Source of the DNA: an uncultured Alphaproteobacteria bacterium
GTDB taxonomy: Bacteria; Pseudomonadota; Alphaproteobacteria; Acetobacterales; Acetobacteraceae
Assembly (NCBI GenBank): GCA_963839135.1
Contig: CAWIUA010000013.1
Location: forward strand, 27,360-91,359
DNA: 64,000 nt
Direction of reading: 5' to 3'
Every line of letters begins with the position of its first letter. The stretch's first letter is position 1. Positions 1 through 64,000 of this stretch are shown piece after piece. Below the pieces are notes generated by a model. It saw nothing but the letters and a program-made list of their open reading frames with translations. It was not told the origin of the DNA and ran no database searches. A program made the position numbers and the translations under genes.

Positions 1-80
1 CCGAGCGGCCAGCTTCCGCGTCACCCGCCGCCATGCGCTCGCGGAGGCGGGTGAGCAATCGGCGGGTGCTGGCCACGGGG

Positions 81-1131
81 CTACGGCCCGGCGGTGACGC
101 GCCGCCGTGTGAGCGCGGCGGCGGCCTGGTCCACGAGCTCCGCAATGATGGCGGCGACGGGCTGGACCGCCGTCACCATGCCAACGCTCTGCCCGGCCAT
201 CACCGAGCCCTGCTCCACGTCGCCCTCGATCACCGCCCGGCGCAGCGCACCGGCCCAGAAATGCTCGATCGCGAGCTGCGCCGCCTCGCGGCTGACATCC
301 CCTGCCTGGAAGCGCCGAATCGTCTCGGCCTGATGCTCCAGGAAATGCCGCGCGCCGGCGTTGGCGAGGCCTCGCACGGGAATGACGGGGAAGCTCGCGT
401 CGAGCTGCACGGAGGGCAGCGCGTCCCGCGCGGCAGCGCGGACGAACGCTTCCTTGAAGCGGGGATGGGCGATGCTCTCCTCCGCCGCGGCGAAGCGCGT
501 GCCGAGCTGCGCACCCGATGCGCCCATCTCCAGGTAGGCGAGGATCGCCTCGCCGCGCCCGATGCCGCCCGCCACGAAGACCGGCACCTCGTCCACGGCG
601 GGCAGGATCTCCTGGGCGAGCACGCCGAGGCTCACGGGACCGATGTGCCCGCCCGCTTCCGATCCCTCGATGACGAGCGCGTCCGCTCCCTGGCGCACGA
701 GCCGGCGGGCGAGGACGAGGGCCGGGGCGAAGCAGATCAGCTTGGCGCCCCCGTCCTTGACGGCGCGCACGGCGGCTGAGGGCGGGAGCCCGCCTGCGAG
801 GACGACATGGCCCACCCCTGACTCTCGGCATACCGCGATCAGATCCATGATCTGAGGATGCATGGTGATGAGATTGACGCCGAACGGCTTGGCGGTGAGC
901 GCCTGGGCGCCGCGTATCTCCGCCGCGAGCTGCTCCGGTCCCATCGAGCCGCAGGCGATGACGCCGAAGCCGCCGGCCTCGCTGATCGCCGCGACCAGGT
1001 GGCGCTCGCTGACCCAGCTCATGGCCCCGCCGAGGATGGCGTAGCGGCAGCCGAGGAAGCGCGCGCCTCGCGCCCAAAGCTGATCGAGCGCCGCATAGGC
1101 CGGCTGGCCCGGCGTCGCCGCGAGGCCGCCC

Positions 1132-1139
<8 letters not shown>
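81..1139 (-). CDS. nitronate monooxygenase / FabK-like FMN oxidoreductase (NMO family)
   Basis: ORF 81..1193(-). NMO-type motifs are present (FGVNLI, VVLAGG, IEGSEAGGHIG, VFVAGGIG). Start trimmed to ATG 1139 (MPEGGLAAT) so it only overlaps the lysC stop by a few nt. Confidence 0.8.
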
Positions 1140-2346
<1,207 letters not shown>

Positions 2347-2430
2347 AGGGTTCCCTCGACCATCCCGGCCGGTTGCGGGCGCACCGGCCGCGGCTCACAT
2401 ACCGGTGCGCCAGAGGGGGGGCAACCCAGC

Positions 2431-3138
2431 ATGGAGGCGACATCGGTGCGCACCGAGGAGGTAGAGCGATTCGACGCGCTCGCCGCGCGCTGGTGGGATC
2501 CCGCGGGACCGATGGCGCCGCTGCACGCCATGAACCCGCTCCGCGTCGGCTGGGTGGACCGCAGGCTGCGGGCACGGTTCGGCGGCCCCGTGCGGCTGCT
2601 CGACGTGGGCTGCGGCGCCGGGCTGGCGGCGGAGATGTTGGCGCAGCTCGGTCATCAGGTTCTGGGCGTGGACGCGGCGGGCGAGGCGGTCGAGGCCGCG
2701 CGGGCGCACGCGGAAGGCGCCGGGCTGCCGCTCGACTATCGGGTGGGCACGGCCGAGGCGTTGGCGGCGGAGGGAGCGCGGTTCCAGGTGGTGACCGCGT
2801 TGGAGGTGATCGAGCACGTTGCCGACCCGGCGGAATTCGTGGCGCTGCTAGCGCGCCTCCTGGAACCGGGCGGGATGCTGTTCATCTCGACGATCAACCG
2901 CACCGCACGCTCGCTCGCTGTGGCGAAGGTTGGCGCCGAATACGTGCTGCGCCTGCTGCCGCGCGGCACCCACGAGTGGCGGCGCTTCGTGACACCGGCC
3001 GAGTTGCAGGGCTACGCGCGGGATGCGGGGCTGCGCTGGCTCGGAGCGAGTGGCATGGTGTTCGACCCCCTCACCCGGCGCTGGCGGATGGGGGACGACT
3101 TGACTGTGAACTACATCGCGGCGATGGCGCGGATCTGA
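2431..3138 (+). CDS. ubiG: bifunctional 2-polyprenyl-6-hydroxyphenol / 3-demethylubiquinol O-methyltransferase
   Basis: In-frame ATG 2431 inside the long ORF 1156..3138. FDALAARWWDP...MNPLR plus SAM motif LLDVGCGAGL. The upstream part of the ORF is the antisense shadow of lysC. Confidence 0.9.
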   Translation: MEATSVRTEEVERFDALAARWWDPAGPMAPLHAMNPLRVGWVDRRLRARFGGPVRLLDVGCGAGLAAEMLAQLGHQVLGVDAAGEAVEAARAHAEGAGLPLDYRVGTAEALAAEGARFQVVTALEVIEHVADPAEFVALLARLLEPGGMLFISTINRTARSLAVAKVGAEYVLRLLPRGTHEWRRFVTPAELQGYARDAGLRWLGASGMVFDPLTRRWRMGDDLTVNYIAAMARI

Positions 3139-3166
3139 CGCGGCTGCGGCAGCCAAGAGCCTCTGG

Positions 3167-4675
3167 TCACGCCGCCGCCTCAGCGCGCTCCAGGGCGGCG
3201 AGCGCCATGATCCGTTCCTCGCTCGCCTCGGCGTGGGAGATCTCTCCGACGAGGCGCCCCTCGCGCATTACCAGGATGCGGTCCGAGATCGTCAGCACCT
3301 CGGGCAGGTCGCTGGAGATCACCAGCACAGCCAAGCCATCCGCCGCCAGCTCGCGCAGCAGCGCGTAGATCTCGGCCTTCGTGCCCACGTCCACGCCGCG
3401 CGTCGGCTCGTCCACGATCAGCACGGTGGGATGCGTCGCCAGCCACTTGGCAAGCACCACCTTCTGCTGGTTGCCGCCAGAGAGATTGCTGACGGCCTGC
3501 TCCAGGCTCGGCGTCTTGATCCGGAAGCGGCTCACGTAGCGGCCCACGAGATCGCGCTCCGCGCCGAAGTCGATCATGCTGGCGCGTGACAGCCGCCGGA
3601 TCGCGGCCAGCGACACGTTCGTTCCCACCCCGAGCATGAGCACGAGGCCCTGTTGCTTCCGGTCCTCCGGAACCAGCCCGATGCCGTGGCGCATGGCGGC
3701 CCGCGGCCGGTCCACGCTGATGGGCTTCCCGTTCAGCAGCACCTCGCCCCGGTCCGGCGGCGGCGCCCCGAACACGCCGAGCGCCACCTCCGACCGCCCG
3801 GCGCCGACCAGCCCGGCCAGGCCCACGATCTCGCCGCGCCTGAGGTCGAAGGACACGTTCCGGTACTGCGGGGCACGGGTGAGGCCGCGCACGGAGAGCA
3901 CGACCGGCTGCTCCTCCGCGCGCGGCGCCACGCGCTCGACGCCCGCGAGGTCCCGCCCGACCATTAGGCGTACGATCTCGTCCTCGCTCGTCCCGGTGAG
4001 CGGCATCGTTCGCACGTGCCGCCCGTCGCGCAACACGGTGACGGTGTCGCAGATCGCGAACACCTCGCGCATCCGGTGGGAGATGTAGAGCATGGTCACG
4101 CCTTCCCGTTTGAGGTCGGCGATGACGCGGAACAGCACGGCCGTCTCCGCTTCCGACAGGCTCGACGTCGGCTCGTCCAGGATCAGCAGTCGGGGGTGGT
4201 GGACGAGGGACTTGCAAATCTCGACGAGCTGCTGCTGCGCGATGGTCAAGTCGCCGACGCGGGTCGCCGGGTCGAGCGCGATCCCGAGCCGAACGAGACC
4301 CTCCTGCGTCTTGGCCCGCATCGCGGCGCGGTCCACGAAGGCGCCGCCCAGCCGCGGCTCCATGCCCAGCAGGACGTTCTCCGCGATGGACAGATTCGCG
4401 GCCAGGTTCAGCTCCTGGAACACGATGGCGATGCCCTTGCGGTTGGCGTCGCGCGTCCCGCTCAGGTGCAGCGTCTCGCCCTCGAACACGAGGCTGCCGC
4501 CCGGATCGGGCCGCTGCACGCCCGCGATGATTTGCATCAACGTGGACTTGCCGGCACCGTTCTCGCCCATCACGGCGTGCACGGTGCCGGCCTCCACGTC
4601 GAATGAGACGTTCTGCAGCGCCTTCACGCCGGGGAACGTCTTGGAGGCGGACTCGATGCGGAGCAGGGTCGCCAT
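3167..4675 (-). CDS. sugar ABC transporter ATP-binding protein (two ABC domains, RbsA/MglA-like)
   Basis: 502 aa with Walker A GENGAGKST and a second GLVGAGRSE. LSGGNQQK signature present. Confidence 0.9.
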   Translation of the reverse strand: MATLLRIESASKTFPGVKALQNVSFDVEAGTVHAVMGENGAGKSTLMQIIAGVQRPDPGGSLVFEGETLHLSGTRDANRKGIAIVFQELNLAANLSIAENVLLGMEPRLGGAFVDRAAMRAKTQEGLVRLGIALDPATRVGDLTIAQQQLVEICKSLVHHPRLLILDEPTSSLSEAETAVLFRVIADLKREGVTMLYISHRMREVFAICDTVTVLRDGRHVRTMPLTGTSEDEIVRLMVGRDLAGVERVAPRAEEQPVVLSVRGLTRAPQYRNVSFDLRRGEIVGLAGLVGAGRSEVALGVFGAPPPDRGEVLLNGKPISVDRPRAAMRHGIGLVPEDRKQQGLVLMLGVGTNVSLAAIRRLSRASMIDFGAERDLVGRYVSRFRIKTPSLEQAVSNLSGGNQQKVVLAKWLATHPTVLIVDEPTRGVDVGTKAEIYALLRELAADGLAVLVISSDLPEVLTISDRILVMREGRLVGEISHAEASEERIMALAALERAEAAA

Positions 4676-4702
4676 AGCGCGCCTCCCTTGTCGCCGCTAT
4701 GG

Positions 4703-5629
4703 CTACTTCTTCAGGAACTGGTCCACGTTCTTCGCGTCCACCAGGTCCACGCCCGTGTCCACGACCGGCGGCACGCTCTGCTTATCCGACAGCTTGTTGA
4801 GCACCTCCATGGATTGAACACCCATGGCGAACGGCCGCTGGCCGACCAGGGCCGTGGCGAGGCCTTCCTTGAGCAGCCGGAGCTGCGGCTCCTGCACGTC
4901 GAAGGAGACGACGACGAACTTGCCGTTCTTGATCTGGTCCGCGCGCGAGCGCAGCGCCCGGCTGTAAGCCTCCGGCGCGAACATCGGCCAGCCGCCCGAG
5001 AAGAAGAAGCCGGAGATGTTCGGGTTCTTCGCCAGGACATCCTGGATGTTCTGGATGGCGCGGCTGGAATCGTCATCGCACGGGAACGGCGACCCCGAGA
5101 CCTCCTTGAAGCCGCTGCCGATGGCCTCGCGGAAGCCCTTGATCCGGTCGTTCAGGTTATCGGCGGCCAGCCCCCCGGTGATGATCGCGTAGGTTCCCCC
5201 GTTCGGCAGCGCGGCCTTGAACGCCTTGCCGCCCAGCTCGCCGCCCTGCAGGTTGTTCGTGCCGACGAAGCTGGTCCGCTTGGATTTCGGCGCGTCGGAG
5301 TCGAAGGTGATGACGGGGATTCCCTTCTTCTGCGCCGCGACGATGACGGAGGCGACGGATTCCGGGTTGTTGGGCGCTACCGCGATGCCGGACACGCCGC
5401 GGGTGATCAGGTCGCGCATGACCTGCACCTGCTGCGCCTCGTCCACCTGCGTCGGCCCGGTGAACAGGCACTCGACGCCGAGCTTCTTCGCCTCGTCCTT
5501 GCAGCCCGCCTCGACGTCCGCGTAGAACGGCACACCGACCAGCTTGGGCACCATGGCGAAAACCTTGGTCTTCTCCGCGGCCGACGGCCCGGCGCCCAGG
5601 GCGCCGATCAGGGCGCAGAGCGCCTCCAA
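4703..5629 (-). CDS. sugar ABC transporter periplasmic substrate-binding protein
   Basis: RbsB-like SBP sequence (FAMVPKLVGVPFY..., NDRIKGF). As given it starts at TTG 5629. A better signal peptide (MTRRMLLGTASAL...) lies in another frame from ATG 5666, suggesting a 1-nt indel near 5627. Confidence 0.8.
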   Translation of the reverse strand: MEALCALIGALGAGPSAAEKTKVFAMVPKLVGVPFYADVEAGCKDEAKKLGVECLFTGPTQVDEAQQVQVMRDLITRGVSGIAVAPNNPESVASVIVAAQKKGIPVITFDSDAPKSKRTSFVGTNNLQGGELGGKAFKAALPNGGTYAIITGGLAADNLNDRIKGFREAIGSGFKEVSGSPFPCDDDSSRAIQNIQDVLAKNPNISGFFFSGGWPMFAPEAYSRALRSRADQIKNGKFVVVSFDVQEPQLRLLKEGLATALVGQRPFAMGVQSMEVLNKLSDKQSVPPVVDTGVDLVDAKNVDQFLKK

Positions 5630-5717
5630 GGGCGCTCGCCGTGCCCAGCAGCATCCTACGCGTCATCGCTCTTCCCCCTCGTTGGTTATCGTTGCACTCA
5701 CGCGCCGGGCCAGCGGC

Positions 5718-6716
5718 TCAGCGTCGCCACAGGCCCTTGCGCAACTGATCTATGAACACGGCGACGATGATGACGAAGCCGACGAAGATGCCCTGCCAGT
5801 AGGCATCGGTGCCGAGCAGCACGAGGCCGTTGCGCAGCACCTCCAGGATCACCGTGCCGATGAAGATCCCCAGCACCGTGCCCTCGCCGCCCGTGAGCGC
5901 CGTGCCGCCGATCACCGCCGCCGCGATGACGCTCAGCTCCTTGCCGAGACCCTGGTTCGCGATGGCGGACGACAGGTAGCTCACCTCGACGATACCGGCG
6001 ATGCCGCCGGTGACGGCCGAGATGACATAGACGGCGACCTTGAGCCGATCCACCTCCAGCCCGCTCAGCCGCGCCGCCTTCTCGTTGCCGCCGATGGCGT
6101 AGAGCTGACGGCCGAACACAGTCCGGTCGAGGACGATCCAGGCGATGGCGATCATCACCAGGAAGAGGATGAACGGGTTCGGCAGGCCGAAGGTGTTGCC
6201 GCCGCCCAGCGCGAAGAAGGGATCGCCGTCGGGGCGGAAATCGTTGATTGAGCGGCCGCGGGTGATCACCAGCGCCAAGGCGCGGGCGATGCTCATGGTG
6301 GCCAGCGTCGGCACGAAGGGTGGCATGCGCAGCTTCGTCACGCACAAGCCGTTGAACAGGCCGAACAGCGCCGCGATGCCGAGGCCGGCGGCGACCGCGA
6401 GCCACGTCGGCCAGCCGAGACCCATCAGGGCGGCGGTTGAAACAGCGGTGACACCCCAGATGCTGCCGACGGAGAGGTCAATACCGCCGGTGATCATCAC
6501 CATCGCCTCGCCGATGACGACTATGCCGACGAACGAGAAATTCCGAGCGTCGTTCAGCAGGTTGTCGGTCGAGCGGAACTCGGGCGCCGCGAACGCGAGC
6601 ACGGCGACCATGATAACGAGGGCCACGATGATGCCGGCCTCGCGCGACCGCAGGAGGCGAGCGCCGACCGAGGCGCCGGGCGCTACGAGCACACTGTCCT
6701 TGGATGCCGTCGCCAT
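5718..6716 (-). CDS. sugar ABC transporter permease (RbsC-like)
   Basis: 332-aa polytopic membrane ORF (ITGGIDLSVGS motif), first gene of the permease-SBP-ATPase operon. Confidence 0.9.
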   Translation of the reverse strand: MATASKDSVLVAPGASVGARLLRSREAGIIVALVIMVAVLAFAAPEFRSTDNLLNDARNFSFVGIVVIGEAMVMITGGIDLSVGSIWGVTAVSTAALMGLGWPTWLAVAAGLGIAALFGLFNGLCVTKLRMPPFVPTLATMSIARALALVITRGRSINDFRPDGDPFFALGGGNTFGLPNPFILFLVMIAIAWIVLDRTVFGRQLYAIGGNEKAARLSGLEVDRLKVAVYVISAVTGGIAGIVEVSYLSSAIANQGLGKELSVIAAAVIGGTALTGGEGTVLGIFIGTVILEVLRNGLVLLGTDAYWQGIFVGFVIIVAVFIDQLRKGLWRR

Positions 6717-6748
6717 CTCATTCTCCGCCCCGACGGTGGAACAGGAAG

Positions 6749-6764
6749 GCGCTCAGCTGAGCGC
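6749..6764. promoter_or_regulatory. perfect 16-bp palindrome GCGCTCAGCTGAGCGC upstream of the ABC operon (possible operator or 5' hairpin)
   Basis: Read directly. It lies about 33 nt upstream of the permease start codon. Function not established. Confidence 0.25.
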
Positions 6765-7016
6765 TGACGGACTCAACCCGGCGTGGCAGCATCCGCCCTG
6801 GCTCGGCGCCTCCCGCCGCAGACCGGCTGGATGCTGCACACGTTTAGCCGCGCGCTCTCGGTCCATCCGCTTCCCCCACGCGTATCTTAACTGATTGCTG
6901 TGCAACCGTACACGAGTAGCCTTCGACAATGACCGATTCACTTGGGATGGGCAACAACTCTGTGCCGCGGCACAGGCCGCATCGTCCGGAACGCTGGAGC
7001 TGCGCGAGTTCGAGCC

Positions 7017-7856
7017 CTATGCTGCCCGGCGCGGCGCGTCCCAGCGCGGTGCCCAGCTCGGGCTGACGAACCGCTCGCCTTTCGGAAGCAGCGCGATGGT
7101 GGCGCGATCCTCGTCATCGAGCTGGATGCTCAGCGCCTCCAGGTTCGCCCGCTGGCTCTCGGCGCGTGCGGCCTTGGGGATGGCGGCGACGCCGGGCTGT
7201 TCCAGGAGCCACGCGAGCGCTATCTGGGACGGCATTGCGCCGTGCTTCCGGGCGATGGCGGCGAGCGCTGGCTCGTCCGCGAGCCGCCCCTGGGCCAGCG
7301 GAGAGTAAGCCGTCACCGCCATGTCGTGCGCGCGGGCGTAGTCCAGCACCGCGGACTGGTCGAGCAGGGCGTGATACTCGACCTGGTTGCAGGCGACCGG
7401 AGCGCCGACCTCCTCCACGGCCAGGCGCAGCAGCGCCACGGGGAAGTTCGAGACGCCGATGGCGCGAGCCAGTCCTTGCTCCTTGAGCGCCGTCAGCGTC
7501 TCCAGCGCGGCCGGCAGGTGGTCCGCGCCGGGCGGCGGCCAGTGGATCAGGTAGAGGTCCACGTAGGGCGTCGCGAGCCGGTCCAGCGAGCGGCCCAGCG
7601 CATCACGCATGGCGCCGGGCGCCAAGTGGTCATACCAGACCTTCGTGGTGAGGTGCACTTCCGACCGCAGCACCGCCGACGAGGCCAGCCCGGCGCCGAC
7701 CGCTTCCTCGTTGCCATACATCTCGGCCGTGTCGAGGTGCCGATACCCGAGCGCCAGCGCGCGCTCGACCGCGACCTGGCAATCGCGGCCCGACATCCGC
7801 CAGGTGCCGAGGCCGAGCTTGGGCATCCGCAAGCCGTTCGCGGTGATCGGCTCCAT
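7017..7856 (-). CDS. aldo/keto reductase (DkgA/B-like)
   Basis: 279 aa. LGLGTW, GYRHLDTAEMYGNE and IHWP motifs of the AKR family. Confidence 0.9.
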   Translation of the reverse strand: MEPITANGLRMPKLGLGTWRMSGRDCQVAVERALALGYRHLDTAEMYGNEEAVGAGLASSAVLRSEVHLTTKVWYDHLAPGAMRDALGRSLDRLATPYVDLYLIHWPPPGADHLPAALETLTALKEQGLARAIGVSNFPVALLRLAVEEVGAPVACNQVEYHALLDQSAVLDYARAHDMAVTAYSPLAQGRLADEPALAAIARKHGAMPSQIALAWLLEQPGVAAIPKAARAESQRANLEALSIQLDDEDRATIALLPKGERFVSPSWAPRWDAPRRAA

Positions 7857-7867
7857 GGGTGTTTCCC

Positions 7868-8908
7868 CTATCGCTTGCCTAGATCGAGAAGCGCGGCGAA
7901 GCCTTCCTCGGTTCCAAGGACGAGGGCGTTGCCGTCCGCGCTCCAGGCGAGCGCCGTCACCGCGCCCTGGCCAGGAGGTGCTATGGGCAGGACGCGCTCG
8001 CTCGCCACGTCGGCCAGCACCACCAGCCCGTCCGAGAACCCGGCGGCGACCATGTCCTGCTGCGGATGGAACGCGACGCGCGCGCAGAGCACGCCATCGC
8101 CGCTCGCCAGCTCCACCGGCGGCTTGCCCATAGGGCCGCCGCCGAAGAACGGCCAGAGCACCACGCTGTCAGCGCCCGACGAGGCGAGCCACTTGCCCGT
8201 GCGATTGAAGGAGAGTGATTCGGTCTTCGCCGGATATCCGCTCATCCGCATGTGCTGCCCGTCTGAGAGCCGCCAACCGTGCAGCGCGTTCTCCTGCATG
8301 GCAGTCACGGCCGCCTCGCCGCCGGGATGGATCGCGATCCCCGTGTGGCTGCCCTTCCACTCCAGGACGCGCGGCTTGTCTTCCTTTGCGCCCACGAACC
8401 AGAGGCTCGCCCCGTTGTAGTGGGACGCGCCGAGGCGCTTGCCCTTGGCGTCGAAGGCGAGGCCGGTGACGGTGCTGGGATGGGTGAGCTGCTTGAGTTG
8501 CTGGAGGCTGCCCGCGTCGAACACGTGCGCCTGCTTTCCGGCGGCGCAGGCAAGCAGGCCGCCCTTCCCGTCGCCGTAGGTCGCCGCCTGCTCGACCCAG
8601 CGCCCGCCGAGCCTGGCGATCTCCTGCACTGAGCCGTCCGGCGCCACCCGGCAGAAGCGGCCGTCGTCGCCACCGGTCACGAACCCGCCCGGCGCCTCCG
8701 CGAAGGCAAGCACCGCGCCCTCGTGGACGGAAACCTGCCGCCACTCGTTGCTCGCGGGCGCGAGCAGCCGCACCGTCCCGTCCCCGAGCGCGAACGCGGC
8801 CGGGCCGCCCGCCCGGCGCGCTGCGGCGGCGCCGACGACGTAGGCACCCAGGTTCGCGGTCGTGCCGCGCTCAGTGAGCAGAAAGCGCGGCGGCAGGGTC
8901 GCGCTCAA
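7868..8908 (-). CDS. WD40/beta-propeller repeat protein
   Basis: 346 aa with repeated G-x-V..LA(W/F)S.DG-type blades. TTG start overlaps the stop of the upstream G3E GTPase. Confidence 0.72.
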   Translation of the reverse strand: MSATLPPRFLLTERGTTANLGAYVVGAAAARRAGGPAAFALGDGTVRLLAPASNEWRQVSVHEGAVLAFAEAPGGFVTGGDDGRFCRVAPDGSVQEIARLGGRWVEQAATYGDGKGGLLACAAGKQAHVFDAGSLQQLKQLTHPSTVTGLAFDAKGKRLGASHYNGASLWFVGAKEDKPRVLEWKGSHTGIAIHPGGEAAVTAMQENALHGWRLSDGQHMRMSGYPAKTESLSFNRTGKWLASSGADSVVLWPFFGGGPMGKPPVELASGDGVLCARVAFHPQQDMVAAGFSDGLVVLADVASERVLPIAPPGQGAVTALAWSADGNALVLGTEEGFAALLDLGKR

Positions 8909-9927
8909 CTCACCGTCCCTTGGGCAATCCCTTCAGCCACCTGGCACGCCTCGAAGCCGCGGCGCAGCTTGGGGCGATTGAGGTTGCGCCCGATGAACAC
9001 GATGCGCGAGGTGCGCGGTTGCCCCTCGGGCCAGCGCCCGACGAACCCGCCGTCCGCGATCATGTGGACCGCCTGGAACGCGAAGCGCCGGTCCTCCTTC
9101 GGATACGCCAGGATGCCCTTCGTGCGCAGCAGGTCCTGTCCGTGCTCGGCGAGGAGCTGGCTCATCCAGGCGTTGAACCGCTCAGGGTCGATGGGACGCG
9201 CTACCTCGAAGCTCACGCTGCGCACCTCGTCCCCGTGCTCGTGCGCGTCGTCGGTCAGGAAGTCGGGCTCGCGCTCCAGCACACGCTCCAGGCTGAACGC
9301 GCCGAGGCCCAGCAGCTCGTCCACGGGCACGTCGCCGCGCGTCGCATGATGGATGCGCGCGGTCGGGTTGATCTCGCGGATGCGCGCCTCGACGCGCTCA
9401 AGCTCCTCGGGCGAAACCAGGTCGAGCTTGTTGAGCACGATCACGTCCGCGAACGCGACCTGGTCTGCCGCCTCGTGGCTGTCCTCCAGGCGCGCGAGCA
9501 GGTGCTTCGCGTCCACGACGGTCACGATGGCGTCGAGCCGGGCCTTCTCGCGCACGGTGTCGTCCACGAAGAACGTCTGGGCGACGGGCGCCGGGTTGGC
9601 GAGGCCGGTGGTCTCGACGATGATGCCGTCGAACTTGGCTGAGCGCTTCATCAGGCCGCCGACGATGCGGATGAGGTCGCCGCGCACGGTGCAGCAGACG
9701 CAGCCGTTGTTCATCTCGAACACTTCCTCGTCGGCGTCCACCACGAGGTCGTTGTCCACGCCCAGCTCACCGAACTCGTTGATAACGACGGCGTATTTCT
9801 TGCCGTGGTTCTCAGAAAGGATGCGGTTGAGCAGCGTGGTCTTGCCGGCGCCGAGGTAGCCGGTCAGCACGGTGACGGGAACTTGGCCCGTGGCGGAAGC
9901 CACGGGACCCTGAGGATTTTCAGACAC
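8905..9927 (-). CDS. G3E-family (CobW/ZigA/YjiA-like) GTPase metallochaperone
   Basis: GTG 9927 preceded by GGAGA. P-loop LTGYLGAGKTTLLN, CxCC motif (NGCVCCTV) and CobW C-terminal domain. Confidence 0.88.
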   Translation of the reverse strand: MSENPQGPVASATGQVPVTVLTGYLGAGKTTLLNRILSENHGKKYAVVINEFGELGVDNDLVVDADEEVFEMNNGCVCCTVRGDLIRIVGGLMKRSAKFDGIIVETTGLANPAPVAQTFFVDDTVREKARLDAIVTVVDAKHLLARLEDSHEAADQVAFADVIVLNKLDLVSPEELERVEARIREINPTARIHHATRGDVPVDELLGLGAFSLERVLEREPDFLTDDAHEHGDEVRSVSFEVARPIDPERFNAWMSQLLAEHGQDLLRTKGILAYPKEDRRFAFQAVHMIADGGFVGRWPEGQPRTSRIVFIGRNLNRPKLRRGFEACQVAEGIAQGTVS

Positions 9928-11211
9928 GGGCGGTCTCCAATGCGCTTTGCCCCGCGATATAGGCGCGCGTCTCGGCCAGCCCCAGCCCCAGAAGCAGGAA
10001 GAACCAGCCCGACAAGGGCATCGACTCGAAGCTGCTGCTGCTGGCGATGGGCCACTCGTGCAGGAGTGCCGCGACGAAGAGCGCGACGCGGAGCGGCTGG
10101 GGATCGCGCAGCAGGCCGGGCAGAAGCGCCGCCCACCAGGCCGCGACAAGCGCGCAGAACAGCACTAAGCCCGGCAGCCCGCTCTCCACGTAGGCTTGCA
10201 GGTAATGGTTGTGCGGGTGCTGGACACAGATCAGGGTGCCGCCGCCGTCACGGAAAGGACTGCCGCGCCACCCGCGGAAATATGCGGGATCCTTGCATGC
10301 GTCGCGGAAGCCGTCGAAGCCGCGGCCCATGACCGGGTGCGCGTCGCCGATCGCCAGCGCCCGCGCGAGAATGAGGCCGTAGGGACTGTCCCGGAAGTGC
10401 TCCATTTGGTAGGAGAATTTCTGCACTTGCCTGTGGAACGCGGGCGGCGAGACGATCCGGCTCACCGCGAGCAGCAGCAGGGCGCCGACTAGCGCCATCA
10501 GCACCGGACCGCGCAGCCGCGGCATGAACAGCGCCGTCACGAACAAGCCGAGCACGGTGAGCAGGAACGGGATGCGCTGCCCGGTCAGCAGCATCAGCGC
10601 GACCCCCGCAAGCAGCGCCAGCGCTCCCCAGAGCGGCTGCCAGCCGGCGCCCGACGTCCATCGCGAGACCGGCGGCAGCAGCGCCGGGAAGAAGAGCCGC
10701 GACAGGATCGGTCCGGCGCGCGGCTCGCGGTAGGGTCCGGTCAGCTCGCCGTCCGGCCCCCGCGGCCAGCCGTAGAGGTCGCGCCCCGTCGCGAACTGCA
10801 CCGCGGATTGCAGCGCGATGTAGAGGAAGGCTGCGCGGACCAGCCACGCGAGCCAGCGCCTCACGACACGTCGCGCAGCGCCCAACTTTCCAGCGCCGCG
10901 ATCAGCAGAAGAACCGGACGATCAGGAGGGCTTGGACGAGTTGCCCAGCGGCCCAGCGCGCGCTGCAAAGGACGAGCCACGCCCACCAGAGCAGCCCGAC
11001 CCGCACCCAGGTACGGCGCAGCCATGCCCAATCGCTTGCGCGCGTGCTGTGGGCGAGGAACAGGATATCGAGCGGCGCCGATGATCGCGTCCGCGACGCC
11101 GTGCCCGTGCAGCAGGAAGATCGGCAGGATGAGCGCGAGCGCCGCTCCGGCTTGAGCGAGGCGCTCGGGGTCATCAAGCCGCAGCGATGATCTTAGCTCC
11201 TGTCCCGTCAT
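9920..11211 (-). pseudogene. O-antigen ligase (Wzy_C/RfaL-like) family membrane protein, split over three frames as sequenced
   Basis: N-terminus (ATG 11211, ...LALILPIFLLHGHGVADAI) sits in the frame of ORF 10861..11334. The next TM segment is in ORF 10902..11177. The main body is ORF 9920..10885 (PHNHYLQ...GLPG motif). Frame changes are near 11.07 kb and 10.9 kb. Confidence 0.65.
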
Positions 11212-11514
11212 GGCTTGACCTGTCTCAGGGCAGTTCGGCCCCTGTTCCGCACGTTCTGCTCCTGTGCTCTGCACAGCATAGCCTGCTCCTGCCATTGGGG
11301 GACGAGTTGCCCACCATACCGCCCGTCGGGACAACTTGCCGACCTGCTGCGGAGCAGCCCGATAGCTGACCCGTCGCCCTCATCGCGGAACGCGAAACTA
11401 CCGTTGCAGGATCGATAGAAGAGGGTTAACGTGCGCGAATCCGGTCGGCTTCAGTCAGATCGATCTGGCCGTGGCGGCCGATGTTGCCGCAGACTCGGAA
11501 AAGAGGATCGTGTC

Positions 11515-12693
11515 ATGGCAGCAGAGGAGCCGATCGGCGTCGCTCACCAGCCATCTTCGGGACGTCGCCAATTCATGAAGGCGGCCGCGATGACCGGCAT
11601 CGCCGGAACGCTCGGCGGACCGGCCCGAAGCAGGCTCGGAATCGCACCAATCACACCAGTCCAGGCACAATCATCGAGCCCGGCCGAGTATCAGATCTTT
11701 GATCTGGGGTCGGTATCGCTCCAATCCGGCGTCGTTTTTCCAAACGTCAAACTCGCTTACAAAACCTACGGCAAGCTCGCAGTCGATAAGTCCAACGTCA
11801 TCATCTATCCCACTGCCTACAGCGGAACCTACAAGGACCTTGAGTGGCAGATCGGGAAGGATAAGATACTCGACCCCAGCCGATACTTCATCATCATGCC
11901 GCACATGCTTGGTAGTGGCCTGTCCTCATCGCCGAGCAACGCTGTGCCGCCTGACGACCGCAACCGCTATCCCCACGTCACGCTCACCGACAACGTGCGC
12001 ATGCAGCACGCGCTCGTAACCGGCGTGTTCGGCATCGACAGGGTCGCTCTTGTCTATGGCTGGTCAATGGGCGGGCAGCAAGCTTACCACTGGGGCGCGC
12101 TCTTTCCCGATATGGTTGACCGGATCTGCGTCGTTTGCGGCTCGGCCCGGACCTCGCAGAACAACCTCGTCTTCCTCGATGGCATCAAGGCCGCGCTTAC
12201 GGCTGATCCTCTCTGGCAGGACGGATGGTTCGCGGCGCCGCCGCTCCGTGGCATGAAGGCCTTCTCCCGTGTCTATGCGGGTTGGTTGCTCAGCCCGGAC
12301 TTCTATCGCGAGGAATACTACAAGAAGCTTGGGTTCAAGACACTGGAGGACTTCCTGACGCAGGTCGGGGACGCCTATTGGCTGCAGCGGGACGCCAACA
12401 ACCTTCTTGCCCAGCTCTGGACCTGGCAGAACGCCGATATCAGCGCAAATGAGCTGTATGGCGGCGACCTCGCGAAGGCATTAAGCGCGATCAAGGCCAA
12501 GGCGCTCATCATGCCCAGCGAGACAGATCGCTACTTCATGGTGGTGGACAACAAGTTGGAGGTCCCGCACATGCAACACGCGGAGCTTCGACCGATCCCG
12601 TCCATTTGGGGCCATCTGGCCGGCAATCCTCAGTTCAATCCGAGCGATGCGGCCTTCCTCGCCAAAGGCGTTCGCGAGTTGCTCGCTTCTTGA
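11515..12693 (+). CDS. alpha/beta hydrolase of the homoserine O-acetyltransferase (MetX-like) family with a twin-arginine signal
   Basis: ATG 11515 after [21 protein letters not shown] is a Tat-type motif, GWSMGG is the nucleophile elbow, and the MetX-like layout is present. Visibly A/T-richer than the flanks. Confidence 0.8.
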
Positions 12694-12739
12694 ACGGGCG
12701 CAGCGCTGCGCGGGCGCTGAGCAAAGAGACGCAGGATCA

Positions 12740-13834
12740 TCAACCGGCAATCTCCCGACGCAGCGCGAGCAGCCGCCGGGCCGCCGCTTCCGCGCCGAAC
12801 CCTTCCGCGCGACACCGCCCGGCGGCCGCGAGCGCTGCGCGGCGCGTCTCGTCCCTGGCCAGGTCGAGGAAGGCGCGGGCAAGAACGCCGGGTTGGTCCG
12901 GGTCCGCGTAGAGCGCCGCCTGGCCGGCGACCTCGGGCAGCCCACCCCTCGGCGAGCACACCAGCGCAGCGCCGCACGCCATCCCTTCCAGCGCCGCCAG
13001 CCCAAACGGCTCCTCCCACCGGCTCGGCACGGCGACGATGGCGGCTCGCCCCATGGCCTCCAGCACCGCCGAGTAAGGCTGGTAGCCGCGCATGGCGACG
13101 CCCGCCGCCGCCGCCGCGGGCCGGAGCGCGCGCGTGAAACCGGTCTCCGGGCTGTCCGGCGAAAAACGATCAGCGCCCAGGATCTCCGCGCGCCAGCCCG
13201 GCAAGCGCGGCAGCGCCTCGGCGCAGGCTTGCACGAAGCTGTCGGCCCCCTTGTCCCGCACGACCCGGCCCGCGAACAGGATCAGCTTGTCCCGCTCCGC
13301 GCGTGGCGGCGGCGGCAGCTCGATGCAGTTGGGCAGCACGACTGGCTCCCGTCCCACGGGTGGCTCCAAGCCGTCGAGGAGGCGCCGGCGCAGCCACTCG
13401 GACGCTGTGACCACGCGGGCGAGTCGGGCGAGCAGACGCACCCGTTCGCCCGGCGTGCGGGCGTCACGCATTCCTTGCGGGTCGTTGTTGAGCCACAGCA
13501 GGACGGGGATCTTCGGAAAGCGCCGGGCAAGGTGGAGGGCGACCGCCGGGCGATTATGCACCTCGATGAGACGTGGCTCGATTCCGCGCAGGACACGCGC
13601 GACGCCGGACGCGTATCGCGCGATCCCATCGAGGCCCCAGCCGGCCGCCGCGGGGCGGAACTCGACGTCCGCAAAGGGCGCGGCGCGCGTCGGCCGTCCG
13701 ACCACGATGCCATCCGCGCCCGCCCGCACCAGCCGCCGGACGAGCAGCCCGATGGCACCGACACTGCCGTCCGAGAATCCTTCCTTGGGCGGCAGCACGA
13801 TCGCAACGGGCCCTACCACGTGAACAGGACCCAC
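12740..13834 (-). CDS. glycosyltransferase family 4 (GT-B, group 1)
   Basis: C-terminal two thirds of ORF 12740..14659. GT1 motifs (FAGR...KG, PSRWEEPFGLAALEGMACG). GTG starts at 13834 or 13819. Confidence 0.85.
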   Translation of the reverse strand: MGPVHVVGPVAIVLPPKEGFSDGSVGAIGLLVRRLVRAGADGIVVGRPTRAAPFADVEFRPAAAGWGLDGIARYASGVARVLRGIEPRLIEVHNRPAVALHLARRFPKIPVLLWLNNDPQGMRDARTPGERVRLLARLARVVTASEWLRRRLLDGLEPPVGREPVVLPNCIELPPPPRAERDKLILFAGRVVRDKGADSFVQACAEALPRLPGWRAEILGADRFSPDSPETGFTRALRPAAAAAGVAMRGYQPYSAVLEAMGRAAIVAVPSRWEEPFGLAALEGMACGAALVCSPRGGLPEVAGQAALYADPDQPGVLARAFLDLARDETRRAALAAAGRCRAEGFGAEAAARRLLALRREIAG

Positions 13835-14659
13835 CCTCCCCCTGCCTCGGCCAGGATCCCGCCCGGCGCCTCGCGCCCCTCGGCGCCGAGCAGGGCACGC
13901 ACGGCCCGGCCCTGGTCGTCCACTCGGACAACCGCCGCCGCGATGCAGGGCAGTGCGGGCGCGGCAACGCCCGGCAGCACGGATTGCAGCGCGTCCGGAG
14001 GAAGCATGCGCACTACACCGCCGGGGAGCGGCAGCGCGAAGCCGCCTGCGGGATCGGGCACGACTGGTCGGCCTGCGAACCGCGACAGCCGCGCCGCAGG
14101 TCCTGGCCGGGTTCTCGACGACGAGGATCGCCGCCTCGAGCGCCGCCGCATGGTTCGGATGGTCGAAAAAGCGCTCCTGCCACAGCAGCTCCGGCGTATG
14201 ATGCTGGATGAGCTGCACGCGGCCCTCCGGCGCATCGGGGAGCGGCAGCTCGGTGAACTGCGCGCGCGGCCCCTCCGGTTCGGCGTCGCTCACGAGCCGC
14301 TCGCGCCGTGAGACACCCGGCACTTGCATCCCCGCGCCCTGCAGCCGCGCGAGGTTCGCCTCCGCGTCCTCCATGCCTAGCACCAGGATGTGCAGGCCCT
14401 CGTAGCGGTCGAGATAGCGCTCGAGCCCGCCGAGAGGACGGGACGGGTCGGCGACGCCGAGCAGCTCCAAGTAACTGCCGTTGCGCAGCATGGCGCAGCG
14501 ATTGCCCGTTCCGAACGGGGTGATGGGCCAGCCCGGCATCACCGATCCCGCGTGACTCGCCCAAGGCGTCAGCTTGAAGCCGAGCCGCTCGAAGCGCGCG
14601 TGCAGCGCCCACGGATCACGGTTCGCCCAGCCCAGGTGGTCAAGGGATGCCGCGATCAA
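13813..14659 (-). pseudogene. VOC (glyoxalase-like) family protein, one frame change near 14095
   Basis: N-terminal part is in the frame of ORF 12740..14659 (MIAASLDHLGW...AILVVENPART). C-terminal part (AARLSRFAGRPVV...GGWVLFTW*) is in ORF 13813..14235. Confidence 0.7.
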
Positions 14660-15312
14660 GCGATCTGCTCATACTTGTCCAGCCGCCACGCCTCCGGCTC
14701 GCGCGCGGCGGCCTCGTACCACTCGGCAACGAGGAGATGAGCGCGCACTGCCTCAGCGTATGACCGCGCCGCCGGGCCGACCGGCGCGTCGTAGGACAGG
14801 AAGCGGGTGACGACCGGGGCGTACATCGCGTCCGTGAGCGTGAACGCGGCACCGAACAGGTAAGGGCCGCCCGCACCGAACCGGCTCCGCGCGCGCTCCC
14901 AGAGGTGCTCGACGCGGGCGATGTCGGCCTCGACGTCGGGCGTAAGCTGGATCGGACGGCTCTTGCGGCCGAGATTCATGGGCATCGCCATGCGCAAGGC
15001 GCGGAAGCCCGCGTGCATCTCGGCGCTGATCACACGCGCGAAGCTGCGCGCCGCCGCATCGCCCGGCCAGAGGCCAGGCTTGTGCTCCGCGCAATACTCG
15101 GCGATGGCCAGGCTCTCCCAGATCTGGTTTCCCCGATGCTCCAGGTAGGGCACCTGCCGGCTCGGCAGCGTGAGCACGGCCGGCGTGTTCCCGCCAGCCA
15201 GCGGGAGCACGACCTCCTCCACGTCTAGCCCGGCGAGCCGGGCGGCGAGCCAGCCGCGCAGCGACCAGGACGAGTAGCGGCGGGTGCCGATGAAGAGCCG
15301 GCCGTCGGACAT
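14656..15312 (-). CDS. glutathione S-transferase
   Basis: 218 aa with GST N- and C-terminal domain pattern. GGAGG precedes the ATG. Confidence 0.88.
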   Translation of the reverse strand: MSDGRLFIGTRRYSSWSLRGWLAARLAGLDVEEVVLPLAGGNTPAVLTLPSRQVPYLEHRGNQIWESLAIAEYCAEHKPGLWPGDAAARSFARVISAEMHAGFRALRMAMPMNLGRKSRPIQLTPDVEADIARVEHLWERARSRFGAGGPYLFGAAFTLTDAMYAPVVTRFLSYDAPVGPAARSYAEAVRAHLLVAEWYEAAAREPEAWRLDKYEQIA

Positions 15313-15386
15313 CAGGACCTCCGCGTTGCGCGCGGACCTTGCCGCGGCCCGGCGCGGGGAGCAATGCTTGCGCGAGAGGTGAAGCC

Positions 15387-16721
15387 ATGAACGAGATGAC
15401 GACCCCGCCCCGCCCCAACAACCTCGACGCCTTCTGGATGCCGTTCACGGCTAACCGCGCCTTCAAGGCAACCCCACGCCTGCTCGCGCGTGCCGAGGGC
15501 GCCTTCTACTACACCGACGACGATCGCGACGTGCTGGACGGCACCGCGGGCCTGTGGTGCAGCAACGCCGGGCACGGCCGGCGCGAGATCATCGAGGCGA
15601 TCCAGCGCCAGGCGGCCGTGATGGACTTCGCGCCAACCTTCCAGCTCGGCCACCCCATCGCCTTCCAAGCGGCAGCCCGGCTCGCCGAGATCCTGCCCGA
15701 GGGCATCGACCGCGTATTCTGGACCAACTCCGGCTCGGAGAGCGCGGACACAGCGCTGAAGATCGCGCTCGCCTACCATCGCGCCCGCGGTGACGCCGGG
15801 CGCGTACGGCTGATCGGGCGCGAGCGCGGCTACCACGGCGTCGGCTTCGGCGGCATGTCGGTCGGCGGCATCGGCAACAACCGCAAGCAGTTCGGCGCAC
15901 TCCTGCCCTCCGTGGACCACTTGCCTCACACGCACAGCCTCGAGCACAACGCCTTCTCGCGCGGCCAGCCCGAGTGGGGCGCGCATCTTGCCGATGCCTT
16001 GGAGAGCCTGGTTGCGCTGCACGGGGCGGAGACGATCGCCGCAGTGATGGTGGAGCCGGTCGCGGGCAGCACGGGAGTGCTCGTGCCGCCGAAGGGCTAC
16101 CTGGAGCGGCTGCGCGCGCTCTGCGACAAGCACGGCATCCTGCTGATCTTCGACGAGGTCATCACCGGCTTCGGGCGCCTGGGCACCAATTTCGGTGCCG
16201 AGCGGCTGGGGGTGGTCCCAGACATCATGACGATGGCCAAGGGCCTGACCAACGCCGCCGTGCCGATGGGCGCGGTCGCTACGCGCGACTCGATCTACCG
16301 CGCCATCGTTGATGAAGCGCCTGCCGGCATCGAGCTGTTCCACGGTTACACCTACAGCGGCCATCCGCTCGCCTGCGCCGCGGCGATCGCGACGTTTGAC
16401 CTGCACCGGGCGGAGGACCTGCCGGGCCGTGCCGCGGCGCTGGAGCCTTACTGGCAGGACGCGATGCATTCCCTGCACGGTGCGCCCGGCGTGCTCGACA
16501 TCCGCGACCTGGGATTGATCTCCGGGATCGAGCTGGAGCCGACACCCGGCAAGCCGACGGACCGCGCCGGGCGCGTGTTCCGCCGCTGCTTCGACGACGG
16601 GCTGCTCGTCCGCGTGACGGGCGACATCGTGGCCCTCTCGCCGCCGCTCATCTTCGAGAAGGGCCACGTGGACCGGACCGTGGAGACCTTGGGCGCGGCG
16701 ATCCGCGCGGAGGCGGCGTAG
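15387..16721 (+). CDS. class III aminotransferase (omega-amino acid / beta-alanine--pyruvate type)
   Basis: ATG 15387 after GAGAGG. AGLWCSNAGHGR, DEVITGFGRLG and MAKGLTN (PLP lysine) motifs. Confidence 0.9.
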   Translation: MNEMTTPPRPNNLDAFWMPFTANRAFKATPRLLARAEGAFYYTDDDRDVLDGTAGLWCSNAGHGRREIIEAIQRQAAVMDFAPTFQLGHPIAFQAAARLAEILPEGIDRVFWTNSGSESADTALKIALAYHRARGDAGRVRLIGRERGYHGVGFGGMSVGGIGNNRKQFGALLPSVDHLPHTHSLEHNAFSRGQPEWGAHLADALESLVALHGAETIAAVMVEPVAGSTGVLVPPKGYLERLRALCDKHGILLIFDEVITGFGRLGTNFGAERLGVVPDIMTMAKGLTNAAVPMGAVATRDSIYRAIVDEAPAGIELFHGYTYSGHPLACAAAIATFDLHRAEDLPGRAAALEPYWQDAMHSLHGAPGVLDIRDLGLISGIELEPTPGKPTDRAGRVFRRCFDDGLLVRVTGDIVALSPPLIFEKGHVDRTVETLGAAIRAEAA

Positions 16722-16759
16722 ATCGATGCGGCGCGGACACCGCAGGCTGATCTACCGCT

Positions 16760-17275
16760 CTATTCGTCCGGCACCTCTCGCTCCACCTCGCGCGCGAGCT
16801 CCCCGACGGCCGTGACTTCGCCCAACTCACGCGCCTCGGCGTCCACCACGTCGGCCTCCATGCCCATGTGGGCCGCCATCTTCTCGATCATTTGGATGAC
16901 CTTCGTGACCTCCTTCTCGGTCAGCAGGTTTATCTGCAGGTCGAGATGGCCTCGCCGGTCGGCGGACAAGGTCATGCGGTTCTGCTTGATGAGCACGAAG
17001 GTGCTGAGCAGCACCCCCTCCAGCGAGACGATCATGCACAGGAGCTGGTAGGGATAAGGATCAAACCGGGGCACGCCGGGAACCAGCCCGGCGTTGACCA
17101 CGACCCAGGCGAGAAACCAGATCAGGTGCATCAGCACGAAGCCGACCGTGCCGGCGAAGGTGCCGATCGCGTCGGCGGTCCGGTCCTTGAGGCTGCGCCT
17201 GCTGCGCACTTCCTCCTCGACCTGGATAACGGTGCGGATATTCTCCGTCACCGTCCGCGGCGCGTGGCTCGACAT
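16760..17275 (-). CDS. DUF1003 family membrane protein
   Basis: ATG 17275. Two TM helices plus FDPYPYQLL...LIKQNR motif. Confidence 0.8.
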   Translation of the reverse strand: MSSHAPRTVTENIRTVIQVEEEVRSRRSLKDRTADAIGTFAGTVGFVLMHLIWFLAWVVVNAGLVPGVPRFDPYPYQLLCMIVSLEGVLLSTFVLIKQNRMTLSADRRGHLDLQINLLTEKEVTKVIQMIEKMAAHMGMEADVVDAEARELGEVTAVGELAREVEREVPDE

Positions 17276-17279
17276 AGGC

Positions 17280-18108
17280 TCAGGCCGTGAACAGCTCGGC
17301 GGGCGACGGCGCCTGCCGGGTGTAGCCCATGGCGCAGTATGCGCCGCCCTGATAGCGCTCAGCGACCGGGTCCCCGTGCTTGCCTTCGAGCTGGCCCGTC
17401 CATCCGTCCGCGCTGTCCTGCGGCGCCCAGCCGAGGCGCTCGCGGTGATCCTGCGCGCCACCACGTCATGCGCGCGTTATGCGATGCGCCCCACACAACG
17501 CAGTGACCCGTCTGCGGCGCAAGCGTCGCCGCAGCCGCGAGTCGGACTAGGTCAGCGTAAGAGAGCCAGGTCGAGAGCATCCGCGCATCCGTCGGCTCAG
17601 GGAAGCAGGAGCCGATCCGGAGGTTCACGTTCTCGACGCCGTGCTTGTCCCAGTAGAGGCGCCCAAGCAGCTCCGTGTAGCACTTGGAAAGGCCATAGAA
17701 CCCGTCCGGCCGGAAGGCGCACCCGGCGTCGAGCACCTGGTCGCGTTCCCAGAAGCCGATGCTGTGATTGCTGCTCGCGAACACCACGCGCGCCGCATTC
17801 GCACGCGCCGCCTCATAGACGTGATAGGCGCCTTGGATGTTGGAGCCCAGCACGACCTCGAAGGGCTGCTCGGTGCTCGCACCGCCGAAGTGCAGGACCG
17901 TGCCGCAGCCCTCAGCCAGGCGCAGCAGCGCCGGGCCGTCCTCCAGCGCCGCCGCCTCGAACGTGCAGCGATCCGGCAGCGGGTCTGGGAACGGGGCGCG
18001 GTCGGTCAGGCGCATCGCCCACCCCTCGCCCGCGAGCTGGCGGACGATCTGGCGGCCGAGCGCGCCCGAGGCGCCGGTGAGCAGGACGGGGCGGCTGGGT
18101 GCGGGCAT
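17280..18108 (-). pseudogene. NAD-dependent epimerase/dehydratase (uronate-dehydrogenase-like), frame change near 17455
   Basis: GGAGG + ATG 18108, LLTGASGALG Rossmann motif, YGLSK. The conserved C-terminus (QDHRERLGWAPQDSADGW...YQGGAYCAMGY...*) continues in another frame to TGA 17280-17282. Confidence 0.75.
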
Positions 18109-18211
18109 GATCCACCTCCATTGGCGAGCGTGACGTAGGCGGCGCTTCAGCCGCGGACACAGCTTCGCGCGGGCTTGCCGTCCGGACAACGGGGAGGCAC
18201 GCTCGCCGCCG

Positions 18212-19552
18212 ATGCAGTCCATCCCCGACGCCGTCGCCGCCCTCGAAGCCGGCCGGACCACGGCCCGCGCCTTGGTCGAGGACTGCCTCGCCTGCATCGC
18301 CGACCCGGCGGGCGAGGGCGCGCGCGCCTTCGTCGCGGTCTATGCCGACCAGGCGCGGGCGGGGGCGGACGCGATGGACCTGCTGCGCCGGGCGGGGCGC
18401 CTGCCCTCGCCGTTGGCTGGCGTCCCGATCAGCCTCAAGGCGCTCTTCGACGTAGCCGGCGAGCCTACGCACGCGGGCAGCCGGGCGCTGTACGACGCGC
18501 CGCCCGCGCAGGAGCACGCCGCCGCCGTCGCCCGTCTGCTCGGCGCCGGCATGGTGCCCGTGGGCCGGACGAGCATGACCGAGTTCGCGTTCTCGGGTCT
18601 CGGCATCAACCCCCATTTCGGCACGCCGCGCGCGCCGTGGAACCGCGAGACTGGGCGCATCCCCGGCGGCAGCTCCTCCGGCGCCGCGGTCTCGGTCGCG
18701 GACGGGATGGCGCTGATGGGCCTGGGCACGGACACGGGCGGCTCGTGCCGCATCCCGGCGGCCTTCTGCGGCGTCGTCGGCTACAAGCCGACCGCCCGGC
18801 GCGTGCCGCTCGCCGGCGCCGTGCCGCTCTCGCCGTCGCTCGACTCCATCGGCCCGCTCGCCGCCGACGTGGCCTCCTGCGCGCTCGTGGATGCCGTGCT
18901 CGCGGGCGAGGCGCCGTGCCTGCCGGAGCCGTTCCCGCTCGCGGCGCTGCGTCTCGCCGTGCCGGACGGCGTGCTGATGGAGGGCATGGATGCGACGGTT
19001 ACCACGGCCTTCGAGCGGGCGCTGAGGCGGCTCGGGCAGGCGGGGGCGCACATCGCGCATGTCCGGTTTCCGCAGTTCGCCGAGATCGCGGAAGCGAACC
19101 GCCTGGGCGGCTTTGCGGCGGCGGAAGCCCACGCCTGGCACCGGGCGCTGCTCGACCGGCGCTGGGACGACTACGATCCGCGCATCCGCAAGCGCATCGC
19201 GGTGGGCGCGGACATGAGTGCCACGGACCTGCTCGACCTGCTCGCCGCCCGGCCGCGCATCCAGGGGAGCATGAACCGGGCGACGCGTCCCTTCGACGCG
19301 CTCGTGCTGCCGGCCGTCCCGATCGTGCCGCCAAGGCTCGCGGAGCTGGAAAACGAGGCCGAGTATGGCCGGGTCAACGCGCTCGTGCTGCGCAACACGT
19401 CGCCGGCGAACTTCCTCGACCGCTGCGCGATCAGCCTGCCCATGCACCAAGCCGGCGAGCCGCCGGCCGGGCTGATGCTCATGGGCGAGACGGGCGGGGA
19501 CGCGACGCTGCTCGGCATCGCGGCGGCGGTGGAGGAGGTTCTGCGAGCATAG
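18212..19552 (+). CDS. amidase (amidase-signature family)
   Basis: 446 aa with GGSSSGAA and GTDTGGS(C)RIPA signature. Confidence 0.9.
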   Translation: MQSIPDAVAALEAGRTTARALVEDCLACIADPAGEGARAFVAVYADQARAGADAMDLLRRAGRLPSPLAGVPISLKALFDVAGEPTHAGSRALYDAPPAQEHAAAVARLLGAGMVPVGRTSMTEFAFSGLGINPHFGTPRAPWNRETGRIPGGSSSGAAVSVADGMALMGLGTDTGGSCRIPAAFCGVVGYKPTARRVPLAGAVPLSPSLDSIGPLAADVASCALVDAVLAGEAPCLPEPFPLAALRLAVPDGVLMEGMDATVTTAFERALRRLGQAGAHIAHVRFPQFAEIAEANRLGGFAAAEAHAWHRALLDRRWDDYDPRIRKRIAVGADMSATDLLDLLAARPRIQGSMNRATRPFDALVLPAVPIVPPRLAELENEAEYGRVNALVLRNTSPANFLDRCAISLPMHQAGEPPAGLMLMGETGGDATLLGIAAAVEEVLRA

Positions 19553-19617
19553 CGGCAATGCACTGTGGATCGCTGGCGCCCGGTAGGGCATCGTGATCGC
19601 ACGCATAGGAGGGCGAG

Positions 19618-20133
19618 ATGGATCGCGACGCCTGGGAGGAGAGCCGCGGTCTTCGGGCCTCGACGAGCGCGTTCGTGAGCGTGGAGCACATCGCCTACAT
19701 CGCGCTCGGCGCCCTTCTCGCGGTGACCGCGATCATCGCCCTCGCCAGCGCCGCGACCGCGCTCTGGGACGGCATCCGCGACCTGAGCGCGGACACGATC
19801 TTCATCACCATAGACCGGTTGCTGCTCGTCCTCATGTTGGTCGAGATCCTGCACACCGTCCGCGTTTCCATGCGTTCCGGCGGACTGACCTGCGAGCCGT
19901 TCCTGATCGTCGGCCTCATCGCCTCGATCCGCCGGGTTCTCGTGATCACGCTGGAGTCGTCGCAAGCGACGCAGAGCGGCACGTCTTGGTCCGCGGAGAG
20001 GGAAGCGATGTTCCGTGCCTCGATGATCGAGCTCGGGGTGCTGGCCGTCCTCATTGTGGTCATGGTGGTCTCGATCTACCTGCTGCAGCGCGTCGGCTCG
20101 CCGTCGTCGGACGAGCTGCCCGCCAAGCGCTGA
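19618..20133 (+). CDS. PsiE-family (phosphate-starvation-inducible E-like) membrane protein
   Basis: AGGAGG + ATG. 171 aa, 4 TM helices, LVEILHTV motif. Confidence 0.78.
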   Translation: MDRDAWEESRGLRASTSAFVSVEHIAYIALGALLAVTAIIALASAATALWDGIRDLSADTIFITIDRLLLVLMLVEILHTVRVSMRSGGLTCEPFLIVGLIASIRRVLVITLESSQATQSGTSWSAEREAMFRASMIELGVLAVLIVVMVVSIYLLQRVGSPSSDELPAKR

Positions 20134-20150
20134 TCCGCAGCCGTGTCCTA

Positions 20151-20198
20151 GTGGCCTGATCGCCGCAGCCGGTTCCCGGCTGCGGCGAATCAGGCCAC
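20151..20198. terminator. long GC hairpin (about 21-bp stem) between convergent genes
   Basis: GTGGCCTGATCGCCGCAGCCGG-TTCC-CGGCTGCGGCGAATCAGGCCAC, read directly. No U-tract. Confidence 0.5.
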
Positions 20199-20207
20199 CA
20201 GAGACTC

Positions 20208-20267
20208 GCTAGTGGTGCGATCACGGCGCAGATGACTTCCGCCATCTGCGCCGATCGCACCACTAGC
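20208..20267. terminator. second long hairpin (about 24-bp stem) overlapping the stop codon of the minus-strand gene
   Basis: GCTAGTGGTGCGATCACGGCGCAGATG-loop-CATCTGCGCCGATCGCACCACTAGC. Confidence 0.5.
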
Positions 20268-21252
20268 CGCCGATCCGTCCGCCCAGCTCATCCTCCACGT
20301 GCACCTGGATGATCTCGTCGAAGCTCGCCTCCGCCCGGAAGCCCAGATCCAGCGCGCGCCGCGGATCGAACCGCTCCGGCCAGCCCGCCACGATGCGCTC
20401 GACCACTGGGTCCGGCTCGCGTCGGATCAGGCGCACCGTCTTCTCCCCCGCCGCCCGGCGCAGCGCCTCGATCTGCTCGCCCACGGTCGCCGCCAGGCCC
20501 GGCATCGTCAGGTTGCGCCTGGTGCCCAGCAGCGAAGTGTCCAGTTCGGCGGCGTGCAGCAGGAAGCCGACCGCGGCGCGCGGGCTTGCGTGCCAGTGCC
20601 GCACCGTCTCCGCCACGGGCAGCACGGCCTCTCGCCCCGCCAGCGGCTCGCGCAGGATGCCTGAGAAGAAACCGCTCGCCGCTTTGTTGGGCTTGCCGGG
20701 CCGGATGCAAATCGTCGGCAGGCGGATGCCGATGCCGTCGAAGAAGCCGCGGCGCGAGTAGTCCGAGAGAAGCAGCTCGCCGATCGCCTTCTGCGTGCCG
20801 TAGCTGGTCAAGGGCGCCCGGATGAACTCGTCGCCGATTGCCTCTGGGAATGGCGCGCCGAACACGGCGATGGACGAGGTGAACACAAGCCGCGGCGCAT
20901 AGGGTTCGCGCTGCCCTTCGCGGCGGATCGCCTCGAACAGCAGGCGCGTGCCGTCGAGGTTGATTCGGTAGCCCTTCTCGAAATCGGATTCCGCCTCTCC
21001 AGAGACGATAGCGGCCAGATGGTAGATCAGCCCAGGCCGCCCGGCGATCAAACGCTCCGCCTCGCCTGACTGGGAGAGATCGCCAGCGAGCGCCGTGACC
21101 GGGCACGTGCAGTCGGGCGGCACCTCGGGCTCGACCACGTCGAAGAGCGTGAGCTCGGAGATGCTCTGCCCGGCGATGGCGCAGCCTTGCATGAGGCGCT
21201 CGACAAGCTTGCGGCCGACCATGCCGGCAGCACCGATGATCAGGACGTGCAT
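20263..21252 (-). CDS. NAD-dependent epimerase/dehydratase family oxidoreductase (possibly D-erythronate dehydrogenase-like)
   Basis: GGGAGGG + ATG 21252. MHVLIIGAAGMVGRKL Rossmann N-terminus, YGTQK catalytic motif. The DenD-like assignment comes from memory of N-terminal similarity only. Confidence 0.78.
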   Translation of the reverse strand: MHVLIIGAAGMVGRKLVERLMQGCAIAGQSISELTLFDVVEPEVPPDCTCPVTALAGDLSQSGEAERLIAGRPGLIYHLAAIVSGEAESDFEKGYRINLDGTRLLFEAIRREGQREPYAPRLVFTSSIAVFGAPFPEAIGDEFIRAPLTSYGTQKAIGELLLSDYSRRGFFDGIGIRLPTICIRPGKPNKAASGFFSGILREPLAGREAVLPVAETVRHWHASPRAAVGFLLHAAELDTSLLGTRRNLTMPGLAATVGEQIEALRRAAGEKTVRLIRREPDPVVERIVAGWPERFDPRRALDLGFRAEASFDEIIQVHVEDELGGRIGG

Positions 21253-21398
21253 TGCGCTGTTCCCTCCCGCTTGCTCCACGCCGGTCTCACCTGCCCTCGC
21301 CTCCAGGTCAACCCGAGCGCGCACCGGCGCTTGCACACTCCGCCGAGTAGAACATCTTATGGGGTGACTGCACCGCATATCTCAGGACGGCGAGAACG

Positions 21399-22352
21399 AT
21401 GGACACCTTGATCGGTCAGAAATCCCAGGCGGCCCCGAAAGGCCGCGCGCCGGGCGGCGACACCGCGATGATCGTGGACGGCGATCAGAGCACGTTCATG
21501 CAGGACGTTATCGAGGCCTCGCGCAACGTCCCCGTGCTGGTGGATTTCTGGGCGACCTGGTGCGGCCCCTGCAAGCAGCTCACCCCGGCGCTCGAGCGCG
21601 TCACGCAAGCCGCGGGCGGTCGCATCAAGCTCGTCAAGATCGATATCGACAAGAACCGCGGCCTCGTACAGCAGCTCACCCAGCTCGGCATCCCCATGCA
21701 ATCCGTGCCGACCGTGGTCGCGTTCTGGCAGGGGCAGATCGCCGATCTGTTCCAGGGTGCGTTGCCGGAGAGCGAGGTCAAGCGGTTCGCGGAGAGCCTG
21801 CTGCAGCTCGCTGGCGGCTCAATGCCGGCGGCTGATCTGCTCGCGGAGGCACGCGCTGCCGTTGACGAGGATCGCCACGAGGACGCAGCCGGGCTGTTCG
21901 CCGCCATGCTGCAGGCGGAGCCTGAGAACCCGGACGCCTGGGGCGGGCTGCTTCGCGCACTCATCGCCATGGGCCAAGAAGATCAGGCCCGCGACGCGCT
22001 CGCGCAGGTCCCGCCCAGCATCGCCGAGCACGCTGAGATCGCTGGCGCCCGCAGCGCGCTCGCCCTAGCCGCGGAGGGCCGCCAGGCCGCCGCCAAGCTG
22101 GCGCAGTTCGAGCGCCGCCTCGCTGCCGATCCTGCGGACCACGCGGCCCGCTATGAACTTGCGACGGCGCTGAACGCGACGGGGCGGCGGGCAGAGGCGG
22201 CGGATGCGCTCCTGGACATCATGCGCCGCGACCGCGAGTGGAACGACGACGCGGCCCGGCTGCAGATCCTCAAGCTGTTTGAAGCCTGGGGCTTGGCCGA
22301 TCCGGACACGCTCGCCGCCCGGCGCAAGCTCTCGGCCCTGCTGTTCAGCTAG
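21399..22352 (+). CDS. thioredoxin-domain + TPR co-chaperone (YbbN/CnoX-like)
   Basis: VLVDFWATWCGPCK motif followed by a TPR-like helical C-terminal half. Confidence 0.85.
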   Translation: MDTLIGQKSQAAPKGRAPGGDTAMIVDGDQSTFMQDVIEASRNVPVLVDFWATWCGPCKQLTPALERVTQAAGGRIKLVKIDIDKNRGLVQQLTQLGIPMQSVPTVVAFWQGQIADLFQGALPESEVKRFAESLLQLAGGSMPAADLLAEARAAVDEDRHEDAAGLFAAMLQAEPENPDAWGGLLRALIAMGQEDQARDALAQVPPSIAEHAEIAGARSALALAAEGRQAAAKLAQFERRLAADPADHAARYELATALNATGRRAEAADALLDIMRRDREWNDDAARLQILKLFEAWGLADPDTLAARRKLSALLFS

Positions 22353-22366
22353 CGCGAGCGAGGATC

Positions 22367-23038
22367 GTGGATATCGGGCCGGACCCGCGCAGGCATGGCG
22401 GCCTGCCAGGAGAGTTCCCCATCTTCCCGCTCGCGGGTGCTTTGCTGCTTCCGGGCGGGAAGCTGCCCCTCAACATCTTCGAGCCGCGCTACCTCGCCAT
22501 GGTCGAGGACGCGCTTGCCGAGCGGCGCTGCATCGGCATGATCCAGCCTGACGAGGCGCGCCCGCACGGGGAGTCGGGTCCGGCGCTCTACCGGGTCGGC
22601 TGCCTCGGCCGGCTCGTTTTGTTCAGCGAGACCGAAGACGGCCGCTACCTCATCACGCTCGCCGGCATCAGCCGTTTCGAGGTCGCCGAGGAACTGACCA
22701 CGCACCGGGGCTACCGCAGGGTTCGAGCCGGCTTCGCCCGGTTCGCGACCGACCTCGACGACCGCGGACAGCCCCCGCTCACCGACCGGCCCGCGCTGCT
22801 CGCGGCACTCCGCAGCTACTTCCAGGTGCACGGCTTCGACGCGAATTGGGACGTGATCGACAGCATGGAGGACGAGGCGCTCGTCACCACGCTGGCGATG
22901 GTCTGCCCGTTCGGCCCGGCGGAGAAGCAGGCGCTGCTGGAGGCGCCGCCGGGCGGGGAACGCGCGGCGGCGCTGCTGACGCTGCTGCAGATGGGCGCGC
23001 ACGAGTCGCCGCGTACCGAAGGCCCGGCCCCAAGCTAA
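22367..23038 (+). CDS. LON N-terminal (substrate-binding) domain protein
   Basis: FPLAGALLLPGGKLPLNIFEPRY motif, 223 aa. Confidence 0.85.
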   Translation: MDIGPDPRRHGGLPGEFPIFPLAGALLLPGGKLPLNIFEPRYLAMVEDALAERRCIGMIQPDEARPHGESGPALYRVGCLGRLVLFSETEDGRYLITLAGISRFEVAEELTTHRGYRRVRAGFARFATDLDDRGQPPLTDRPALLAALRSYFQVHGFDANWDVIDSMEDEALVTTLAMVCPFGPAEKQALLEAPPGGERAAALLTLLQMGAHESPRTEGPAPS

Positions 23039-23060
23039 ATGATAGGCTAGGAGCGTCATC

Positions 23061-23243
23061 TTGTCGGACCACGACCTCGACCCTCGCCTCCTGGCAATCC
23101 TGGTCTGCCCTGTCACCAAGGGACCGCTGGAGTGGGATCCGGCCGCTGGCGAGCTAATCAGCCGCCGCGCCGGGCTGGCGTACCCGGTGCTCGAGGGAAT
23201 CCCGATCATGCTGCCCGACGAGGCGCGGAAGCTCGGAGACTAA
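23061..23243 (+). CDS. Trm112/UPF0434 family small protein
   Basis: 60 aa. [14 protein letters not shown]...GIPIML motif. AGGAG + TTG start. Confidence 0.85.
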
Positions 23244-23749
23244 CGCGCGACCCGGACGGCGGTGAGCCCCGCAGCGAGCGCTGCTTGCAGTTCAGGGAGC
23301 GGCAGCGCCACGCAGCCCTCAGTCGGGCCGCCATCCGGGCGCGCCACGTGCAGGAAGATCGCCGACCCCCGGCCCGGCACCGGCGGCGCGTCGTTCCAGC
23401 CGAGCACCGCGATAACGTCGTAGAGGCCGTCCTCGCGCCAGAGCGCCTCGCAGTGCGCGGTGTGCGGCAAGCGAACCGCACAATTGTAGTCGGCGCTCGC
23501 CGGGTCGTCGCACCAGCCGTCGTGCGGCGCGAGCGGTGTGACGAGCACGGACGCACGTGGGCGCGGCACCCGGTCCGCCCGATAGAGCACCCGGCGCAGC
23601 TTCAGCAGCCCGGCCGGCGTCGCGCCATCGCCCTCGCGCTTGTCCCCGCCTAGGCCATTGGGGCCACGTACGCCGCCACGGCCGAGCGAGGCGCGGAGCA
23701 GTGTAGCCCCCATGCGCCACACCCCGTCCGCGGCGACCTGCGCCTCCAT
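23240..23749 (-). CDS. L,D-transpeptidase (YkuD-fold) family protein
   Basis: GDGATPAG...SAIFLHVA...TEGCVAL catalytic Cys motif. ATG 23749 overlaps the upstream stop (TGATG). Confidence 0.75.
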
Positions 23750-24324
23750 CAGGCTCGCCCACCATGTCCGCCCTCGACAATGCCGGCCTGAGCAAGCATC
23801 GTCCCAGAAGCGGCGGCCTTGTAAGCGTTCGTGCCGCGCCGCGGGTCGCCCACGAGGGCGAGTTGCTCCGGCGTGCTCGGGCGCAGCCACTCGGGCTGCG
23901 TGGTCGCGAGGCTGACGTATTCGCTTTTGCCCAGCGTGCCGGGCGTGACGGGCTGCATGCCGGCCTGCGACCCAGTCACGGTCATCCCGGCAGGCGCGGG
24001 TGGGCGCGACGTGTCGGGGCCCATCGCGATGATCTCGGTGAACAGCTCCGTGACCGCCGCGCCCAACATGCCGAGCGGGCCGCCGAGGATGCCGGCACCC
24101 AGGACCTTGAGCGGCTCCGGTATCTGATCGCCCGTCTCTGCCCGGTAGATCCTGCCGACCACGGGCACATGCTGCAGCGGGTTCAGCGCCGAAAGCACCT
24201 GGCTGAACGGCACACTCATCGGGCGCGGCGCGGCATCGGGCCGGACCGGCGGCCCGCCATCGGCCGGATGCAGCCAGCCGAAAGCATCCACGAACGAAGC
24301 AGCGTTGGTCGTCGCCGGGCTCAT
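23749..24324 (-). CDS. hypothetical protein (Pro/Gly-rich, one hydrophobic segment)
   Basis: 191-aa ORF translationally coupled to the L,D-transpeptidase gene. No family recognised. Confidence 0.5.
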   Translation of the reverse strand: MSPATTNAASFVDAFGWLHPADGGPPVRPDAAPRPMSVPFSQVLSALNPLQHVPVVGRIYRAETGDQIPEPLKVLGAGILGGPLGMLGAAVTELFTEIIAMGPDTSRPPAPAGMTVTGSQAGMQPVTPGTLGKSEYVSLATTQPEWLRPSTPEQLALVGDPRRGTNAYKAAASGTMLAQAGIVEGGHGGRA

Positions 24325-24350
24325 CGCGACGAGCCTAGCAAGCGCCGTGC

Positions 24351-25529
24351 CTACAGCAGGTGCCCGAGGCGCAGGGCCTTGGTCGCGAGGTAATGGTCGT
24401 CAACGCCATTTGGAGGGATGACCAACGGCTCGCGCGCGACGACCTCGATGCCGCAGGCGGCGAGGCCGGCGACCTTGTCGGGATTGTTGGTGAGCAGCCG
24501 CACCCGGCGCACTCCTACCGCCTCCAGGATCGCCGCCGCGGCGAGAAAGCGGCGCTCGTCCGCATCCCAGCCGAGCGCCCGGTTCGCGTCCAGCGTATCG
24601 AGGCCGCGATCCTGCAGCGCGTAGGCGCGGAGCTTATTCACGAGGCCGATCCCCCGCCCTTCCTGCGCGAGATACACGAGGACGCCTGCCCCCTCCGCCG
24701 CCATGCGGGCCAGCGCCGTGCGGAGCTGGGCGCCGCAGTCGCAGCGCAGCGACCCGAGCAGATCGCCCGTGAAGCACTCGGAATGGACGCGGACGAGCGG
24801 CACCTGGCCGTCCGGCAAGCTCTCGGGCTGGCCGACGAGGATCGCGAGGTGCTCGATGCCGCCGTCCGGCGCGCGGAATGCCGCCACGCGCGCGTCCGGC
24901 GCGTCGGCGAGCGGGACATGGGCTTCCGCGACGTGGGCGAGCGCGGCGGTCTCCGCGGCGGGGTGCCGCAGCACGTCCTCGCCTGGCACGCGGAGCAGGT
25001 CGAACTCGGCGGCACGCGCGGCCGCGTCCGGCCCGGCAGGTGCGACGAGCATGGCCGGCAGAAGGCGCGCGAGCTTGGCGAGCACGAGCGCCGCATCGCC
25101 GCCGGCAGGAACGGCGGCGAACTGTGGCGGCTCCGCGAGGAGCTGGTCGGCCGTGGGATCGGCGACACCGCGGAGCAGCGCCGGGTCGAGGAGCCCTGCC
25201 GCGCGGAATGCTACGGCCGACGCATCCGAGGTGCTAGAAGGCGCTCCGGACGACGCAACCGGACGGCGCAGGACGGCGGCGGCGCGCACGGGCGAGAGCA
25301 GCAGCACCGGAGGCGCTGCCGCGAGCGCGGCGAGGTCGGAAAGACCACGGGCACCGGCCGTCTCGGCGGCGAGCACGACGAGGGGCGCCTCGCCCTCCAG
25401 CAGCACAGGCGTGCCGCGACGCTGCTCCGCCGCTGCACGATGAACAGCCCGCAAACGCAACGCCACGGGATCGGGAATCAATGATTTCAGGGCGCTCTCC
25501 GCAACCTTCCGCGTCCTGCCCGGAGCCAT
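24351..25529 (-). CDS. ribA: GTP cyclohydrolase II with N-terminal degenerate RibB-like domain
   Basis: The C-terminal half carries VRVHSECFTGDLLGSLRCDCGAQL and the NKLRAYALQD motif. Start chosen at ATG 25529. Confidence 0.85.
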   Translation of the reverse strand: MAPGRTRKVAESALKSLIPDPVALRLRAVHRAAAEQRRGTPVLLEGEAPLVVLAAETAGARGLSDLAALAAAPPVLLLSPVRAAAVLRRPVASSGAPSSTSDASAVAFRAAGLLDPALLRGVADPTADQLLAEPPQFAAVPAGGDAALVLAKLARLLPAMLVAPAGPDAAARAAEFDLLRVPGEDVLRHPAAETAALAHVAEAHVPLADAPDARVAAFRAPDGGIEHLAILVGQPESLPDGQVPLVRVHSECFTGDLLGSLRCDCGAQLRTALARMAAEGAGVLVYLAQEGRGIGLVNKLRAYALQDRGLDTLDANRALGWDADERRFLAAAAILEAVGVRRVRLLTNNPDKVAGLAACGIEVVAREPLVIPPNGVDDHYLATKALRLGHLL

Positions 25530-25787
25530 GCCTTGCCACCCTCCGCCTCTCGGTCGCATCCGTCGGCAGCGTATATGGCCGGCCTGCTTCCGGACAGCCG
25601 TGCTTCCTCACGAGAATGTGTGCAACACTTATGCCATCGTCGTGAAGTGATCCGAGCTTACCTGCGTTGGAGGGAGAGGAGGCGCTGCATACCGTGCAGG
25701 AATGCATGGCATGGGTCATCGGCGCACGGCAACATCAGAGGCGAGGCCTCCGGCGCGACGCGGGTCGTGCCGCATGTGAGGACATGA

Positions 25788-26504
25788 TTGATGACTGGTG
25801 ATCGTCCCATCCTGGTCGTCGATGATGACGACATCCTGCGCGAGACGCTTCGGGAGCAGTTGCAGGTTGACGGCGAGTTCACTGCCGACGAGGCCGGCAC
25901 GCTCGCCGAAGCTCAGACCAAGGTCACGGGGAAGGACGCGCGCTACGACGCCGTGATCCTCGACGTGACGATGCCGGACGGCGACGGGCGCGACTTCTGT
26001 GCCCAGCTCCGCCAGGACGGGTTCCGCATGCCGATCATCATGCTGACCGGCTCGGACGACGAGGCGGACGTTGTGCGCGGCCTCGATGCGGGTGCGAACG
26101 ACTACATCGCCAAGCCCTTTCGCCTTGCGGAGCTGCTGGCGCGGCTGCGGGCGCAGCTCCGCATCTTCGAGAACAGCGAGGACGCGGTCTTCACCATCGG
26201 CCCCTACACGTTCCGCCCGAGCGCGAAGCTCCTGCAGGAGCCGCAGAAGAACCGCCGCATCCGGCTGACCGAGAAGGAAGCGGCGATCCTCAAGTTCCTC
26301 TACCGCGCCGGGGAGCGCCCGGTGGCGAGGCAGGTGCTCTTGAATGAAGTGTGGGGCTACAACGCCGCGGTGACGACGCACACGCTGGAGACGCACATCT
26401 ACCGCCTGCGCCAGAAGATCGAGCCGGACCCGAGCAACGCGCGGCTGCTGGTCACGGAGGGCGGGGGATATCGGCTGGACCCGGCGGGGGTGGGGGTGGC
26501 GTAG
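25788..26504 (+). CDS. OmpR-family response regulator (receiver + winged helix)
   Basis: ILVVDDD...DVTMPDGDG...DYIAKPF receiver, LTEKEAAILKFL...THIYRLRQKI wHTH. Start is TTG 25788 or ATG 25791. Confidence 0.9.
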   Translation: MMTGDRPILVVDDDDILRETLREQLQVDGEFTADEAGTLAEAQTKVTGKDARYDAVILDVTMPDGDGRDFCAQLRQDGFRMPIIMLTGSDDEADVVRGLDAGANDYIAKPFRLAELLARLRAQLRIFENSEDAVFTIGPYTFRPSAKLLQEPQKNRRIRLTEKEAAILKFLYRAGERPVARQVLLNEVWGYNAAVTTHTLETHIYRLRQKIEPDPSNARLLVTEGGGYRLDPAGVGVA

Positions 26505-26651
26505 CGCTCAAACCCGATAAGGCTGGGGGCAACCGACGACCCCGTGCAGTGTCCTGCGAATGCCGACCATCAGAGCAGTTGGCCCGCGAACATACCGAAG
26601 GTTGGACTGAGACCAGCCGTTCTATTCAGTGACCCGTCCTGTTCCCCTCCA

Positions 26652-26748
26652 CCGTCATGGCCGGCGCAGGCCGGCCATCCACGACTTCGGCGTGTGACGG
26701 CGGTGCGGCTCGAAGACGTGGATGCCCGTGCCAAGCACGGGCATGACG
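26652..26748. repeat. structured intergenic repeat (two GC hairpins nested in a longer inverted repeat, REP-like)
   Basis: ATGGCCGGC-GCAG-GCCGGCCAT (26657-26678) and ATGCCCGTGC-CAA-GCACGGGCAT (26722-26744). Flanks CATCCACGACTTCG / CGAAGACGTGGATG and CCGTCAT / ATGACGG pair. Confidence 0.6.
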
Positions 26749-26882
26749 GGGTGGCGTATAGCAGAGGTCATCGATTAGAGCGGCCGGTGTGAGACCGAGT
26801 TGCGGCCGGGCTCACGGTCTGTTGCGGTCCTCGGCTGTATGGTTGATGTTGCCACAGCAACGCTTTAGGGCGGCATTGCAGC

Positions 26883-27788
26883 ATGTTCATGCCCGTGGCC
26901 TTTACGCTTGCGAGCTATCTGAGCGGCTATGTGGGCCTCCATACCGGAGGAAGCGGCTTCATCGGCGGCACGGCTACGAGCATCTTTGCCGGTCTGGCAA
27001 TGGATGGGATGAAAACCCTCTGTCGGTTCGGTAATGAGGCATATCTCCGACGGTACAAAGGCATTGACGAGAACCATGTTGTCATGCGCGGCATCCGAGA
27101 GGCGCAGCTCGAGGCCCTCTCCGCCGTGCTGCAGCGCTTCGACGCGGACAGGCGGGACCACCGGGACTCGGCGCAGGAGAGCTTCGCCGAGCTCCTACAG
27201 AAGTTCCTCCAACGCGAGGAGAAACTGGTCAGCAAGCTCCGGTTCGACGGACCGCCCGAGGCCACCGAGGCCGAGAGGCAACTGCGGCTCGACGTCGTCG
27301 GGCTGCTGCCCGATGCGGTCTCGCCGGCTCTCGCCGCGCGGCGCGGCCTGGCGGACGCCGCAGCCGATCGTGATCGGTTTCAACGGGCTTGCGAGAAGGC
27401 CGTCCTGGGAGAGCTGCGTGCGCTGGTGTTCGAGGAGATCCCGCCGTTCTTTCTTGCCGCTTTCGAGGGCAATCGGGACCGCGCCGACGGTTGGTTCGAC
27501 CTGTTCTTCCGCAGGGTCGCAGAGGAGATAAAGAAGGGCGGGACGTTCGCCCAGATCTGGCAGGCCGAGCAGGTGGCCGCCATCGCCTATACGACCGGCG
27601 CTGCCGCCGAGAACGCCGCGCTGATCGCGGAGGCGGTGCAGGCGATCCGTGACGGGGTGATCGCCCAAGGCACGGCGCTCTCGGCCCTGGCGGGCGAGGT
27701 CGAAGCAGTGCGCGAGCACGTCGCGGCGATTCATGCGCGGACCATCGGCGATCTCGCCATGCCGCTCGACTTCGCGGTCCTCGGTTGA
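26883..27788 (+). CDS. N-terminal module of the NLR-like locus: glycine-rich two-helix membrane segment + helical domain
   Basis: 301-aa ORF. First about 45 aa are hydrophobic and Gly-rich (GLHTGGSGFIGGTATSIFAGLAMDG); the rest is helical and charged. It ends 56 nt inside the next ORF and may be fused to it by a 1-nt indel. Confidence 0.6.
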   Translation: MFMPVAFTLASYLSGYVGLHTGGSGFIGGTATSIFAGLAMDGMKTLCRFGNEAYLRRYKGIDENHVVMRGIREAQLEALSAVLQRFDADRRDHRDSAQESFAELLQKFLQREEKLVSKLRFDGPPEATEAERQLRLDVVGLLPDAVSPALAARRGLADAAADRDRFQRACEKAVLGELRALVFEEIPPFFLAAFEGNRDRADGWFDLFFRRVAEEIKKGGTFAQIWQAEQVAAIAYTTGAAAENAALIAEAVQAIRDGVIAQGTALSALAGEVEAVREHVAAIHARTIGDLAMPLDFAVLG

Positions 27789-29846
27789 CACGGCCGGCCA
27801 TCTGCGCTTCGCCCCGCGCAACCCGCTGGTTCCCTTCTTCGGCCGGGGCACGGAGATGGAGGCTCTGCACGGCTTCCTGAACGCCCCTCCCGACTTCACG
27901 TGGTGGCTCCTCTGCGGCTCGGGCGGAGCCGGCAAGACGCGGCTGTGCCTTCGGCTTGCCATGCTGGCTCATGCCGAAGGCTGGCGCGCCGGCTTCCTGC
28001 CCAAGGACTACATTGCCGATGCGGCCACCCTCGACGCATGGCAGCCGCAGCGGCCAACGCTGATCGTCGCTGATTACACTCTGAAGCGGCGGGACGCCGT
28101 GCGCGTGCTGGCAGAGCGGCTGGCCCGCCGCGTCGGCGCGCTGCCGCAGCCCGTACGTCTGTTGCTGATCGAGCGCGAGGGGGGCGAGAACTTCGACGCG
28201 CAGTTCCTGGGCGCCGACAGCCAGGGCGTGATCAAGCCGCACCGTCATGCCGATCCGGCATTTGGCTCCGAGCTTGCCTTGCCGTCGCTGGCGGAGGACG
28301 ATCTGTGGACACTGGCCGAAGGGGGGCGTTGGCAACCGGCACCACGGCCGCTGCCCCTCCCGCGCGACGCATTCTTCGAGCGGCTGGACGAGCTGGACCA
28401 AGAGCGGCGGCCGTTGGTGGCGATGATCCTGGCCGACGCGGTGGCCGCCGACCCTGGGCGCCCCGCCTTCGACAGCCTCGCAGAGGAGCTGAGGGAGCTG
28501 CTGAAGCGCGACCGCCGCTATCTCTGGCCGGCCAAGCTCGACTGCGCCGAGGCAGAGATCGGTGCGCCGGATGCCGACCCGGCGATCGCCTTCGCCACCA
28601 TGCTGGACGGCATGGCGCAGGAGGAGTTCGATACGCTGGAAGCCGCGTGTGGCCGGCCCCTGGATTTCGACTCGGCGCCTGTGCTTCCGCGCTGGGGACG
28701 AGCTTCGACTCGCATGAGCCGCGTCTGCCGCCCCTGGAGCCTGACCTGATCGGCGAGTTCTTCGCACTGGAGGTGCTGGACAGCCGAGAGGGCTTCCGCG
28801 GCCTGCGTCATCCGCGCCTGGGCGAAGCGGCTTGGCGCCAGCGGCCGGATCGCATGGCGGATTTCGTGCGGCGCGCCGGCCAGAACTTCCCGGGCCATCG
28901 GGCGATCCAGCCCCTGCAGGTGCCTATACCCGGCATCGCCGAGAGCTGGCGCCTGCGTGGCTTCAGCCTGCTGCTGGGGGCCGGCACCTTGGATTCCGGA
29001 CTTGTGGCGACGATGGATGCGCTGCGCGACGCCGCCGCGAAGGACGTTGCGGCGGCGGGCGCGCTTGCCGAGATCGCCGTCGCTGTGACGGCCCTGCCCG
29101 ACGAGGCGACCGCGCCGGCGCTGCGCCGTTCCTTGCTACGGGACATGGCCGTGATCGCCGACGCCCACCCGGCGGAGCCGCCGCTGCGCGAGCAGTGGGC
29201 CAAGGCGGCCTACCAACTATCTCACCAACCGCGCCGCCGCGGAGCCTGAGGCCTGCCGTGCGCTGCTCGACGCGCTGCACAGCCCTCGCCGACGCCCACC
29301 CGGCGGAGCCGCCGCTGCGCGAGCAGTGGGCCAAGGCGGCCAACAACTACGTCTTCAACCGCGCCGCGGCGGAGCCTGAGGCCTGCCGTGCGCTGCTCGA
29401 TGCGCTGCGCAGCCTCGCCGACGCCCACCCGGCGGAGCCGCCACTGCGCGAGTGGTGGGTCCGTTGTAGTGATGCCTATGTAATTACGTGGCGGACGCAG
29501 GCGCCGGACGAGACCTTGTGGCTGTTGGACGCCACGGCGGCGGTCGTGGAGGCGCATCCGGGCGAGGACCCGTTGTTCTACTGGCACGCCATGGGCGCGG
29601 TGGCGTGGCTGCAGGTGAACGTCGCGAACGAACCAGGATGCGGGGGAGCAGGTCTGGCAGCGCCTCCTTCATCTCGCGGACGGCCGCGAGGCGGTGTTGC
29701 ACGAGGTTCTCGCACGCTTCGGGATTGAGCTCCAGCGGCGAGTGAGCCCGCGGCGGCATCGCCGGCTCAAGCCGATCCGCCAGCCTGACAATCCCGCCTG
29801 CATGGAATCTCCTGTGCCATCCGAAGCCGGACAATGGTCAGGTTAG
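27733..29846 (+). pseudogene. STAND/NLR-like P-loop NTPase with C-terminal 43-aa helical repeats, spread over >=4 frames as sequenced
   Basis: FFGRGTEMEAL - Walker A CGSGGAGKTRL - Walker B TLIVADY - RLLLIER - LEPDLIGEFFALEVL. Frame changes lie near 28690, 29212, 29284 and about 29620. The last frame ends at TAG 29844-29846. Confidence 0.65.
29157..29455 (+). repeat. 2.3 near-identical tandem copies of a 129-nt (43-aa) coding unit
   Basis: Units start at 29157, 29288 and 29417 (GCCGACGCCCACCCGGCGGAGCCGCC...). They encode ADAHPAEPPLREQWAKAANNYVFNRAAAEPEACRALLDALRSL. The first unit is 131 nt because of two extra C residues. Confidence 0.85.
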
Positions 29847-30024
29847 CTGCCGCTCGATTGCCGAATTCTGATTTCTGCACCGGAAGCGAATGAGTGTGGG
29901 TAGGTCGCGCGAGCCGAGAAGGTTTCGAAGCCACCGACCGCGCTTGAATGTCGGCCGGATTTCCCCGAGTGCCTACTCAAACTGGCCCTGTGATACCGAC
30001 CGCCCTGAACGCTGACCGGCCCGG

Positions 30025-30142
30025 GCCATGACCGGCGCCTCCCGTCACGCAACCCACTCACCCCTTGACCCCGCGGGCGACAAACCACCTTATCCTCCCC
30101 GATGTCCTCCAGCCCCACCCTCCCCGACCCAACAGACCGCGC
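30025..30142 (+). repeat. about 118-bp segment duplicated in inverted orientation at 50854-50972 (upstream region + first 14 codons of an orphan gene)
   Basis: Hand alignment: GCCATGACCGGCGCCTCCCGTCACGCAACCCACTCA...CTTGACCCCGCGGGCGACAAACCACCTTATCCTCCCCGATGTCCTCCAGCCCC matches the reverse complement of 50854-50972 with scattered substitutions. Confidence 0.8.
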
Positions 30143-30825
30143 CCGCCAGCGCGACGAGGACGCCCAGGTACTACCGCGGCATCCTCCACGAGCTGGTCGA
30201 GATGGCCACCGACATCGCCCGCACCGTCCACCGCCAGGCCACCGCCGAGCAATCCGCCGACCCCACCCAGGAGCAGCAGACCAAGCAGCAGCCCCACAGC
30301 CACCCCAGCCCGGCCCAACCCCCGACCTGACAATCGCCTTCGACCGCCTCGCCCGCACCATCCGCCGCACCATCGCCCTCGCCCGCAAGCTCTCCGAGCT
30401 CGACCGCGAAGCGCCTAGGCCGAAACTCCGGGCCGAACGCTGCGACGAGTGCTGCCCCAGCGCGCGCCAGCGCCGCACCGACCGCGCCGAGACCGACGCC
30501 CTCCACGCCGAGCCCGAGCGAGCGCCCCGAGGCACCCGATTTCGACGCCGACGAAGACCTCGACGACGACCTCGACGAGCAATCCTTCGCCGACCTCATC
30601 GCGAGCCTGCGCCACGACACAGGTCTCGCCACCCTGACCGACGCCCAGCTCCGCCAGCACCGCACGCCCCAAAGTGCGCAAGAGCGCGACCCAGGCGAGA
30701 CGTGCAGCCTCTGCGCCCGAGCCGGCGAACCCAGGACGACGCAAGTGCAGCACCTCGCGACCAGCGCCCCCGCCCGGCGCCGGACCGCGCCCGCCCGGAG
30801 CGGCACCGGCCCCCCAGCACCCTGA
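30102..30825 (+). pseudogene. Pro/Arg/acidic-rich orphan protein (about 240 aa when frames are joined)
   Basis: Pieces: MSSSPTLPDPTDRARQRDEDAQ / YYRGILHELVEMATDIARTVHRQATAEQ... / PDLTIAFDRLARTIRRTIALARKLSELDRE... / PDFDADEDLDDDLDEQSFADLIASLRHDTGLATL...TGPPAP*. Frame changes lie near 30165, 30325 and 30530. No SD before the ATG. Confidence 0.5.
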
Positions 30826-30883
30826 TCCGGGGAGCAGGCCGCGACGGTTAGAGGCCGATACCAGGCTCTTTGGTTGGGCCTCC

Positions 30884-31688
30884 CTAGACCTCCACCTCCA
30901 CGCATACCGGCACGTGATCCGACGCCTGCGGCCAATCCCGCGCCGCCCGCAGCGCCGTATGCGCGCGCAACCCGCCTTCCAAGTCCCGGCTCGCCCACAC
31001 ATGATCGAGCCTTCGTCCTCGGTCGCTCGCCGCCCAGTCGCGGTTGCGATAGCTCCACCACGTGTAAAGCTTCTCCTCCGCCGGCACGAAATGCCGGGCC
31101 ACGTCGAGGAAGCCCGTATCCAGCCACGCCGCTCAGCCGCTCCGTCTCCGGCGGCGTGTGGCTGACCACGTCAAGGAGCTGCTTGTGGCTCCAGACATCG
31201 TGCTCGCCCGGCGCCACGTTCAGGTCGCCCGCGAGCAGCGCGCGCCGCGGCGGGTTCGCCCGGAACCACGCCGCCGCCTCGTCCAGGAACGCGAGCTTGT
31301 GGGCGAACTTGGGGTTCGCCGCCGGGTCCGGCACATCGCCGCCCGCCGGGACGTAGAAGCAGTGCACGGCGAGCGGCCCGGACGGAAGCGCCACGTGCGC
31401 CGCGAGATGCCGGCAATCGCCCCGGCCGCACCAGTCGGGCGAGGTCTCGTCGAGCGCGAGCGGGATGCGCGAGAGGATCGCGACGCCGTTATACCCCTTC
31501 ATCCCCCGGCGCAGCACGTGCGGGTAGCCGAGCGCGCCCGGCGCCCCGTCAGGGAACAGCTCGTCCGGCACCTTGGTCTCCTGCAGGAGGATCAGGTCGG
31601 GATCGAGGCTGCCAACCACCCGCTCCAGGTGCGGCAGGCGCAGGCGGAGCGAGTTGATGTTCCAGGTGGCGAGTCGCAGGCGGGGCAT
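30884..31688 (-). pseudogene. xthA: exodeoxyribonuclease III, frame change near 31128
   Basis: MPRLRLATWNINSLRLRLPHL...LLQETK in the frame of ORF 30171..32702. C-terminus WLDTGFLDVARHFVP...SDHVPVCVEVEV* is in ORF 30884..31102. Confidence 0.85.
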
Positions 31689-31772
31689 GGCGCAAGCGGT
31701 GCCCCGAGCTTGAGTTGACCGCAAGGGGCAAGCGGGTAGGGTCCGCCCCGGGATCATCACTCGGGGGTTGGT

Positions 31773-32912
31773 ATGCTGCGACGGACCTTGCTGGCTGCGG
31801 CGGCGATCAGCGTCGCCGGCCTCGCCCGCGCACAGCAACCCGACGTGCTCGTCGGCGCCGTCGAGGTCCTGAGCGGGCCGAATGCGGCCTACGGCACGGC
31901 GATCCGCGCCGGGCTGGAACTGGCCACCGACGAGATCAACGGCGGCGGCGTGCTCGGCGGGCGCAAGATCGCGCTGCGCGTCGAGGACAGCGGCGGCAAC
32001 AAGCAGGGCGCGATCAACGCCGTGCGCCTCCTGATCGGCCGCGACAAGGTTGTCACCGTGCTCGGGCCGACGCTCTCTAACGAGATGTTCGCGGCCGGCC
32101 CAGTCGCGAACGCCCGGCGCATCCCGATCATCGGCACCAGCACGACCGCCGACGGCATCACCGCGATCGGCGACTACGTCTTCCGCACCGCCCTGCCGGA
32201 ATCCGACGTGATCCCGGTGACGATGGAGTATGCCAAGCGGCGCGGGGTCAAGACCGTCGCGCTGCTCTACGCCAACGACGACGCCTTCTCGAAATCGGGC
32301 CATGACGTGATGAAGGCGGCGTCCGAGGCGGCCGGTTTCCAACTCCTCGCCGACGAGAGCTTCGCGAGCCGCGACACCGATTTCTCGGCCCAGCTCACGA
32401 AGATCAAGGCGAAGAACCCGGACGCGGTGGGCATCTCGGCGCTGGTCGAGCCGGTCTCCGGTGTGCTGCTGCAAGCGCGGCAGCTCGGCTTTCCCCAGAA
32501 GACCTTGTTCATCGGCGGCAACGGCAGCAACTCGCCCAAGCTCGGGCAGATCGCGGGCGCCGCCGCGGACGGGCTGGTCGTAGGCTCTCCCTGGTTCATC
32601 GACAAGCAGGACCCGAAGAACGCGGCCTTCGTCGCCGCCTTCCGCAAGCGCTACGGCCACGACCCCGACCAGTTCGCGGCGCAGGCCTTCGAATCGATGC
32701 ACATCCTGGCCGACGCCATCAACCGCGCCGGCACGCCCGATCCCGCGAAGATCCGGGCGGCGCTGCTCACGACGGACTACGACGGCGTGATGGGTCCCTT
32801 CCAGTTCACCAAGGACCGCGGCCCGGCGAGCACGAAGGGGGTGGTAGTCCTGCAGATGAAGGGTGGCCGGTTCCGCATCGCGCCGGACAGCGCGACCGGG
32901 TCCGCCCCGTAA
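31773..32912 (+). CDS. branched-chain amino acid-type ABC substrate-binding protein (LivJ/K family)
   Basis: Signal peptide MLRRTLLAAAAISVAGLARAQ and a type-I periplasmic binding fold sequence. Confidence 0.88.
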   Translation: MLRRTLLAAAAISVAGLARAQQPDVLVGAVEVLSGPNAAYGTAIRAGLELATDEINGGGVLGGRKIALRVEDSGGNKQGAINAVRLLIGRDKVVTVLGPTLSNEMFAAGPVANARRIPIIGTSTTADGITAIGDYVFRTALPESDVIPVTMEYAKRRGVKTVALLYANDDAFSKSGHDVMKAASEAAGFQLLADESFASRDTDFSAQLTKIKAKNPDAVGISALVEPVSGVLLQARQLGFPQKTLFIGGNGSNSPKLGQIAGAAADGLVVGSPWFIDKQDPKNAAFVAAFRKRYGHDPDQFAAQAFESMHILADAINRAGTPDPAKIRAALLTTDYDGVMGPFQFTKDRGPASTKGVVVLQMKGGRFRIAPDSATGSAP

Positions 32913-32934
32913 CCCCGTAGCGAGGCACCGCAGC

Positions 32935-33816
32935 TTGCTCGCTCAGCAGCTCGTCAACGGCGTCCTGCTCGGCGCCACCTACGCGCTCTTCGCCCTCGGC
33001 TTCACGCTGATGTTCGGCGTCCTGCGCGTCATCAACCTGCTTTACGGGTTCTACTTCTCACTCGGCGCGCTGGTGGCGCTCTGGCTAGCGAACGCGCTCG
33101 GCTGGCCGATCTGGGTGCTGCTGCCCGTGGCGGCAGCCGCCGCGGGGCTCGCGGCGGTGATGCTCGACGGACTGCTGCTCACGCGGCTGCGCCGGGTGCA
33201 AGCGCCGGAACTCGCGTCGCTGATGGTCACACTCGGCGGCGCGCTCGCGCTCTACTCGGCAGCGACGAGCCTGCTCGGCTCGGACATCAGGCGTTTCCCG
33301 CCCGGCCTCGTCAGCAGCGGCGCCATCGAGGCGCTCGGCGTGCGCGTGACCGTGCCGCAGCTCCTGATCGTCGCGGCATCGCTCGTGCTCGTGGGCGGCC
33401 TGGTCCTGCTGCTGCACGGGACGCGGTTCGGTCTCGCGGTCCGCGCGATGGCCGAGAAGCCGGTGGCTGCCGGGCTGATGGGCATAGACACCGGGCGGCT
33501 AGCGGCGCTGGTGAGCTTCATCTCCGGCGCGCTGGCGGGTGCGGGAGGCGTGCTGATCGGGCTGAACTTCAACGCGATCCAGCCCTACATGGGCGAGGAC
33601 ATGATGCTCCGCGGCTTCGTCGTGGTCATCGTGGGCGGCCTGGGCAGCATCCGCGGTGCGCTGCTGGCGGGGCTGCTGCTGGGCGTCGTCGAGGTGCTGA
33701 CGGCGGCATACGTGGCCTCCGGCCTTAAGGAGGCGGTGGCGTTCTTGATCCTGGTGCTCGTGCTGTGGACACGTCCGCAGGGCTTGTTTGGGCGGGTCGC
33801 GGCGGAGCGGGCGTGA
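32935..33816 (+). CDS. branched-chain amino acid ABC permease (LivH-like)
   Basis: TTG 32935 (LLAQQLVNGVLLGATYAL...). 8-10 TM helices. Ends ...RPQGLFGR. Confidence 0.85.
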   Translation: MLAQQLVNGVLLGATYALFALGFTLMFGVLRVINLLYGFYFSLGALVALWLANALGWPIWVLLPVAAAAAGLAAVMLDGLLLTRLRRVQAPELASLMVTLGGALALYSAATSLLGSDIRRFPPGLVSSGAIEALGVRVTVPQLLIVAASLVLVGGLVLLLHGTRFGLAVRAMAEKPVAAGLMGIDTGRLAALVSFISGALAGAGGVLIGLNFNAIQPYMGEDMMLRGFVVVIVGGLGSIRGALLAGLLLGVVEVLTAAYVASGLKEAVAFLILVLVLWTRPQGLFGRVAAERA

Positions 33817-34371
33817 TCACACCCGCTCGCTGACCGCGATCGCCACCTTGCAGCCCGCCTTGATGACCGCGGACATCAGCCGGTAGGCCGGCGCCAGCTC
33901 GGCCTCGTTCTCCAGGCCGATGTCGCGATGCTCCAGCTCCTCGGCGCGGAAGCGCTCGATGGTGTCGCGCAGCTCCGCCTCGTCGTCGCCCAGCACGGCG
34001 GACTGGCTCGCGTAGTGCTCGTCAATCGCTTCCTCGACGGCGACGGTGCAGGCCATGGCGGCGCGCTCGCCGAGGGCCGCGGTGGCGGCGCCCAGCGCGT
34101 AGCCGGCCAAGTGCCAGAACGGCAGCAGCGCGGTCGGGCGCACGCGGCGCCGGGCGACGAGCTTGCTGAAGGTGTCGAGGTGATGCTGCTCCTGGTCCTT
34201 CATGTGCTGCAGCAGCTCGGCCTTCGGCCCGCGGCCGAGCACGGCGAGCTGGCCCTCGTAGATGCGAGCGGCGCCGTATTCGCCCGCGTGGTCCACGCGG
34301 ATGAAGCGCTCCACCAGGTCGCGGCGCGTGGGATCGCCGGGCAGGCGCTCGGCGGCGGTCTCCGATGGCAT
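33817..34371 (-). CDS. coq7: demethoxyubiquinone hydroxylase (di-iron COQ7 family)
   Basis: 184 aa with RVDHAGEYGA and EELEH di-iron motifs. Its stop abuts the livH-like stop. Confidence 0.88.
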   Translation of the reverse strand: MPSETAAERLPGDPTRRDLVERFIRVDHAGEYGAARIYEGQLAVLGRGPKAELLQHMKDQEQHHLDTFSKLVARRRVRPTALLPFWHLAGYALGAATAALGERAAMACTVAVEEAIDEHYASQSAVLGDDEAELRDTIERFRAEELEHRDIGLENEAELAPAYRLMSAVIKAGCKVAIAVSERV

Positions 34372-34859
34372 CAGGCACTCCTCCGTCTCGGCCAGGAGAT
34401 GGCGACGAGTGCGGCGAGCGCCAGGGCGAGGAGCAGGTCCATCGCCGCCATGCTGAGCGGCAGGCCGGGGACGAGGTAGGTCGGCGCGTCGCAGGGCTTG
34501 GCCGGGCGCGCCGGCATGGCCGCGAGGCGCTCGGCGATGGAGCCGCCGTGGAACGTCGGCGCTCGGCACTCGGGCAGCGGGTCCGGCCACCATCCCTGCT
34601 CGACGCCGACATGCGTGAGGCCGAGGCCGGCACCCACGAGCAGAACGAGGATGAGGGACGCGCGCGCGACATCGGCCGGGGCACGCGGCAGAAACGCTGC
34701 GAGAAGCCCAAGCACGATGGCGACGCGATAGGGCCAACGTTCCAGCAGGCAGAACGCGCACGGCACAAGGCCGAGGATGCTCTCGCTATACCACGCCGCC
34801 GCGAGTGCCAGCGCCGACACCACGGCGACACCGAGCGCGAGGAGGCGGGCGCGGGTCAT
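34371..34859 (-). CDS. disulfide bond formation protein B family
   Basis: 4 TM helices with CAFC (CxxC) and a second Cys pair. ATG 34859. Confidence 0.78.
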   Translation of the reverse strand: MTRARLLALGVAVVSALALAAAWYSESILGLVPCAFCLLERWPYRVAIVLGLLAAFLPRAPADVARASLILVLLVGAGLGLTHVGVEQGWWPDPLPECRAPTFHGGSIAERLAAMPARPAKPCDAPTYLVPGLPLSMAAMDLLLALALAALVAISWPRRRSA

Positions 34860-34924
34860 GCCGGGGCTTGGACCCGTCAGGCGCACGCCTTACCCTGCCC
34901 CACGCGCCGAGGGAGGGATACGCG

Positions 34925-35549
34925 ATGCGCCGATTGCTGGGCCGGGCGAACTCTAGCAACGTGATGAAGGTAGTCTGGCTCCTGGAGGAGCTGGGCCTGC
35001 CCTATCAGCGCGAGGATTTGGGCGGTCCCTTCGGCGGCACGGACACGCCCGAGTATCGCGCCATGAACCCCAACGGCACCGTGCCCACGCTCGTCGAGGG
35101 TGATTTCGTGCTGTGGGAGAGCAACGCCATCCTGCGCTACCTCTGTAGCGCGAACGCGCCCGGCAACGCGATGTGGCCCGACGATTTGCGCGCGCGGGCG
35201 AGCATCGACCGCTGGATGGACTGGCAGCAGGCCGTGCTCAATCGAGTCGCAGACAGTGGTGTTCCAAGGTCTCGTCCGCACGCCGCCAGAGCGCCGCGAC
35301 GAGGCTGTGATCCGAACTGCAGCGAGCGAGGCGGGACGGCTCTGGGCGATGCTCGACATGATCCTGGGGCGCGTGCCCTACGTCGCCGGGCCGGTATTCA
35401 CGCTCGCGGACATCGCGCTGGGCGTCCATGTCCACCGCTGGTTTTTCTTCCCGGTGGACAAGCCCGATCTTCCACATCTCCGCGCCTGGTATGATCGGCT
35501 CCTGCAGCGCCCGGTGTATCATGATCACTGCGCCGGTCCCGTGACCTGA
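34925..35549 (+). pseudogene. glutathione S-transferase (GstB/YliJ-like), frame change near 35240
   Basis: N-terminus MRRLLGRANSSNVMKVVWLLEELGLPY...DRWMDWQQAVLN in the frame of ORF 34805..35494. C-terminus VVFQGLVRTPPERRDEAVI...RAWYDRLLQRPVY in ORF 35100..35549. Confidence 0.8.
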
Positions 35550-36290
35550 GCGGGCCAGGCCAGTCGCTCCCGCGTCGAGCGCGTCGGCCGCCCGCCCGAG
35601 CCAGGCACGCACGCCGGCCGCGTCGCCGAACACGTCCGGCACCCACAGCCCGGCGCCGCCGAGCGCGACCGCCGCGCGTATCCCGTCCTGGTCCGTCACG
35701 TCGTCGCCGACGAAGACCGGGCGCCGCCCCTCGAAGGGAGCCAACAGCATGAGCGCCTGCACCGCGCTCGCCTTGTCCGCACCTCGCGGGCGCACCTCCC
35801 AGGCCATGTGCGCCGGCGTGACCGCGAACCGCTCCCGCTCGGGCGCGATGAGTGCTGTGGCGGCGTCGCCGAGCGCCGGGCCGTGCTCGGGTGCCAGGCG
35901 GTAGTGGAACACGAATCCGCGCTGCTTCTGCTCCAGAAGGCTGCCGGGATGCTGCTCCACGATCCGGGCCGCCTCGATGATCCACTCGACGGGCGGGTCA
36001 GGCAGGCTCACGCGCTCGACCTCCGCGCCCGGCGCCGGGCGGATCGCGCCGCCGTGCTCGCCCGCGATGGCGCGCGGCACGTCGCCGAGCAGCGCCTCCA
36101 CCTGCTCGATCGGGCGGCCCGTGACGACGGCGAGCGCGCCGCCGAGATGGCCGCGCAGGCGCACGAGGATGCCGGGCAGGCTCGGTGGCACGCGCACGGC
36201 GTCCGGCGTCGGCGCGATGTCGAGCAGGGTGCCGTCGAGGTCGAGCAGCAGCGCCAACTCGGCGGGCGGGGGTAAGGCGGTCAGCGGCAT
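35238..36290 (-). CDS. otsB: trehalose-6-phosphate phosphatase (HAD family)
   Basis: LLLDLDGTLLDI, VVTGRP and FVGDDVTDQDG motifs. The homology-like part is only about 245 aa (to about 35.55 kb). As sequenced the frame stays open to 35238, antisense to the GST, so the 3' end is doubtful. Confidence 0.75.
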   Translation of the reverse strand: MPLTALPPPAELALLLDLDGTLLDIAPTPDAVRVPPSLPGILVRLRGHLGGALAVVTGRPIEQVEALLGDVPRAIAGEHGGAIRPAPGAEVERVSLPDPPVEWIIEAARIVEQHPGSLLEQKQRGFVFHYRLAPEHGPALGDAATALIAPERERFAVTPAHMAWEVRPRGADKASAVQALMLLAPFEGRRPVFVGDDVTDQDGIRAAVALGGAGLWVPDVFGDAAGVRAWLGRAADALDAGATGLARSGHGTGAVIMIHRALQEPIIPGAEMWKIGLVHREEKPAVDMDAQRDVREREYRPGDVGHAPQDHVEHRPEPSRLARCSSDHSLVAALWRRADETLEHHCLRLD

Positions 36291-36695
36291 CCGAGCAGCC
36301 TCACATCGTAGAGCGGACTTTGGAACACCGTGAGTCCGGGCTCGCCCGCGAGCAACCAGCCGTGGAAATCGGGGCTGCTCGGGTGGCTATCCGTCACGTC
36401 GAGGAAGGCGGCGGCGTCGGCCGGCTGGTCAGGAGGGCGAACGACGCAGGATCGCACAGCGATGGTCAGCGTGCGGAACGACGCGCTGCCGCCTACCCGG
36501 ATCGTGAGCTTGGTGGGCTGGGCGCTGAGCTTGTCGAGGGCGGCGATGTCGGCCGTGCCGCGCGGCTCCCAGCCATTCGGCCAGGATGGCGCCTGGGCCG
36601 GAGGCGCAGGATCCGGCGAGGCCTGATCCGAGCGGTTCGTCAGGCGCCGCCGCGGTGCAGAGCAGGAGGGCGAGCGCCGCAGCGGCCCGGTGCAC
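36281..36695 (-). pseudogene. DUF2155 family periplasmic protein, frame change near 36560
   Basis: Signal peptide from GTG 36695 (VHRAAAALALLLCTAAA). Then in another frame WEPRGTADIAALDKLSAQPTKLTIRVGGSASF...CVVRPPDQPADAAAFLDV...GWLLAGEPGLTVFQSPLYDVRLLGC*. Confidence 0.72.
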
Positions 36696-36905
36696 TTACC
36701 CCCGCGTCGGGCTGCGCAGCCCGTCCACGAGCGCGTGCAGCACCTCGCGCATGAACGCCTCGTCCACGCCCATTAGGACGGCGTCCTCGAACGCATCCTG
36801 TAACACCTGCCCAGCCTCTTCATGGTTCTCAGCGAGCTGGCGCAGCTTCTCCGTGCACGCGACCGGCGTGCCGTCCGGCTGCGGCCAGCGCGCAGGCTGG
36901 CTCAT
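36696..36905 (-). CDS. small conserved hypothetical protein (69 aa)
   Basis: ATGA overlap with the mlaD stop. Lies within the NDUFA12-mlaD-DUF2155 operon. Confidence 0.55.
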   Translation of the reverse strand: MSQPARWPQPDGTPVACTEKLRQLAENHEEAGQVLQDAFEDAVLMGVDEAFMREVLHALVDGLRSPTRG

Positions 36906-37423
36906 TTGCCCGGCGCGGCCCCGCCCGGGCCGGCTTCCTGGCGCTGCAGCATCTTCTGCGTCGCGTCGGAGAGGCTGCCAACGTTGAAGATGAACTTGCC
37001 GAGCAGGTCTTCCAGGTTCACGGCCGACTGCGTGATGGTGACCTGCTGGCCGCTCTTCAGCATCGTCTCGGAGCCGCCGGGGCTGAGGCTCAGGAAGCCG
37101 CCGCCGAGCAGCCCGCCCGAGGCGATGCTGGCGCTGCTGTCCTTGGACAGGGCGATATCGGAGGCGACGGTGAAGGTGAGCTTCGCTTGGTAGGTCTTGG
37201 GGTCTATGCCGGTCGCCGTGACGCTGCCGACCTTGACGCCCGCGATGCGGACGTCGGCGCCGGACGCCAAGCCGCCGACATTATCGAAGTCGGCGGTGAG
37301 CGTCATGCCGCCGACTTGGACTCGCCCGGTATTGACGACCGCATAGACGAGGAAGCCGAGGGCGATGAGGAGGACGATGCCGCCGGCTGCCAGTTCGGCG
37401 GCGTTGCGTCGCGAGGCGGCCAT
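36902..37423 (-). CDS. mlaD: outer-membrane lipid asymmetry maintenance protein MlaD (MCE domain)
   Basis: ATG 37423. N-terminal TM helix (GGIVLLIALGFLVYAV) + MCE domain (VRIAGVKVGSV). Confidence 0.85.
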   Translation of the reverse strand: MAASRRNAAELAAGGIVLLIALGFLVYAVVNTGRVQVGGMTLTADFDNVGGLASGADVRIAGVKVGSVTATGIDPKTYQAKLTFTVASDIALSKDSSASIASGGLLGGGFLSLSPGGSETMLKSGQQVTITQSAVNLEDLLGKFIFNVGSLSDATQKMLQRQEAGPGGAAPGK

Positions 37424-37424
37424 G

Positions 37425-37784
37425 CTAGCTGCCCGGCGTCCAGGCTTCGTAGTCGCCCGTGGCGGGGGCACGGTTGCCGCCGCGATAGTCGTGGCCCGGC
37501 GGGCGATAGCTCGCGGCGGTGCCCGTGAGGTTCGGCTCGTGCGGCTGCTGCCAGGGCCTGCGCGCGCTTAAGGGGATCGGCGCGTCGGTGGTGTAGTGCA
37601 GCCAGGCGTGCCATTCGGGCGGGACGAGGCTCGCCTCGGGTTGAGGCGCGTTGTAGATCACCCAGCGCCGCGAGCGCGCGCCGGCGCGGGGCCGGCGCTC
37701 CGTGTAGTAGCGGTTGCCCTCCGGGTCGGTGCCCACGAGCTGGCCCGTCAGCCAGGTGGAGAGGCGGGTGCCTAGGGTGTTCAT
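37425..37784 (-). CDS. NADH:ubiquinone oxidoreductase subunit NDUFA12-like protein
   Basis: GTDPEGNRYY...RRWVIY...PPEWHAWLHYT motif. Confidence 0.85.
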   Translation of the reverse strand: MNTLGTRLSTWLTGQLVGTDPEGNRYYTERRPRAGARSRRWVIYNAPQPEASLVPPEWHAWLHYTTDAPIPLSARRPWQQPHEPNLTGTAASYRPPGHDYRGGNRAPATGDYEAWTPGS

Positions 37785-37869
37785 GGCGCCCCTATACGGG
37801 GAAGGCAGCGGCGGGTCCACCGCCCTGTTCGGCGGCTCCGGCGCGCTGCCCGAACGGCCCGGCCGAGGC

Positions 37870-39036
37870 CTATTTCGTGGCGAGCGCCGCGATCAAGCTC
37901 GCGGAGCGTTGGACGACCGCGTTGGGGAGGGCAGCTTCGCCGAGGCCGAGGAAGGCACCGGTCAGGATGGCAGCGGATAGGTAGTGAAACACGTGCTCCG
38001 TGGTGAACGCCGCTCCTGTACCGCTTCCGCCGAACGCGAACACGATCGCGCGCTTGTGCAGCAGCAGCAGCGCCAAGATGCCGAAGCCCATTACGTAGAC
38101 GACCCGCAACTTGGGGCCGAGGGTCGCCTGGAAGATGCTGTCCAGAACCTCGGGACTGGTCGGCTCGACCCGCAGCACCGCGGACAGCCACGCACCGAAG
38201 CAAAGCGACCAGACCGCGACGATGAGCAGCATCACGGCGAGATTCGGCACGGCGAGCGGGGCATCCAGTTGCGACGCCGGGATTTGCCCTATGATGAGCA
38301 TGTAGATGATAGCGAGTGCCGTGAAGAAGCCGACCCACACGGCGTAGGCCCAGCCGAGCTGCCGGAGGTATCCATCCCGGATGGCCGCACCGTGCTCCTG
38401 CAACGTGTCCAGAAGCACGGACTGCACGGCCAGCTGCGCGAGGCTAACATTCGGGTTCGCGCCTTCAAGCCCGAGCTGCCCGGCCCATTGCAGCCGCTCA
38501 AGCGCTCCGTGCAGGAGGCGGCGTCTGCGGGCCTCATCGGGCACCGCGCTCTGGTAAATCGCCCGGATCAGCCGTTCGCGGCGGTCCAGGTCTCCGACGA
38601 AAGCGAGTTGGGCATCGGTCGGCTTGATGTCAGGGACGGGCGTGACGCTGATCTGGTCTTTGTGATCCAACGTCACCGTGAACGCCCCATGCGAGGGCGC
38701 CAGCTGGATCGTGGTCCCGGTCTCGGGCTGCACCTCTGGTGCGAGCTGAGGTTCGGCTCCGGTAGGGTAATCGTGCTCGAATTTCTTCGTGGCCGCGACG
38801 ATGTCGCGGGCTTCATCCGTCAGGCCCTCTTCCGCGATCGCTCGCAGCCCGTCCAAGAAGGCCGGGAGCATCGGCTTGCTATCGTCCGGGCGGTCGCGCG
38901 CCCAAGCAACCTTCTCATTGATCGCGGCAGCGAGCTCCGCCTCAGCCTGGGTAGGCTGGCGGGCACCGTCCGCTGTCGCGGGCTCGAGCTGAAAGAACCC
39001 ATTCGCGCCGTTGCGCATTCTATACGGTGCCGTCAT
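37870..39036 (-). CDS. unknown protein: about 210-aa soluble N-terminal region + 4-5 TM C-terminal region
   Basis: 388-aa ORF. Hydrophobic helices run from about residue 225 (WAYAVWVGFFTALAIIYMLII, LAVMLLIVAVWSLCFGAWLSAVL, VVYVMGFGILALLLL, LSAAILTGAFLGLG). A/T-richer than the flanks. No family recognised. Confidence 0.6.
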   Translation of the reverse strand: MTAPYRMRNGANGFFQLEPATADGARQPTQAEAELAAAINEKVAWARDRPDDSKPMLPAFLDGLRAIAEEGLTDEARDIVAATKKFEHDYPTGAEPQLAPEVQPETGTTIQLAPSHGAFTVTLDHKDQISVTPVPDIKPTDAQLAFVGDLDRRERLIRAIYQSAVPDEARRRRLLHGALERLQWAGQLGLEGANPNVSLAQLAVQSVLLDTLQEHGAAIRDGYLRQLGWAYAVWVGFFTALAIIYMLIIGQIPASQLDAPLAVPNLAVMLLIVAVWSLCFGAWLSAVLRVEPTSPEVLDSIFQATLGPKLRVVYVMGFGILALLLLHKRAIVFAFGGSGTGAAFTTEHVFHYLSAAILTGAFLGLGEAALPNAVVQRSASLIAALATK

Positions 39037-39058
39037 GCAATCCCGATCCAGCAGACGG

Positions 39059-39334
39059 CTACTGCGGCCGCCGACCGTTGCACCCTGGAACCGGACACTT
39101 CACCGTGGTTGTCGCCGTGGGCAATCCAGGATGCGGCGTGATGTTGAGATACAGGCCAAGATCCTTGGGACCAGTCCGGGGCGGTTCGAACACCAGGGTT
39201 CGGACACCCGGCGTCCGTGAGACTGCGCGGAGTTCGCGATGAAGAGCGCCGAGCACAGGATGGTCAGCATGCTCCCCAATCAAGTCCGACAAGGCCTGCA
39301 TGTGGGGCGGCAACCGTGTTTCGCTCTCGGCCAT
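39059..39334 (-). CDS. unknown small protein (91 aa), upstream partner of the 388-aa membrane protein
   Basis: ATG 39334, ending 22 nt before the next start, with a 270-bp A/T-rich region upstream. No family recognised. Confidence 0.45.
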   Translation of the reverse strand: MAESETRLPPHMQALSDLIGEHADHPVLGALHRELRAVSRTPGVRTLVFEPPRTGPKDLGLYLNITPHPGLPTATTTVKCPVPGCNGRRPQ

Positions 39335-39609
39335 TTCGAGCCCCTCAAAATCTCATCAGCATTGGGCACTGCTCCTCGGCGCCAGCACTCGCCGGACTGA
39401 GGATCAAGCTGCCGTTGGATCTATGATAATCAGGATTTCTAAGCACATTCGAGTGCGGAGCGCAACAAAAATCACTGCTTCTCGTGAACGGATGTCCCGC
39501 CGCAGCGCTTCCGCGCATAGGTCGGAACGGTTGAGGCTATCGTTTCCCGCGATCCACCCGCCGCCGATGTCCGCTTCCAGCCACTCGCCTTGTCGCCTAC
39601 TCTCCGCCC

Positions 39610-41073
39610 ATGGCGAACCGAGTCTGGCGCGGCGTTCGGATGCGGGAGGCAGCAGCCGGGATGGACCCCGATGCCGCGCCGCGCCCGCTCGTGCTGCCCG
39701 CATCGTGGGACGACCGCGCCGCGGCGGCGCTCGCCGCGCTAGCGCCGGGCGAGGGGCGGGCGAGCCTGCGGGAGGCGGCGGAAGGCTGGATCAAGCCGGT
39801 GGCGGCGCGGGCGCGGCTGCTCGGCGAAGCGGCGCTGGCAGACAAGCTCCACGCTCTCCTGCTCGCCCGGCGCGCCGCCCCGACCGCGGCTGTCTGGACG
39901 GGGATGGCCGGCGACGCGATCGGCACGCCGGGCTTCGTGCTCAACCTCGCCGCCTTCCACGCGGAGGGCGTCGGCCTCGATGTTGCCGGGCTGGCGGACG
40001 CAGCGCGAGCCGCGGCGACGGCATTGCGCCTGCTCGACCCGGCGGCGCCGGGCTACGCCGTCGCCCTCACCGATCTCGACGGGCTGCTGGCGCGGCTCGG
40101 CCTCGACTACGCGGGCGAGGCCGCGCGTGCAGTCGCCGCCAACCTCGCCGCCCTCGTGCGCGGAGTGGCGAGCGTAGCGCTCGCGGGCGCACAGCCGGAC
40201 CTGCTCTCGCGCCTGCCCGCCTGGCCCGCGCCGCCGCCCTGCCCGATCCCGGAACTCACCGCCGCCGCCCAGGATGCGCGCGACGAGGCCCGGCAGGGCG
40301 CCTCCGCTATGGCCTGCACAGCCATCTTCCCGCCCGGCCCGGCAGACGCGCTCCTCGGCGCCGAGACCGGCGGCATCGCGCCCGCGTTCAGCCCCGTGGA
40401 CGCAGAGGGGCGGCTGACTCAGGCCGCCCAGGCCCGGCTCGCAGCATTCGGCCTCTCACCGGAAATGGCACTCGCCCGGCATCTCGCGGGCGAGACGGTG
40501 CTCGCCCCTGCTTCGCTCGCGGCCTACCAGGCGATGCACGACGCGGTCGCCCCCTACATCCATGCCATGCCGCCACGGCCGGTCTCGGTTCCATGTGCCG
40601 AGCACGCACCGCCTGCCCGCCGGGAGCTGCCCGCCCGGCGCCGCGGCTTCACGCAGAAGGCGAGCGTCGGCGGCCACCGCGTCTTCCTGCGCACCGGCGA
40701 GTATGCAGACGGCACGCTAGGCGAGATCCACATCAGCCTACCGCGCGAGGGCGCCGCCGTGCGCGGCCTCGTGGAGGCTGCCGCCGCCGCGATCTCGGTC
40801 GGCTTGCAGCACGGCGTTCCCCTGCAAGCCTACGTGGACGCGCTCGCGCTGAGCCGCTTCCCGCCGGGGGGCGCCGTCGAGGGCGACAGCTCCGTCGCCT
40901 ACGCCAGCAGCATCATGGACTACGTCGTCCGCACCCTCGCCCACGCGTATCTCGGGCACTGCACCGCGCCCGAACCCTTGCCTCAGGCCGAGCCGATGCC
41001 ACCTCCGCTGCTGCCGCTCGACCTTCCCACCGTGCCGCGCCGGGCCGGGCTGCGCCTCGTCGCCCGCCGCTGA
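39610..41073 (+). CDS. class II ribonucleotide-reductase-related protein (C-terminal RNR-like / TSCPD-type region), Ala-rich N-terminal half
   Basis: GGHRVFLRTGEYADGTLGEIHISLPREGAAVRGL...GLQHGVPLQAYVDAL...SSIMDYVVRTL resembles the C-terminal segment of B12-dependent RNRs. No catalytic barrel motifs seen. Confidence 0.6.
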   Translation: MANRVWRGVRMREAAAGMDPDAAPRPLVLPASWDDRAAAALAALAPGEGRASLREAAEGWIKPVAARARLLGEAALADKLHALLLARRAAPTAAVWTGMAGDAIGTPGFVLNLAAFHAEGVGLDVAGLADAARAAATALRLLDPAAPGYAVALTDLDGLLARLGLDYAGEAARAVAANLAALVRGVASVALAGAQPDLLSRLPAWPAPPPCPIPELTAAAQDARDEARQGASAMACTAIFPPGPADALLGAETGGIAPAFSPVDAEGRLTQAAQARLAAFGLSPEMALARHLAGETVLAPASLAAYQAMHDAVAPYIHAMPPRPVSVPCAEHAPPARRELPARRRGFTQKASVGGHRVFLRTGEYADGTLGEIHISLPREGAAVRGLVEAAAAAISVGLQHGVPLQAYVDALALSRFPPGGAVEGDSSVAYASSIMDYVVRTLAHAYLGHCTAPEPLPQAEPMPPPLLPLDLPTVPRRAGLRLVARR

Positions 41074-41083
41074 AGGGACACTG

Positions 41084-41551
41084 ATGACCCATTCCGCCGA
41101 GGCGCGCCTCGCCGATCTCGGGCTGGCGCTGCCGACGCCCATGGCGCCCATGGCCAACTACGTGCCGTATGCGGTGACGGGGAACCTGGTGTTCGTCTCT
41201 GGGCAGCTCCCGGCACGGGACGGCCGGATCGCCTATACGGGCAAAATCGGCGAGGGGATCACGCCCGAGCAGGGCGCGGAGGCTGCGAGATTGTGTTTTC
41301 TGAACCTATTAGCTCAGCTCAGGGCGGCCTGCGGCGGCGATCTCGGGCGCGCGCGGCGCGTCGTCCGCCTGGGCGGCTTCATCGCGGCCCCGCCCGGCTT
41401 CACGGCGCACGCGACGGTGATGAACGGCGCCTCCGACCTCGCCGTCGCCGTGTTCGGGGACGCCGGGCGGCACGCGCGGACCACCATCGGCGTGCCGAGC
41501 TTGCCGGGCGACGCGGCAGTCGAGGTCGAGGGCCTCTTCGAGCTGGCCTAG
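41084..41551 (+). CDS. RidA/YjgF family protein
   Basis: 155 aa. VFVSGQLP...TGKIG...ARTTIGV motifs. Confidence 0.85.
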   Translation: MTHSAEARLADLGLALPTPMAPMANYVPYAVTGNLVFVSGQLPARDGRIAYTGKIGEGITPEQGAEAARLCFLNLLAQLRAACGGDLGRARRVVRLGGFIAAPPGFTAHATVMNGASDLAVAVFGDAGRHARTTIGVPSLPGDAAVEVEGLFELA

Positions 41552-41553
41552 GC

Positions 41554-42693
41554 GTGCAGACCCTCACCCTCACGCTTCACCCGCGCATCGCCGAGATCGC
41601 GCCCGCGGAGTGGGACGCCTGTGCAGGCGGCGACAATCCATTCGTTGGCCACGCCTTCCTGTCCGCGCTGGAGGACAGCGGCTCGACCGGGCCGCGCACC
41701 GGCTGGCTGCCCCAGCACGCCTGCTTCCGCGACGAGGCTGGGCGGGTCGTCGCCGTGGCGCCGCTCTACGCGAAGTCGCACTCCTACGGCGAATACGTGT
41801 TCGACCATGGCTGGGCCGCGTCCTTCGAGCGCGCGGGGGGGCGCTACTATCCCAAGCTCCAGTGCGCCGTGCCGTTCAGCCCGGTGCCGGGGCCACGCTT
41901 GTTGCGGCGGCCGGATTTCCCGGCGGAGAGCGTTGGCGCCGGACTGGCGCAGGCGTGCGAGGAGCTTCGCTTCTCGTCCGTCCACGCGACATTCTGCACG
42001 GAGGACGAGTGGGAGGCGCTGGGCCGCGCCGGGTGGCTGCGGCGCCTGGGCACGCAGTTCCATTGGGAAAACGAGGGTTACGCGACCTTCGACGACTTCC
42101 TCGGCGCCCTTAGCTCGCGCAAGCGCAAGCAGGTGCGGCGCGAGCGGCGCGACGCCGTTCAGGACCTCAGCATCCGCGTGCTGCGCGGGGACGAGATCGA
42201 GCAGCGGCACTGGGACGCGTTCTACAAGTTCTACACCTCGACCGTGGACCGCAAATGGGGCAGCGCCTACCTGACTAGGCGCTTCTTCCCGATGCTCTCT
42301 TCGCTCCTGGGCGACCAGGTCGTGCTCATGCTCGCCGAGCACCATGGCAAACCGGTCGCGGGGGCACTCAACCTCGCGGGCCGGGACGCGCTCTATGGCC
42401 GCAACTGGGGCTGCCGCGGCGACTGGCCGTTCCTGCACTTCGAGCTGTGCTACTACCAAGCCATCGAGTTCGCGATCCAGCACGGCCTGAAGCGCGTCGA
42501 AGCCGGGGCGCAAGGCGAGCACAAGGTGAGCCGCGGCTACCTGCCGCAGCCGACCTTCTCCGCCCACTACATCAGCAACCCGAGCTTCCGCCGCGCCGTC
42601 GCGCAGTTCCTCGACGAGGAGCGCCCGGCGATCCGCAGGCACATAGCGGCGCTGGCGGAGGAGTCGCCGTTCCGGAAGGGCGGCGAAGGGTAG
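41554..42693 (+). CDS. GNAT/FemAB-like N-acetyltransferase family protein (DUF482-type)
   Basis: GTG 41554. FLSALEDSGS, YAKSHSYGEYVFDHGWA, RYYPKL and YGRNWG motifs. Confidence 0.8.
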   Translation: MQTLTLTLHPRIAEIAPAEWDACAGGDNPFVGHAFLSALEDSGSTGPRTGWLPQHACFRDEAGRVVAVAPLYAKSHSYGEYVFDHGWAASFERAGGRYYPKLQCAVPFSPVPGPRLLRRPDFPAESVGAGLAQACEELRFSSVHATFCTEDEWEALGRAGWLRRLGTQFHWENEGYATFDDFLGALSSRKRKQVRRERRDAVQDLSIRVLRGDEIEQRHWDAFYKFYTSTVDRKWGSAYLTRRFFPMLSSLLGDQVVLMLAEHHGKPVAGALNLAGRDALYGRNWGCRGDWPFLHFELCYYQAIEFAIQHGLKRVEAGAQGEHKVSRGYLPQPTFSAHYISNPSFRRAVAQFLDEERPAIRRHIAALAEESPFRKGGEG

Positions 42694-42700
42694 CAAGCGT

Positions 42701-42807
42701 TTTGGGGCTTTGCCCCAAACCCCACTGGGGCCGGCGGCCCCAGACCCCGATCCGTGATGGGTTCCAAGGGCTGCGCCCTTGGTGGGGTCCAGGGGCAAAG
42801 CCCCTGG
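42701..42807. repeat. array of four short GC hairpins (REP-like intergenic repeat)
   Basis: TTTGGGGC-TTT-GCCCCAAA (42701-19), CTGGGGCC-GGC-GGCCCCAG (42725-43), CCAAGGGC-TGC-GCCCTTGG (42764-82), CCAGGGGC-AAA-GCCCCTGG (42789-807). Confidence 0.7.
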
Positions 42808-42847
42808 CCTTGCCTCGTTCACCCTTCCTCAAGCGCGCTGCGCTGAA

Positions 42848-44779
42848 ATGGCGGCTATGCGCGCGGCATGGCAGGGCAGCGGGGCGGCGTTCCTCGCACG
42901 CGGGACGGAGAGCGAGATCGAGGCCGTGCTCCAGCGCGCGCTGCGCGTCCTGCCGGGCGCGGCTGGGTGGCACGTCGCCCTCGATGTCAGCCTGCCCCGG
43001 CCGGGCCGGCGGCTCAGCGCCGTTCTCGCGCTGGACCGCGCGGTGATCGCGCTGCTCATACGGACGGAGGGCGCGCGCTTCCAGTCCGCGGATCGCCGCG
43101 CCGTGGAGGATGCGGCGCTCGACCTCGCGGACGGCCACGCGGGCAGCGCCGGGCTGCCGGTCGTGCCCGTGCTGTGCGTGCTGGGCGGGACGGGTCCGTC
43201 GCCCGTCCGGCTGCTGCCGATCGCGGGGGCCGGGCCGACCGTGGAGGCGAACCGGCTGCTCCTGCCCCTGCTGCTGCGCGAGATGGCGCTGAGCTTTCCC
43301 GCCCCGTCCCAGCCGCTCGACCCGGCAAACTGGGCGGAAGCGCCCTGGCGCTGGTCCCCCGGCCTGCTCCAAGCGGCGTGCTTGCTCTATGCGCGGCACG
43401 CTGTCCCGGCGCTGCGGGCGGCGCTGGCGAGCAGTGACGCACTCGCGCGGACAACTGCGGCGCTACAGGGCTTGGCGGCGCGGGCAGCGGCGGAGCGGCG
43501 GCCAACGATCCTCTTCGTCACCGGGCCACCCGGCGCGGGCAAGACCCTCGTCGGCCTCGACCTCGCCTTCGAGCCAGGCCAAGGTGCCGCCTATCTCACG
43601 GGCAACCCGACGCTCGTCCACGTTCTGCGGGAGGCGCTCGCGCGGGACGCCGCCTCGCGCGGCCTTGCGCTCCGCGCGGCGCGGCAGCGGGCCTCCGCCG
43701 TCGTGCAGCCTTTGCCCGCGTGGCGCGACCATTTCGCCGCGCGCGCCGCCGAGGCGCCCGGCAGCCGCGTCGTCGTGGTGGACGAGGCGCAGCGGTGCTG
43801 GGTGCGCGAGCACGCCGTCGCGAAGACGCGCAACGCAGCCGTGCCGCTCCAGGATTCGGAGCCGGGATACCTGCTGGACGCGATGGCCCGCCGGGCGGAC
43901 GGACCGGTGCTCGTCTGTCTCTGCGGCGGAGGGCAGGAGATCCACGCGGGCGAGGGCGGACTCGCAGCCTGGGGCGAGGCACTCGCGGCGCGGCCGGTGT
44001 GGCACGCGGTCGCGGCACCCGAGGCGTTGGAGAGTTCCGATCCGCGCCAGCGCCTGGCCGATCTGCCCGGCCTCGCACGCGACCCGGCGCTGCACCTCGC
44101 CGTCCCGCGCCGTCAGCTCAAGGTCGAGAGCGCGGCGGCCTGGGCGGACCGCGTGCTTGCGGGCGATTGGGCGGCAGCGCGGCGTCTCTCCGAGGCGGGG
44201 CCGCCCGTGCGCGTGACGCGCAGCCTCGACGAAATGCGCGAGACCCTGCGCGGCGCGGCCCAGGGCAGTCAAACCATCGGCTTGGTGGCGAGCAGCTACG
44301 CACGGCGGCTCCGCGCGGATGGCCTCGGCGGCACGCTGCCCCATCAGGACGCGGACGCCGTCGCGCGCTGGTTCCTCGACCGGGCGCCCGACGTGCGCAG
44401 CGGCGGTGCACTGGAGGTTGCTGGCACCGAGTTCGCCATCCAAGGGCTGGAGCTCGATCACACCGGGCTGTGCTGGGATTTGGACCTCATCCCGGACGGC
44501 GACGGCTGGGCCGCGCGCGCCTTCCGGGGCAGTGCCTGGACCCGGCTGCGTGATCCCATCGCCGTACAGGACCGCCGCAACGCCTACCGCGTCCTGCTCA
44601 CCCGCGCCCGGCGCGGCACGCTGGTCTGGGTGCCGCGCGGCGACGCGCGCGACCCGACCCGGCCCCCTGCCCTGTACGATACGGTCGCCGAGACCCTGCT
44701 CCGCTGCGGCGCCGCGCCGCTGGACACTGTAGCTATAACCGTGGAAGATCGGCCCCGTCCGGACCCGGTGCTGCTATGA
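42848..44779 (+). CDS. DUF2075 family (Schlafen-like helicase-type) ATPase with N-terminal nuclease-like domain
   Basis: N-terminus ...GRRLSAVLALDRAVIALLIRTEG...VEDAALDL. Walker A VTGPPGAGKT, Walker B VVVVDEAQRCW. C-terminus RNAYRVLLTRARRG. Confidence 0.8.
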   Translation: MAAMRAAWQGSGAAFLARGTESEIEAVLQRALRVLPGAAGWHVALDVSLPRPGRRLSAVLALDRAVIALLIRTEGARFQSADRRAVEDAALDLADGHAGSAGLPVVPVLCVLGGTGPSPVRLLPIAGAGPTVEANRLLLPLLLREMALSFPAPSQPLDPANWAEAPWRWSPGLLQAACLLYARHAVPALRAALASSDALARTTAALQGLAARAAAERRPTILFVTGPPGAGKTLVGLDLAFEPGQGAAYLTGNPTLVHVLREALARDAASRGLALRAARQRASAVVQPLPAWRDHFAARAAEAPGSRVVVVDEAQRCWVREHAVAKTRNAAVPLQDSEPGYLLDAMARRADGPVLVCLCGGGQEIHAGEGGLAAWGEALAARPVWHAVAAPEALESSDPRQRLADLPGLARDPALHLAVPRRQLKVESAAAWADRVLAGDWAAARRLSEAGPPVRVTRSLDEMRETLRGAAQGSQTIGLVASSYARRLRADGLGGTLPHQDADAVARWFLDRAPDVRSGGALEVAGTEFAIQGLELDHTGLCWDLDLIPDGDGWAARAFRGSAWTRLRDPIAVQDRRNAYRVLLTRARRGTLVWVPRGDARDPTRPPALYDTVAETLLRCGAAPLDTVAITVEDRPRPDPVLL

Positions 44780-45660
44780 CCCGCATCCTGCTCGCCTTCC
44801 TGCTCCTGCTCGGCACGGCACAGGCCGGCGAGCTGAAGGTCGCGACCTGGAACCTGGAGTGGCTGACCACCAATCCCGAGGACTTGCCCGAGGGAACGTC
44901 GCCGAAGCCAGCCGCGGGCATCGAGGCGCTGCGCCGCTACGCGCTGCTGCTCGACGCGGACGTCATCGCCATCGAGGAGGTCGATGGTCCGGCCATCGCC
45001 GCCCAAGTTTTCCCGCCCGACCGCTACCAGATCTTCATGACGCACGACCGCGTGAAGCAACGGGTGGGCATCGTCGTCCGGCGCGGCATTCCGGCACGAC
45101 AGAATGGGGATCTCGCAGCGCTCGATCTGTACCCCGACGCCCGCCATCCGCTGCGCAGCGGCGCGGATTTGACGCTCGACCTGCCGAGCGGCCCGGTCCG
45201 CCTGCTTGCCGTTCACCTCAAGACGGGGTGCCACTACGACGCGCTCACGTCGCGACGCCCGGCGTGCCACACGCTGCACGATCAGGTGCCGCCGCTGCAG
45301 GGCTGGATCGCGCAGCGCCGGGCGGAGGGCGTGCCCTTCATCGTGCTCGGGGACTTCAACCGCGAGATGAATGGCCGCGACGACTTGCTCGCCGCGCTGC
45401 GTGAATCAGCGCCGCTCGCGCTGGCGACCGAGGGGAAGGCGAGTCCATGCTGGGGCGGCACGACGTTCATTGACCACATTCTCGCGGGCGGCGCCGCGAA
45501 GGGCTGGATGGAGCCGGGGACGTTGCGTGTCCTCGTCTATCGCGAGCGCGACGAAGCCTCGCGCACGCTTTTGTCAGATCACTGCCCGGTGTCCGTGCGC
45601 TTTCGCTTGCCGGACGATGCGGCCATAGTGCGCGCCTCACCAACACGGGAGACGCCATAA
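44776..45660 (+). CDS. endonuclease/exonuclease/phosphatase (EEP) family protein with signal peptide
   Basis: ATGA overlap with the DUF2075 stop. MTRILLAFLLLLGTAQA signal. VATWNLEW, IAIEEVD, VLGDFN and SDHCPV motifs. Confidence 0.82.
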   Translation: MTRILLAFLLLLGTAQAGELKVATWNLEWLTTNPEDLPEGTSPKPAAGIEALRRYALLLDADVIAIEEVDGPAIAAQVFPPDRYQIFMTHDRVKQRVGIVVRRGIPARQNGDLAALDLYPDARHPLRSGADLTLDLPSGPVRLLAVHLKTGCHYDALTSRRPACHTLHDQVPPLQGWIAQRRAEGVPFIVLGDFNREMNGRDDLLAALRESAPLALATEGKASPCWGGTTFIDHILAGGAAKGWMEPGTLRVLVYRERDEASRTLLSDHCPVSVRFRLPDDAAIVRASPTRETP

Positions 45661-46077
45661 TGCCCGAATACACCGCGAAAGCGACCACGACCGCCGGGCG
45701 CAACGGCCACGTGGACAGTTCCGACGGCGTGCTGCATCACGACTTGACGCCTGCCGAAGGAGCTAGGCGGTCCTGGCAAGGCGGGCGCCACCAACCCGGA
45801 GCAGCTCTTCGCGGCCGGCTATTCCGCGTGCTTCGGCAGCGCTATCGCCTTCGTCGCTGGCCAGGAGAAGATCAAGCCCGAGAGCATCCACGTCGAGGCC
45901 GACGTAACGCTCCACGCCGACGAGGCCAAAGGGTTCTACATTTCCGTCGTGCTCCGGAACAAGCTCGACGGCCTCGACCGCGCGGAGGCGCAGCGCCTGG
46001 TCGAGAAGGCGCACGAGGTCTGCCCCTACAGCAAGGCGACGCGGGGCAACGTGGACGTCAAGCTCGAAGTGGTCTGA
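45660..46077 (+). pseudogene. ohr: organic hydroperoxide resistance protein (Ohr/OsmC family), extra C near 45750
   Basis: MPEYTAKATTTAGRNGHVDSSDGVLHHDLT, then in another frame LPKELGGPGKAGATNPEQLFAAGYSACF...EVCPYSKATRGNVDVKLEVV*. Confidence 0.85.
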
Positions 46078-46079
46078 TC

Positions 46080-46829
46080 GTGCTCGCGCTCGTCACGGGC
46101 GCGACCGCCGGGTTCGGCGCAGCGATCGCGCGCCGGCTCGTGCGGGACGGACGCCGGGTGATCGGCGCCGGGCGGCGGGCAGAGCGGCTCGATGCGCTGC
46201 GGGCGGAGCTGGGGGAGGCATTCCTCCCCTGGCCGCTCGACGTGACCGACGCCCAGGGCGTCGCGGCGCTGCCCGGCAACCTGCCGGAGGGTTGGCGCGA
46301 GGTTGACGTGCTCGTCAACAACGCCGGCCTCGCAGTCGGCATGGAACCTGCGCAGGACTCAAATCTCGACGGCTGGGAGCGCATGGTCGAGACCAACGTC
46401 ATCGGTCTCCTGCGGATGACGCACGCGCTGCTCCCCGGCATGGTCGCGCGCGACCGCGGGGACGTGATCAACCTCGGCAGCACCGCCGGGACCTATCCCT
46501 ATCTCGGCGGCAACGTCTATGGCGCGACAAAGGCGTTCGTCGCCCAGTTCACCCGCAACCTCAAGGCGGACCTGATCGGCACTGGCGTGCGCGCGACGGT
46601 GATCGAGCCGGGCCTCGTCGGCGGCACTGAGTTCAGCGAGGTCCGCTTCGGCGGCGACACGGCCCGCGCAGCGAAGCTCTACGAGAGCGCGCATCCGCTC
46701 ACGGCGGAGGACATCGCCGAGGCCGTGGCGTGGGTGATCGGGTTGCCCCCGAACGTCAACATCACCCGGATCGAGGCGATGCCGCGCAGCCAGGCGCCCG
46801 GCGCGCTCGCGGTCAAGCGGACCGGGTGA
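46080..46829 (+). CDS. SDR family oxidoreductase (YdfG-like NADP-dependent 3-hydroxy acid dehydrogenase)
   Basis: GTG 46080. LVTGATAGFG, NNAG and YGATKAF motifs. Confidence 0.85.
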   Translation: MLALVTGATAGFGAAIARRLVRDGRRVIGAGRRAERLDALRAELGEAFLPWPLDVTDAQGVAALPGNLPEGWREVDVLVNNAGLAVGMEPAQDSNLDGWERMVETNVIGLLRMTHALLPGMVARDRGDVINLGSTAGTYPYLGGNVYGATKAFVAQFTRNLKADLIGTGVRATVIEPGLVGGTEFSEVRFGGDTARAAKLYESAHPLTAEDIAEAVAWVIGLPPNVNITRIEAMPRSQAPGALAVKRTG

Positions 46830-47686
46830 GCGGGCTGCTTGACCCGCTGCGCGTGCTGCCCGGCGCCGCGCCGAACCTCGCCGCGCGCGAGACGGCGAGC
46901 AAGGGAGGTATGGACCGCGCGGAGGCCGAGCGGCGCATGGCGGTCGCGGTGGAGCAGGCGGATGGGCTGCAGCGGCGGCTGTGGGCCGAGCGGCGCTGGT
47001 CCGTGCTGCTGATCCTTCAAGGCGTGGACGCCGCCGGCAAGGACGGCGCCATCCGCCACGCGCTCGCCGGGCTGGACCCGCAAGGCTTGCGCGTCGCGAG
47101 CTTCGACGTGCCGAGCGAGGCCGAGCTCGCCCGCGACTTCCTCTGGCGCGTCCACGCGCAGGTGCCGCCGCGCGGCATGGTCGGCGTGTTCAACCGCAGC
47201 CATTACGAGGACGTGATCGTGCCGCGCGTGGACGCCGCGGCGCTCGCCAAGCAGCGTCTGCCGCCCGGCTTGATAGGCCCGGCGATCTGGACGGAGCGGC
47301 TCGCCGACATCGCCCGGTTCGAGGCCTATCTCGGCCGCCAAGGCGTCGCGATCCGCAAGGTGCTGCTCCACGTCTCCGCCGAGGAGCAGCGCGAGCGCCT
47401 GCTCGCCCGGCTCGACGACCCGGCGAAGCAATGGAAATTCGAGATTTCCGACCTGCACGGTCACGAGCGATATGCCGCGACGATGACAGCCTACGAGGAA
47501 GCCGTCGCAGCGACCAGCACCGACGCCGCGCCTTGGTTCGTCGTGCCCGCGGACCACAAATGGTTCGCGCGGCTCTGCGTCGCCGAGATTCTGCTGGACG
47601 TGCTGCAAGCGCTGCACCCGGAGCCGCCCTCCCCGCCTGCGGAGGCGGCGTTGCGGGCAGCGCGCATGAGGCTCAACGATGGATGA
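46826..47686 (+). CDS. polyphosphate kinase 2 (PPK2) family protein
   Basis: GTGA overlap with the SDR stop. ILQGVDAAGKDG Walker A, FNRSHYEDV, W.FEISD motifs. Confidence 0.85.
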   Translation: MSGLLDPLRVLPGAAPNLAARETASKGGMDRAEAERRMAVAVEQADGLQRRLWAERRWSVLLILQGVDAAGKDGAIRHALAGLDPQGLRVASFDVPSEAELARDFLWRVHAQVPPRGMVGVFNRSHYEDVIVPRVDAAALAKQRLPPGLIGPAIWTERLADIARFEAYLGRQGVAIRKVLLHVSAEEQRERLLARLDDPAKQWKFEISDLHGHERYAATMTAYEEAVAATSTDAAPWFVVPADHKWFARLCVAEILLDVLQALHPEPPSPPAEAALRAARMRLNDG

Positions 47687-47846
47687 TCAGCGGGACCGCC
47701 GCCGTCCGAGGGATTTTCTGCCGGTCGTCGTGCTCGCTGGACTCCTCCTGCTCGCGCTGATCGGCTGGTGGGTCTTCCCGCTCGTGCAGCACGCCGTGTC
47801 GCAGCAGGACTGCATCGCGTCCGGGCACGATAACTGCGAGCGTTAG
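47679..47846 (+). CDS. possible small single-TM protein (55 aa)
   Basis: ATG 47679 overlaps the PPK2 stop. MDDQRDRRRPRDFLPVVVLAGLLLLALIGWWVFPLV...CIASGHDNCER*. Below the ORF-track cutoff and found by hand. Confidence 0.3.
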   Translation: MDDQRDRRRPRDFLPVVVLAGLLLLALIGWWVFPLVQHAVSQQDCIASGHDNCER

Positions 47847-47849
47847 GGA

Positions 47850-48899
47850 TCACACCGTCGAGCGCAGAATCAGGCTGACGAGTTCCGCCTGGCGCCGCGT
47901 ATCGGTCTTGGCGAAGATCCGCTTGAGGTGGATACGCGCATTCTCGCGCGTGATGCCGAGCATTGCCGCCGCGTCGGTCAAGGTCGTGTCGTGCGCAAGC
48001 AGATCGGCCAGGCTCGCTTCTCGCGGCGTCAGGCCCAGGCCCGCCATCAGCTCGGCTCGCGGAGTGTCCTCGCGCCGATCCGGGTCGCGCAGGAAGACCG
48101 CGACCTGGCGCTCCGAATTCAGCAACAGTCGCTCCGCCCCAGAGCCGCTGACCGGAACCGCGCGGACGATCACCGGCCGCTGCAAGGGGCCGCGTGAGAT
48201 GGCATGACGCCGACCATCGGGCCGTCCAATGACCTCGCGCATGTGACGGCCTGGGGTCGCCGACCCGCCTGTGTCGCGCATCGTGCGCAGCATCGATTCC
48301 GCCGACCGGTTCGCGTAGAGCGTGCGCCCTGAGCGAGCCGCGATCACCACGCCCACGCTGAGCTCGTCGAGAGCCTCCTCAAGCGCCGCGGCGCGCGTCT
48401 CGACGCCGACGAGGTGCCGCTTGATGCGCAGGGCTGTTTGCAGGTGCGGTAAGATGGTCTGCAAACATCTGATGTCCGAATGGGCGAACCGCCGAGCCGT
48501 CGGTGGCCGGCATACGGCCAGCACGGCTCCCGCAAACGGCGAGGCGGTCATGCCGTAATGGCCGCCCATCGGCCGAACGATGGTGCGATAGATCCTGGTC
48601 TGTACGAACTCCCGGTCAGGCACGACCTCCGCGGTGTCCATCGCGACGCCGATGCGCATGCCAGCGGCGATCGTCATCAGCGCGGCCGCCTCCCGCCCCA
48701 GCGCTTCGAGATGTTCGGCGGCGACGTATGCTCCCCAGCAGAGGGAATCATCGTCGCGAGTGCCTCCAGCCGCTGGGTTCACGGTAATAATGTGATGCGC
48801 CCGTAACCCGGTGCAAACCTCGTTCAGCCCGTCCTGCCAGGACGATGCATCCCACAAGCCATCATAGAGCCGTCGAATTCCAGTCAGCAGGTCCGCCAT
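47850..48899 (-). CDS. LuxR-family transcriptional regulator (C-terminal HTH, uncharacterised N-terminal domain)
   Basis: C-terminus LTPREASLADLLAHDTTLTDAAAMLGITRENARIHLKRIFAKT. GGGAG + ATG. Confidence 0.85.
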   Translation of the reverse strand: MADLLTGIRRLYDGLWDASSWQDGLNEVCTGLRAHHIITVNPAAGGTRDDDSLCWGAYVAAEHLEALGREAAALMTIAAGMRIGVAMDTAEVVPDREFVQTRIYRTIVRPMGGHYGMTASPFAGAVLAVCRPPTARRFAHSDIRCLQTILPHLQTALRIKRHLVGVETRAAALEEALDELSVGVVIAARSGRTLYANRSAESMLRTMRDTGGSATPGRHMREVIGRPDGRRHAISRGPLQRPVIVRAVPVSGSGAERLLLNSERQVAVFLRDPDRREDTPRAELMAGLGLTPREASLADLLAHDTTLTDAAAMLGITRENARIHLKRIFAKTDTRRQAELVSLILRSTV

Positions 48900-49168
48900 G
48901 CCGCAACTCCCAAATGGGAGGCGTTTGGAATTCTAGGACGTTTTATTGTTGCGCTCAAGCAAGCTGCAGGGCGTGTTCGTCGCTACACACTCAGAGAGTT
49001 TAGTGACTGCTCTCCTTAGTTGAACCATCGCCCGCGATGCTCCGTGAGAGCGGCAAGGTGACATGGCATTGCTACAATGGCGTAACCGACCAGCAGCAGC
49101 ACGAGGTGATCCTGGGGCGACCGAGGCATCGTCGCGACGCGGGCCACCTCCATTGAAGGAGGGTGACG

Positions 49169-50224
49169 ATGGTGGACGAGACGAAGCTGAATGCATTCAT
49201 CGGCCGGATGCTGGGCGACCTCGGCGGTGCGCTGAGCGTACCGCTGGTGCGGATGGGCGACCGGCTGGGCTTATACAAAGCGTTGCATGAGGGCGGCCCG
49301 ATGACGCCGGGCGAGCTCGCGGCGAAGACGAGCATTGCCGAGCGCTACGCCCGGGAATGGATGTCGCACCATGCTGCATCGGGCTATCTCGAGTATGACG
49401 CTGCCACCGGGAAATTTACGCTGCCGCCGGAACAAGCGATGGTATTCGCCGATCCGGACAGCCCTGTCTATATGCAGGGCGGCTTCGACCTCGCCGTGGC
49501 GATGATGGAGAACCAGGCGCTGGTCGAGTCGGCGTTCCGCAGCGGCGAGGGCGTGGGGTGGGGCGAGCAGGCGCAGTGCCTGTTCTGCGCCACAGGGCGC
49601 TTCTTCCGGCCCGGCTATCACAACAACCTGGTGCAAGCGTGGCTGCCAGCATTGGACGGGGTGACGGCGAAGCTTGAGCGCGGCGCGTCCGTGGCTGATG
49701 TCGGCTGCGGCCATGGATTCTCAACCGTCATGATGGCGAAGGCGTTCCCGCAATCGACCTTCGTAGGCTACGACTTCCACCCTGGTTCGATTGCCCAGGC
49801 GCAGACTCACGCCGAGCAGCACGGCGTTGCCGCCAATACGCGATTCGAGGTGGCGACCGCGAGCGAGTATCCGGGCGAGAACCTCGACCTGGTCACCTTC
49901 TTCGACTGCCTGCACGATATGGGCGATCCCGCCGGAGCCGCACGCCACGTGCGTCAGACCCTGAACTCTGACGGGAGCTGGATGATCGTCGAGCCGGCTG
50001 CGGGCGACCGGCTGGAGGACAATTTGAACCCGGTCGGACGGCTCTATTACGCAGGCTCGACGATGATCTGCATCCCGACCTCCCTCGACCAGCCGGTGGG
50101 CGCAGCACTCGGCGCGCAGGCCGGGTATTCAAAGCTGTCGGCGGTCATCACCAAAGGCGGGTTCGGAACGGTGCGCAAGGCGACGGAAACGCCGTTCAAC
50201 ATGGTCCTGGAAGCCCGGCCGTAA
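49169..50224 (+). CDS. class I SAM-dependent methyltransferase with N-terminal winged-helix-like domain
   Basis: GGAGGG + ATG 49169 (the ORF opens at GTG 49163). VADVGCGHG SAM motif. Confidence 0.85.
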   Translation: MVDETKLNAFIGRMLGDLGGALSVPLVRMGDRLGLYKALHEGGPMTPGELAAKTSIAERYAREWMSHHAASGYLEYDAATGKFTLPPEQAMVFADPDSPVYMQGGFDLAVAMMENQALVESAFRSGEGVGWGEQAQCLFCATGRFFRPGYHNNLVQAWLPALDGVTAKLERGASVADVGCGHGFSTVMMAKAFPQSTFVGYDFHPGSIAQAQTHAEQHGVAANTRFEVATASEYPGENLDLVTFFDCLHDMGDPAGAARHVRQTLNSDGSWMIVEPAAGDRLEDNLNPVGRLYYAGSTMICIPTSLDQPVGAALGAQAGYSKLSAVITKGGFGTVRKATETPFNMVLEARP

Positions 50225-50299
50225 CGCGTAGTCACCGTCCGTCCACCACCGGATGCCACGGCAGGCCTGCCACACGGTCCCCGAGCCAAGGAGAACACG

Positions 50300-50605
50300 A
50301 TGCTGATCGCACGTTGGCAGATCGATGCGCGTTTCGGTCAAAAGCAGGCGGTTATCGAGCGGCTTCAGGCCTGGGCGCGCGACATAGCGCCTCAGGCTGG
50401 GCTCACCAGCGCCCGGCTGATGACAGGCTCGATCGGGATGCTGGAAGCAACGGTCGAGCATAACTGGGAGGTCCCCGATCTCGCGGCGCTCGAGCGCGCG
50501 TGGTCGGCGCTTGCGACGATGGACGCGCACCACCGATGGGGACAGGATCTGGAGCCCTTCGTCGTGTCGGGCACGGCGCGCTGGAGTATCCTGAGGGTCG
50601 TTTGA
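50300..50605 (+). CDS. small hypothetical protein (101 aa, possibly alpha+beta barrel-like)
   Basis: Strong SD AAGGAG + ATG 50300. No family recognised with confidence. Confidence 0.55.
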   Translation: MLIARWQIDARFGQKQAVIERLQAWARDIAPQAGLTSARLMTGSIGMLEATVEHNWEVPDLAALERAWSALATMDAHHRWGQDLEPFVVSGTARWSILRVV

Positions 50606-50702
50606 TCCCCGCGTGCCTAAGTGGCGGCCTGATGCCTTCCGCCCCGGAAACTGCTTGGTCCGGCCTCTCGTCGTCGTGGCCGGGGAGCCGGATCAGGGTC
50701 AA

Positions 50703-50972
50703 CCTGGATCAGGCTGGGGGGCCGGTGCTGGTCCGGGTGCGTGGGGATAGCGCCGGGATTGGGCGCGGGTCCCTCGCTCGGTCTGGTGTCCGGTCTGCTG
50801 CCCGCTCCCATGCACCGGGCTTTGCGGCGCGGGCGCAGAGCTCGCGCACGGTCGCGCGGTCTGCCGGGTCGGTGAGGGCGGGGCTGGAGGACATCGGGGA
50901 GGATAAACGGGTTTGTCGCGGGCGGGGTCAAGCGCTGAGTGGGGTGCGTGACGGAAGGCGCACGGTCATGGC
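50703..50972 (-). repeat. short paralogous copy of the 30.0-30.8 kb orphan gene (same upstream region, start and stop; about 560 bp internally missing)
   Basis: 50854-50972 matches 30025-30142 in inverted orientation. 61-aa ORF 50709..50894(-) MSSSPALTDPADRA...ELCARAAKP...TGPPA* shares the N-terminus, an LCARA segment and the terminal GGCCCCCCAGC..CTGATCC with the long copy. Confidence 0.7.
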
Positions 50973-51137
50973 ACGGGGCTGCCCGTCGTTGTGGTGATCC
51001 GGCGAGACCGTTCTGGACGCTTGACCGGTCGTCGCATCAGATCGAGGCTAATGTCCCGGAGCCATGCGCCTCACGCCGATTGCCGTGCCGGCGTGCGACG
51101 TTTCCCGCTGGACCCGAGTGAAGTGGAGCAGATACGG

Positions 51138-51911
51138 ATGAGCAGAGAGGACGTTGTGCCCGGGCTCGGTCGCCTGAAGGGCAAGGCCGCGGTGATCACG
51201 GGTGCCTCGAACGGTATCGGCCGCGCGACCGCGCTGCTGTTCGCAGCCGAGGGAGCGCGGCTGATCATCAACGACATCGATGCCGGGCGGCTTGAGGATC
51301 TGCGCGGCGTCATCGCCGCCTCCGGCACCGATGTGCGCAGCGTCGTCGGCGACGTGTCCAGGACCGAGGACGCGCGCGCGATGATCGCCAGCGCCGTCGA
51401 GACCTTCGGACGCATCGACGTCCTCGTCGCCAACGCCGGTATCATTCCGGAACTCGACCTACTCACCGCAACCCCGGAGGACTTCGACCACGTCATGGCG
51501 GTGGACGGGCGCGGGATGTTCCTGACCTGCAAGTTCGCCGCCGAGGCCATGCTCAAAGCCGGCGGCGGCGCGATCGTCTGCCTGTCGTCGATCTCCGGTG
51601 AGGCGGGCCAGAAGGGTCAGGCGGTCTATGGCCCGGCGAAGTTCGTCGCGTCGGGGATCACCAAGCACCTGGCCGTGGAGCTGGCGACGCGCGGCATCCG
51701 GGTGAACGCGGTGGCGCCGGGGACCATTGCAACGGAGGCGGTCAAGAAGCTGTCGGCCGAGTATATCGCCGGGATCAAGGCGATGCACCCGATCGGCCGG
51801 CTTGGTCAGCCGGAGGAGGTCGCGAAGGCGATCCTTTTCCTCGCCTCGGACGAGGCGTCCTTCGTGACCGGCGTCGTGCTGCCGGTGGATGGGGGGTATC
51901 TGGCGCAGTAA
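51138..51911 (+). CDS. SDR family oxidoreductase (FabG-like)
   Basis: ATG 51138. ITGASNGIG, NAG and YGPAKF motifs. Confidence 0.88.
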   Translation: MSREDVVPGLGRLKGKAAVITGASNGIGRATALLFAAEGARLIINDIDAGRLEDLRGVIAASGTDVRSVVGDVSRTEDARAMIASAVETFGRIDVLVANAGIIPELDLLTATPEDFDHVMAVDGRGMFLTCKFAAEAMLKAGGGAIVCLSSISGEAGQKGQAVYGPAKFVASGITKHLAVELATRGIRVNAVAPGTIATEAVKKLSAEYIAGIKAMHPIGRLGQPEEVAKAILFLASDEASFVTGVVLPVDGGYLAQ

Positions 51912-52316
51912 GGAAGCATCCAAGTGATGCTCAACCTGAGCAGGCGAATATTGGACTGGGTAGCGAGAGACGTTTCGATCGCCGGAGATGAACGTTGCCT
52001 CCTCCGCGATTGCCTGTGCCATGAGCAAGTGATCGAACGGATCGCGATGGTGCACCGGCAAGCCTGCAAGCGCCACAAGGTGCGCGACGCTGATATCGAG
52101 CAGGGTGAAACCCTCACGTTGCACGGCGTCCGCGACCCTTTTGACGTCCGCTCTCATCTTTCCAACGCGCGTCTTCACGACGACTTCCCAGAGCGACACC
52201 ACGCTGGCGAGGATGTCGTTGCTAGGATCCTCGATCAACGCCCTCGTCCGCGGTCCGAGCCGCTTGTCGTCAGATAGCCACCAGAGGAGAGCATGCGTGT
52301 CGAGGAGGAGCTTCAA
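51459..52316 (-). CDS. vapC: type II toxin, PIN-domain ribonuclease (VapC-like)
   Basis: MKLLLDTHALLWW...DPFDHLLMAQA...FISGD. The PIN domain is only about 130 aa (to about 51.93 kb). As sequenced the frame runs on antisense to the SDR gene to 51459, so the 3' end is doubtful. Confidence 0.75.
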   Translation of the reverse strand: MKLLLDTHALLWWLSDDKRLGPRTRALIEDPSNDILASVVSLWEVVVKTRVGKMRADVKRVADAVQREGFTLLDISVAHLVALAGLPVHHRDPFDHLLMAQAIAEEATFISGDRNVSRYPVQYSPAQVEHHLDASLLRQIPPIHRQHDAGHEGRLVRGEEKDRLRDLLRLTKPADRVHRLDPGDILGRQLLDRLRCNGPRRHRVHPDAARRQLHGQVLGDPRRDELRRAIDRLTLLARLTGDRRQADDRAAAGFEHGLGGELAGQEHPAPVHRHDVVEVLRGCGE

Positions 52317-52585
52317 TCCTCCTCGCCCTCCATGGCCGCAAGCACATCCGGCGGGAGCGTGTCAAAGTCGGGCGCCGTCCAGATTTCGCCGCGCAGCGCA
52401 CCAGGCTTCCGGCGGGGCTGGTCCGCCTTCGGGGCCGGGCGAAGCTCGGCCAGCACCTGATCGCGAGATGTGACCAGGAACGAACGGCCGTGCCGAACCT
52501 GACGCAGGAAGCCGGTCAAGTTCTCCCGAAGCTCGCGCACTCCGACCCGTTGCGGTTCGTGATCGTCGTGCTGAAGCTCGGCCAT
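52313..52585 (-). CDS. type II antitoxin (Phd/YefM-like)
   Basis: ATG 52585. VGVRELRENLTGFLRQVRHGRSFLVTSRDQVLAEL. ATGA overlap with the toxin start. Confidence 0.75.
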   Translation of the reverse strand: MAELQHDDHEPQRVGVRELRENLTGFLRQVRHGRSFLVTSRDQVLAELRPAPKADQPRRKPGALRGEIWTAPDFDTLPPDVLAAMEGEED

Positions 52586-52711
52586 GACGTTACCCGATTG
52601 TGGACACATGTATGTGTCCACGACTATCCGCTGGTCGTCAAGGTCAGGTGTGACGTGACGGGAGCCGTTCCTATCGGACGGCCCGAAGTCATCTGTGAGC
52701 AGGACTCCGGT

Positions 52712-53125
52712 TCAACGCAGCGTCGAGCCGCAACCAAGCTTATCCATAGTTGCTATCGCGCTCTTGATGACATTTGGGCCAAATGCGAAACCCATGCTTG
52801 TATCACGTTGTCCGCTGACAGCTTCCTCGGCAAGGTCCGCACATTTCTGCTTCATCGGATCAACAACAATTGCAGGCTTCCGAGATACCTCTGCGAGGTC
52901 GGATACGATCTTCGTCGTTGCAACGTTCAGAGAGCGAATTCTGCTCTTTGAGTTGGGCAATGATCGATGTGGCTGTATCTGACGCGATTGTAAGAGAGTG
53001 AACCTGCTCTTCCAGCTTACCAATACGTCCTTCCAGACGGACCACGTAAGCAATGCCCCACCCACAACGACAAGTATCGACAATGCACTAGCAAACGTTC
53101 TGATCGCGTCACTAGAAAGTCGCAC
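52712..53125 (-). pseudogene. A/T-rich orphan gene: N-terminal TM helix + coiled coil + small C-terminal domain, two frame changes
   Basis: ORF 52712..53125 gives the TM N-terminus (ALSILVVVGGALLTW) and the C-terminal part. ORF 52860..53045 gives the middle coiled coil (VRLEGRIGKLEEQVHSLTIASDTATSIIAQLKEQ). Confidence 0.4.
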
Positions 53126-53190
53126 TTGTACCTTCCTCTCCCATGCCAGCGTGCCACGGCGTTGTGGTCAGAGCTTGAACAAAACCTGTC

Positions 53191-54915
53191 TCAAATATCC
53201 GCATAGCAGTGCGTCTCCGCCTCGGCCCCCGGATGCGTCACCGCGCCCAGATATGCGGGCCCGACAAGTTGCGCATACTTCCAGATCGCCCCGCTGTTGT
53301 AGTCCGTCCGGCGCGGCTGCCACTTCGCGCGGCGCTCGGCCAACTCGGCGTCCGACAGCGCCACGTCCATCGTGCCTGCTTCCGCGTCTATCGTGATCCG
53401 GTCGCCGTTGCGGAGCAGCGCGATCGGGCCGCCGACCGCCGCTTCCGGCCCGACGTGGCCCACGCAGAAGCCACGGGTCGCACCCGAGAAGCGGCCGTCG
53501 GTGATGAGCGCCACCTGGTCGCCCATGCCCTGGCCGTAGATCGCGCCCGTCGTGCTGAGCATCTCGCGCATCCCCGGCCCGCCCTTCGGGCCCTCGTAGC
53601 GAACCACGATCACGTCGCCGGACTTGTAGGCGCGCGCCTGGATGGCGGCGAACGCGTCCTCCTCGCAGTCGAAGCAGAGTGCCGTGCCCTCGAAGTGGCG
53701 GTTCTTCATGCCGGCGACCTTCACGATGGCGCCCTCGGGGGCGAGGTTGCCCTTGAGGCCGACCACGCCGCCGGTCGGCGAGATCGCGCGCGAGACGGGG
53801 TAGATCACGTCCTGGTCCTCGGGAAACACCACGTCGCGCAGGTTCTCGGCCAGGCTCTTGCCCGTGACCGTCAGGCAATCCCCGTGCAGCAGGCCGCCGT
53901 CGAGGAGCGCCTTGAGGATCACGGGGATGCCGCCGACCTTATGCACATCGAGGGCTACATACTTCCCACCGGGCTTGAGGTCGGCGATGTAGGGCGTGCG
54001 GCGCATGATCGCGAGCACGTCCTCCATGGTGAAGCGGATACCCGCCTCGTGCGCGATGGCGGGCAGGTGCAGGCCGGCGTTGGTGCTGCCGCCCGTGGCG
54101 CCCACGACGACCGCCGCGTTCTCCAGCGCCTTCATCGTCACGATGTCGCGCGGGCGGATGCGCTGCTCGACGAGGGCCATGACCGCGCGCCCGCTCTCCA
54201 CGGCGAAGCGGTCGCGGTCCTCATAGGGCGCTGGCGACCCGGCGCTGCCGGGTAGGGCGAGGCCGATCGCCTCGCTCACCGTCGCCATGGTGTTGGCCGT
54301 GAACTGGCCGCCGCAGGCGCCTGCGCTGGGACAGGCGACGCATTCCAGCTCGTGCAGGTCGGCGTCGCTCATCTTGCCCGCCGCGTGCTGGCCGACGGCC
54401 TCGAACACGTCCACGACCGTCACGTCCCGGCCCTTGAAGCGGCCCGGCAGGATGCTGCCGCCGTACATGAACACGCTGGGGACGTTGAGCCGCAGCATCG
54501 CCATCATCATGGCGGGCAGGCTCTTGTCGCAGCCGGCGAGGCCGACGAGCGCGTCGTAGCTGTGGCCGCGCATGGTGAGTTCCACGCTGTCGGCGATCAG
54601 GTCGCGCGAGACCAGCGAGCTCTTCATGCCCTGGTGGCCCATCGCGATGCCGTCGGTCACCGTGATCGTGGTGAACTCGCGCGGCGAGCCGCTCGCCTCC
54701 GCCACGCCCTTCTTCACGGACTGCGCCTGGCGGCTCAGTGCGATGTTGCAGGGTGCGGCCTCGTTCCAGCAGGTCGCGACGCCGACGAGAGGCTGGGCGA
54801 TCTCGTCCTCGGTCATGCCCATCGCGTAGTAGTAGCTGCGGTGCGGCGCGCGATCCGGTCCCTCGGTGACGTGGCGCGACGGCAGGTGCGATTTGTCCCA
54901 GCGCTTGGTCAGCAT
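53191..54915 (-). CDS. ilvD: dihydroxy-acid dehydratase
   Basis: GAGGAA + ATG 54915. MLTKRWDKSHLPSRHVTEGPDRAPHRSYYYAMG..., CDKSLP, GGSTN and FSGATRG motifs. Confidence 0.93.
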   Translation of the reverse strand: MLTKRWDKSHLPSRHVTEGPDRAPHRSYYYAMGMTEDEIAQPLVGVATCWNEAAPCNIALSRQAQSVKKGVAEASGSPREFTTITVTDGIAMGHQGMKSSLVSRDLIADSVELTMRGHSYDALVGLAGCDKSLPAMMMAMLRLNVPSVFMYGGSILPGRFKGRDVTVVDVFEAVGQHAAGKMSDADLHELECVACPSAGACGGQFTANTMATVSEAIGLALPGSAGSPAPYEDRDRFAVESGRAVMALVEQRIRPRDIVTMKALENAAVVVGATGGSTNAGLHLPAIAHEAGIRFTMEDVLAIMRRTPYIADLKPGGKYVALDVHKVGGIPVILKALLDGGLLHGDCLTVTGKSLAENLRDVVFPEDQDVIYPVSRAISPTGGVVGLKGNLAPEGAIVKVAGMKNRHFEGTALCFDCEEDAFAAIQARAYKSGDVIVVRYEGPKGGPGMREMLSTTGAIYGQGMGDQVALITDGRFSGATRGFCVGHVGPEAAVGGPIALLRNGDRITIDAEAGTMDVALSDAELAERRAKWQPRRTDYNSGAIWKYAQLVGPAYLGAVTHPGAEAETHCYADI

Positions 54916-54925
54916 GGCGTTTTCC

Positions 54926-57626
54926 TCAGTGGGCAGGTTCTTCGACGGCGAGACGGGCGAGAGCGGCGGCGATGCGCGCGGCCTCGCTTTCGGCGGCGGC
55001 GAGGCGCTCGCGGGTTTCCTCGACGATTTCGGGCGCGGCCCGGCCGGTGAAGCCGGGGTTGGCGAGCTTCTGGCGCAGCTTGGCGGCCTCGGCCTCGGCC
55101 TTGTCGCGGTCGCGGGCGAGGCGGGCCTGCTCGGCCGCGAGGTCAACAACGTCGCCGAGCGGGAGGACGGCAGTGGCCTCGTCGAGCACGATCTGCACGG
55201 CGCCGGGCGGCAGCGCGCCTTGCAGCGGGCTGACGCTCGCGGCGCGGGCGAGGCGACGAACCGCGTCTTCCCAGCGCGCGGCGCGGGCGAGCGTCTCGGG
55301 CCGGGCGTCGCGCAGCAGGACCGGCACCGGGGCGGCCGGGGGCACGTGCCACTGCGACCGAATTGAGCGCACCTCGGAAACGAGACGCACGACCCAATCC
55401 AGCTCAGCGCGCGCCGCCTCGGCGCCCGGCACCGCGGCCGGCTCGGGCCAGGGTGCCCGGATCAGGCTGCACAGCGGACCGAAGCCGAACTCGTCCCACA
55501 GCGCCTCGGTCACGAACGGCATGGCCGGGTGCAGCAGGCGTAGCAGCGTGCCGAGGGCGTAGGCGGCGGCGGCGCGGACCTCGCCCGCTTCCGCCGGGTC
55601 GTCGGCGACGAGGATCGGCTTGGACAGCTCCACGAACCAGTCGCAGAACACGGTCCAGGTGAAGCGGTGGAGTGTCGCCGCATACTCGTCGAAGCGGTAG
55701 GCTTCCAGCGCCGCGGTCGCGTCGCGAACGGCGTCGTTCAGCGCGTCCAGCAGCCAGCTTGTGAGCGGCAGGTGCGCCCGGTCCGGCGTCCAGCCCGCGA
55801 CGGGCTTCACGCCGTTCATCTCGCAGAAGCGCGCGGCGTTCCACAGCTTGGTGACGAAGGCGCGGTTGGTCTCGACGCGCGACGGCCCGAGCTTCACGTC
55901 CCGCCCGGGGCCGGCGAGCGCGCAGATGGTGAAGCGCAGCGCGTCCGTGCCGTAGGCGTCCGCGAGCTGCAAGGGGTCCACCACGTTGCCCTTGCTCTTG
56001 GACATCTTCTGGCCGCGCTCGTCGCGGACGAGAGGATGGATATAGACGGTGCGGAACGGCACCTCGCCCATGAAGTGCAGCCCCATCATCATCATCCGGG
56101 CGACCCAGAAGAAGATGATGTCGAAGCCTGTCACCAGCACGTCGCCGGGGTAGTAGCGGGGCAGCTCCGGCGCCTGGTCCGGCCAGCCGAGCGTGCTGAA
56201 CGGCCAGAGCGCCGAGCTGAACCAGGTGTCGAGCACGTCCTCGTCCTGGTTGAGCGGCACGCCCGCGCCCGCCTGAGCTTGCGCCTCCGCCTCGCTGCGG
56301 GCGACGAAGACTTGGCCGTCCGGGCCATACCAGGCGGGGATGCGGTGGCCCCACCAGAGCTGGCGGCTGATGCACCAGGGCTGGATGTCGCGCATCCAGG
56401 CGAAGAAGGTGTTTTCCCACTGCTCGGGCACGAAGCGCGTCGCACCCGTCTCGACGGCGGCGATGGCGGGCTTGGCGAGCTCCGCCGCGTTCGCATACCA
56501 CTGCACGGTCAGGAGCGGCTCGATAGGGACGCCGGAGCGGTCGCCGTGCGGAACCTGGTGCGTATGGGGCTCGGCGCGGTCGAGCAGTCCCAGCCGCTCC
56601 AGCTCGGCGACGATGACGGCGCGTGCGGCGTTGCGGCCCTGCCCGGCGAGCGACTGCACGAAGGCGGGATCGGCTACGCCGTCCACGGGGCGCAGCTCGC
56701 CCTCGATCTCGCCGAGCGTCACGCGCGCCTCGCGGTCGAGGATGCTCGGCATGGGCAGGCCGTGCCGGCTTCCGACCTGGAAGTCGTTGAAGTCGTGGGC
56801 GGGGGTGATCTTGACGGCGCCCGTGCCCTTCTCCGGGTCGGAATACTCGTCCGCGACGATGGGCAGGCGACGCCCGACCAGCGGCAGGATCGCGTGCTTG
56901 CCCACGAGATCGCGGTAGCGGTCGTCGGTCTGGATGAACAGCGACGGCCGTATCGCCGAGCAGGGTCTCGGGCCGGGTCGTGGCGACGGCGATGAACCGG
57001 CCCGGCTCGCCCTCGATAGGGTAGCGGATGTACCAGAGGTGGCCGCGCACCTCGCGCTGCTCGACCTCGAGGTCGCTGATCGCCGTCCGGAGCTTCGGGT
57101 CCCAGTTCACGAGGCGGCGGTCGCGGTAGATCAGGCCCTGTTCGTAGAGGGTCACGAACACCTCGCGCACGGCGCGCGAGAGGCCCTCGTCCATGGTGAA
57201 GCGCTCGCGCGGCCAGTCGAGCGAGGCGCCGATGCGGCGGAGCTGCCGGGTGATCGTGCCGCCGGATTCGGCCTTCCACTGCCAGACGCGGTCCAGGAAC
57301 GCCTCGCGGCCCAGGGCCTGGCGCGACGTGCCTTCGGCGTCCAGCAGGCGCTCGACGACCATCTGGGTCGCGATGCCGGCATGGTCGGTGCCGGGCTGCC
57401 AGAGCGCGTCGCGGCCCTGCATGCGCCGCCAGCGGATCAGCGCGTCCTGCAAAGTCATCGTCAGGGCGTGGCCGATGTGCAGGCTGCCGGTGACGTTGGG
57501 CGGCGGGATCATGATGGTGAACGGGGCCGCGTTCGAGTCCGGGTGCGCTGCGAACGCGCCGGAGGCTTCCCAGCCCGCGTAGATCGCGGGTTCGACGGCG
57601 GCCGGGTCGAAGTGCTTGTCTAACAT
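54926..57626 (-). pseudogene. valS: valine--tRNA ligase, single frame change near 56915 (almost certainly a sequence indel)
   Basis: N-terminal part ([15 protein letters not shown] ...TAVAVHPD) is in the frame of ORF 55404..57626. The rest ([19 protein letters not shown]...KMSKSKGN...coiled-coil C-terminus) is in ORF 54926..56905. The junction reads CCA GAC C GAC GAC CGC. Confidence 0.92.
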
Positions 57627-57722
57627 GGTGGGCCGCTTGTAGCGTGGCGCGGCGCTGGCAGGAACCCGCGCGCGGCGCGGATCAGGTCGCCACGGCCGGG
57701 TTTGGCGGCGGGGACTTGCCCT

Positions 57723-58280
57723 TTACGGCGCGGCGCGGCCGACGACGCGCTCGATCTCGGTGCGGACCAGGCGCTCGACGAGCGGCGGCAGGTGCTGGTC
57801 GAGCCATGCCTTGAGCATAGGGCGCAGCTCCTCGCGCACGACGTCCTCGATGGTGGGGCCGGTGCGGTGCACGGGCGCCGCGCGCTCGGCGACGAGCGCC
57901 TGGACGAGGGCGCTGACGGCGGAGGCGGCCGACGCCGCTGCCTCGGGTGCTACGAGCACCGCCGGCGTTGGCTGAGGCGCGGGTTGCGGCGTGCTCTCGG
58001 GTGCGCTCTCTGGCGCGGATCGGGATGAAACGGGCCGGCCTGCCGGCGGCTGGGCAACGGTCGGGTCTTCAACGATCATGGACGTGTCGAGCATGAGCAC
58101 GTCCTCCTTGCGGACGGCCGGCGAATCCTCGTGCGCGGCCTCGGGAGCAGGGGGCGCACCGACCTCGTCTTCGTTGAGGATGCGGCGGATGGAGGCGAGG
58201 ATGTCCTCCATGGATGGGTCGGGGCCGCCGGGCGCGGCCGGATCGGGCCGGGGCGGGACGCCACTGGATGCGCTGCTCAT
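57723..58280 (-). CDS. DUF2497 / PopZ-like pole-organising protein homologue
   Basis: MEDILASIRRILNEDE N-terminal motif, a Pro/acidic linker, and C-terminus TIEDVVREELRPMLKAWLDQHLPPLVERLVRTEIERV closely resembling Caulobacter PopZ. Confidence 0.8.
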   Translation of the reverse strand: MSSASSGVPPRPDPAAPGGPDPSMEDILASIRRILNEDEVGAPPAPEAAHEDSPAVRKEDVLMLDTSMIVEDPTVAQPPAGRPVSSRSAPESAPESTPQPAPQPTPAVLVAPEAAASAASAVSALVQALVAERAAPVHRTGPTIEDVVREELRPMLKAWLDQHLPPLVERLVRTEIERVVGRAAP

Positions 58281-58282
58281 GG

Positions 58283-59711
58283 TCAGCGCCCAGGCTGCTG
58301 GGTGGCAAAGTCGCCGGTGCCGAAGAGGCGTCCGCGCACCGCGCGGTAGTAGGCGGTGTCGTCGTAGAGCGGCACATTCAGGTTGAGGTCCCGCGCGGTC
58401 AGGCGGCCGATGGCGAAGGCCACTGAATAGGACGCGGTGATGAGGCTGCTGAGGTTCTGCACGAGCGTGACCTGGGAGTTGAGGAGCGCCTGCTGGGCGT
58501 TGAGGACGTCGAGCGTCGTGCGGCTGCCGACGATGGCCTCGCGCTCGACACCTTCAAGCGCGACCTGGTTGGCACGGACCTGGGCGCGAGTGCTGTCAAT
58601 CGTCGAGCGCGCGGCGACGAGGGTCTCCCAGGACTGGGTCGCCGCCTGGATCGCCGTGCGCCGGGCGTTGTCCACCAGCCGCATCGCTTGCTGTTGGCTC
58701 TGCCGCGCCTGGCGGACCTTCGAGTATTCGGCACCGCCCTGGTAGAGAGGCACAGATGCATTCACCAACACCTGCCCGCCGATGATGCGCGTATGGGCGA
58801 TTTGCGTGTTATCGGAACGCGCTCCTTGGGCCTGCAGCGAGACTTGCGGCATGAGCTGGCTGAACGCCACGTCCACGGCGTCCTTCGCCGCTGCTTCGGT
58901 GAAGAGTGCTGCGATCACGTTCGGGTTGTTCGTGGCGGCGAGCTGGTCGGCCTCGGCCTCGTTGCGGACGGGAAGGCGCAAGGGCTGCGGCTTGACGAGA
59001 TTTGGCTGGGGATACTCGCCGATCGTGGCGACGTAGGTCGCGCGCGCGGTCTGCAGGTTGCCCTCCGAGGTCTGGCGCGTCGCGCGGGCGCCGGCCAGCG
59101 CAGCCTCGGCCTGGGCGACATCCGTGCGTGTGATCTCGCCGACGCGGAAGCGGTCCTGAGTCGCCTGGAGCTGCTTCGTGAGCACCTGCTCGTTGTTGAT
59201 GTTGAGCTGCAGCACCTGCTCGGCCTGGATCACGCCGACGTAGGCGTTGATGGTGTTCACGAACAGCTGCTCCTCGGTCGCCATGAGCTGGGAGCGCTGG
59301 GAATAGACCTGGTTCGTGGCCTGGTGCGTGCTCGCCTGAGTCTGGCCGCCGCGGTAGAGCGGCTGGGTCAGTGTTGCCGTGCCCTCGCCGATGTCGCGAT
59401 CGTTCGGAATCTTTTGGGATGCCGCCCGGTAAGCCGAGCTCTGAGGCCGAACGGGTGGTATAGGTGCCCTGGCCGTAGCCGATGCTCCCGGAAAGCACAA
59501 CAGTGGGCCGCCAGCCGGAGAGTGCCTGGGGCACATTCTCGTCCGTGGCGCGGAGCTGGGCGCGCGCAGCCTGGAGCTGGGGATTGTTCGCGTAGGCAGC
59601 GGCGAGCGCGTCCTGCAGCGTGCGCACCTGGGCCGCCGCTGGGGCCGCCGCTAGGGTCGCTCCGGCGGCCAGCGCGAGCGCGAACCCGGTCACGATCCCG
59701 CCCTTGCGCAT
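58283..59711 (-). pseudogene. tolC: TolC-family outer membrane channel, frame change near 59440
   Basis: GGAGGA + ATG 59711, signal peptide, LQDALAAAYANNPQLQAARA in the frame of ORF 58809..59789. The remainder (LTQPLYRGGQT...VPLYQGGAEY...) is in ORF 58283..59536. Confidence 0.85.
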
Positions 59712-59818
59712 AGTGCGTCCTCCAGATCCAGCCGTAAGGAATCCAGGATGCCACATGCGCCGGCCGCGCGCCACCGTCGAGCCTTCCATGGCGTAACTCT
59801 ATGGCGTACCTCTGGGGA

Positions 59819-60496
59819 TCAGAACTGGAACGCTGGCCCTGGCAGCAGGGACGGAAGCGGCGGGGTCGCGCAGTCGAACAGAGGCTGGGCGCGCAGCTCA
59901 CCCGGGCGCAGGCTCGGCTCGGCAAGCACCGCGTAGCCGCTGCCCTGGGGCGGCGTGATCACGGTCGCGAGCCGGCCGCCTGCCCCTACCTGCTGGCAGA
60001 GCGCGGGCGGAATGGCGCGAACGGCGCCGTCGAGCAGGATGGCATCCCACGGCTCGCCTTGGGCGAGTCCTTCTCCGATCGGCCCGATGACGACCCGCAC
60101 GCTCGGCGCAAGCTCGGCGAGCAGGGACTGTGCCACCGCGAGCAGGGCCTCGTCCTCTTCGAGCGCCGTCGCCTGCGCCCCGCACGCGGCGACGAGCGCC
60201 GCGCCGTAGCCCGTCCCGGCGGCCGCGACGAGCACCCGCTCGCCCGCGCGCAGGCGCAAGGCCTGCACGAGCCGGGCGATCACCATCGGCTCGATGAGAT
60301 AGCGCCCGCCGCCGAGCGGCACGTCCTCGTCGCTGTAGGCGAGTGCCGCCGCGCCCGGCGGCACGAACCGCTCGCGCGGCAGGCGCCGCATGGCCTGGAT
60401 CACGCGCGGATCGGTGACGCGGTTCGGCCGCACCTGGCCGTCCACCATGTTGTCGCGGGCTTGGGCGAAATCGGTCGTGCGCAGGTCCATGAGCAT
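59819..60496 (-). CDS. pcm: protein-L-isoaspartate O-methyltransferase
   Basis: MVDGQVRPNRVTDPRVIQAMRRLPRERFVP; VLVAAAGTGYGAA SAM motif. Confidence 0.85.
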   Translation of the reverse strand: MLMDLRTTDFAQARDNMVDGQVRPNRVTDPRVIQAMRRLPRERFVPPGAAALAYSDEDVPLGGGRYLIEPMVIARLVQALRLRAGERVLVAAAGTGYGAALVAACGAQATALEEDEALLAVAQSLLAELAPSVRVVIGPIGEGLAQGEPWDAILLDGAVRAIPPALCQQVGAGGRLATVITPPQGSGYAVLAEPSLRPGELRAQPLFDCATPPLPSLLPGPAFQF

Positions 60497-60624
60497 CAAG
60501 GGGCTGTGTCGGCGGGGGTTATAGGCGCGGCCCCGCCGCGGCGCCATAGGCGCGGCATTGCCGCGACGCCAGCCGCAGCTTGACCTGGCAGGGCGGGCCA
60601 GGGGATAAGCGGCGGGGCTGGCCT

Positions 60625-60698
60625 GGTCCGGTGGCAGAGTGGTGATGCAGCGGACTGCAAATCCGCGTATGCCGGTTCAATTCCGGCCCGGACCTCCA
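60625..60698 (+). tRNA. tRNA-Cys (GCA)
   Basis: Hand-folded cloverleaf: acceptor GGTCCGG/CCGGACC, anticodon arm GCGGA-CTGCAAA-TCCGC, T arm GCCGG-TTCAATT-CCGGC, encoded CCA. Confidence 0.9.
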
Positions 60699-61105
60699 GT
60701 TTTTCAGGAGCTTACGTTCCGGCGTGGGTTTTCTCCTAGTTCCCTCAAGCTTCTTGAGGAAATCGTTAGAGGTAAGTGCGACGGGATGCCTCGCTCGCGA
60801 GATCACTCGCGCTCACGCGAGGCTGTGAGGACCGGCCATACTTCCGGCCCGTCTTCAACGAGCGCTCCGCCCGAACCTCCACCACGGGGATGGCCCGTAC
60901 ACAGCATCCTTGCGTTTCCTACGATTGTACAATGTGCGGCCGGTCACGGGCGGGAGGGCCGCCTTATGTATCCCCCACACGCTCCGGCGCTGAGTGTGAG
61001 CACTTCCGGACACTGCTCACAGCCGGGTCTCTACGATGACGCCACCACTACATCATTGGCGGCCGTGCTCGCGTCATCTCAAATTGCCAAGGAAAGAGAG
61101 GGACA

Positions 61106-61453
61106 GTGCGCACCCACAAGAACGAAAGCTTCGGCGAGCGCAGGGCAGCGGCCGCGAGTGCGAAGAAGGCTATGGCCGAGCGGTTCCGTGCGCAACAGTC
61201 GCACCCTAACGACCCGGTCGTCGCGGAACGGCAGGCGAAGCTGCGGGCGATCAGCGACGCTCGCGAGGCGCGGCACGCTGAACGCAAGGCCGCCCGTGAC
61301 GCCGACGCGGCGTGCCGGGCAGCTGAAGAGGCTGCCCGGGTCGCGGAGTTGGCAGCCCTTGCGGCCGAGCAGGTAGCCCGCGAGGTCGCCTTGGAAGTCG
61401 AGCGCAAAGCCGCCCGCGACGCCCGCTACGCCGCGCGCAAGGCGCGTCGGTGA
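61106..61453 (+). CDS. small Ala/Arg/Lys-rich coiled-coil protein (conserved small-protein type common in Alphaproteobacteria)
   Basis: AGAGGG + GTG 61106. ...FGERRAAAASAKKAMAERFRA...DPVVAERQAK... Confidence 0.6.
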   Translation: MRTHKNESFGERRAAAASAKKAMAERFRAQQSHPNDPVVAERQAKLRAISDAREARHAERKAARDADAACRAAEEAARVAELAALAAEQVAREVALEVERKAARDARYAARKARR

Positions 61454-61628
61454 GCCGAGACGGTTTGCATTCGCCTGACATGAGCAGCGGGCGAACGCTG
61501 GAGGCGGCCTTCTCGGCTAAGTCGGCTGAGATTGCTGGAGGGAGCGGTTGCAGGTCCCATCCAGATCGGCCCGGCAGTTCGGATCAGCGTTGCATAGGAC
61601 AGGCCGGTCACGCCTGGGGAGACAGGAG

Positions 61629-61835
61629 ATGGTTAGGAGGAGGAACACCAGTGCTCCGCGGGTGCAGCCGCAGTTCCTCAAGGAGCTGCAGAAGCGGGAG
61701 CACGAGCAGACGCTGGAAGGGCGCGATGGTGCTGCGGAAGCGGACGCGGCCGTCGCCGAGCTGATGGCACGCTTCGACAACACGCGCGAGCGCCGCGAGG
61801 CGATCGTGCGCGCCATGCGGCGGGCTGTCTCATGA
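61629..61835 (+). CDS. small hypothetical protein (68 aa)
   Basis: GGAGACAGGAG + ATG 61629. Charged, helical. Confidence 0.4.
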   Translation: MVRRRNTSAPRVQPQFLKELQKREHEQTLEGRDGAAEADAAVAELMARFDNTRERREAIVRAMRRAVS

Positions 61836-62027
61836 GGGCACGTGCCAGTCGGTCGTTGCAGCGCCCCTAGCAAAGCGCGGCCGAGACGCCCATATGACGT
61901 TCTCGGCGCTTTTCGGCCTGGGCTACTCGTGCCTGCTACCTGCGGTTCTGCCGCATCCGGCGCTTCCCCAATTTGAAAGGTGAGATGGCCTGCTGTCTGC
62001 AGGTTGCCGGACGCAAGGAGACGCGCG

Positions 62028-62234
62028 ATGTCTACAGGTACAGTCAAGTGGTTCAACGCCCAGAAGGGCTACGGCTTCATCCAGACCGACGATGGCTCGA
62101 AGGACGTCTTCGTCCACATCTCGGCCGTTGAACGCGCAGGCCTCGGCACCCTGAACGAGGGCCAGAAGGTCAGCTTCGACCTCGAGCGCGGCAACCAGGG
62201 CAAGATGTCGGCGGCGAACCTGCAGGCCGTCTGA
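62028..62234 (+). CDS. cspA: cold-shock protein (CspA family)
   Basis: AAGGAG + [36 protein letters not shown] (RNP1/RNP2). Confidence 0.93.
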
Positions 62235-62242
62235 CTCCCTCG

Positions 62243-62281
62243 TCCGGTGCCGGCCCTGGCTCATGGCCGGGGCGGCACCGG
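62243..62281 (+). terminator. imperfect GC hairpin after cspA
   Basis: CCGGTGCCGGCC-loop-GGCCGGGGCGGCACCGG. No clear U-tract. Confidence 0.35.
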
Positions 62282-62297
62282 TCGTGACGGAGGGCTC

Positions 62298-62801
62298 ATG
62301 GCCCAGCACCAGCACAAGTTCACGGTCGGCCAAGTGGTCGATTTCCTGCCCGCCGCTGCGGACGGAAACGTCCGACGCGGCCGGTACACAATCCAACGCC
62401 TGCTCCCGAGCGAGCAGGGGGAGCCGCAATATCGGGTCCGGCATGCTCTGGACGGGTACGAGCGTGTCGTGACAGAGAGTCGAGCTCAGCCAGCCTACCA
62501 CAGCAGCACCGCAGCTGCCGGCTTGAGCGATCCCGCCATTGCCGTGGCGCAGGAGCCCGGGCCGCCATGGGCCGGGCATGAGGGAGTGTACACAATGCCG
62601 TTCAAGCCGAACTACAACTTCCAGCGGAGCGAGCGGGCCCGCCTGAAGCAGGCAAAGCAGGACGCCAAGCGGCAGGAGCGCGCGGAGGCGGCGGCCACTC
62701 GGCGCGAGGCCGAGGGGGAAACATCGGCCGCCTCGTCCGAGCCGCAGCCGGACGACGGCGCCCCGCAAGCATCGCCGCCGGCCGGCGGCGACGGCGGCTA
62801 G
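62298..62801 (+). CDS. small conserved protein (MAQHQHKFTVGQVV... type); as sequenced it reads through into the next small gene
   Basis: GGAGGG + ATG 62298. The first about 70 aa look like a stand-alone small protein. No stop occurs before 62801, possibly through another indel. Confidence 0.45.
   Translation: MAQHQHKFTVGQVVDFLPAAADGNVRRGRYTIQRLLPSEQGEPQYRVRHALDGYERVVTESRAQPAYHSSTAAAGLSDPAIAVAQEPGPPWAGHEGVYTMPFKPNYNFQRSERARLKQAKQDAKRQERAEAAATRREAEGETSAASSEPQPDDGAPQASPPAGGDGG
62595..62801 (+). CDS. small Lys/Arg/Glu-rich protein (68 aa)
   Basis: Internal GAGGGAG + 8 nt + ATG 62595. MPFKPNYNFQRSERARLKQAKQDAKRQERAE... Confidence 0.45.
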   Translation: MPFKPNYNFQRSERARLKQAKQDAKRQERAEAAATRREAEGETSAASSEPQPDDGAPQASPPAGGDGG

Positions 62802-62807
62802 AGCGCT

Positions 62808-63032
62808 GTGGCCGTGAGGAGCCGCGCCCTGAGCAGCGTCGTGCTGTTCGACGTGCTCTACGTCGATGGCACGCGCAGCTCAAACCGCAAGGTGCCGAGC
62901 ACTGCGCTCGGCGGGCTTGACGGCGACGGGCCGGCAAAGGCTCTCATCGAGGCTCAGGACCAGGAGATCGGCCGCGCCGCCGGCCGACCCAGGCCGGCCA
63001 TCAAGTCGGTCGCCCGCTCCAAGCCGTCCTGA
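62808..63032 (+). CDS. small hypothetical protein (74 aa)
   Basis: ORF with ...LFDVLYVDGTRSSNRKVPSTALGGLDGDGPAKALIEAQDQEI.... Start codon uncertain. Confidence 0.4.
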   Translation: MAVRSRALSSVVLFDVLYVDGTRSSNRKVPSTALGGLDGDGPAKALIEAQDQEIGRAAGRPRPAIKSVARSKPS

Positions 63033-63262
63033 CCTCGGCGTTCGCAAAGCGGCCAGTGAGGTTCCCGCCGTTTGATGGGCACCCCGCAGCTTTCGCGAAC
63101 GGTATCTTCCATGGCAGAGGCCCGTCCGCGCATGCGCCTGAATTCCTGTGGCAGATGGCCGAGGCAGTGGCCAGATCGAAGGACAGGTTACCCGACTCAA
63201 GCTGGTCAAGCGCCAGGGCTACGGTCGTGCAAAGCTCGATCAGCCACTTTATCCAACTCGCC

Positions 63263-63343
63263 TGCGAGAGGGGGGACTCGAACCCCCACGCCTTGCGGCG
63301 CACGATTTTGAGTTGCGTGCGTCTACCGTTCCGCCACTCTCGC
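63263..63343 (-). tRNA. tRNA-Leu (CAA), CCA not encoded
   Basis: Reverse complement folds by hand: acceptor GCGAGAG/CTCTCGC, anticodon loop CTCAAAA, long variable arm, T arm GGGGG-TTCGAGT-CCCCC. The anticodon stem has one A.C mismatch and one G.U pair. Confidence 0.78.
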
Positions 63344-63456
63344 GCGCGCCGGGTTGTGCCCCGGCCAGGCTGCGGCGGCAAGAGGGGCCGAGAAGGACGG
63401 CTCCGGCGAAGCGTTGCGCGCGGCGCAGCGCGGCGCTATACGGGGCGCCCGCCCGT

Positions 63457-63532
63457 TCCCGGATAGCTCAGTTGGTAGAGCAAGCGGCTGTTAACCGCTC
63501 GGTCGTAGGTTCGAGTCCTACTCCGGGAGCCA
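63457..63532 (+). tRNA. tRNA-Asn (GTT)
   Basis: TCCCGGATAGCTCAGTTGGTAGAGCAAGCGGCTGTTAACCGCTCGGTCGTAGGTTCGAGTCCTACTCCGGGAGCCA; canonical cloverleaf with CCA. Confidence 0.93.
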
Positions 63533-64000
63533 GCGTCGCAAGTGTTCATACCGGTCACATCTTGCGAGCGCGCTGGCTGTGATAACGAGGGCTCAGGCCC
63601 TATCGCGCCCACCGCGATCCGCCCAGCATGGGTATCGCCGCACCGGATTGGCATCCGGTCATAGCGGCGAGCAGGCTGACCGGGCGCGCCCGGATCGCCA
63701 GGGGACCTGACGTCAGCGGGACACGACGAGCGTTAGCTCTCGCGCCTTGATCTCAGCTGCGGTCGGGGCGGCACGCGTCATCGGTGCACCAGGCCAGGGC
63801 ATGCCCTCAAGGACCGTGCCCCGAGTGATCGCGCCCCAGGAAACGGGGTCGCCCGCGGGCAGCGGCGGCCGCAGCTCACGCCGTGCACTCGTGCGGCCAA
63901 CGGCGTGCTCATCAGAGTGGAATTCAGCGTGCGACATGGTCGTGCTCCGCGCTTCATCACCCCTGCGCTCTACGGCACCGCAACCAAACTCGAAGTGACG

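Follow-up and report, generated by a model that had tools for sequence, protein, structure and literature searches.

In bacteria, NLR-like STAND proteins serve as receptors that recognise phage proteins as patterns, and for many of them the N-terminal output domain has yet to be characterised. The locus at positions 26883-29846 on the + strand of the window, i.e. the whole 64,000-nt stretch of DNA analysed here, raises two questions: does it encode one such receptor, and what would the N-terminal module (N-module) of this receptor do? The best explanation as a whole, on which our confidence is evenly balanced, is a one-gene NLR-like STAND protein whose frame breaks are errors and for whose N-module a membrane-acting role is proposed.

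Gene layout and reading frames

The original prediction had described three collinear parts on the + strand, i.e. an N-terminal ORF (part i), an NTPase (part ii) and a repeat array (part iii). The ORF list and the three-frame translation bore this out for 26883-29846, in the same order. ORFs are present at 26883-27788 (301 aa), 27733-28749 (338 aa), 28305-29249 and 28832-29728. The first two overlap by 56 nt, as had been claimed, and the frame switches, one between parts i and ii and four inside parts ii and iii, match the earlier count. The GC3 frame plot together with the three-frame translation gave a coding frame path of 0>1>0>1>2>0, i.e. five changes, and the removal of four single bases plus the addition of one yielded a stop-free protein of 986 aa. 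Met3 (26889), the residue with which the starts of the homologues align, may be the true start. The start of the locus is indeed A/T-richer than its surroundings, with a GC content of 0.617 in the first 300 nt versus 0.696 in the window; the value for the whole gene is 0.694.

26883-29846, + strand: whole gene; after five one-base indel corrections, a predicted 986-aa NLR-like STAND protein
27759-27867, + strand: linker MPLDF...LRFAPRNPLVPFFGRGTEMEAL from the N-module to the NTPase, conserved in homologues and holding indel site 1
29844-29846, + strand: stop codon

The intact relatives are proteins of 921-1468 aa. In P0011, P0007, P0018 and P0020, and at the loci L009 and L011, the N-module runs straight into the NTPase in one frame, via a common linker (...LPLDF...LRFSPRNPxVPFxGR). 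Because the intact relatives fuse all three regions in one frame, parts i-iii form one polypeptide. Judged from sequence comparison, a single gene encodes a protein of ~950-986 aa with three regions, i.e. the N-module, an nSTAND5-type NTPase and a TPR-like sensor. Of the two layouts that had been offered, a single polypeptide or two genes, only the former therefore stands. A two-gene system, with ORF1 (301 aa) as a separate membrane effector and ORF2 as the NTPase in overlapping frames, would account for the 56-nt overlap in the record and for the separate NCBI annotation of both ORFs (P0015 and P0001), but it is highly improbable, as homologues stay in one frame across the junction and conserve the linker, which is restored exactly once base 27783 is removed.

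Origin of the frame breaks

The five indel sites were placed as follows.

~27783, + strand: indel site 1, an extra base inside the linker
28677-28680, + strand: indel site 2, one base missing (frame 1 to frame 0), from comparison with L003 and other homologues
29211, + strand: indel site 3, an extra base in repeat 1 (TACC versus AAC in the sister repeat)
29284, + strand: indel site 4, an extra C (AGCCCTCGCC versus AGCCTCGCC in the sister repeat)
29636, + strand: indel site 5, an extra G (CCAGGAT), with the C-terminus aligned with L003

The repeat spacing at site 3 is 131 nt versus 129 nt. Four of the five indels are one-base insertions beside an identical base, as in valS, an essential gene that is split by one extra C. 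In addition, xthA is disrupted by a +1 shift, and at least eight indels fall into 27783-31130, spanning three genes on both strands. Given the one-base insertions shared by valS and xthA, and the clustering of at least eight indels in 27.78-31.13 kb, the five frame breaks are more likely due to assembly error than to very recent gene decay, and we regard such error as probable. The organism probably has an intact gene. Multiple stops or frameshifts persisting after correction in several isolates had been named as the mark of a dead gene; the corrected frame is stop-free, and the corrected protein retains 89 of the 91 positions that are invariant across eight relatives, including 22 of 23 in the N-module. 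Intact family members score alike on this count.

The density of the breaks speaks for a genuine, recently inactivated pseudogene, in which at least some of the five frameshifts would be real in the organism: five indels per 3 kb are far above the window background, where ~37 other genes were sampled via Pfam profile coverage and two were found split. However, the indel cluster reaches past the gene into the orphan ORF and into xthA on the opposite strand, the same one-base-insertion signature is found in the essential valS, and the gene itself combines an absence of in-frame stops with the retention of its conserved residues. The homologues argue in both directions. Those at L013 and L015 are also broken in public data, and at L003, in a short-read assembly, the codon of the Walker A lysine is hit by a frameshift, but most short-read homologues are intact, with a single frame in 8 of the 11 short-read metagenome or Logan loci. 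The broken L001, L002 and L019 sit in assemblies with other split genes (clpA in the L019 assembly) or with contig names that may point to long-read assembly. Loss of this kind would be expectable for a costly or self-toxic immune gene, yet we consider it rather unlikely for this locus and prefer assembly error. Programmed frameshifting or phase variation was rejected, since the five sites are scattered, long homopolymers and slippery runs are absent at all of them, and they are unconserved among homologues. With assembly error as the preferred reading, the annotation of the stretch 27.8-31.1 kb and of valS in this genome contains genes that are split by probable indel errors.

The NTPase core and the repeat sensor

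The motif order FFGRGTEMEAL, GSGGAGKT, LIVADY, RLLLIER, LEPDLIGEFF was found as originally predicted, and the following elements could be assigned.

27916-27939, + strand: Walker A/P-loop GSGGAGKT, with the G-GKTR residues conserved in the family alignment
28057-28077, + strand: Walker B strand TLIVADY, with D and Y invariant in the family
28153-28176, + strand: strand VRLLLIER, with E and R invariant in the family
28734-28778, + strand: conserved LEPDLIGEFFALEVL, which holds LEPDLIGEFF, at the end of the winged-helix region
29154-29678, + strand: four TPR-like helical repeats of 43-44 aa (HPxEPxLREQWAxxxxNY....AAAEPEACRALLDAL)
29679-29846, + strand: C-terminal helix DGREAVLHEVLARFGIEL, conserved in L003 and P0020, and a 37-aa tail

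From its position, the R of VRLLLIER may be the sensor-1 arginine, and LEPDLIGEFFALEVL appears to occupy the position of the MHD / FxHxxxQEF motif of other STANDs. The best Pfam match of the NTPase core is PF25199 nSTAND_NTPase5 (residues 338-431 versus profile positions 41-133). The ORF scores 24.2 bits, the reconstructed protein 22.1 bits and the intact homologue P0020 22.6 bits; the gathering cut-off of 34 bits is reached neither by the window protein nor by P0020. Close homologues carry precomputed matches to PF25199, and AAA_16 also matches the NTPase. NCBIfam has no model for the window protein, a PDB search at the sequence level found no similarity, and a literature search on nSTAND5 returned nothing relevant. 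The NTPase is a divergent nSTAND5-type STAND, a peripheral member at best, as is P0020.

The fold was tested with P0020, which is 46% identical over the NTPase/helical/winged-helix region, where its AlphaFold2 model has a pLDDT >90 (model pLDDT 81.6). The top Foldseek match of this model is EfAvs5 (PDB 9jap and 9nc9; E 1.2e-5). The second-best is the archaeal STAND-TPR protein 6mfv (E 2.2e-5), matched over NTPase plus TPR at 12% identity and with a low global TM-score (~0.2); it is without a comparable N-module. Both rank ahead of the ORC/Cdc6/RFC AAA+ proteins. The invariant motifs, the Pfam matches and the P0020 model agree with the original prediction, in which a STAND NTPase follows an N-terminal module and precedes a helical-repeat sensor at the C-terminus. 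On the strength of these motifs and of the homologue's predicted fold, the protein is a STAND, with helical and winged-helix domains following the NTPase.

A C-terminal array of ~43-aa helical repeats had also been foreseen, and the corrected protein has four of them. At 29155-29459, Tandem Repeats Finder detected 2.3 copies with a period of 130 nt, and the first two sensor repeats are a recent tandem duplication. The number of sensor repeats ranges from 3 to more than 15 in homologues, and TPR_10/12 is present in other N-module proteins. The 37-aa tail at the C-terminus was confirmed by no homologue.

The N-terminal module

The N-module of ~250-290 aa begins with a hydrophobic tip, which is followed by seven or eight bundled helices and by a long linker helix.

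26883-27008, + strand: uncharged hydrophobic segment (aa 1-42), rich in Gly/Ala/Ser/Thr
27009-27758, + strand: all-helical bundle and long linker helix (alignments A1 and A3; AlphaFold2)

The tip is made up of two short hydrophobic stretches parted by HTGGSG. The Kyte-Doolittle 19-residue maximum of the window copy is 1.34, below the usual transmembrane threshold; across the family the median is 1.63, and 29 of the 56 members have values of at least 1.6. The AlphaFold2 pLDDT is <50 for the tip and >90 for residues 60-260 of the bundle. The Gly-rich hydrophobic segments that had been noted at the N-terminus were thus recovered, but their description as a glycine zipper was not, as the GxxxG register is unconserved in close relatives. 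The conserved motifs of the module are GIDENH, LRxAQL, LPxA..LAARR (LPxAFD..LAARR), GWFDLFxR (GWFDLFVR) and IWxAEQ (IWNAEQ). The helical bundle contains no enzymatic motifs and has no similarity to known pore formers. A conserved LSCLG raised the candidate of a lipoprotein signal peptide, which was rejected as improbable: the Cys, where present, is a mere 6-10 residues away from the start, and the window copy lacks it.

Profile, sequence and Foldseek searches of the N-module retrieved no match in Pfam, NCBIfam, PADLOC, PDB or BFVD, in keeping with the earlier remark that it resembles no described family. The best Foldseek hit of the module's model in PDB has an E of 0.48, and the TM-scores are <0.25, with no pore-forming, HeLo, MLKL or CC structure matched. 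There is no Pfam match to HeLo, HeLo-like or SesA, and only 1 of 22 modules touches NNH2, at a non-significant E=0.047. Viral contigs yielded no relatives, and with the 22-sequence N-module alignment as protein-search query only four close relatives were retrieved, all of them already found; alignment A4 was the query for the metagenome search.

At least 361 representative protein clusters match the N-module at E<=1e-3. In sampled members it is N-terminal and fused to nSTAND5, NACHT, NB-ARC or NPHP3_N cores plus TPR or WD40; in some, it is joined directly to TPR repeats. At the sequence level, these comparisons show the existence, the conservation and the modularity of the N-module, a mobile domain at the presumptive effector position.

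Genomic context

The flanking genes are an OmpR-type response regulator and xthA, as originally stated. The orphan gene named as a boundary is present, but is itself frame-broken, and the label REP-like was not borne out, as the two upstream palindromes (26655-26680 and 26720-26747) occur once each in the window. A defence or mobile context found no support: in the window no defence gene, integrase or transposase adjoins the gene, which stands alone among housekeeping genes, as does the intact homologue at L006. No tRNA is near the gene, no sigma-70-like promoter was detected upstream of it, and searches for island boundaries and flanking direct repeats found none. A conserved partner gene adjoins the gene neither in the window nor at L003, L006 and L009. 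A second copy of the N-terminal motif or module, sought as an amyloid-signalling-type arrangement, is absent from the window (best E 0.25).

Other homologues have different neighbours, i.e. integrases, Toprim and a DDE transposase at L001, an integrase fragment at L008, Trypco2 at L002 and L008, three IS elements at L017, and NikA-like and BrnT genes at L019. The neighbourhood comparison comprises few loci (L001, L002, L006, L008, L017 and L019), too few for statistics. A search of genome contigs with the single reconstructed protein gave one weak match in the repeat region (L005, a Methylomagnum MAG). The distribution of the family is patchy and rare, at differing genomic positions.

Comparison with known systems

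The Avs/AVAST proteins share with the window protein the tripartite layout of effector, STAND NTPase and TPR-like sensor, but the N-module is unrelated to the Avs effectors (SIR2, nuclease, protease). A search of PADLOC-DB v2 (Avs1-5 and others) with the window protein and seven family members produced no relevant match; the sole contact is the trypsin region of the L007 protein, which touches Avs1b with E 2e-5. In a sister subfamily, this NTPase and sensor are combined with trypsin as the N-terminal domain, and a Trypco2 gene lies upstream; the arrangement is like that of the SsAvs4-Pepco pair, where Avs4 contributes a trypsin domain. Pepco/Trypco has been shown by experiment to be a protease-activated pore toxin (PMC12642450).

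For comparison, the NNH domains of bNACHT proteins (Kibby et al.) are likewise all-helical and N-terminal, and their action is uncharacterised. Some N-module proteins carry NACHT, NB-ARC or NPHP3_N cores, whereas the NTPase of the window protein is not a NACHT. N-terminal helical bundles on NLRs, or signalling from them, are also known from HeLo, HeLo-like, BELL, the four-helix bundle (4HB) of MLKL, and plant CC domains (ZAR1), in which a hydrophobic N-terminal helix enters membranes after oligomerisation. The N-module is similar to these domains in position and general make-up. However, they comprise ~120-140 aa and five helices, with one N-terminal helix and an acidic residue at position 2-3, whereas the module in the window, of ~250 aa, has seven or eight helices, and its Gly/Ala-rich tip is in two segments. 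The resemblance is one of functional analogy only.

Proposed function and alternatives

In the mechanism that we propose in analogy to Avs and bNACHT proteins, a foreign (phage) protein would be bound by the TPR sensor, the STAND core would oligomerise in an NTP-dependent manner and so bring the N-modules together, and the hydrophobic tips would insert into and permeabilise the inner membrane, leading to abortive infection. We infer a defence role, ligand sensing and membrane action for the predicted protein, and a membrane-damaging role in abortive infection is plausible. An antiphage, membrane-perturbing reading is suggested because trypsin plus Trypco2/Pepco is swapped in at the position of the N-module in the sister subfamily, because the uncharged hydrophobic N-terminus is kept family-wide, and because some homologues have mobile-element contexts. 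The more specific claim, that the N-module is a widespread domain, not described before, by which bacterial NLR-like proteins execute cell death, and that it would directly permeabilise the membrane once the STAND core oligomerises, is put forward tentatively, as possible but short of probable.

The N-module could instead be a membrane anchor or adaptor, which would place the sensor at the inner membrane or recruit a separately encoded effector. The tip, with basic residues following it, could form a constitutive hairpin anchor. All-helical, non-enzymatic adaptors, i.e. EADs and Death-like domains, are common on bacterial STANDs (PMC7159879), and the bundle of the N-module, without enzymatic motifs and unlike known pore formers, would fit among them. 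A recruited effector, on the other hand, has no counterpart in a conserved adjoining gene in the window, L006, L003 or L009, nor in a second motif or module copy in the window, and the N-module holds the place of the killing module of the sister subfamily (trypsin with the upstream Trypco2 gene). We therefore regard an anchor or adaptor as unlikely.

The housekeeping flanks in the window and at L006 would also be in accord with a non-immune signalling STAND, i.e. a housekeeping regulator like MalT or AfsR, but this is quite improbable: the protein is without an output domain of DNA-binding or enzymatic type, the family is patchy and rare at varied genomic positions, its repeat number is variable, its N-terminal modules are swapped between trypsin/Trypco2, SEFIR/TIR (in the distant homologue P0013) and the N-module, and some homologues have IS, integrase or toxin-antitoxin neighbours.

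Returning to the membrane-acting proposal, the locus points to one uncharacterised output domain, present in at least 361 protein clusters and on several STAND clades, that alternates with a trypsin-plus-Pepco pore-toxin module on one sensor chassis. If the N-module is a direct membrane-permeabilising effector, NLR oligomerisation in bacteria could end in membrane death without the help of a protease, in parallel with plant CC-NLR resistosomes and fungal HeLo, and as an alternative to the way in which the sister subfamily employs a protease plus Pepco. The N-module would also be a new marker for defence-finder tools, and a bacterial functional counterpart of the HeLo, MLKL and plant CC resistosome domains.

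A single gene whose record is broken by five one-base indels

In the record, the focal gene (26883-29846, plus strand) is spread over four long ORFs that overlap and occupy three frames; ORF1 and ORF2 share 56 nt.

Long ORFs within the focal gene, from the ORF listing
26883-27788, plus strand, ORF1
27733-28749, plus strand, ORF2
28305-29249, plus strand, ORF
28832-29728, plus strand, ORF

The window has about 70% G+C, so that third-position G+C is a good marker of the coding frame. By this marker, frame 0 is used until ~27780, frame 1 until ~28680 and frame 0 until ~29210, followed by a short stretch in frame 1, frame 2 until ~29630 and frame 0 up to the stop at 29846. Tandem Repeats Finder identified a 130-nt unit in 2.3 copies at 29155-29459. 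The overlapping ORFs, frame changes and repeats of the original prediction were thus recovered, as were all of its quoted motifs, in the claimed order.

The ORF structure could be settled because homologues fuse the N-terminal module (N-module) and the NTPase via a conserved linker (consensus ...LPLDF-9 residues-LRFSPRNPxVPFxGR). This linker is read straight through in the homologous proteins P0011, P0007 and P0018, in the intact proteins P0020 (921 aa), P0024 (959 aa), P0031 (1370 aa) and P0025 (1468 aa), and in the metagenome loci L009 and L011. In P0021 (1134 aa), the first ~80 residues are missing. The use of one reading frame bears out the single-polypeptide option of the original prediction. 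Dropping base 27783 restores the window linker exactly, and the remaining breaks were located by using L003, the closest full-length relative (~60-70% identity), and the sister repeats within the window as references.

One-base indels in the focal gene and the comparison that locates them
27783, plus strand, extra base (linker of homologues)
28678-28680, plus strand, one base missing (comparison with L003)
29211, plus strand, extra base (sister repeats)
29284, plus strand, extra C (CCC versus CC in the sister repeat)
29636, plus strand, extra G (comparison with L003)

The repeat spacing, 131 nt versus 129 nt, confirms both insertions in repeat 1. The corrected sequence comprises 986 aa with no internal stops. 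The locus is a single gene for an NLR-like STAND protein, and five one-base indels break its record.

Assembly artefact versus pseudogene

The five indels are probably errors of the assembly. A very recent, real pseudogene is the less likely explanation; it would fit the indel density in the focal gene, which far exceeds the window background. However, other genes are broken as well. A single extra C (GAC-C-GAC) at 56912-56936 puts the two parts of valS (valyl-tRNA synthetase; 54926-57626, minus strand) in different frames; of the two overlapping ORFs, one matches positions 2-185 and the other positions 172-413 of the Pfam profile tRNA-synt_1. Because valS is essential, its split is almost certainly an assembly error and shows that the record is prone to indels. 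The gene xthA (exodeoxyribonuclease III; 30884-31688, minus strand) is split by a +1 shift at 31112-31142, with positions 1-173 of Pfam Exo_endo_phos in one frame and the C-terminal part (YTWWSYR...GRRLDH...SDHxPV) in the ORF 30884-31102. The "orphan" ORF that separates the focal gene from xthA (30028-30851, plus strand) has at least two frame changes, at ~30320 and ~30500. At least eight indels therefore lie within 27783-31130, in three genes on both strands. Among the ~37 other window genes checked by Pfam profile coverage, only valS and xthA are apparently split. Such clustering points to a poor consensus in this stretch rather than to the decay of a single gene. The product of the intervening ORF is rich in Pro, Arg and acidic residues and has no Pfam match; its strand composition is extreme, with the GC skew falling to -0.39 and the AT skew rising to +0.46.

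The corrected protein also argues against a pseudogene. It keeps 89 of the 91 positions that are invariant in eight relatives, and its N-module 22 of 23; as this retention equals that of intact family members, it shows no sign of relaxed constraint. The homologue is in a single frame in 8 of 11 short-read loci, and broken homologues stem mostly from assemblies with other split genes, e.g. clpA in L019. In favour of a pseudogene, L003, which is from a short-read assembly, carries its sole frameshift (2731-2760, after GSGGAA) inside the Walker A lysine codon, which could be a real inactivating mutation. The same frameshift is present in L004; the two records, an ENA/JGI scaffold and a Logan assembly, are possibly derived from the same reads. 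Separately, a 5.2-kb soil metagenome contig (L013, 218-4381) contains two convergent copies of the family's NTPase-sensor gene, both with frame changes.

The NTPase and the sensor

The best Pfam matches of the NTPase, nSTAND_NTPase5 (PF25199) and AAA_16, reached 22-24 bits, below the cut-off of 34, and by these profile scores the protein would be only a peripheral member of nSTAND5. NCBIfam and PADLOC gave no match to the protein, and a profile of the NTPase-plus-sensor region found no PDB sequence. Across the family, Walker A, the Asp of Walker B and an ER pair that follows the next strand do not vary, and LEPDLIGEFF probably occupies the place of the MHD-type winged-helix motif of other STANDs.

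The intact homologue P0020 was modelled with AlphaFold2 (mean pLDDT 81.6; >90 over NTPase and sensor). The model shows the expected layout: an NTPase core of strands and helices, then helical and winged-helix parts and, at the C-terminus, a solenoid of helices. Among PDB structures, EfAvs5 (E 1.2e-5), the archaeal STAND-TPR protein 6mfv (E 2.2e-5) and the AVAST5 filament match it best; ORC, Cdc6 and RFC rank below these. The invariant motifs and these matches to solved STANDs support the predicted STAND membership. Helical repeats of 43-44 aa, similar to TPR_10/12-type units, make up the sensor; their number in relatives ranges from 3 to more than 15. This chassis of STAND core and TPR-like sensor is of a known kind, close to nSTAND5 and Avs-like clades.

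Genomic context

The context evidence across homologue loci is mixed. L001, L008, L017 and L019 between them carry integrases, IS elements, NikA-like and BrnT genes; in the window and in L006, the contig encoding P0020, housekeeping genes flank the gene. No homologues were found in IMG/VR viral contigs, and PLSDB plasmids yielded only two distant ones. A nitronate monooxygenase and aspartate kinase pair at the window start (81-2346, minus strand) recurs in L006 (929-3300), and the NLR-like gene is in a different place in the two contigs, as would fit separate insertion events in related genomes. Upstream of the focal gene, two short perfect palindromes (26655-26680 and 26720-26747) lie in an intergenic region of 380 nt. 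Neither has a further copy in the 64-kb window at ≤3 mismatches, so that they are putative REP elements at best.

Two further regions of the window were noted. At 42779-44779 (plus strand), an ORF covers the full length of the Schlafen group 3 DNA/RNA helicase domain (SLFN-g3_helicase, E 2e-59); its end overlaps by 4 nt the next ORF (44776-45660, plus strand), which belongs to the endonuclease/exonuclease/phosphatase family. The two lie 13 kb from the focal gene and could be a conflict-related pair of their own. A 639-aa ORF (12740-14659, minus strand) combines a Glyoxalase_3 domain and a GT4 glycosyltransferase, the latter also weakly matching "GT4-conflict" (E 2e-10). Because the frame model is disturbed at 13822-14078, this ORF may represent two genes or a further frame problem.

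The N-module and its possible role

In an exhaustive HMM search with six N-modules as queries, 361 representative clusters matched at E≤1e-3, and 159 still did so at E≤1e-10. The module spans ~250 aa. Its uncharged, hydrophobic tip of 40-60 aa has two stretches around a short Gly-rich turn (...LSCLGLGAAA...GG.AGNLATD...), followed by the motifs GIDENHH, LRxAQL, LPxAFD..LAARR, GWFDLFVRDAA and IWNAEQ, in this order. Among 36 longer members, the cores behind it include nSTAND5 (8), NACHT (3), NB-ARC (2), NPHP3_N (2) and also AAA_16, and the sensors are TPR_10/12 (13-14) or WD40. In P0032, P0036 and P0062, which lack a recognisable P-loop NTPase, it is joined directly to a coiled coil followed by TPR_10/12 repeats; the N-module can therefore couple to a sensor without a STAND core.

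No Pfam model covers the N-module: 22 modules gave scattered single matches with E 0.005 or worse, including one to NNH2 (E 0.047). AlphaFold2 predicts an all-helical bundle (residues 60-260, pLDDT >90) with a low-confidence tip. Neither the PDB (best E 0.48) nor BFVD gave a significant Foldseek match, and a sequence profile found no PDB entry. In agreement with the original prediction, the N-module is undescribed as far as the searched libraries show; it occupies the effector position and is fairly widespread.

The family tip has a median Kyte-Doolittle 19-residue maximum of 1.63 (≥1.6 in 29 of 56 members), consists of 43% Gly/Ala/Ser/Thr and is almost free of charges. A glycine zipper, to which the original prediction likened the two helices, is not established, because the window copy (1.34) falls towards the weak end of this range and close relatives do not share its GxxxG register. 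In the N-terminal columns of the N-module alignment A3, a Cys 6-10 residues from the start (...LSCLG...) is conserved in many N-modules, although absent from the window copy and its closest relatives; it is too near the N-terminus for a lipobox.

In a sister subfamily (P0003-5, L007, L008), a trypsin-like peptidase replaces the N-module on the same NTPase-sensor chassis, and a Trypco2 gene lies immediately upstream of the trypsin-type member in L002 (7615-7971) and L008 (7998-9191). In L008, the Trypco2 gene and the one after it share 4 nt, and the Trypco2 protein is extended at its N-terminus by ~300 residues. Pepco/Trypco has been demonstrated in experiments to act as a pore toxin that a protease activates (PMC12642450). 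A distant relative has SEFIR/TIR domains. Swapping of N-terminal modules on a constant sensor core is a signature of NLR-like immune proteins (PMC7159879, PMC13581612, bioRxiv 2022.07.19.500537). Placed in the effector position and combining a non-enzymatic bundle of helices with a hydrophobic tip at the N-terminus, the N-module recalls the HeLo, BELL, MLKL and CC domains. Those domains enter membranes once the NLR has oligomerised; the likeness is one of analogy, not homology. A membrane-damaging role of the N-module is plausible, and a conflict or membrane role is our best guess for the focal protein, whose proposed defence and membrane functions are inferred. Its architecture fits the current knowledge of bacterial STAND immunity.

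What the first reader, a model, noticed from the sequence alone, without database searches (positions are those of the whole stretch)
37870..39334. Uncharacterised two-gene cassette (91-aa protein + 388-aa protein with multi-TM C-terminus) inserted beside a conserved operon
To the left is the tightly overlapping, conserved NDUFA12-like / mlaD / small ORF / DUF2155 / otsB operon. To the right, across a 270-bp A/T-rich divergent region, is the RNR-related gene. The cassette is visibly A/T-richer than both flanks and its two ORFs are 22 nt apart on the same strand. The large protein has a soluble about 210-aa N-terminal region and 4-5 C-terminal TM helices. I recognise neither protein. A small cytoplasmic partner plus a membrane-spanning protein is a recurring layout of abortive-infection, toxin-immunity and sensor modules, but nothing here proves that.
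Basis: partly seen in the sequence, partly recalled or inferred. Interest (0 to 1): 0.6.

Follow-up and report, generated by a model that had tools for sequence, protein, structure and literature searches.

The report
Unannotated two-gene membrane module, horizontally inserted
A small cysteine-tailed protein and a membrane protein built from a repeated, unknown domain form a horizontally acquired gene pair that belongs to a widespread family no database annotates; its function is still unknown.

Summary
Two same-strand ORFs, 91 aa and 388 aa, lie 22 nt apart in a roughly 1.75-kb segment that is poorer in G+C than its flanks. In 13 of 14 family-level relatives this site is a short divergent intergenic region between the TSCPD and NDUFA12 genes. 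A genus-mate carries an unrelated three-gene insert at the same place.

Neither protein matches Pfam, NCBIfam, PADLOC, PHROGs or the PDB. A profile search nevertheless finds 718 cluster representatives, so the large protein belongs to a big, unannotated family. It occurs patchily: 13 of 400 genomes in the same family, 1 of 400 in the class and 6 of 400 in the phylum.

The protein is modular. It has one to three copies of a roughly 90-aa beta-hairpin-plus-helices module, followed by a four-helix membrane domain with conserved Arg and Glu residues. The model is confident (pLDDT 89.9) and no specific structural neighbour was found.

Sixteen of 19 family genes have a small ORF directly upstream on the same strand. 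One recurrent type, which includes p91, ends in a C-x4-C knuckle.

My best reading (0.4) is a self-contained conflict-type module: a membrane effector controlled by a small partner. This is inferred, not shown.

The parts
37820..39572 (.). Variable segment (about 1753 bp) relative to genus-mate G002. It contains the cassette and its upstream A/T-richer region.
   Evidence: blastn homology to G002 stops at window 39573 and resumes at 37819. G002 has 2469 unrelated bases in between. Family-level relatives have only 31-336 nt here.
39335..39609 (.). 275-bp divergent intergenic region with windowed GC of about 0.59. It presumably holds the promoters of p91/p388 and of the TSCPD gene.
   Evidence: No sigma-70-like site, terminator, Rfam family or tRNA was found. 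A GAGGGG Shine-Dalgarno-like motif lies 6 nt before the p91 ATG (sequence).
39059..39334 (-). p91, the small partner protein. It has no hydrophobic segment. It has a conserved N-terminal motif (R-x-P...Q-x-L...G-E-H-x-x-H-P) and a C-terminal knuckle, K-C-P-V-P-G-C-x-G-R-R-P.
   Evidence: It is 60% identical to P0012, which shares a 3155-bp longest-contig length with P0003, a 66% homologue of p388; the shared contig is inferred from that figure alone. It is 35% identical to the ORF upstream of the group-A family gene in G519. Weaker relatives lie upstream of the group-B genes L023 and L027. There is a sub-threshold match to the first 10 positions of zf-C2HC (PF01530, E 0.031).
37870..39036 (-). 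p388, the large membrane protein and a member of an unannotated family.
   Evidence: It has 10 close homologues. A profile search finds 718 cluster representatives at E<=1e-3. The AlphaFold2 model has pLDDT 89.9 and pTM 0.68.
38758..39030 (-). N-terminal module 1 (aa 3-93): a beta-hairpin, a 'P-T-x-x-E' helix cap and helices.
38404..38688 (-). N-terminal module 2 (aa 117-211), homologous to module 1. Its last helix runs on into the first transmembrane helix.
   Evidence: hhalign of aa 3-93 against aa 117-211 gives probability 95%, E 3.6e-8. Longer relatives have a third copy. Relatives of about 280 aa have only one.
37873..38361 (-). Membrane domain (aa 226-388). Helices lie at about 229-251, 265-289, 308-327 and a kinked 353-386. 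The family motifs are G-A/T-W-L-S...R and G-x-x-x-G-x-x-E...R.
   Evidence: Hydropathy comes, the model and column conservation. Conserved residues are G281, W283, L284, S285, R289, R311, G336, G360, G364, E367 and R377.

Best explanation
**What is shown.**
- Window 37820-39572 is a horizontally acquired islet in the otherwise short divergent intergenic region between the TSCPD gene and the NDUFA12-mlaD operon.
- It encodes a conserved two-gene module. The upstream gene is a small, fast-evolving cytoplasmic protein (p91). It is followed within 22 nt by an inner-membrane protein (p388).
- p388 consists of two tandem copies of a previously undescribed beta-hairpin/helical module, plus a four-helix membrane domain with conserved Arg and Glu residues.

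**What is inferred.**
- The N-terminal modules face the cytoplasm. There is no signal peptide, and the basic residues sit on the cytoplasmic loops.
- The membrane domain is the output. I read it as an ion-conducting or membrane-perturbing element, probably an oligomer.
- The small partner binds the cytoplasmic modules and either holds the effector inactive or triggers it. Its C-x4-C tail together with conserved His residues may hold a metal ion.
- The pair therefore works like a self-contained conflict module of the toxin-antitoxin or abortive-infection type, not like a housekeeping system.
For: **Insertion and horizontal origin.**
- 13 of 14 family-level relatives lack any insert at this site.
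- Genus-mate G002 has an unrelated insert there.
- The cassette GC is 7 points below its flanks. Other family modules are up to 18.7 points below theirs, and 11 of 20 are more than 2 points lower.

**Patchy distribution.**
- 13 of 400 other genomes in the same family have a match, spread over 12 of 143 genera (the genus count includes G000's own genus).
- 1 of 400 in the class sample.
- 6 of 400 in the phylum sample.
- The close-homologue clusters looked up have only 1-3 members.

**Conserved pairing.**
- 16 of 19 family genes have a same-strand ORF of at least 45 aa ending within -45 to +30 nt of their start. The baseline at random positions in the same loci is 21%.
- p91-type partners accompany both sequence subfamilies of the large protein.

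**Frequent decay.**
- L003 carries a 1-nt deletion.
- L004 is only a C-terminal remnant.
- L026 is frame-broken.
- The copies in G526 and G741 are split or contain a stop.

**No link to any pathway.** The neighbours at 15 loci (the 14 plus G002's L014) are unrelated metabolic and housekeeping genes.

**Real and constrained.**
- dN/dS is 0.15-0.19.
- The model is confident.
- Charged residues in the membrane domain are conserved.
Against: - No homology to any of the 5027 PADLOC models: 0 credible hits in 57 members.
- No Pfam toxin-antitoxin, SLATT or similar domain in 50 members.
- No DNA-binding or other Pfam domain in 16 small partners.
- The modules do not sit in defence islands or next to phage, integrase or plasmid genes. 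The only mobile gene seen was one IS110 transposase 3.3 kb away, among 61 neighbour proteins.
- No copy was found in the plasmid, phage or IMG/VR collections.
- Synonymous divergence between the window and L003 is similar for the cassette and for NDUFA12, so the cassette is now inherited vertically.
- Nothing here shows toxicity, channel activity, metal binding or contact between the two proteins.
Confidence: 0.4

Rival explanations
1. The pair is an accessory physiological membrane device, such as a regulated ion channel, stress sensor or scaffold. It helps under some soil conditions and is tuned by a small regulatory protein. It has no role in conflict with phages, plasmids or other bacteria.
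For: The neighbours are housekeeping genes and no mobile or defence genes are nearby. There is purifying selection and recent vertical inheritance. Conserved Arg and Glu in the membrane domain fit a channel or transporter-like core. The cassette is co-directional with the NDUFA12-mlaD operon and no terminator was predicted between them.
Against: The family is very patchy, in 3% of family-level genomes. Copies are often broken. G+C is atypical. The small partner is hypervariable. There is no match to any transporter or channel family in Pfam or NCBIfam. Genomic contexts are unrelated from locus to locus.
Confidence: 0.3
2. The pair is an interbacterial toxin-immunity-type pair, either T6SS-linked or bacteriocin-like. 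The large membrane protein would be the immunity factor or a membrane-disrupting effector, and the upstream gene its cognate toxin or adaptor.
For: In two related genomes of another class, the short form of the family lies 6-25 nt downstream of a Tle1-like phospholipase gene (PF09994, E 9.4e-50). The window's genome has T6SS genes: 3 TssC and 2 Hcp matches. G002's different insert at the same site looks like a toxin-immunity array to me. It includes a DUF7945 ORF and a shared N-terminal motif, but the family assignment is from recall. The architecture of a soluble N-terminus plus C-terminal membrane helices resembles membrane-targeting effectors; that is also from recall.
Against: TssC was found in only 6 of 10 family-positive genomes tested, against 72 of 150 in the background, so there is no enrichment. 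The genome whose genus shows the Tle1 neighbour has no TssC. No VgrG, PAAR or MIX markers and no export genes were seen among the neighbours. The only NCBIfam T6SS hit has E 0.93 in 1 of 57 members. No Tle1-like gene lies at any of the alphaproteobacterial loci.
Confidence: 0.12
3. The cassette is a functionless, decaying remnant, and p91 is not a real gene.
For: p91 has weak codon-position G+C contrast. It is absent from the protein collection as a called gene, since the query itself was not returned. Several family copies are broken.
Against: Both ORFs are intact. dN/dS for p388 is 0.15-0.19. p91 is conserved at 60% and 35% identity next to p388 homologues and has an invariant Cys pair. Small upstream ORFs recur well above baseline.
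Confidence: 0.05

Closest known systems
Two-gene toxin-antitoxin or abortive-infection modules with a membrane-acting effector (for example lambda RexA/RexB; named from recall, no RexAB-specific test run)
   Same: There is a small upstream gene tightly coupled to a larger effector gene. The output domain has four membrane helices and the input part is cytoplasmic. Distribution is patchy, G+C is atypical and copies often decay.
   Different: There is no sequence match to any PADLOC or Pfam model. The partners have no DNA-binding antitoxin fold. The modules are not in defence islands or prophages. Sensor-like and membrane parts are fused in one protein. No toxicity or defence has been shown.
T6SS effector-immunity pairs for membrane or lipid targets (Tle1-type phospholipases, PF09994)
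   Same: Short family members sit immediately downstream of a Tle1-like gene in two related genomes, the usual place for an immunity gene. The host has a T6SS.
   Different: There is no Tle1-like gene at the window or at any alphaproteobacterial locus. The family is no more common in T6SS-bearing genomes than the background. In the window the small gene is upstream and has no enzyme domain.
MYT1-type C2HC zinc finger (Pfam PF01530), for the tail of p91 only
   Same: p91 and P0012 end in C-P-x-P-G-C-x-G, which matches positions 1-10 of the 29-position profile (E 0.031 and 0.095).
   Different: Scores are far below the cut-off (14.8 against 32.3 bits). The protein ends before the His and last Cys of the finger. 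Any metal site would need ligands from elsewhere, for example the conserved H22 and H25, or a second chain. This is inference.
Designed or natural helical bundles and alpha-helical pore-forming toxins (CAMP factor, YaxB), as structural neighbours
   Same: These are long antiparallel helices. The VIA-align values are Z 8.6 with the first, low-confidence model, Z 8.1 for the best row, Z 6.3-7.0 for CAMP factor, and Z 7.2 for YaxB.
   Different: The matches are short (about 70-90 residues) or have rmsd of 12-23 A. They do not stand above unrelated rows, and the tool's own note says Z below about 13 is uninformative for helical proteins.

Membership tests
Known anti-phage defence systems (PADLOC-DB v2) | Sequence match of a component to a PADLOC model | tested here: not met
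   p388 and p91 gave 0 families at E<=1. Of 57 family members, 56 had none and 1 had a chance-level hit (PD-T4-6, E 0.0081). Three small partners gave 0. The library dates from 2023, so later systems are not covered.
Known anti-phage defence systems | Location in defence islands, or next to phage or mobile genes | tested here: not met
   61 neighbour proteins from 15 loci (the 14 plus G002's L014) were scanned. They are metabolic or housekeeping families. One is an IS110 transposase 3.3 kb away, and 8 have no family.
Type II toxin-antitoxin modules | Two adjacent co-directional genes, the small one upstream and tightly spaced | tested here: met
   The gap in the window is 22 nt. In 16 of 19 loci the gap is between -43 and +27 nt.
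Type II toxin-antitoxin modules | Antitoxin with a recognisable DNA-binding or known antitoxin domain; toxin of a known family | tested here: not met
   Of 16 small partners, none had a Pfam hit above cut-off. Of 50 large proteins, none did.
Type II toxin-antitoxin modules | Toxicity of one product, neutralised by the other | not testable with these tools
   This needs expression experiments.
T6SS effector/immunity pair | Co-occurrence with a T6SS; a linked VgrG, PAAR or adaptor, or a recognised effector domain | tested here: not met
   TssC was found in 6 of 10 family-positive genomes against 72 of 150 in the background. No such markers appear among the neighbours. A Tle1-like neighbour occurs only in L074 and L071.
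   p388 gave 0 Pfam families and only NF041560 at E 0.93 in NCBIfam. Among 50 members there were two sub-threshold Pfam hits, MgtC at 17.5 bits and BDI_1685-like_C at 20.4 bits. Among 57 members no NCBIfam family was hit by more than one.
Any solved fold (PDB) | Structural match standing clearly above background | tested here: inconclusive
   Foldseek gave no match at E<=1e-3 for either model. The best VIA-align Z values were 8.1 (wide search) and 7.7 (second look), both on helical segments only.
Zinc-ribbon or zinc-knuckle small proteins (for p91) | Four metal ligands in a recognised spacing | tested here: inconclusive
   The two invariant Cys have C-x4-C spacing, and His is conserved in 4 of 5 aligned partners. 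One distant module has a true C-x2-C...C-x2-C ribbon partner; its best Pfam score is sub-threshold (Zn_ribbon_4, 20.2 against 30.3 bits). No metal binding has been tested.

The most novel reading that the evidence does not exclude
p91/p388 is a member of a new class of free-standing bacterial conflict modules. The effector is a modular inner-membrane protein: one to three copies of a new beta-hairpin/helical sensing module fused to a new four-helix pore or channel domain. It is paired with a hypervariable small partner, often a Cys-knuckle metal-binding protein, that acts as specificity determinant or trigger. The class is widespread in soil Alphaproteobacteria and reaches other phyla. Every current domain and defence database misses it.
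Probability: 0.3. Interest if true: 0.75.

Novelty: new variant of a known kind. Interest (0 to 1): 0.55.

Why it matters
- **Size of the blind spot.** A family with at least 718 representatives at 50% identity has no entry in Pfam, NCBIfam, PADLOC or PHROGs. It also has a confident predicted structure with no specific solved neighbour.
- **A testable lead.** The family comes with a conserved genetic partner. The partner gives an immediate experimental handle through co-expression and neutralisation tests.
- **A clear domain grammar.** The module repeated one to three times, followed by a fixed membrane core, looks like an input-output device.
- **If it is a defence or addiction system.** It would add a new effector type. 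It would also show that such systems can live as single islets between core genes, outside defence islands, where island-based discovery does not look.
- **If it is a physiological channel.** It would be a new membrane-protein fold with a small-protein regulator.
- **An annotation gap.** Small partner genes such as p91 are often not called by gene finders, so protein-database searches under-report them.

Tried and rejected
**Binding prediction.** The complex prediction of p388 (57-row alignment) with p91 (4-row alignment) returned "no answer", score 0.00 in both runs. It is no evidence either way.

**Expression.** No RNA holder was listed for the cassette. Only two soil-metagenome DNA runs held small shares of its words, 0.11-0.12. 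I did not lay any reads.

**Structure searches.**
- Foldseek against the PDB and BFVD (best E 1.1e-2) gave nothing specific.
- VIA-align wide searches and the second look gave only generic helical matches.
- The profile search of PDB sequences gave one chance hit, E 0.8.

**ESM Atlas.** The nearest clusters are all unnamed hypothetical proteins. There was no usable hit among named clusters.

**PHROGs.** Six families were each hit by 1 of 57 members, all at E>=0.0012.

**Mobile-element signs in the window.** I found no meaningful flanking direct or inverted repeats, no tRNA, and no Rfam family apart from a chance hit at E 0.49. There was no promoter-like site, and the single terminator-like site lies inside p388.

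**Plasmids, phages and IMG/VR.**
- tblastn with p388 and with P0040 found nothing.
- Pattern scans with alignments A5 and A2 found nothing.
- All of these are sequence- or pattern-limited searches.

**Genome-contig scans.**
- The first scan, with group-A patterns, found no relative.
- The metagenome scan found only L003 and L004.
- Two alignments were too divergent for the locus finder. I repeated the scans with narrower alignments.

**T6SS link.** I considered this and found no enrichment.

**Earlier scan notes.** None exist for this genome or for these sequences.

**Literature.** Two full-text searches returned only papers on other systems:
- 'zinc ribbon' / 'transmembrane effector' / 'two-gene' / 'anti-phage'
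- 'Tle1' / 'DUF2235' / 'immunity protein' / 'transmembrane'

I saw only the listings and abstract openings and read no paper. I therefore claim only that these two searches did not turn up a description of this family.
Full report
**1. The observation**

The ORF listing shows the two ORFs exactly as described. p91 is at 39059-39334 (-) and p388 at 37870-39036 (-), with 22 nt between them. A 275-bp stretch (39335-39609) lies before the divergent TSCPD-domain gene, which starts at 39610.

Sliding composition and per-gene counts confirm the lower G+C:

| Region | GC |
|---|---|
| p388 | 0.656 |
| p91 | 0.634 |
| Intergenic stretch | about 0.59 |
| NDUFA12 | 0.735 |
| TSCPD gene | 0.763 |
| Whole window | 0.696 |

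p388 has the codon-position pattern of a real gene in a high-GC genome (GC1/2/3 = 0.69/0.46/0.81). The 385-aa antisense ORF does not (GC3 0.70). p91 has a weak pattern (0.69/0.53/0.69), so whether it is real had to be settled by conservation.

Pfam confirms the flanking NDUFA12, MlaD, trehalose-phosphatase, TSCPD and YjgF-like genes.

**2. It is an insertion at a variable site**

I compared the locus with relatives.
- In 13 of 14 family-level genomes that have an NDUFA12 match, the TSCPD gene is divergently adjacent. The extrapolated starts are 31-336 nt apart. One genome (G013) has other genes there.
- The adjacency is a feature of this taxonomic family. Only 1 of 12 class-level loci had a TSCPD hit nearby.
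- In the window the two starts are about 1.79 kb apart.
- Against genus-mate G002, DNA homology stops at window 39573 and resumes at 37819.
- Between those points G002 has 2469 unrelated bases with three ORFs: 438 aa, 127 aa, and a 143-aa DUF7945 protein. GC there is about 0.56-0.60.
- The second genus-mate, G001 (77% complete), had no NDUFA12 match, so it is uninformative.

A metagenome contig from a very close relative (L003) carries the p388 gene in the same place. Its NDUFA12 is 97.7% identical at the protein level, and the aligned DNA is 90% identical.
- Synonymous divergence is similar for the cassette (dS 0.22-0.45) and for NDUFA12 (0.28). dN/dS is 0.145 for the N-terminal part, 0.189 for the membrane part and 0.043 for NDUFA12.
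- The cassette was therefore acquired before these two lineages split, and it has been under purifying selection since.
- L003 has a 1-nt deletion at gene position 714 that splits the ORF into 247 + 155 aa. This could be a pseudogene or an assembly error.

I found no flanking repeats, tRNA, integrase or transposase in the window, so how it was inserted is unknown.

**3. The large protein belongs to a big, unannotated family**

- p388 has no match in Pfam, PADLOC or NCBIfam.
- The word-indexed search found only 10 other proteins, at 36-84% identity. All came from metagenomes or unnamed assemblies.
- A profile search that reads every representative found 718 proteins at E<=1e-3, 499 at <=1e-10 and 85 at <=1e-30.
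- None of the 50 members scanned has a Pfam hit above cut-off.
- Of 57 members, none has a credible PADLOC, PHROGs or NCBIfam hit.
- Ten representatives looked up sit in clusters of 1-3 sequences and are named at most "hypothetical protein".

Two sequence subfamilies are visible in the membrane motif:
- Group A, the window type, has G-A-W-L-S-A-x-x-R. It accounts for 23 of the 57 aligned sequences.
- Group B has G-T-W-L-S-F-S-L-R-R. It accounts for 34 of 57.

G002 lacks the window's cassette but has a group-B member elsewhere, next to an ilvD-like gene.

**4. Distribution**

| Sample | Genomes with a match |
|---|---|
| Same taxonomic family | 13 of 400 other genomes; 12 of 143 genera (includes G000's genus) |
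| Class | 1 of 400 |
| Phylum | 6 of 400, four of them in one family of another class |

These searches scored at most four candidates per genome, so they may undercount.

A pattern scan of one genome per species confirmed 14 loci out of 18 pattern matches. By record title, 12 are Alphaproteobacteria or members of that class (Reyranella, Xanthobacteraceae, Acetobacteraceae, Hyphomicrobium, Rhodospirillales, Rhizomicrobium), one is a "proteobacterium" and one is a Flavobacteriaceae.

No copy was found in the plasmid, phage or IMG/VR collections with the queries I used.

G+C of the module is more than 2 points below its flanks in 11 of 20 loci. The extremes are -18.7 (L016), -11.3 (L025) and -7.2 (window).

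About 33 distinct loci were seen in all. At least five are broken: L003, L004, L026, G526 and G741.

**5. Anatomy of the protein**

With 11 sequences the model was poor in the membrane part (pLDDT 68). With 57 sequences it became confident (pLDDT 89.9, pTM 0.68).

The elements in order are:
- a beta-hairpin (aa 5-19) and four helices (30-89)
- a disordered linker (about 90-118)
- a second beta-hairpin (119-133) and helices (141-190)
- a very long helix (197-251) that becomes the first membrane helix
- membrane helices 265-289 and 308-327
- a short hairpin loop
- a kinked last helix pair (353-365 and 369-386)

Profile-profile comparison shows that aa 3-93 and aa 117-211 are homologous repeats (hhalign probability 95%, E 3.6e-8). 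The copy number varies across the family.
- Longer relatives (P0135, P0106, P0072, P0033; about 505-535 aa) visibly carry a third copy of the "F-x-G-D-F ... P-T-x-x-E" module.
- Relatives of 260-300 aa carry one copy.

The conserved core is the last module plus the membrane domain (profile positions about 156-378).

The most conserved residues are G281, W283, L284, S285, R289, R311, G336, G360, G364, E367 and R377.

There is no signal peptide, and basic residues flank the loop between the second and third membrane helices. I therefore infer N-in, C-in topology. This is inference.

No solved structure matches specifically.
- Foldseek found nothing at E<=1e-3.
- The best VIA-align values are Z 8.1 and 7.7, on helical hairpins.
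- The first module and the last helices were barely sampled by these lists and could not be folded separately.

**6. The small partner is real and the pairing is conserved**

p91 has three lines of support.
- It is 60% identical to P0012. P0012 and P0003, a 66% homologue of p388, both list a longest contig of 3155 bp, so I infer they share a contig.
- It is 35% identical to the ORF upstream of the group-A gene in G519.
- Weaker relatives lie upstream of the group-B genes L023 and L027, which match each other at E 3e-4.

The shared features are an N-terminal R-x-P...Q-x-L...G motif, a His-rich "E-H-x-x-H-P" and a C-terminal Cys pair.

| Locus | Cys motif in the small upstream ORF |
|---|---|
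| p91, P0012 | CPVPGC |
| G519 | CPNAGC |
| L023 | CRYPDC |
| L027 | CSRPDC |
| L020 | CSHPQC and CLKLDC |
| L075 | CPCC |
| L070 | full CPEC...CPNC ribbon |

In total, 7 of the 27 loci inspected, plus P0012, have a Cys-motif partner.

A second partner type, beginning "M-L-[ST]-D-x-E-R-x-R-L", is shared by G002's module and G504's. The others are short proteins rich in Pro, Asp and Lys with no detectable similarity. No partner has a Pfam domain above cut-off.

I counted how often a same-strand ORF of at least 45 aa ends within -45 to +30 nt of the family gene's start.
- 16 of 19 loci have one.
- The baseline at random positions in the same loci is 21% (binomial P about 8e-9).

Three caveats apply to that count.
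- The loci are related, not independent.
- Gene starts were taken as the first start codon.
- In G519 the ORF counted is a 47-aa one, while the true p91 homologue ends 105 nt upstream.

p91 itself was not returned from the protein collection. It was apparently never called as a gene, so such partners are under-represented in protein databases.

**7. Context gives no pathway**

I scanned 61 neighbouring proteins from 15 loci (the 14 plus G002's L014).
- They include SHMT, NrdR, RibD, NuoA/B, AlaRS, TrpB-like, ABC and MFS transporters, and regulators. Nothing recurs apart from an ABM-domain gene at two loci.
- One is an IS110 transposase 3.3 kb away.
- Eight have no family.
- There are no phage, integrase, restriction or known defence genes.

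The one suggestive neighbour is a Tle1-like phospholipase gene (PF09994, E 9.4e-50).
- It lies 25 nt upstream of the short-form family gene in L074.
- A homologous fragment sits in the same position in L071, which is in the same genus.

The window's genome does encode T6SS components. However, TssC was found in only 6 of 10 family-positive genomes, against 72 of 150 in the background. The Tle1-neighbour genus representative tested has none. I therefore see no general T6SS link.

**8. Interpretation**

*Settled*
- This is a horizontally acquired, vertically maintained islet.
- It encodes a conserved small-partner plus membrane-protein module.
- The module belongs to a large, unannotated family with a novel repeated domain.

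*Inferred*
- The cytoplasmic modules are the input and the membrane domain is the output.
- The small partner controls the large protein.

*Why I favour a conflict-type reading*

A toxin-antitoxin or abortive-infection-like membrane effector is my best reading, at about 0.4. The reasons are:
- patchy, islet-like distribution
- atypical G+C
- frequent decay
- a hypervariable partner
- no pathway context
- a variable site that holds a different accessory cassette in a genus-mate

*What counts against it*
- No homology to known systems.
- No island or mobile-element context.

*Rivals*
- An accessory physiological channel or sensor, about 0.3.
- An interbacterial toxin-immunity role, about 0.12.
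- A functionless remnant, about 0.05.

The remainder is something I have not thought of.

*Not informative*
- The complex prediction gave no verdict.
- The search for RNA data found none.

**9. Novelty**

No library or solved structure covers either protein, and two literature searches (listings only) found no description of the family. The layout of a small regulator plus a membrane effector is a known kind of system. The family, its repeated module, its membrane core and its Cys-knuckle partner are not described anywhere I could search. I rate it a new variant of a known kind, with a 0.3 chance that it founds a new class of free-standing conflict modules.

Noticed in passing
L009:5982-8450 (G002, same site as the window's cassette): Genus-mate G002 has a different 2.5-kb, low-GC (0.56-0.60) insert with three co-directional ORFs: 438 aa with no family, 127 aa with no family, and a 143-aa DUF7945 protein (E 2.3e-20). 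The 438-aa and 143-aa ORFs share a near-identical short N-proximal motif (R-x-S-F-A-K-R-F-x-N-S-T-E-x-D-P-V). This looks like a recombining toxin/immunity-type array; that reading is from recall. PADLOC and PDB sequence searches found nothing.
   Followed up: partly
L014:6375-7874 (G002:C13, about 198.4-199.9 kb): G002 carries a group-B member of the same family (420 aa) with its own 72-aa upstream ORF (gap 18 nt). It lies between an ilvD-like dehydratase gene and an MFS gene. I identified dnaA, dnaN and rpsT-like ORFs within about 5 kb by eye from the translations.
   Followed up: partly
L074:1574-2554(-) and L071:2156-2365(-): In two genomes of one genus in another class, the short (about 280-380 aa) form of the family lies 6-25 nt downstream of a Tle1-like phospholipase-domain gene (PF09994, E 9.4e-50). 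A third genome of that genus instead has a 75-aa zinc-ribbon ORF upstream (L070:1161-1388).
   Followed up: partly
L021:6816-7202(-) and L027:6752-7051(-): An ABM (antibiotic biosynthesis monooxygenase, PF03992) gene lies convergently just downstream of the family gene at two loci that otherwise differ. This may be coincidence.
   Followed up: no
window 39059-39334 (-): p91 was not returned as an existing entry when searched against the protein collection, whereas p388 was (P0001). Gene finders apparently did not call it. Small partners of this family are probably missed systematically in protein databases.
   Followed up: partly
G000 contig C42, about 64-95 kb (outside the window): The window's genome has three TssC (VipB) matches and two Hcp matches on one contig, so it probably has more than one T6SS cluster or a duplicated sheath gene.
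   Followed up: no
L017:636-1310(+): The ORF directly upstream of the family gene in a Xanthobacteraceae MAG contains Lys/Ala-rich repeats. These give a sub-threshold match to histone H1-like HC2 (PF07382, 31.1 against 40 bits). The true start of the small partner there is unclear.
   Followed up: no
window 37984-39141 (+): A 385-aa ORF runs antisense to p388. Its codon-position G+C (GC3 0.70 against 0.81 for p388) marks it as a high-GC artefact, not a gene.
   Followed up: yes
L053 (G013:C5:1724322-1727669): This is the one family-level genome without TSCPD next to NDUFA12. It has a 231-aa ORF and an NAD-dependent sugar epimerase/decarboxylase-like ORF upstream instead (identified by eye), so the site is rearranged there too.
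   Followed up: no
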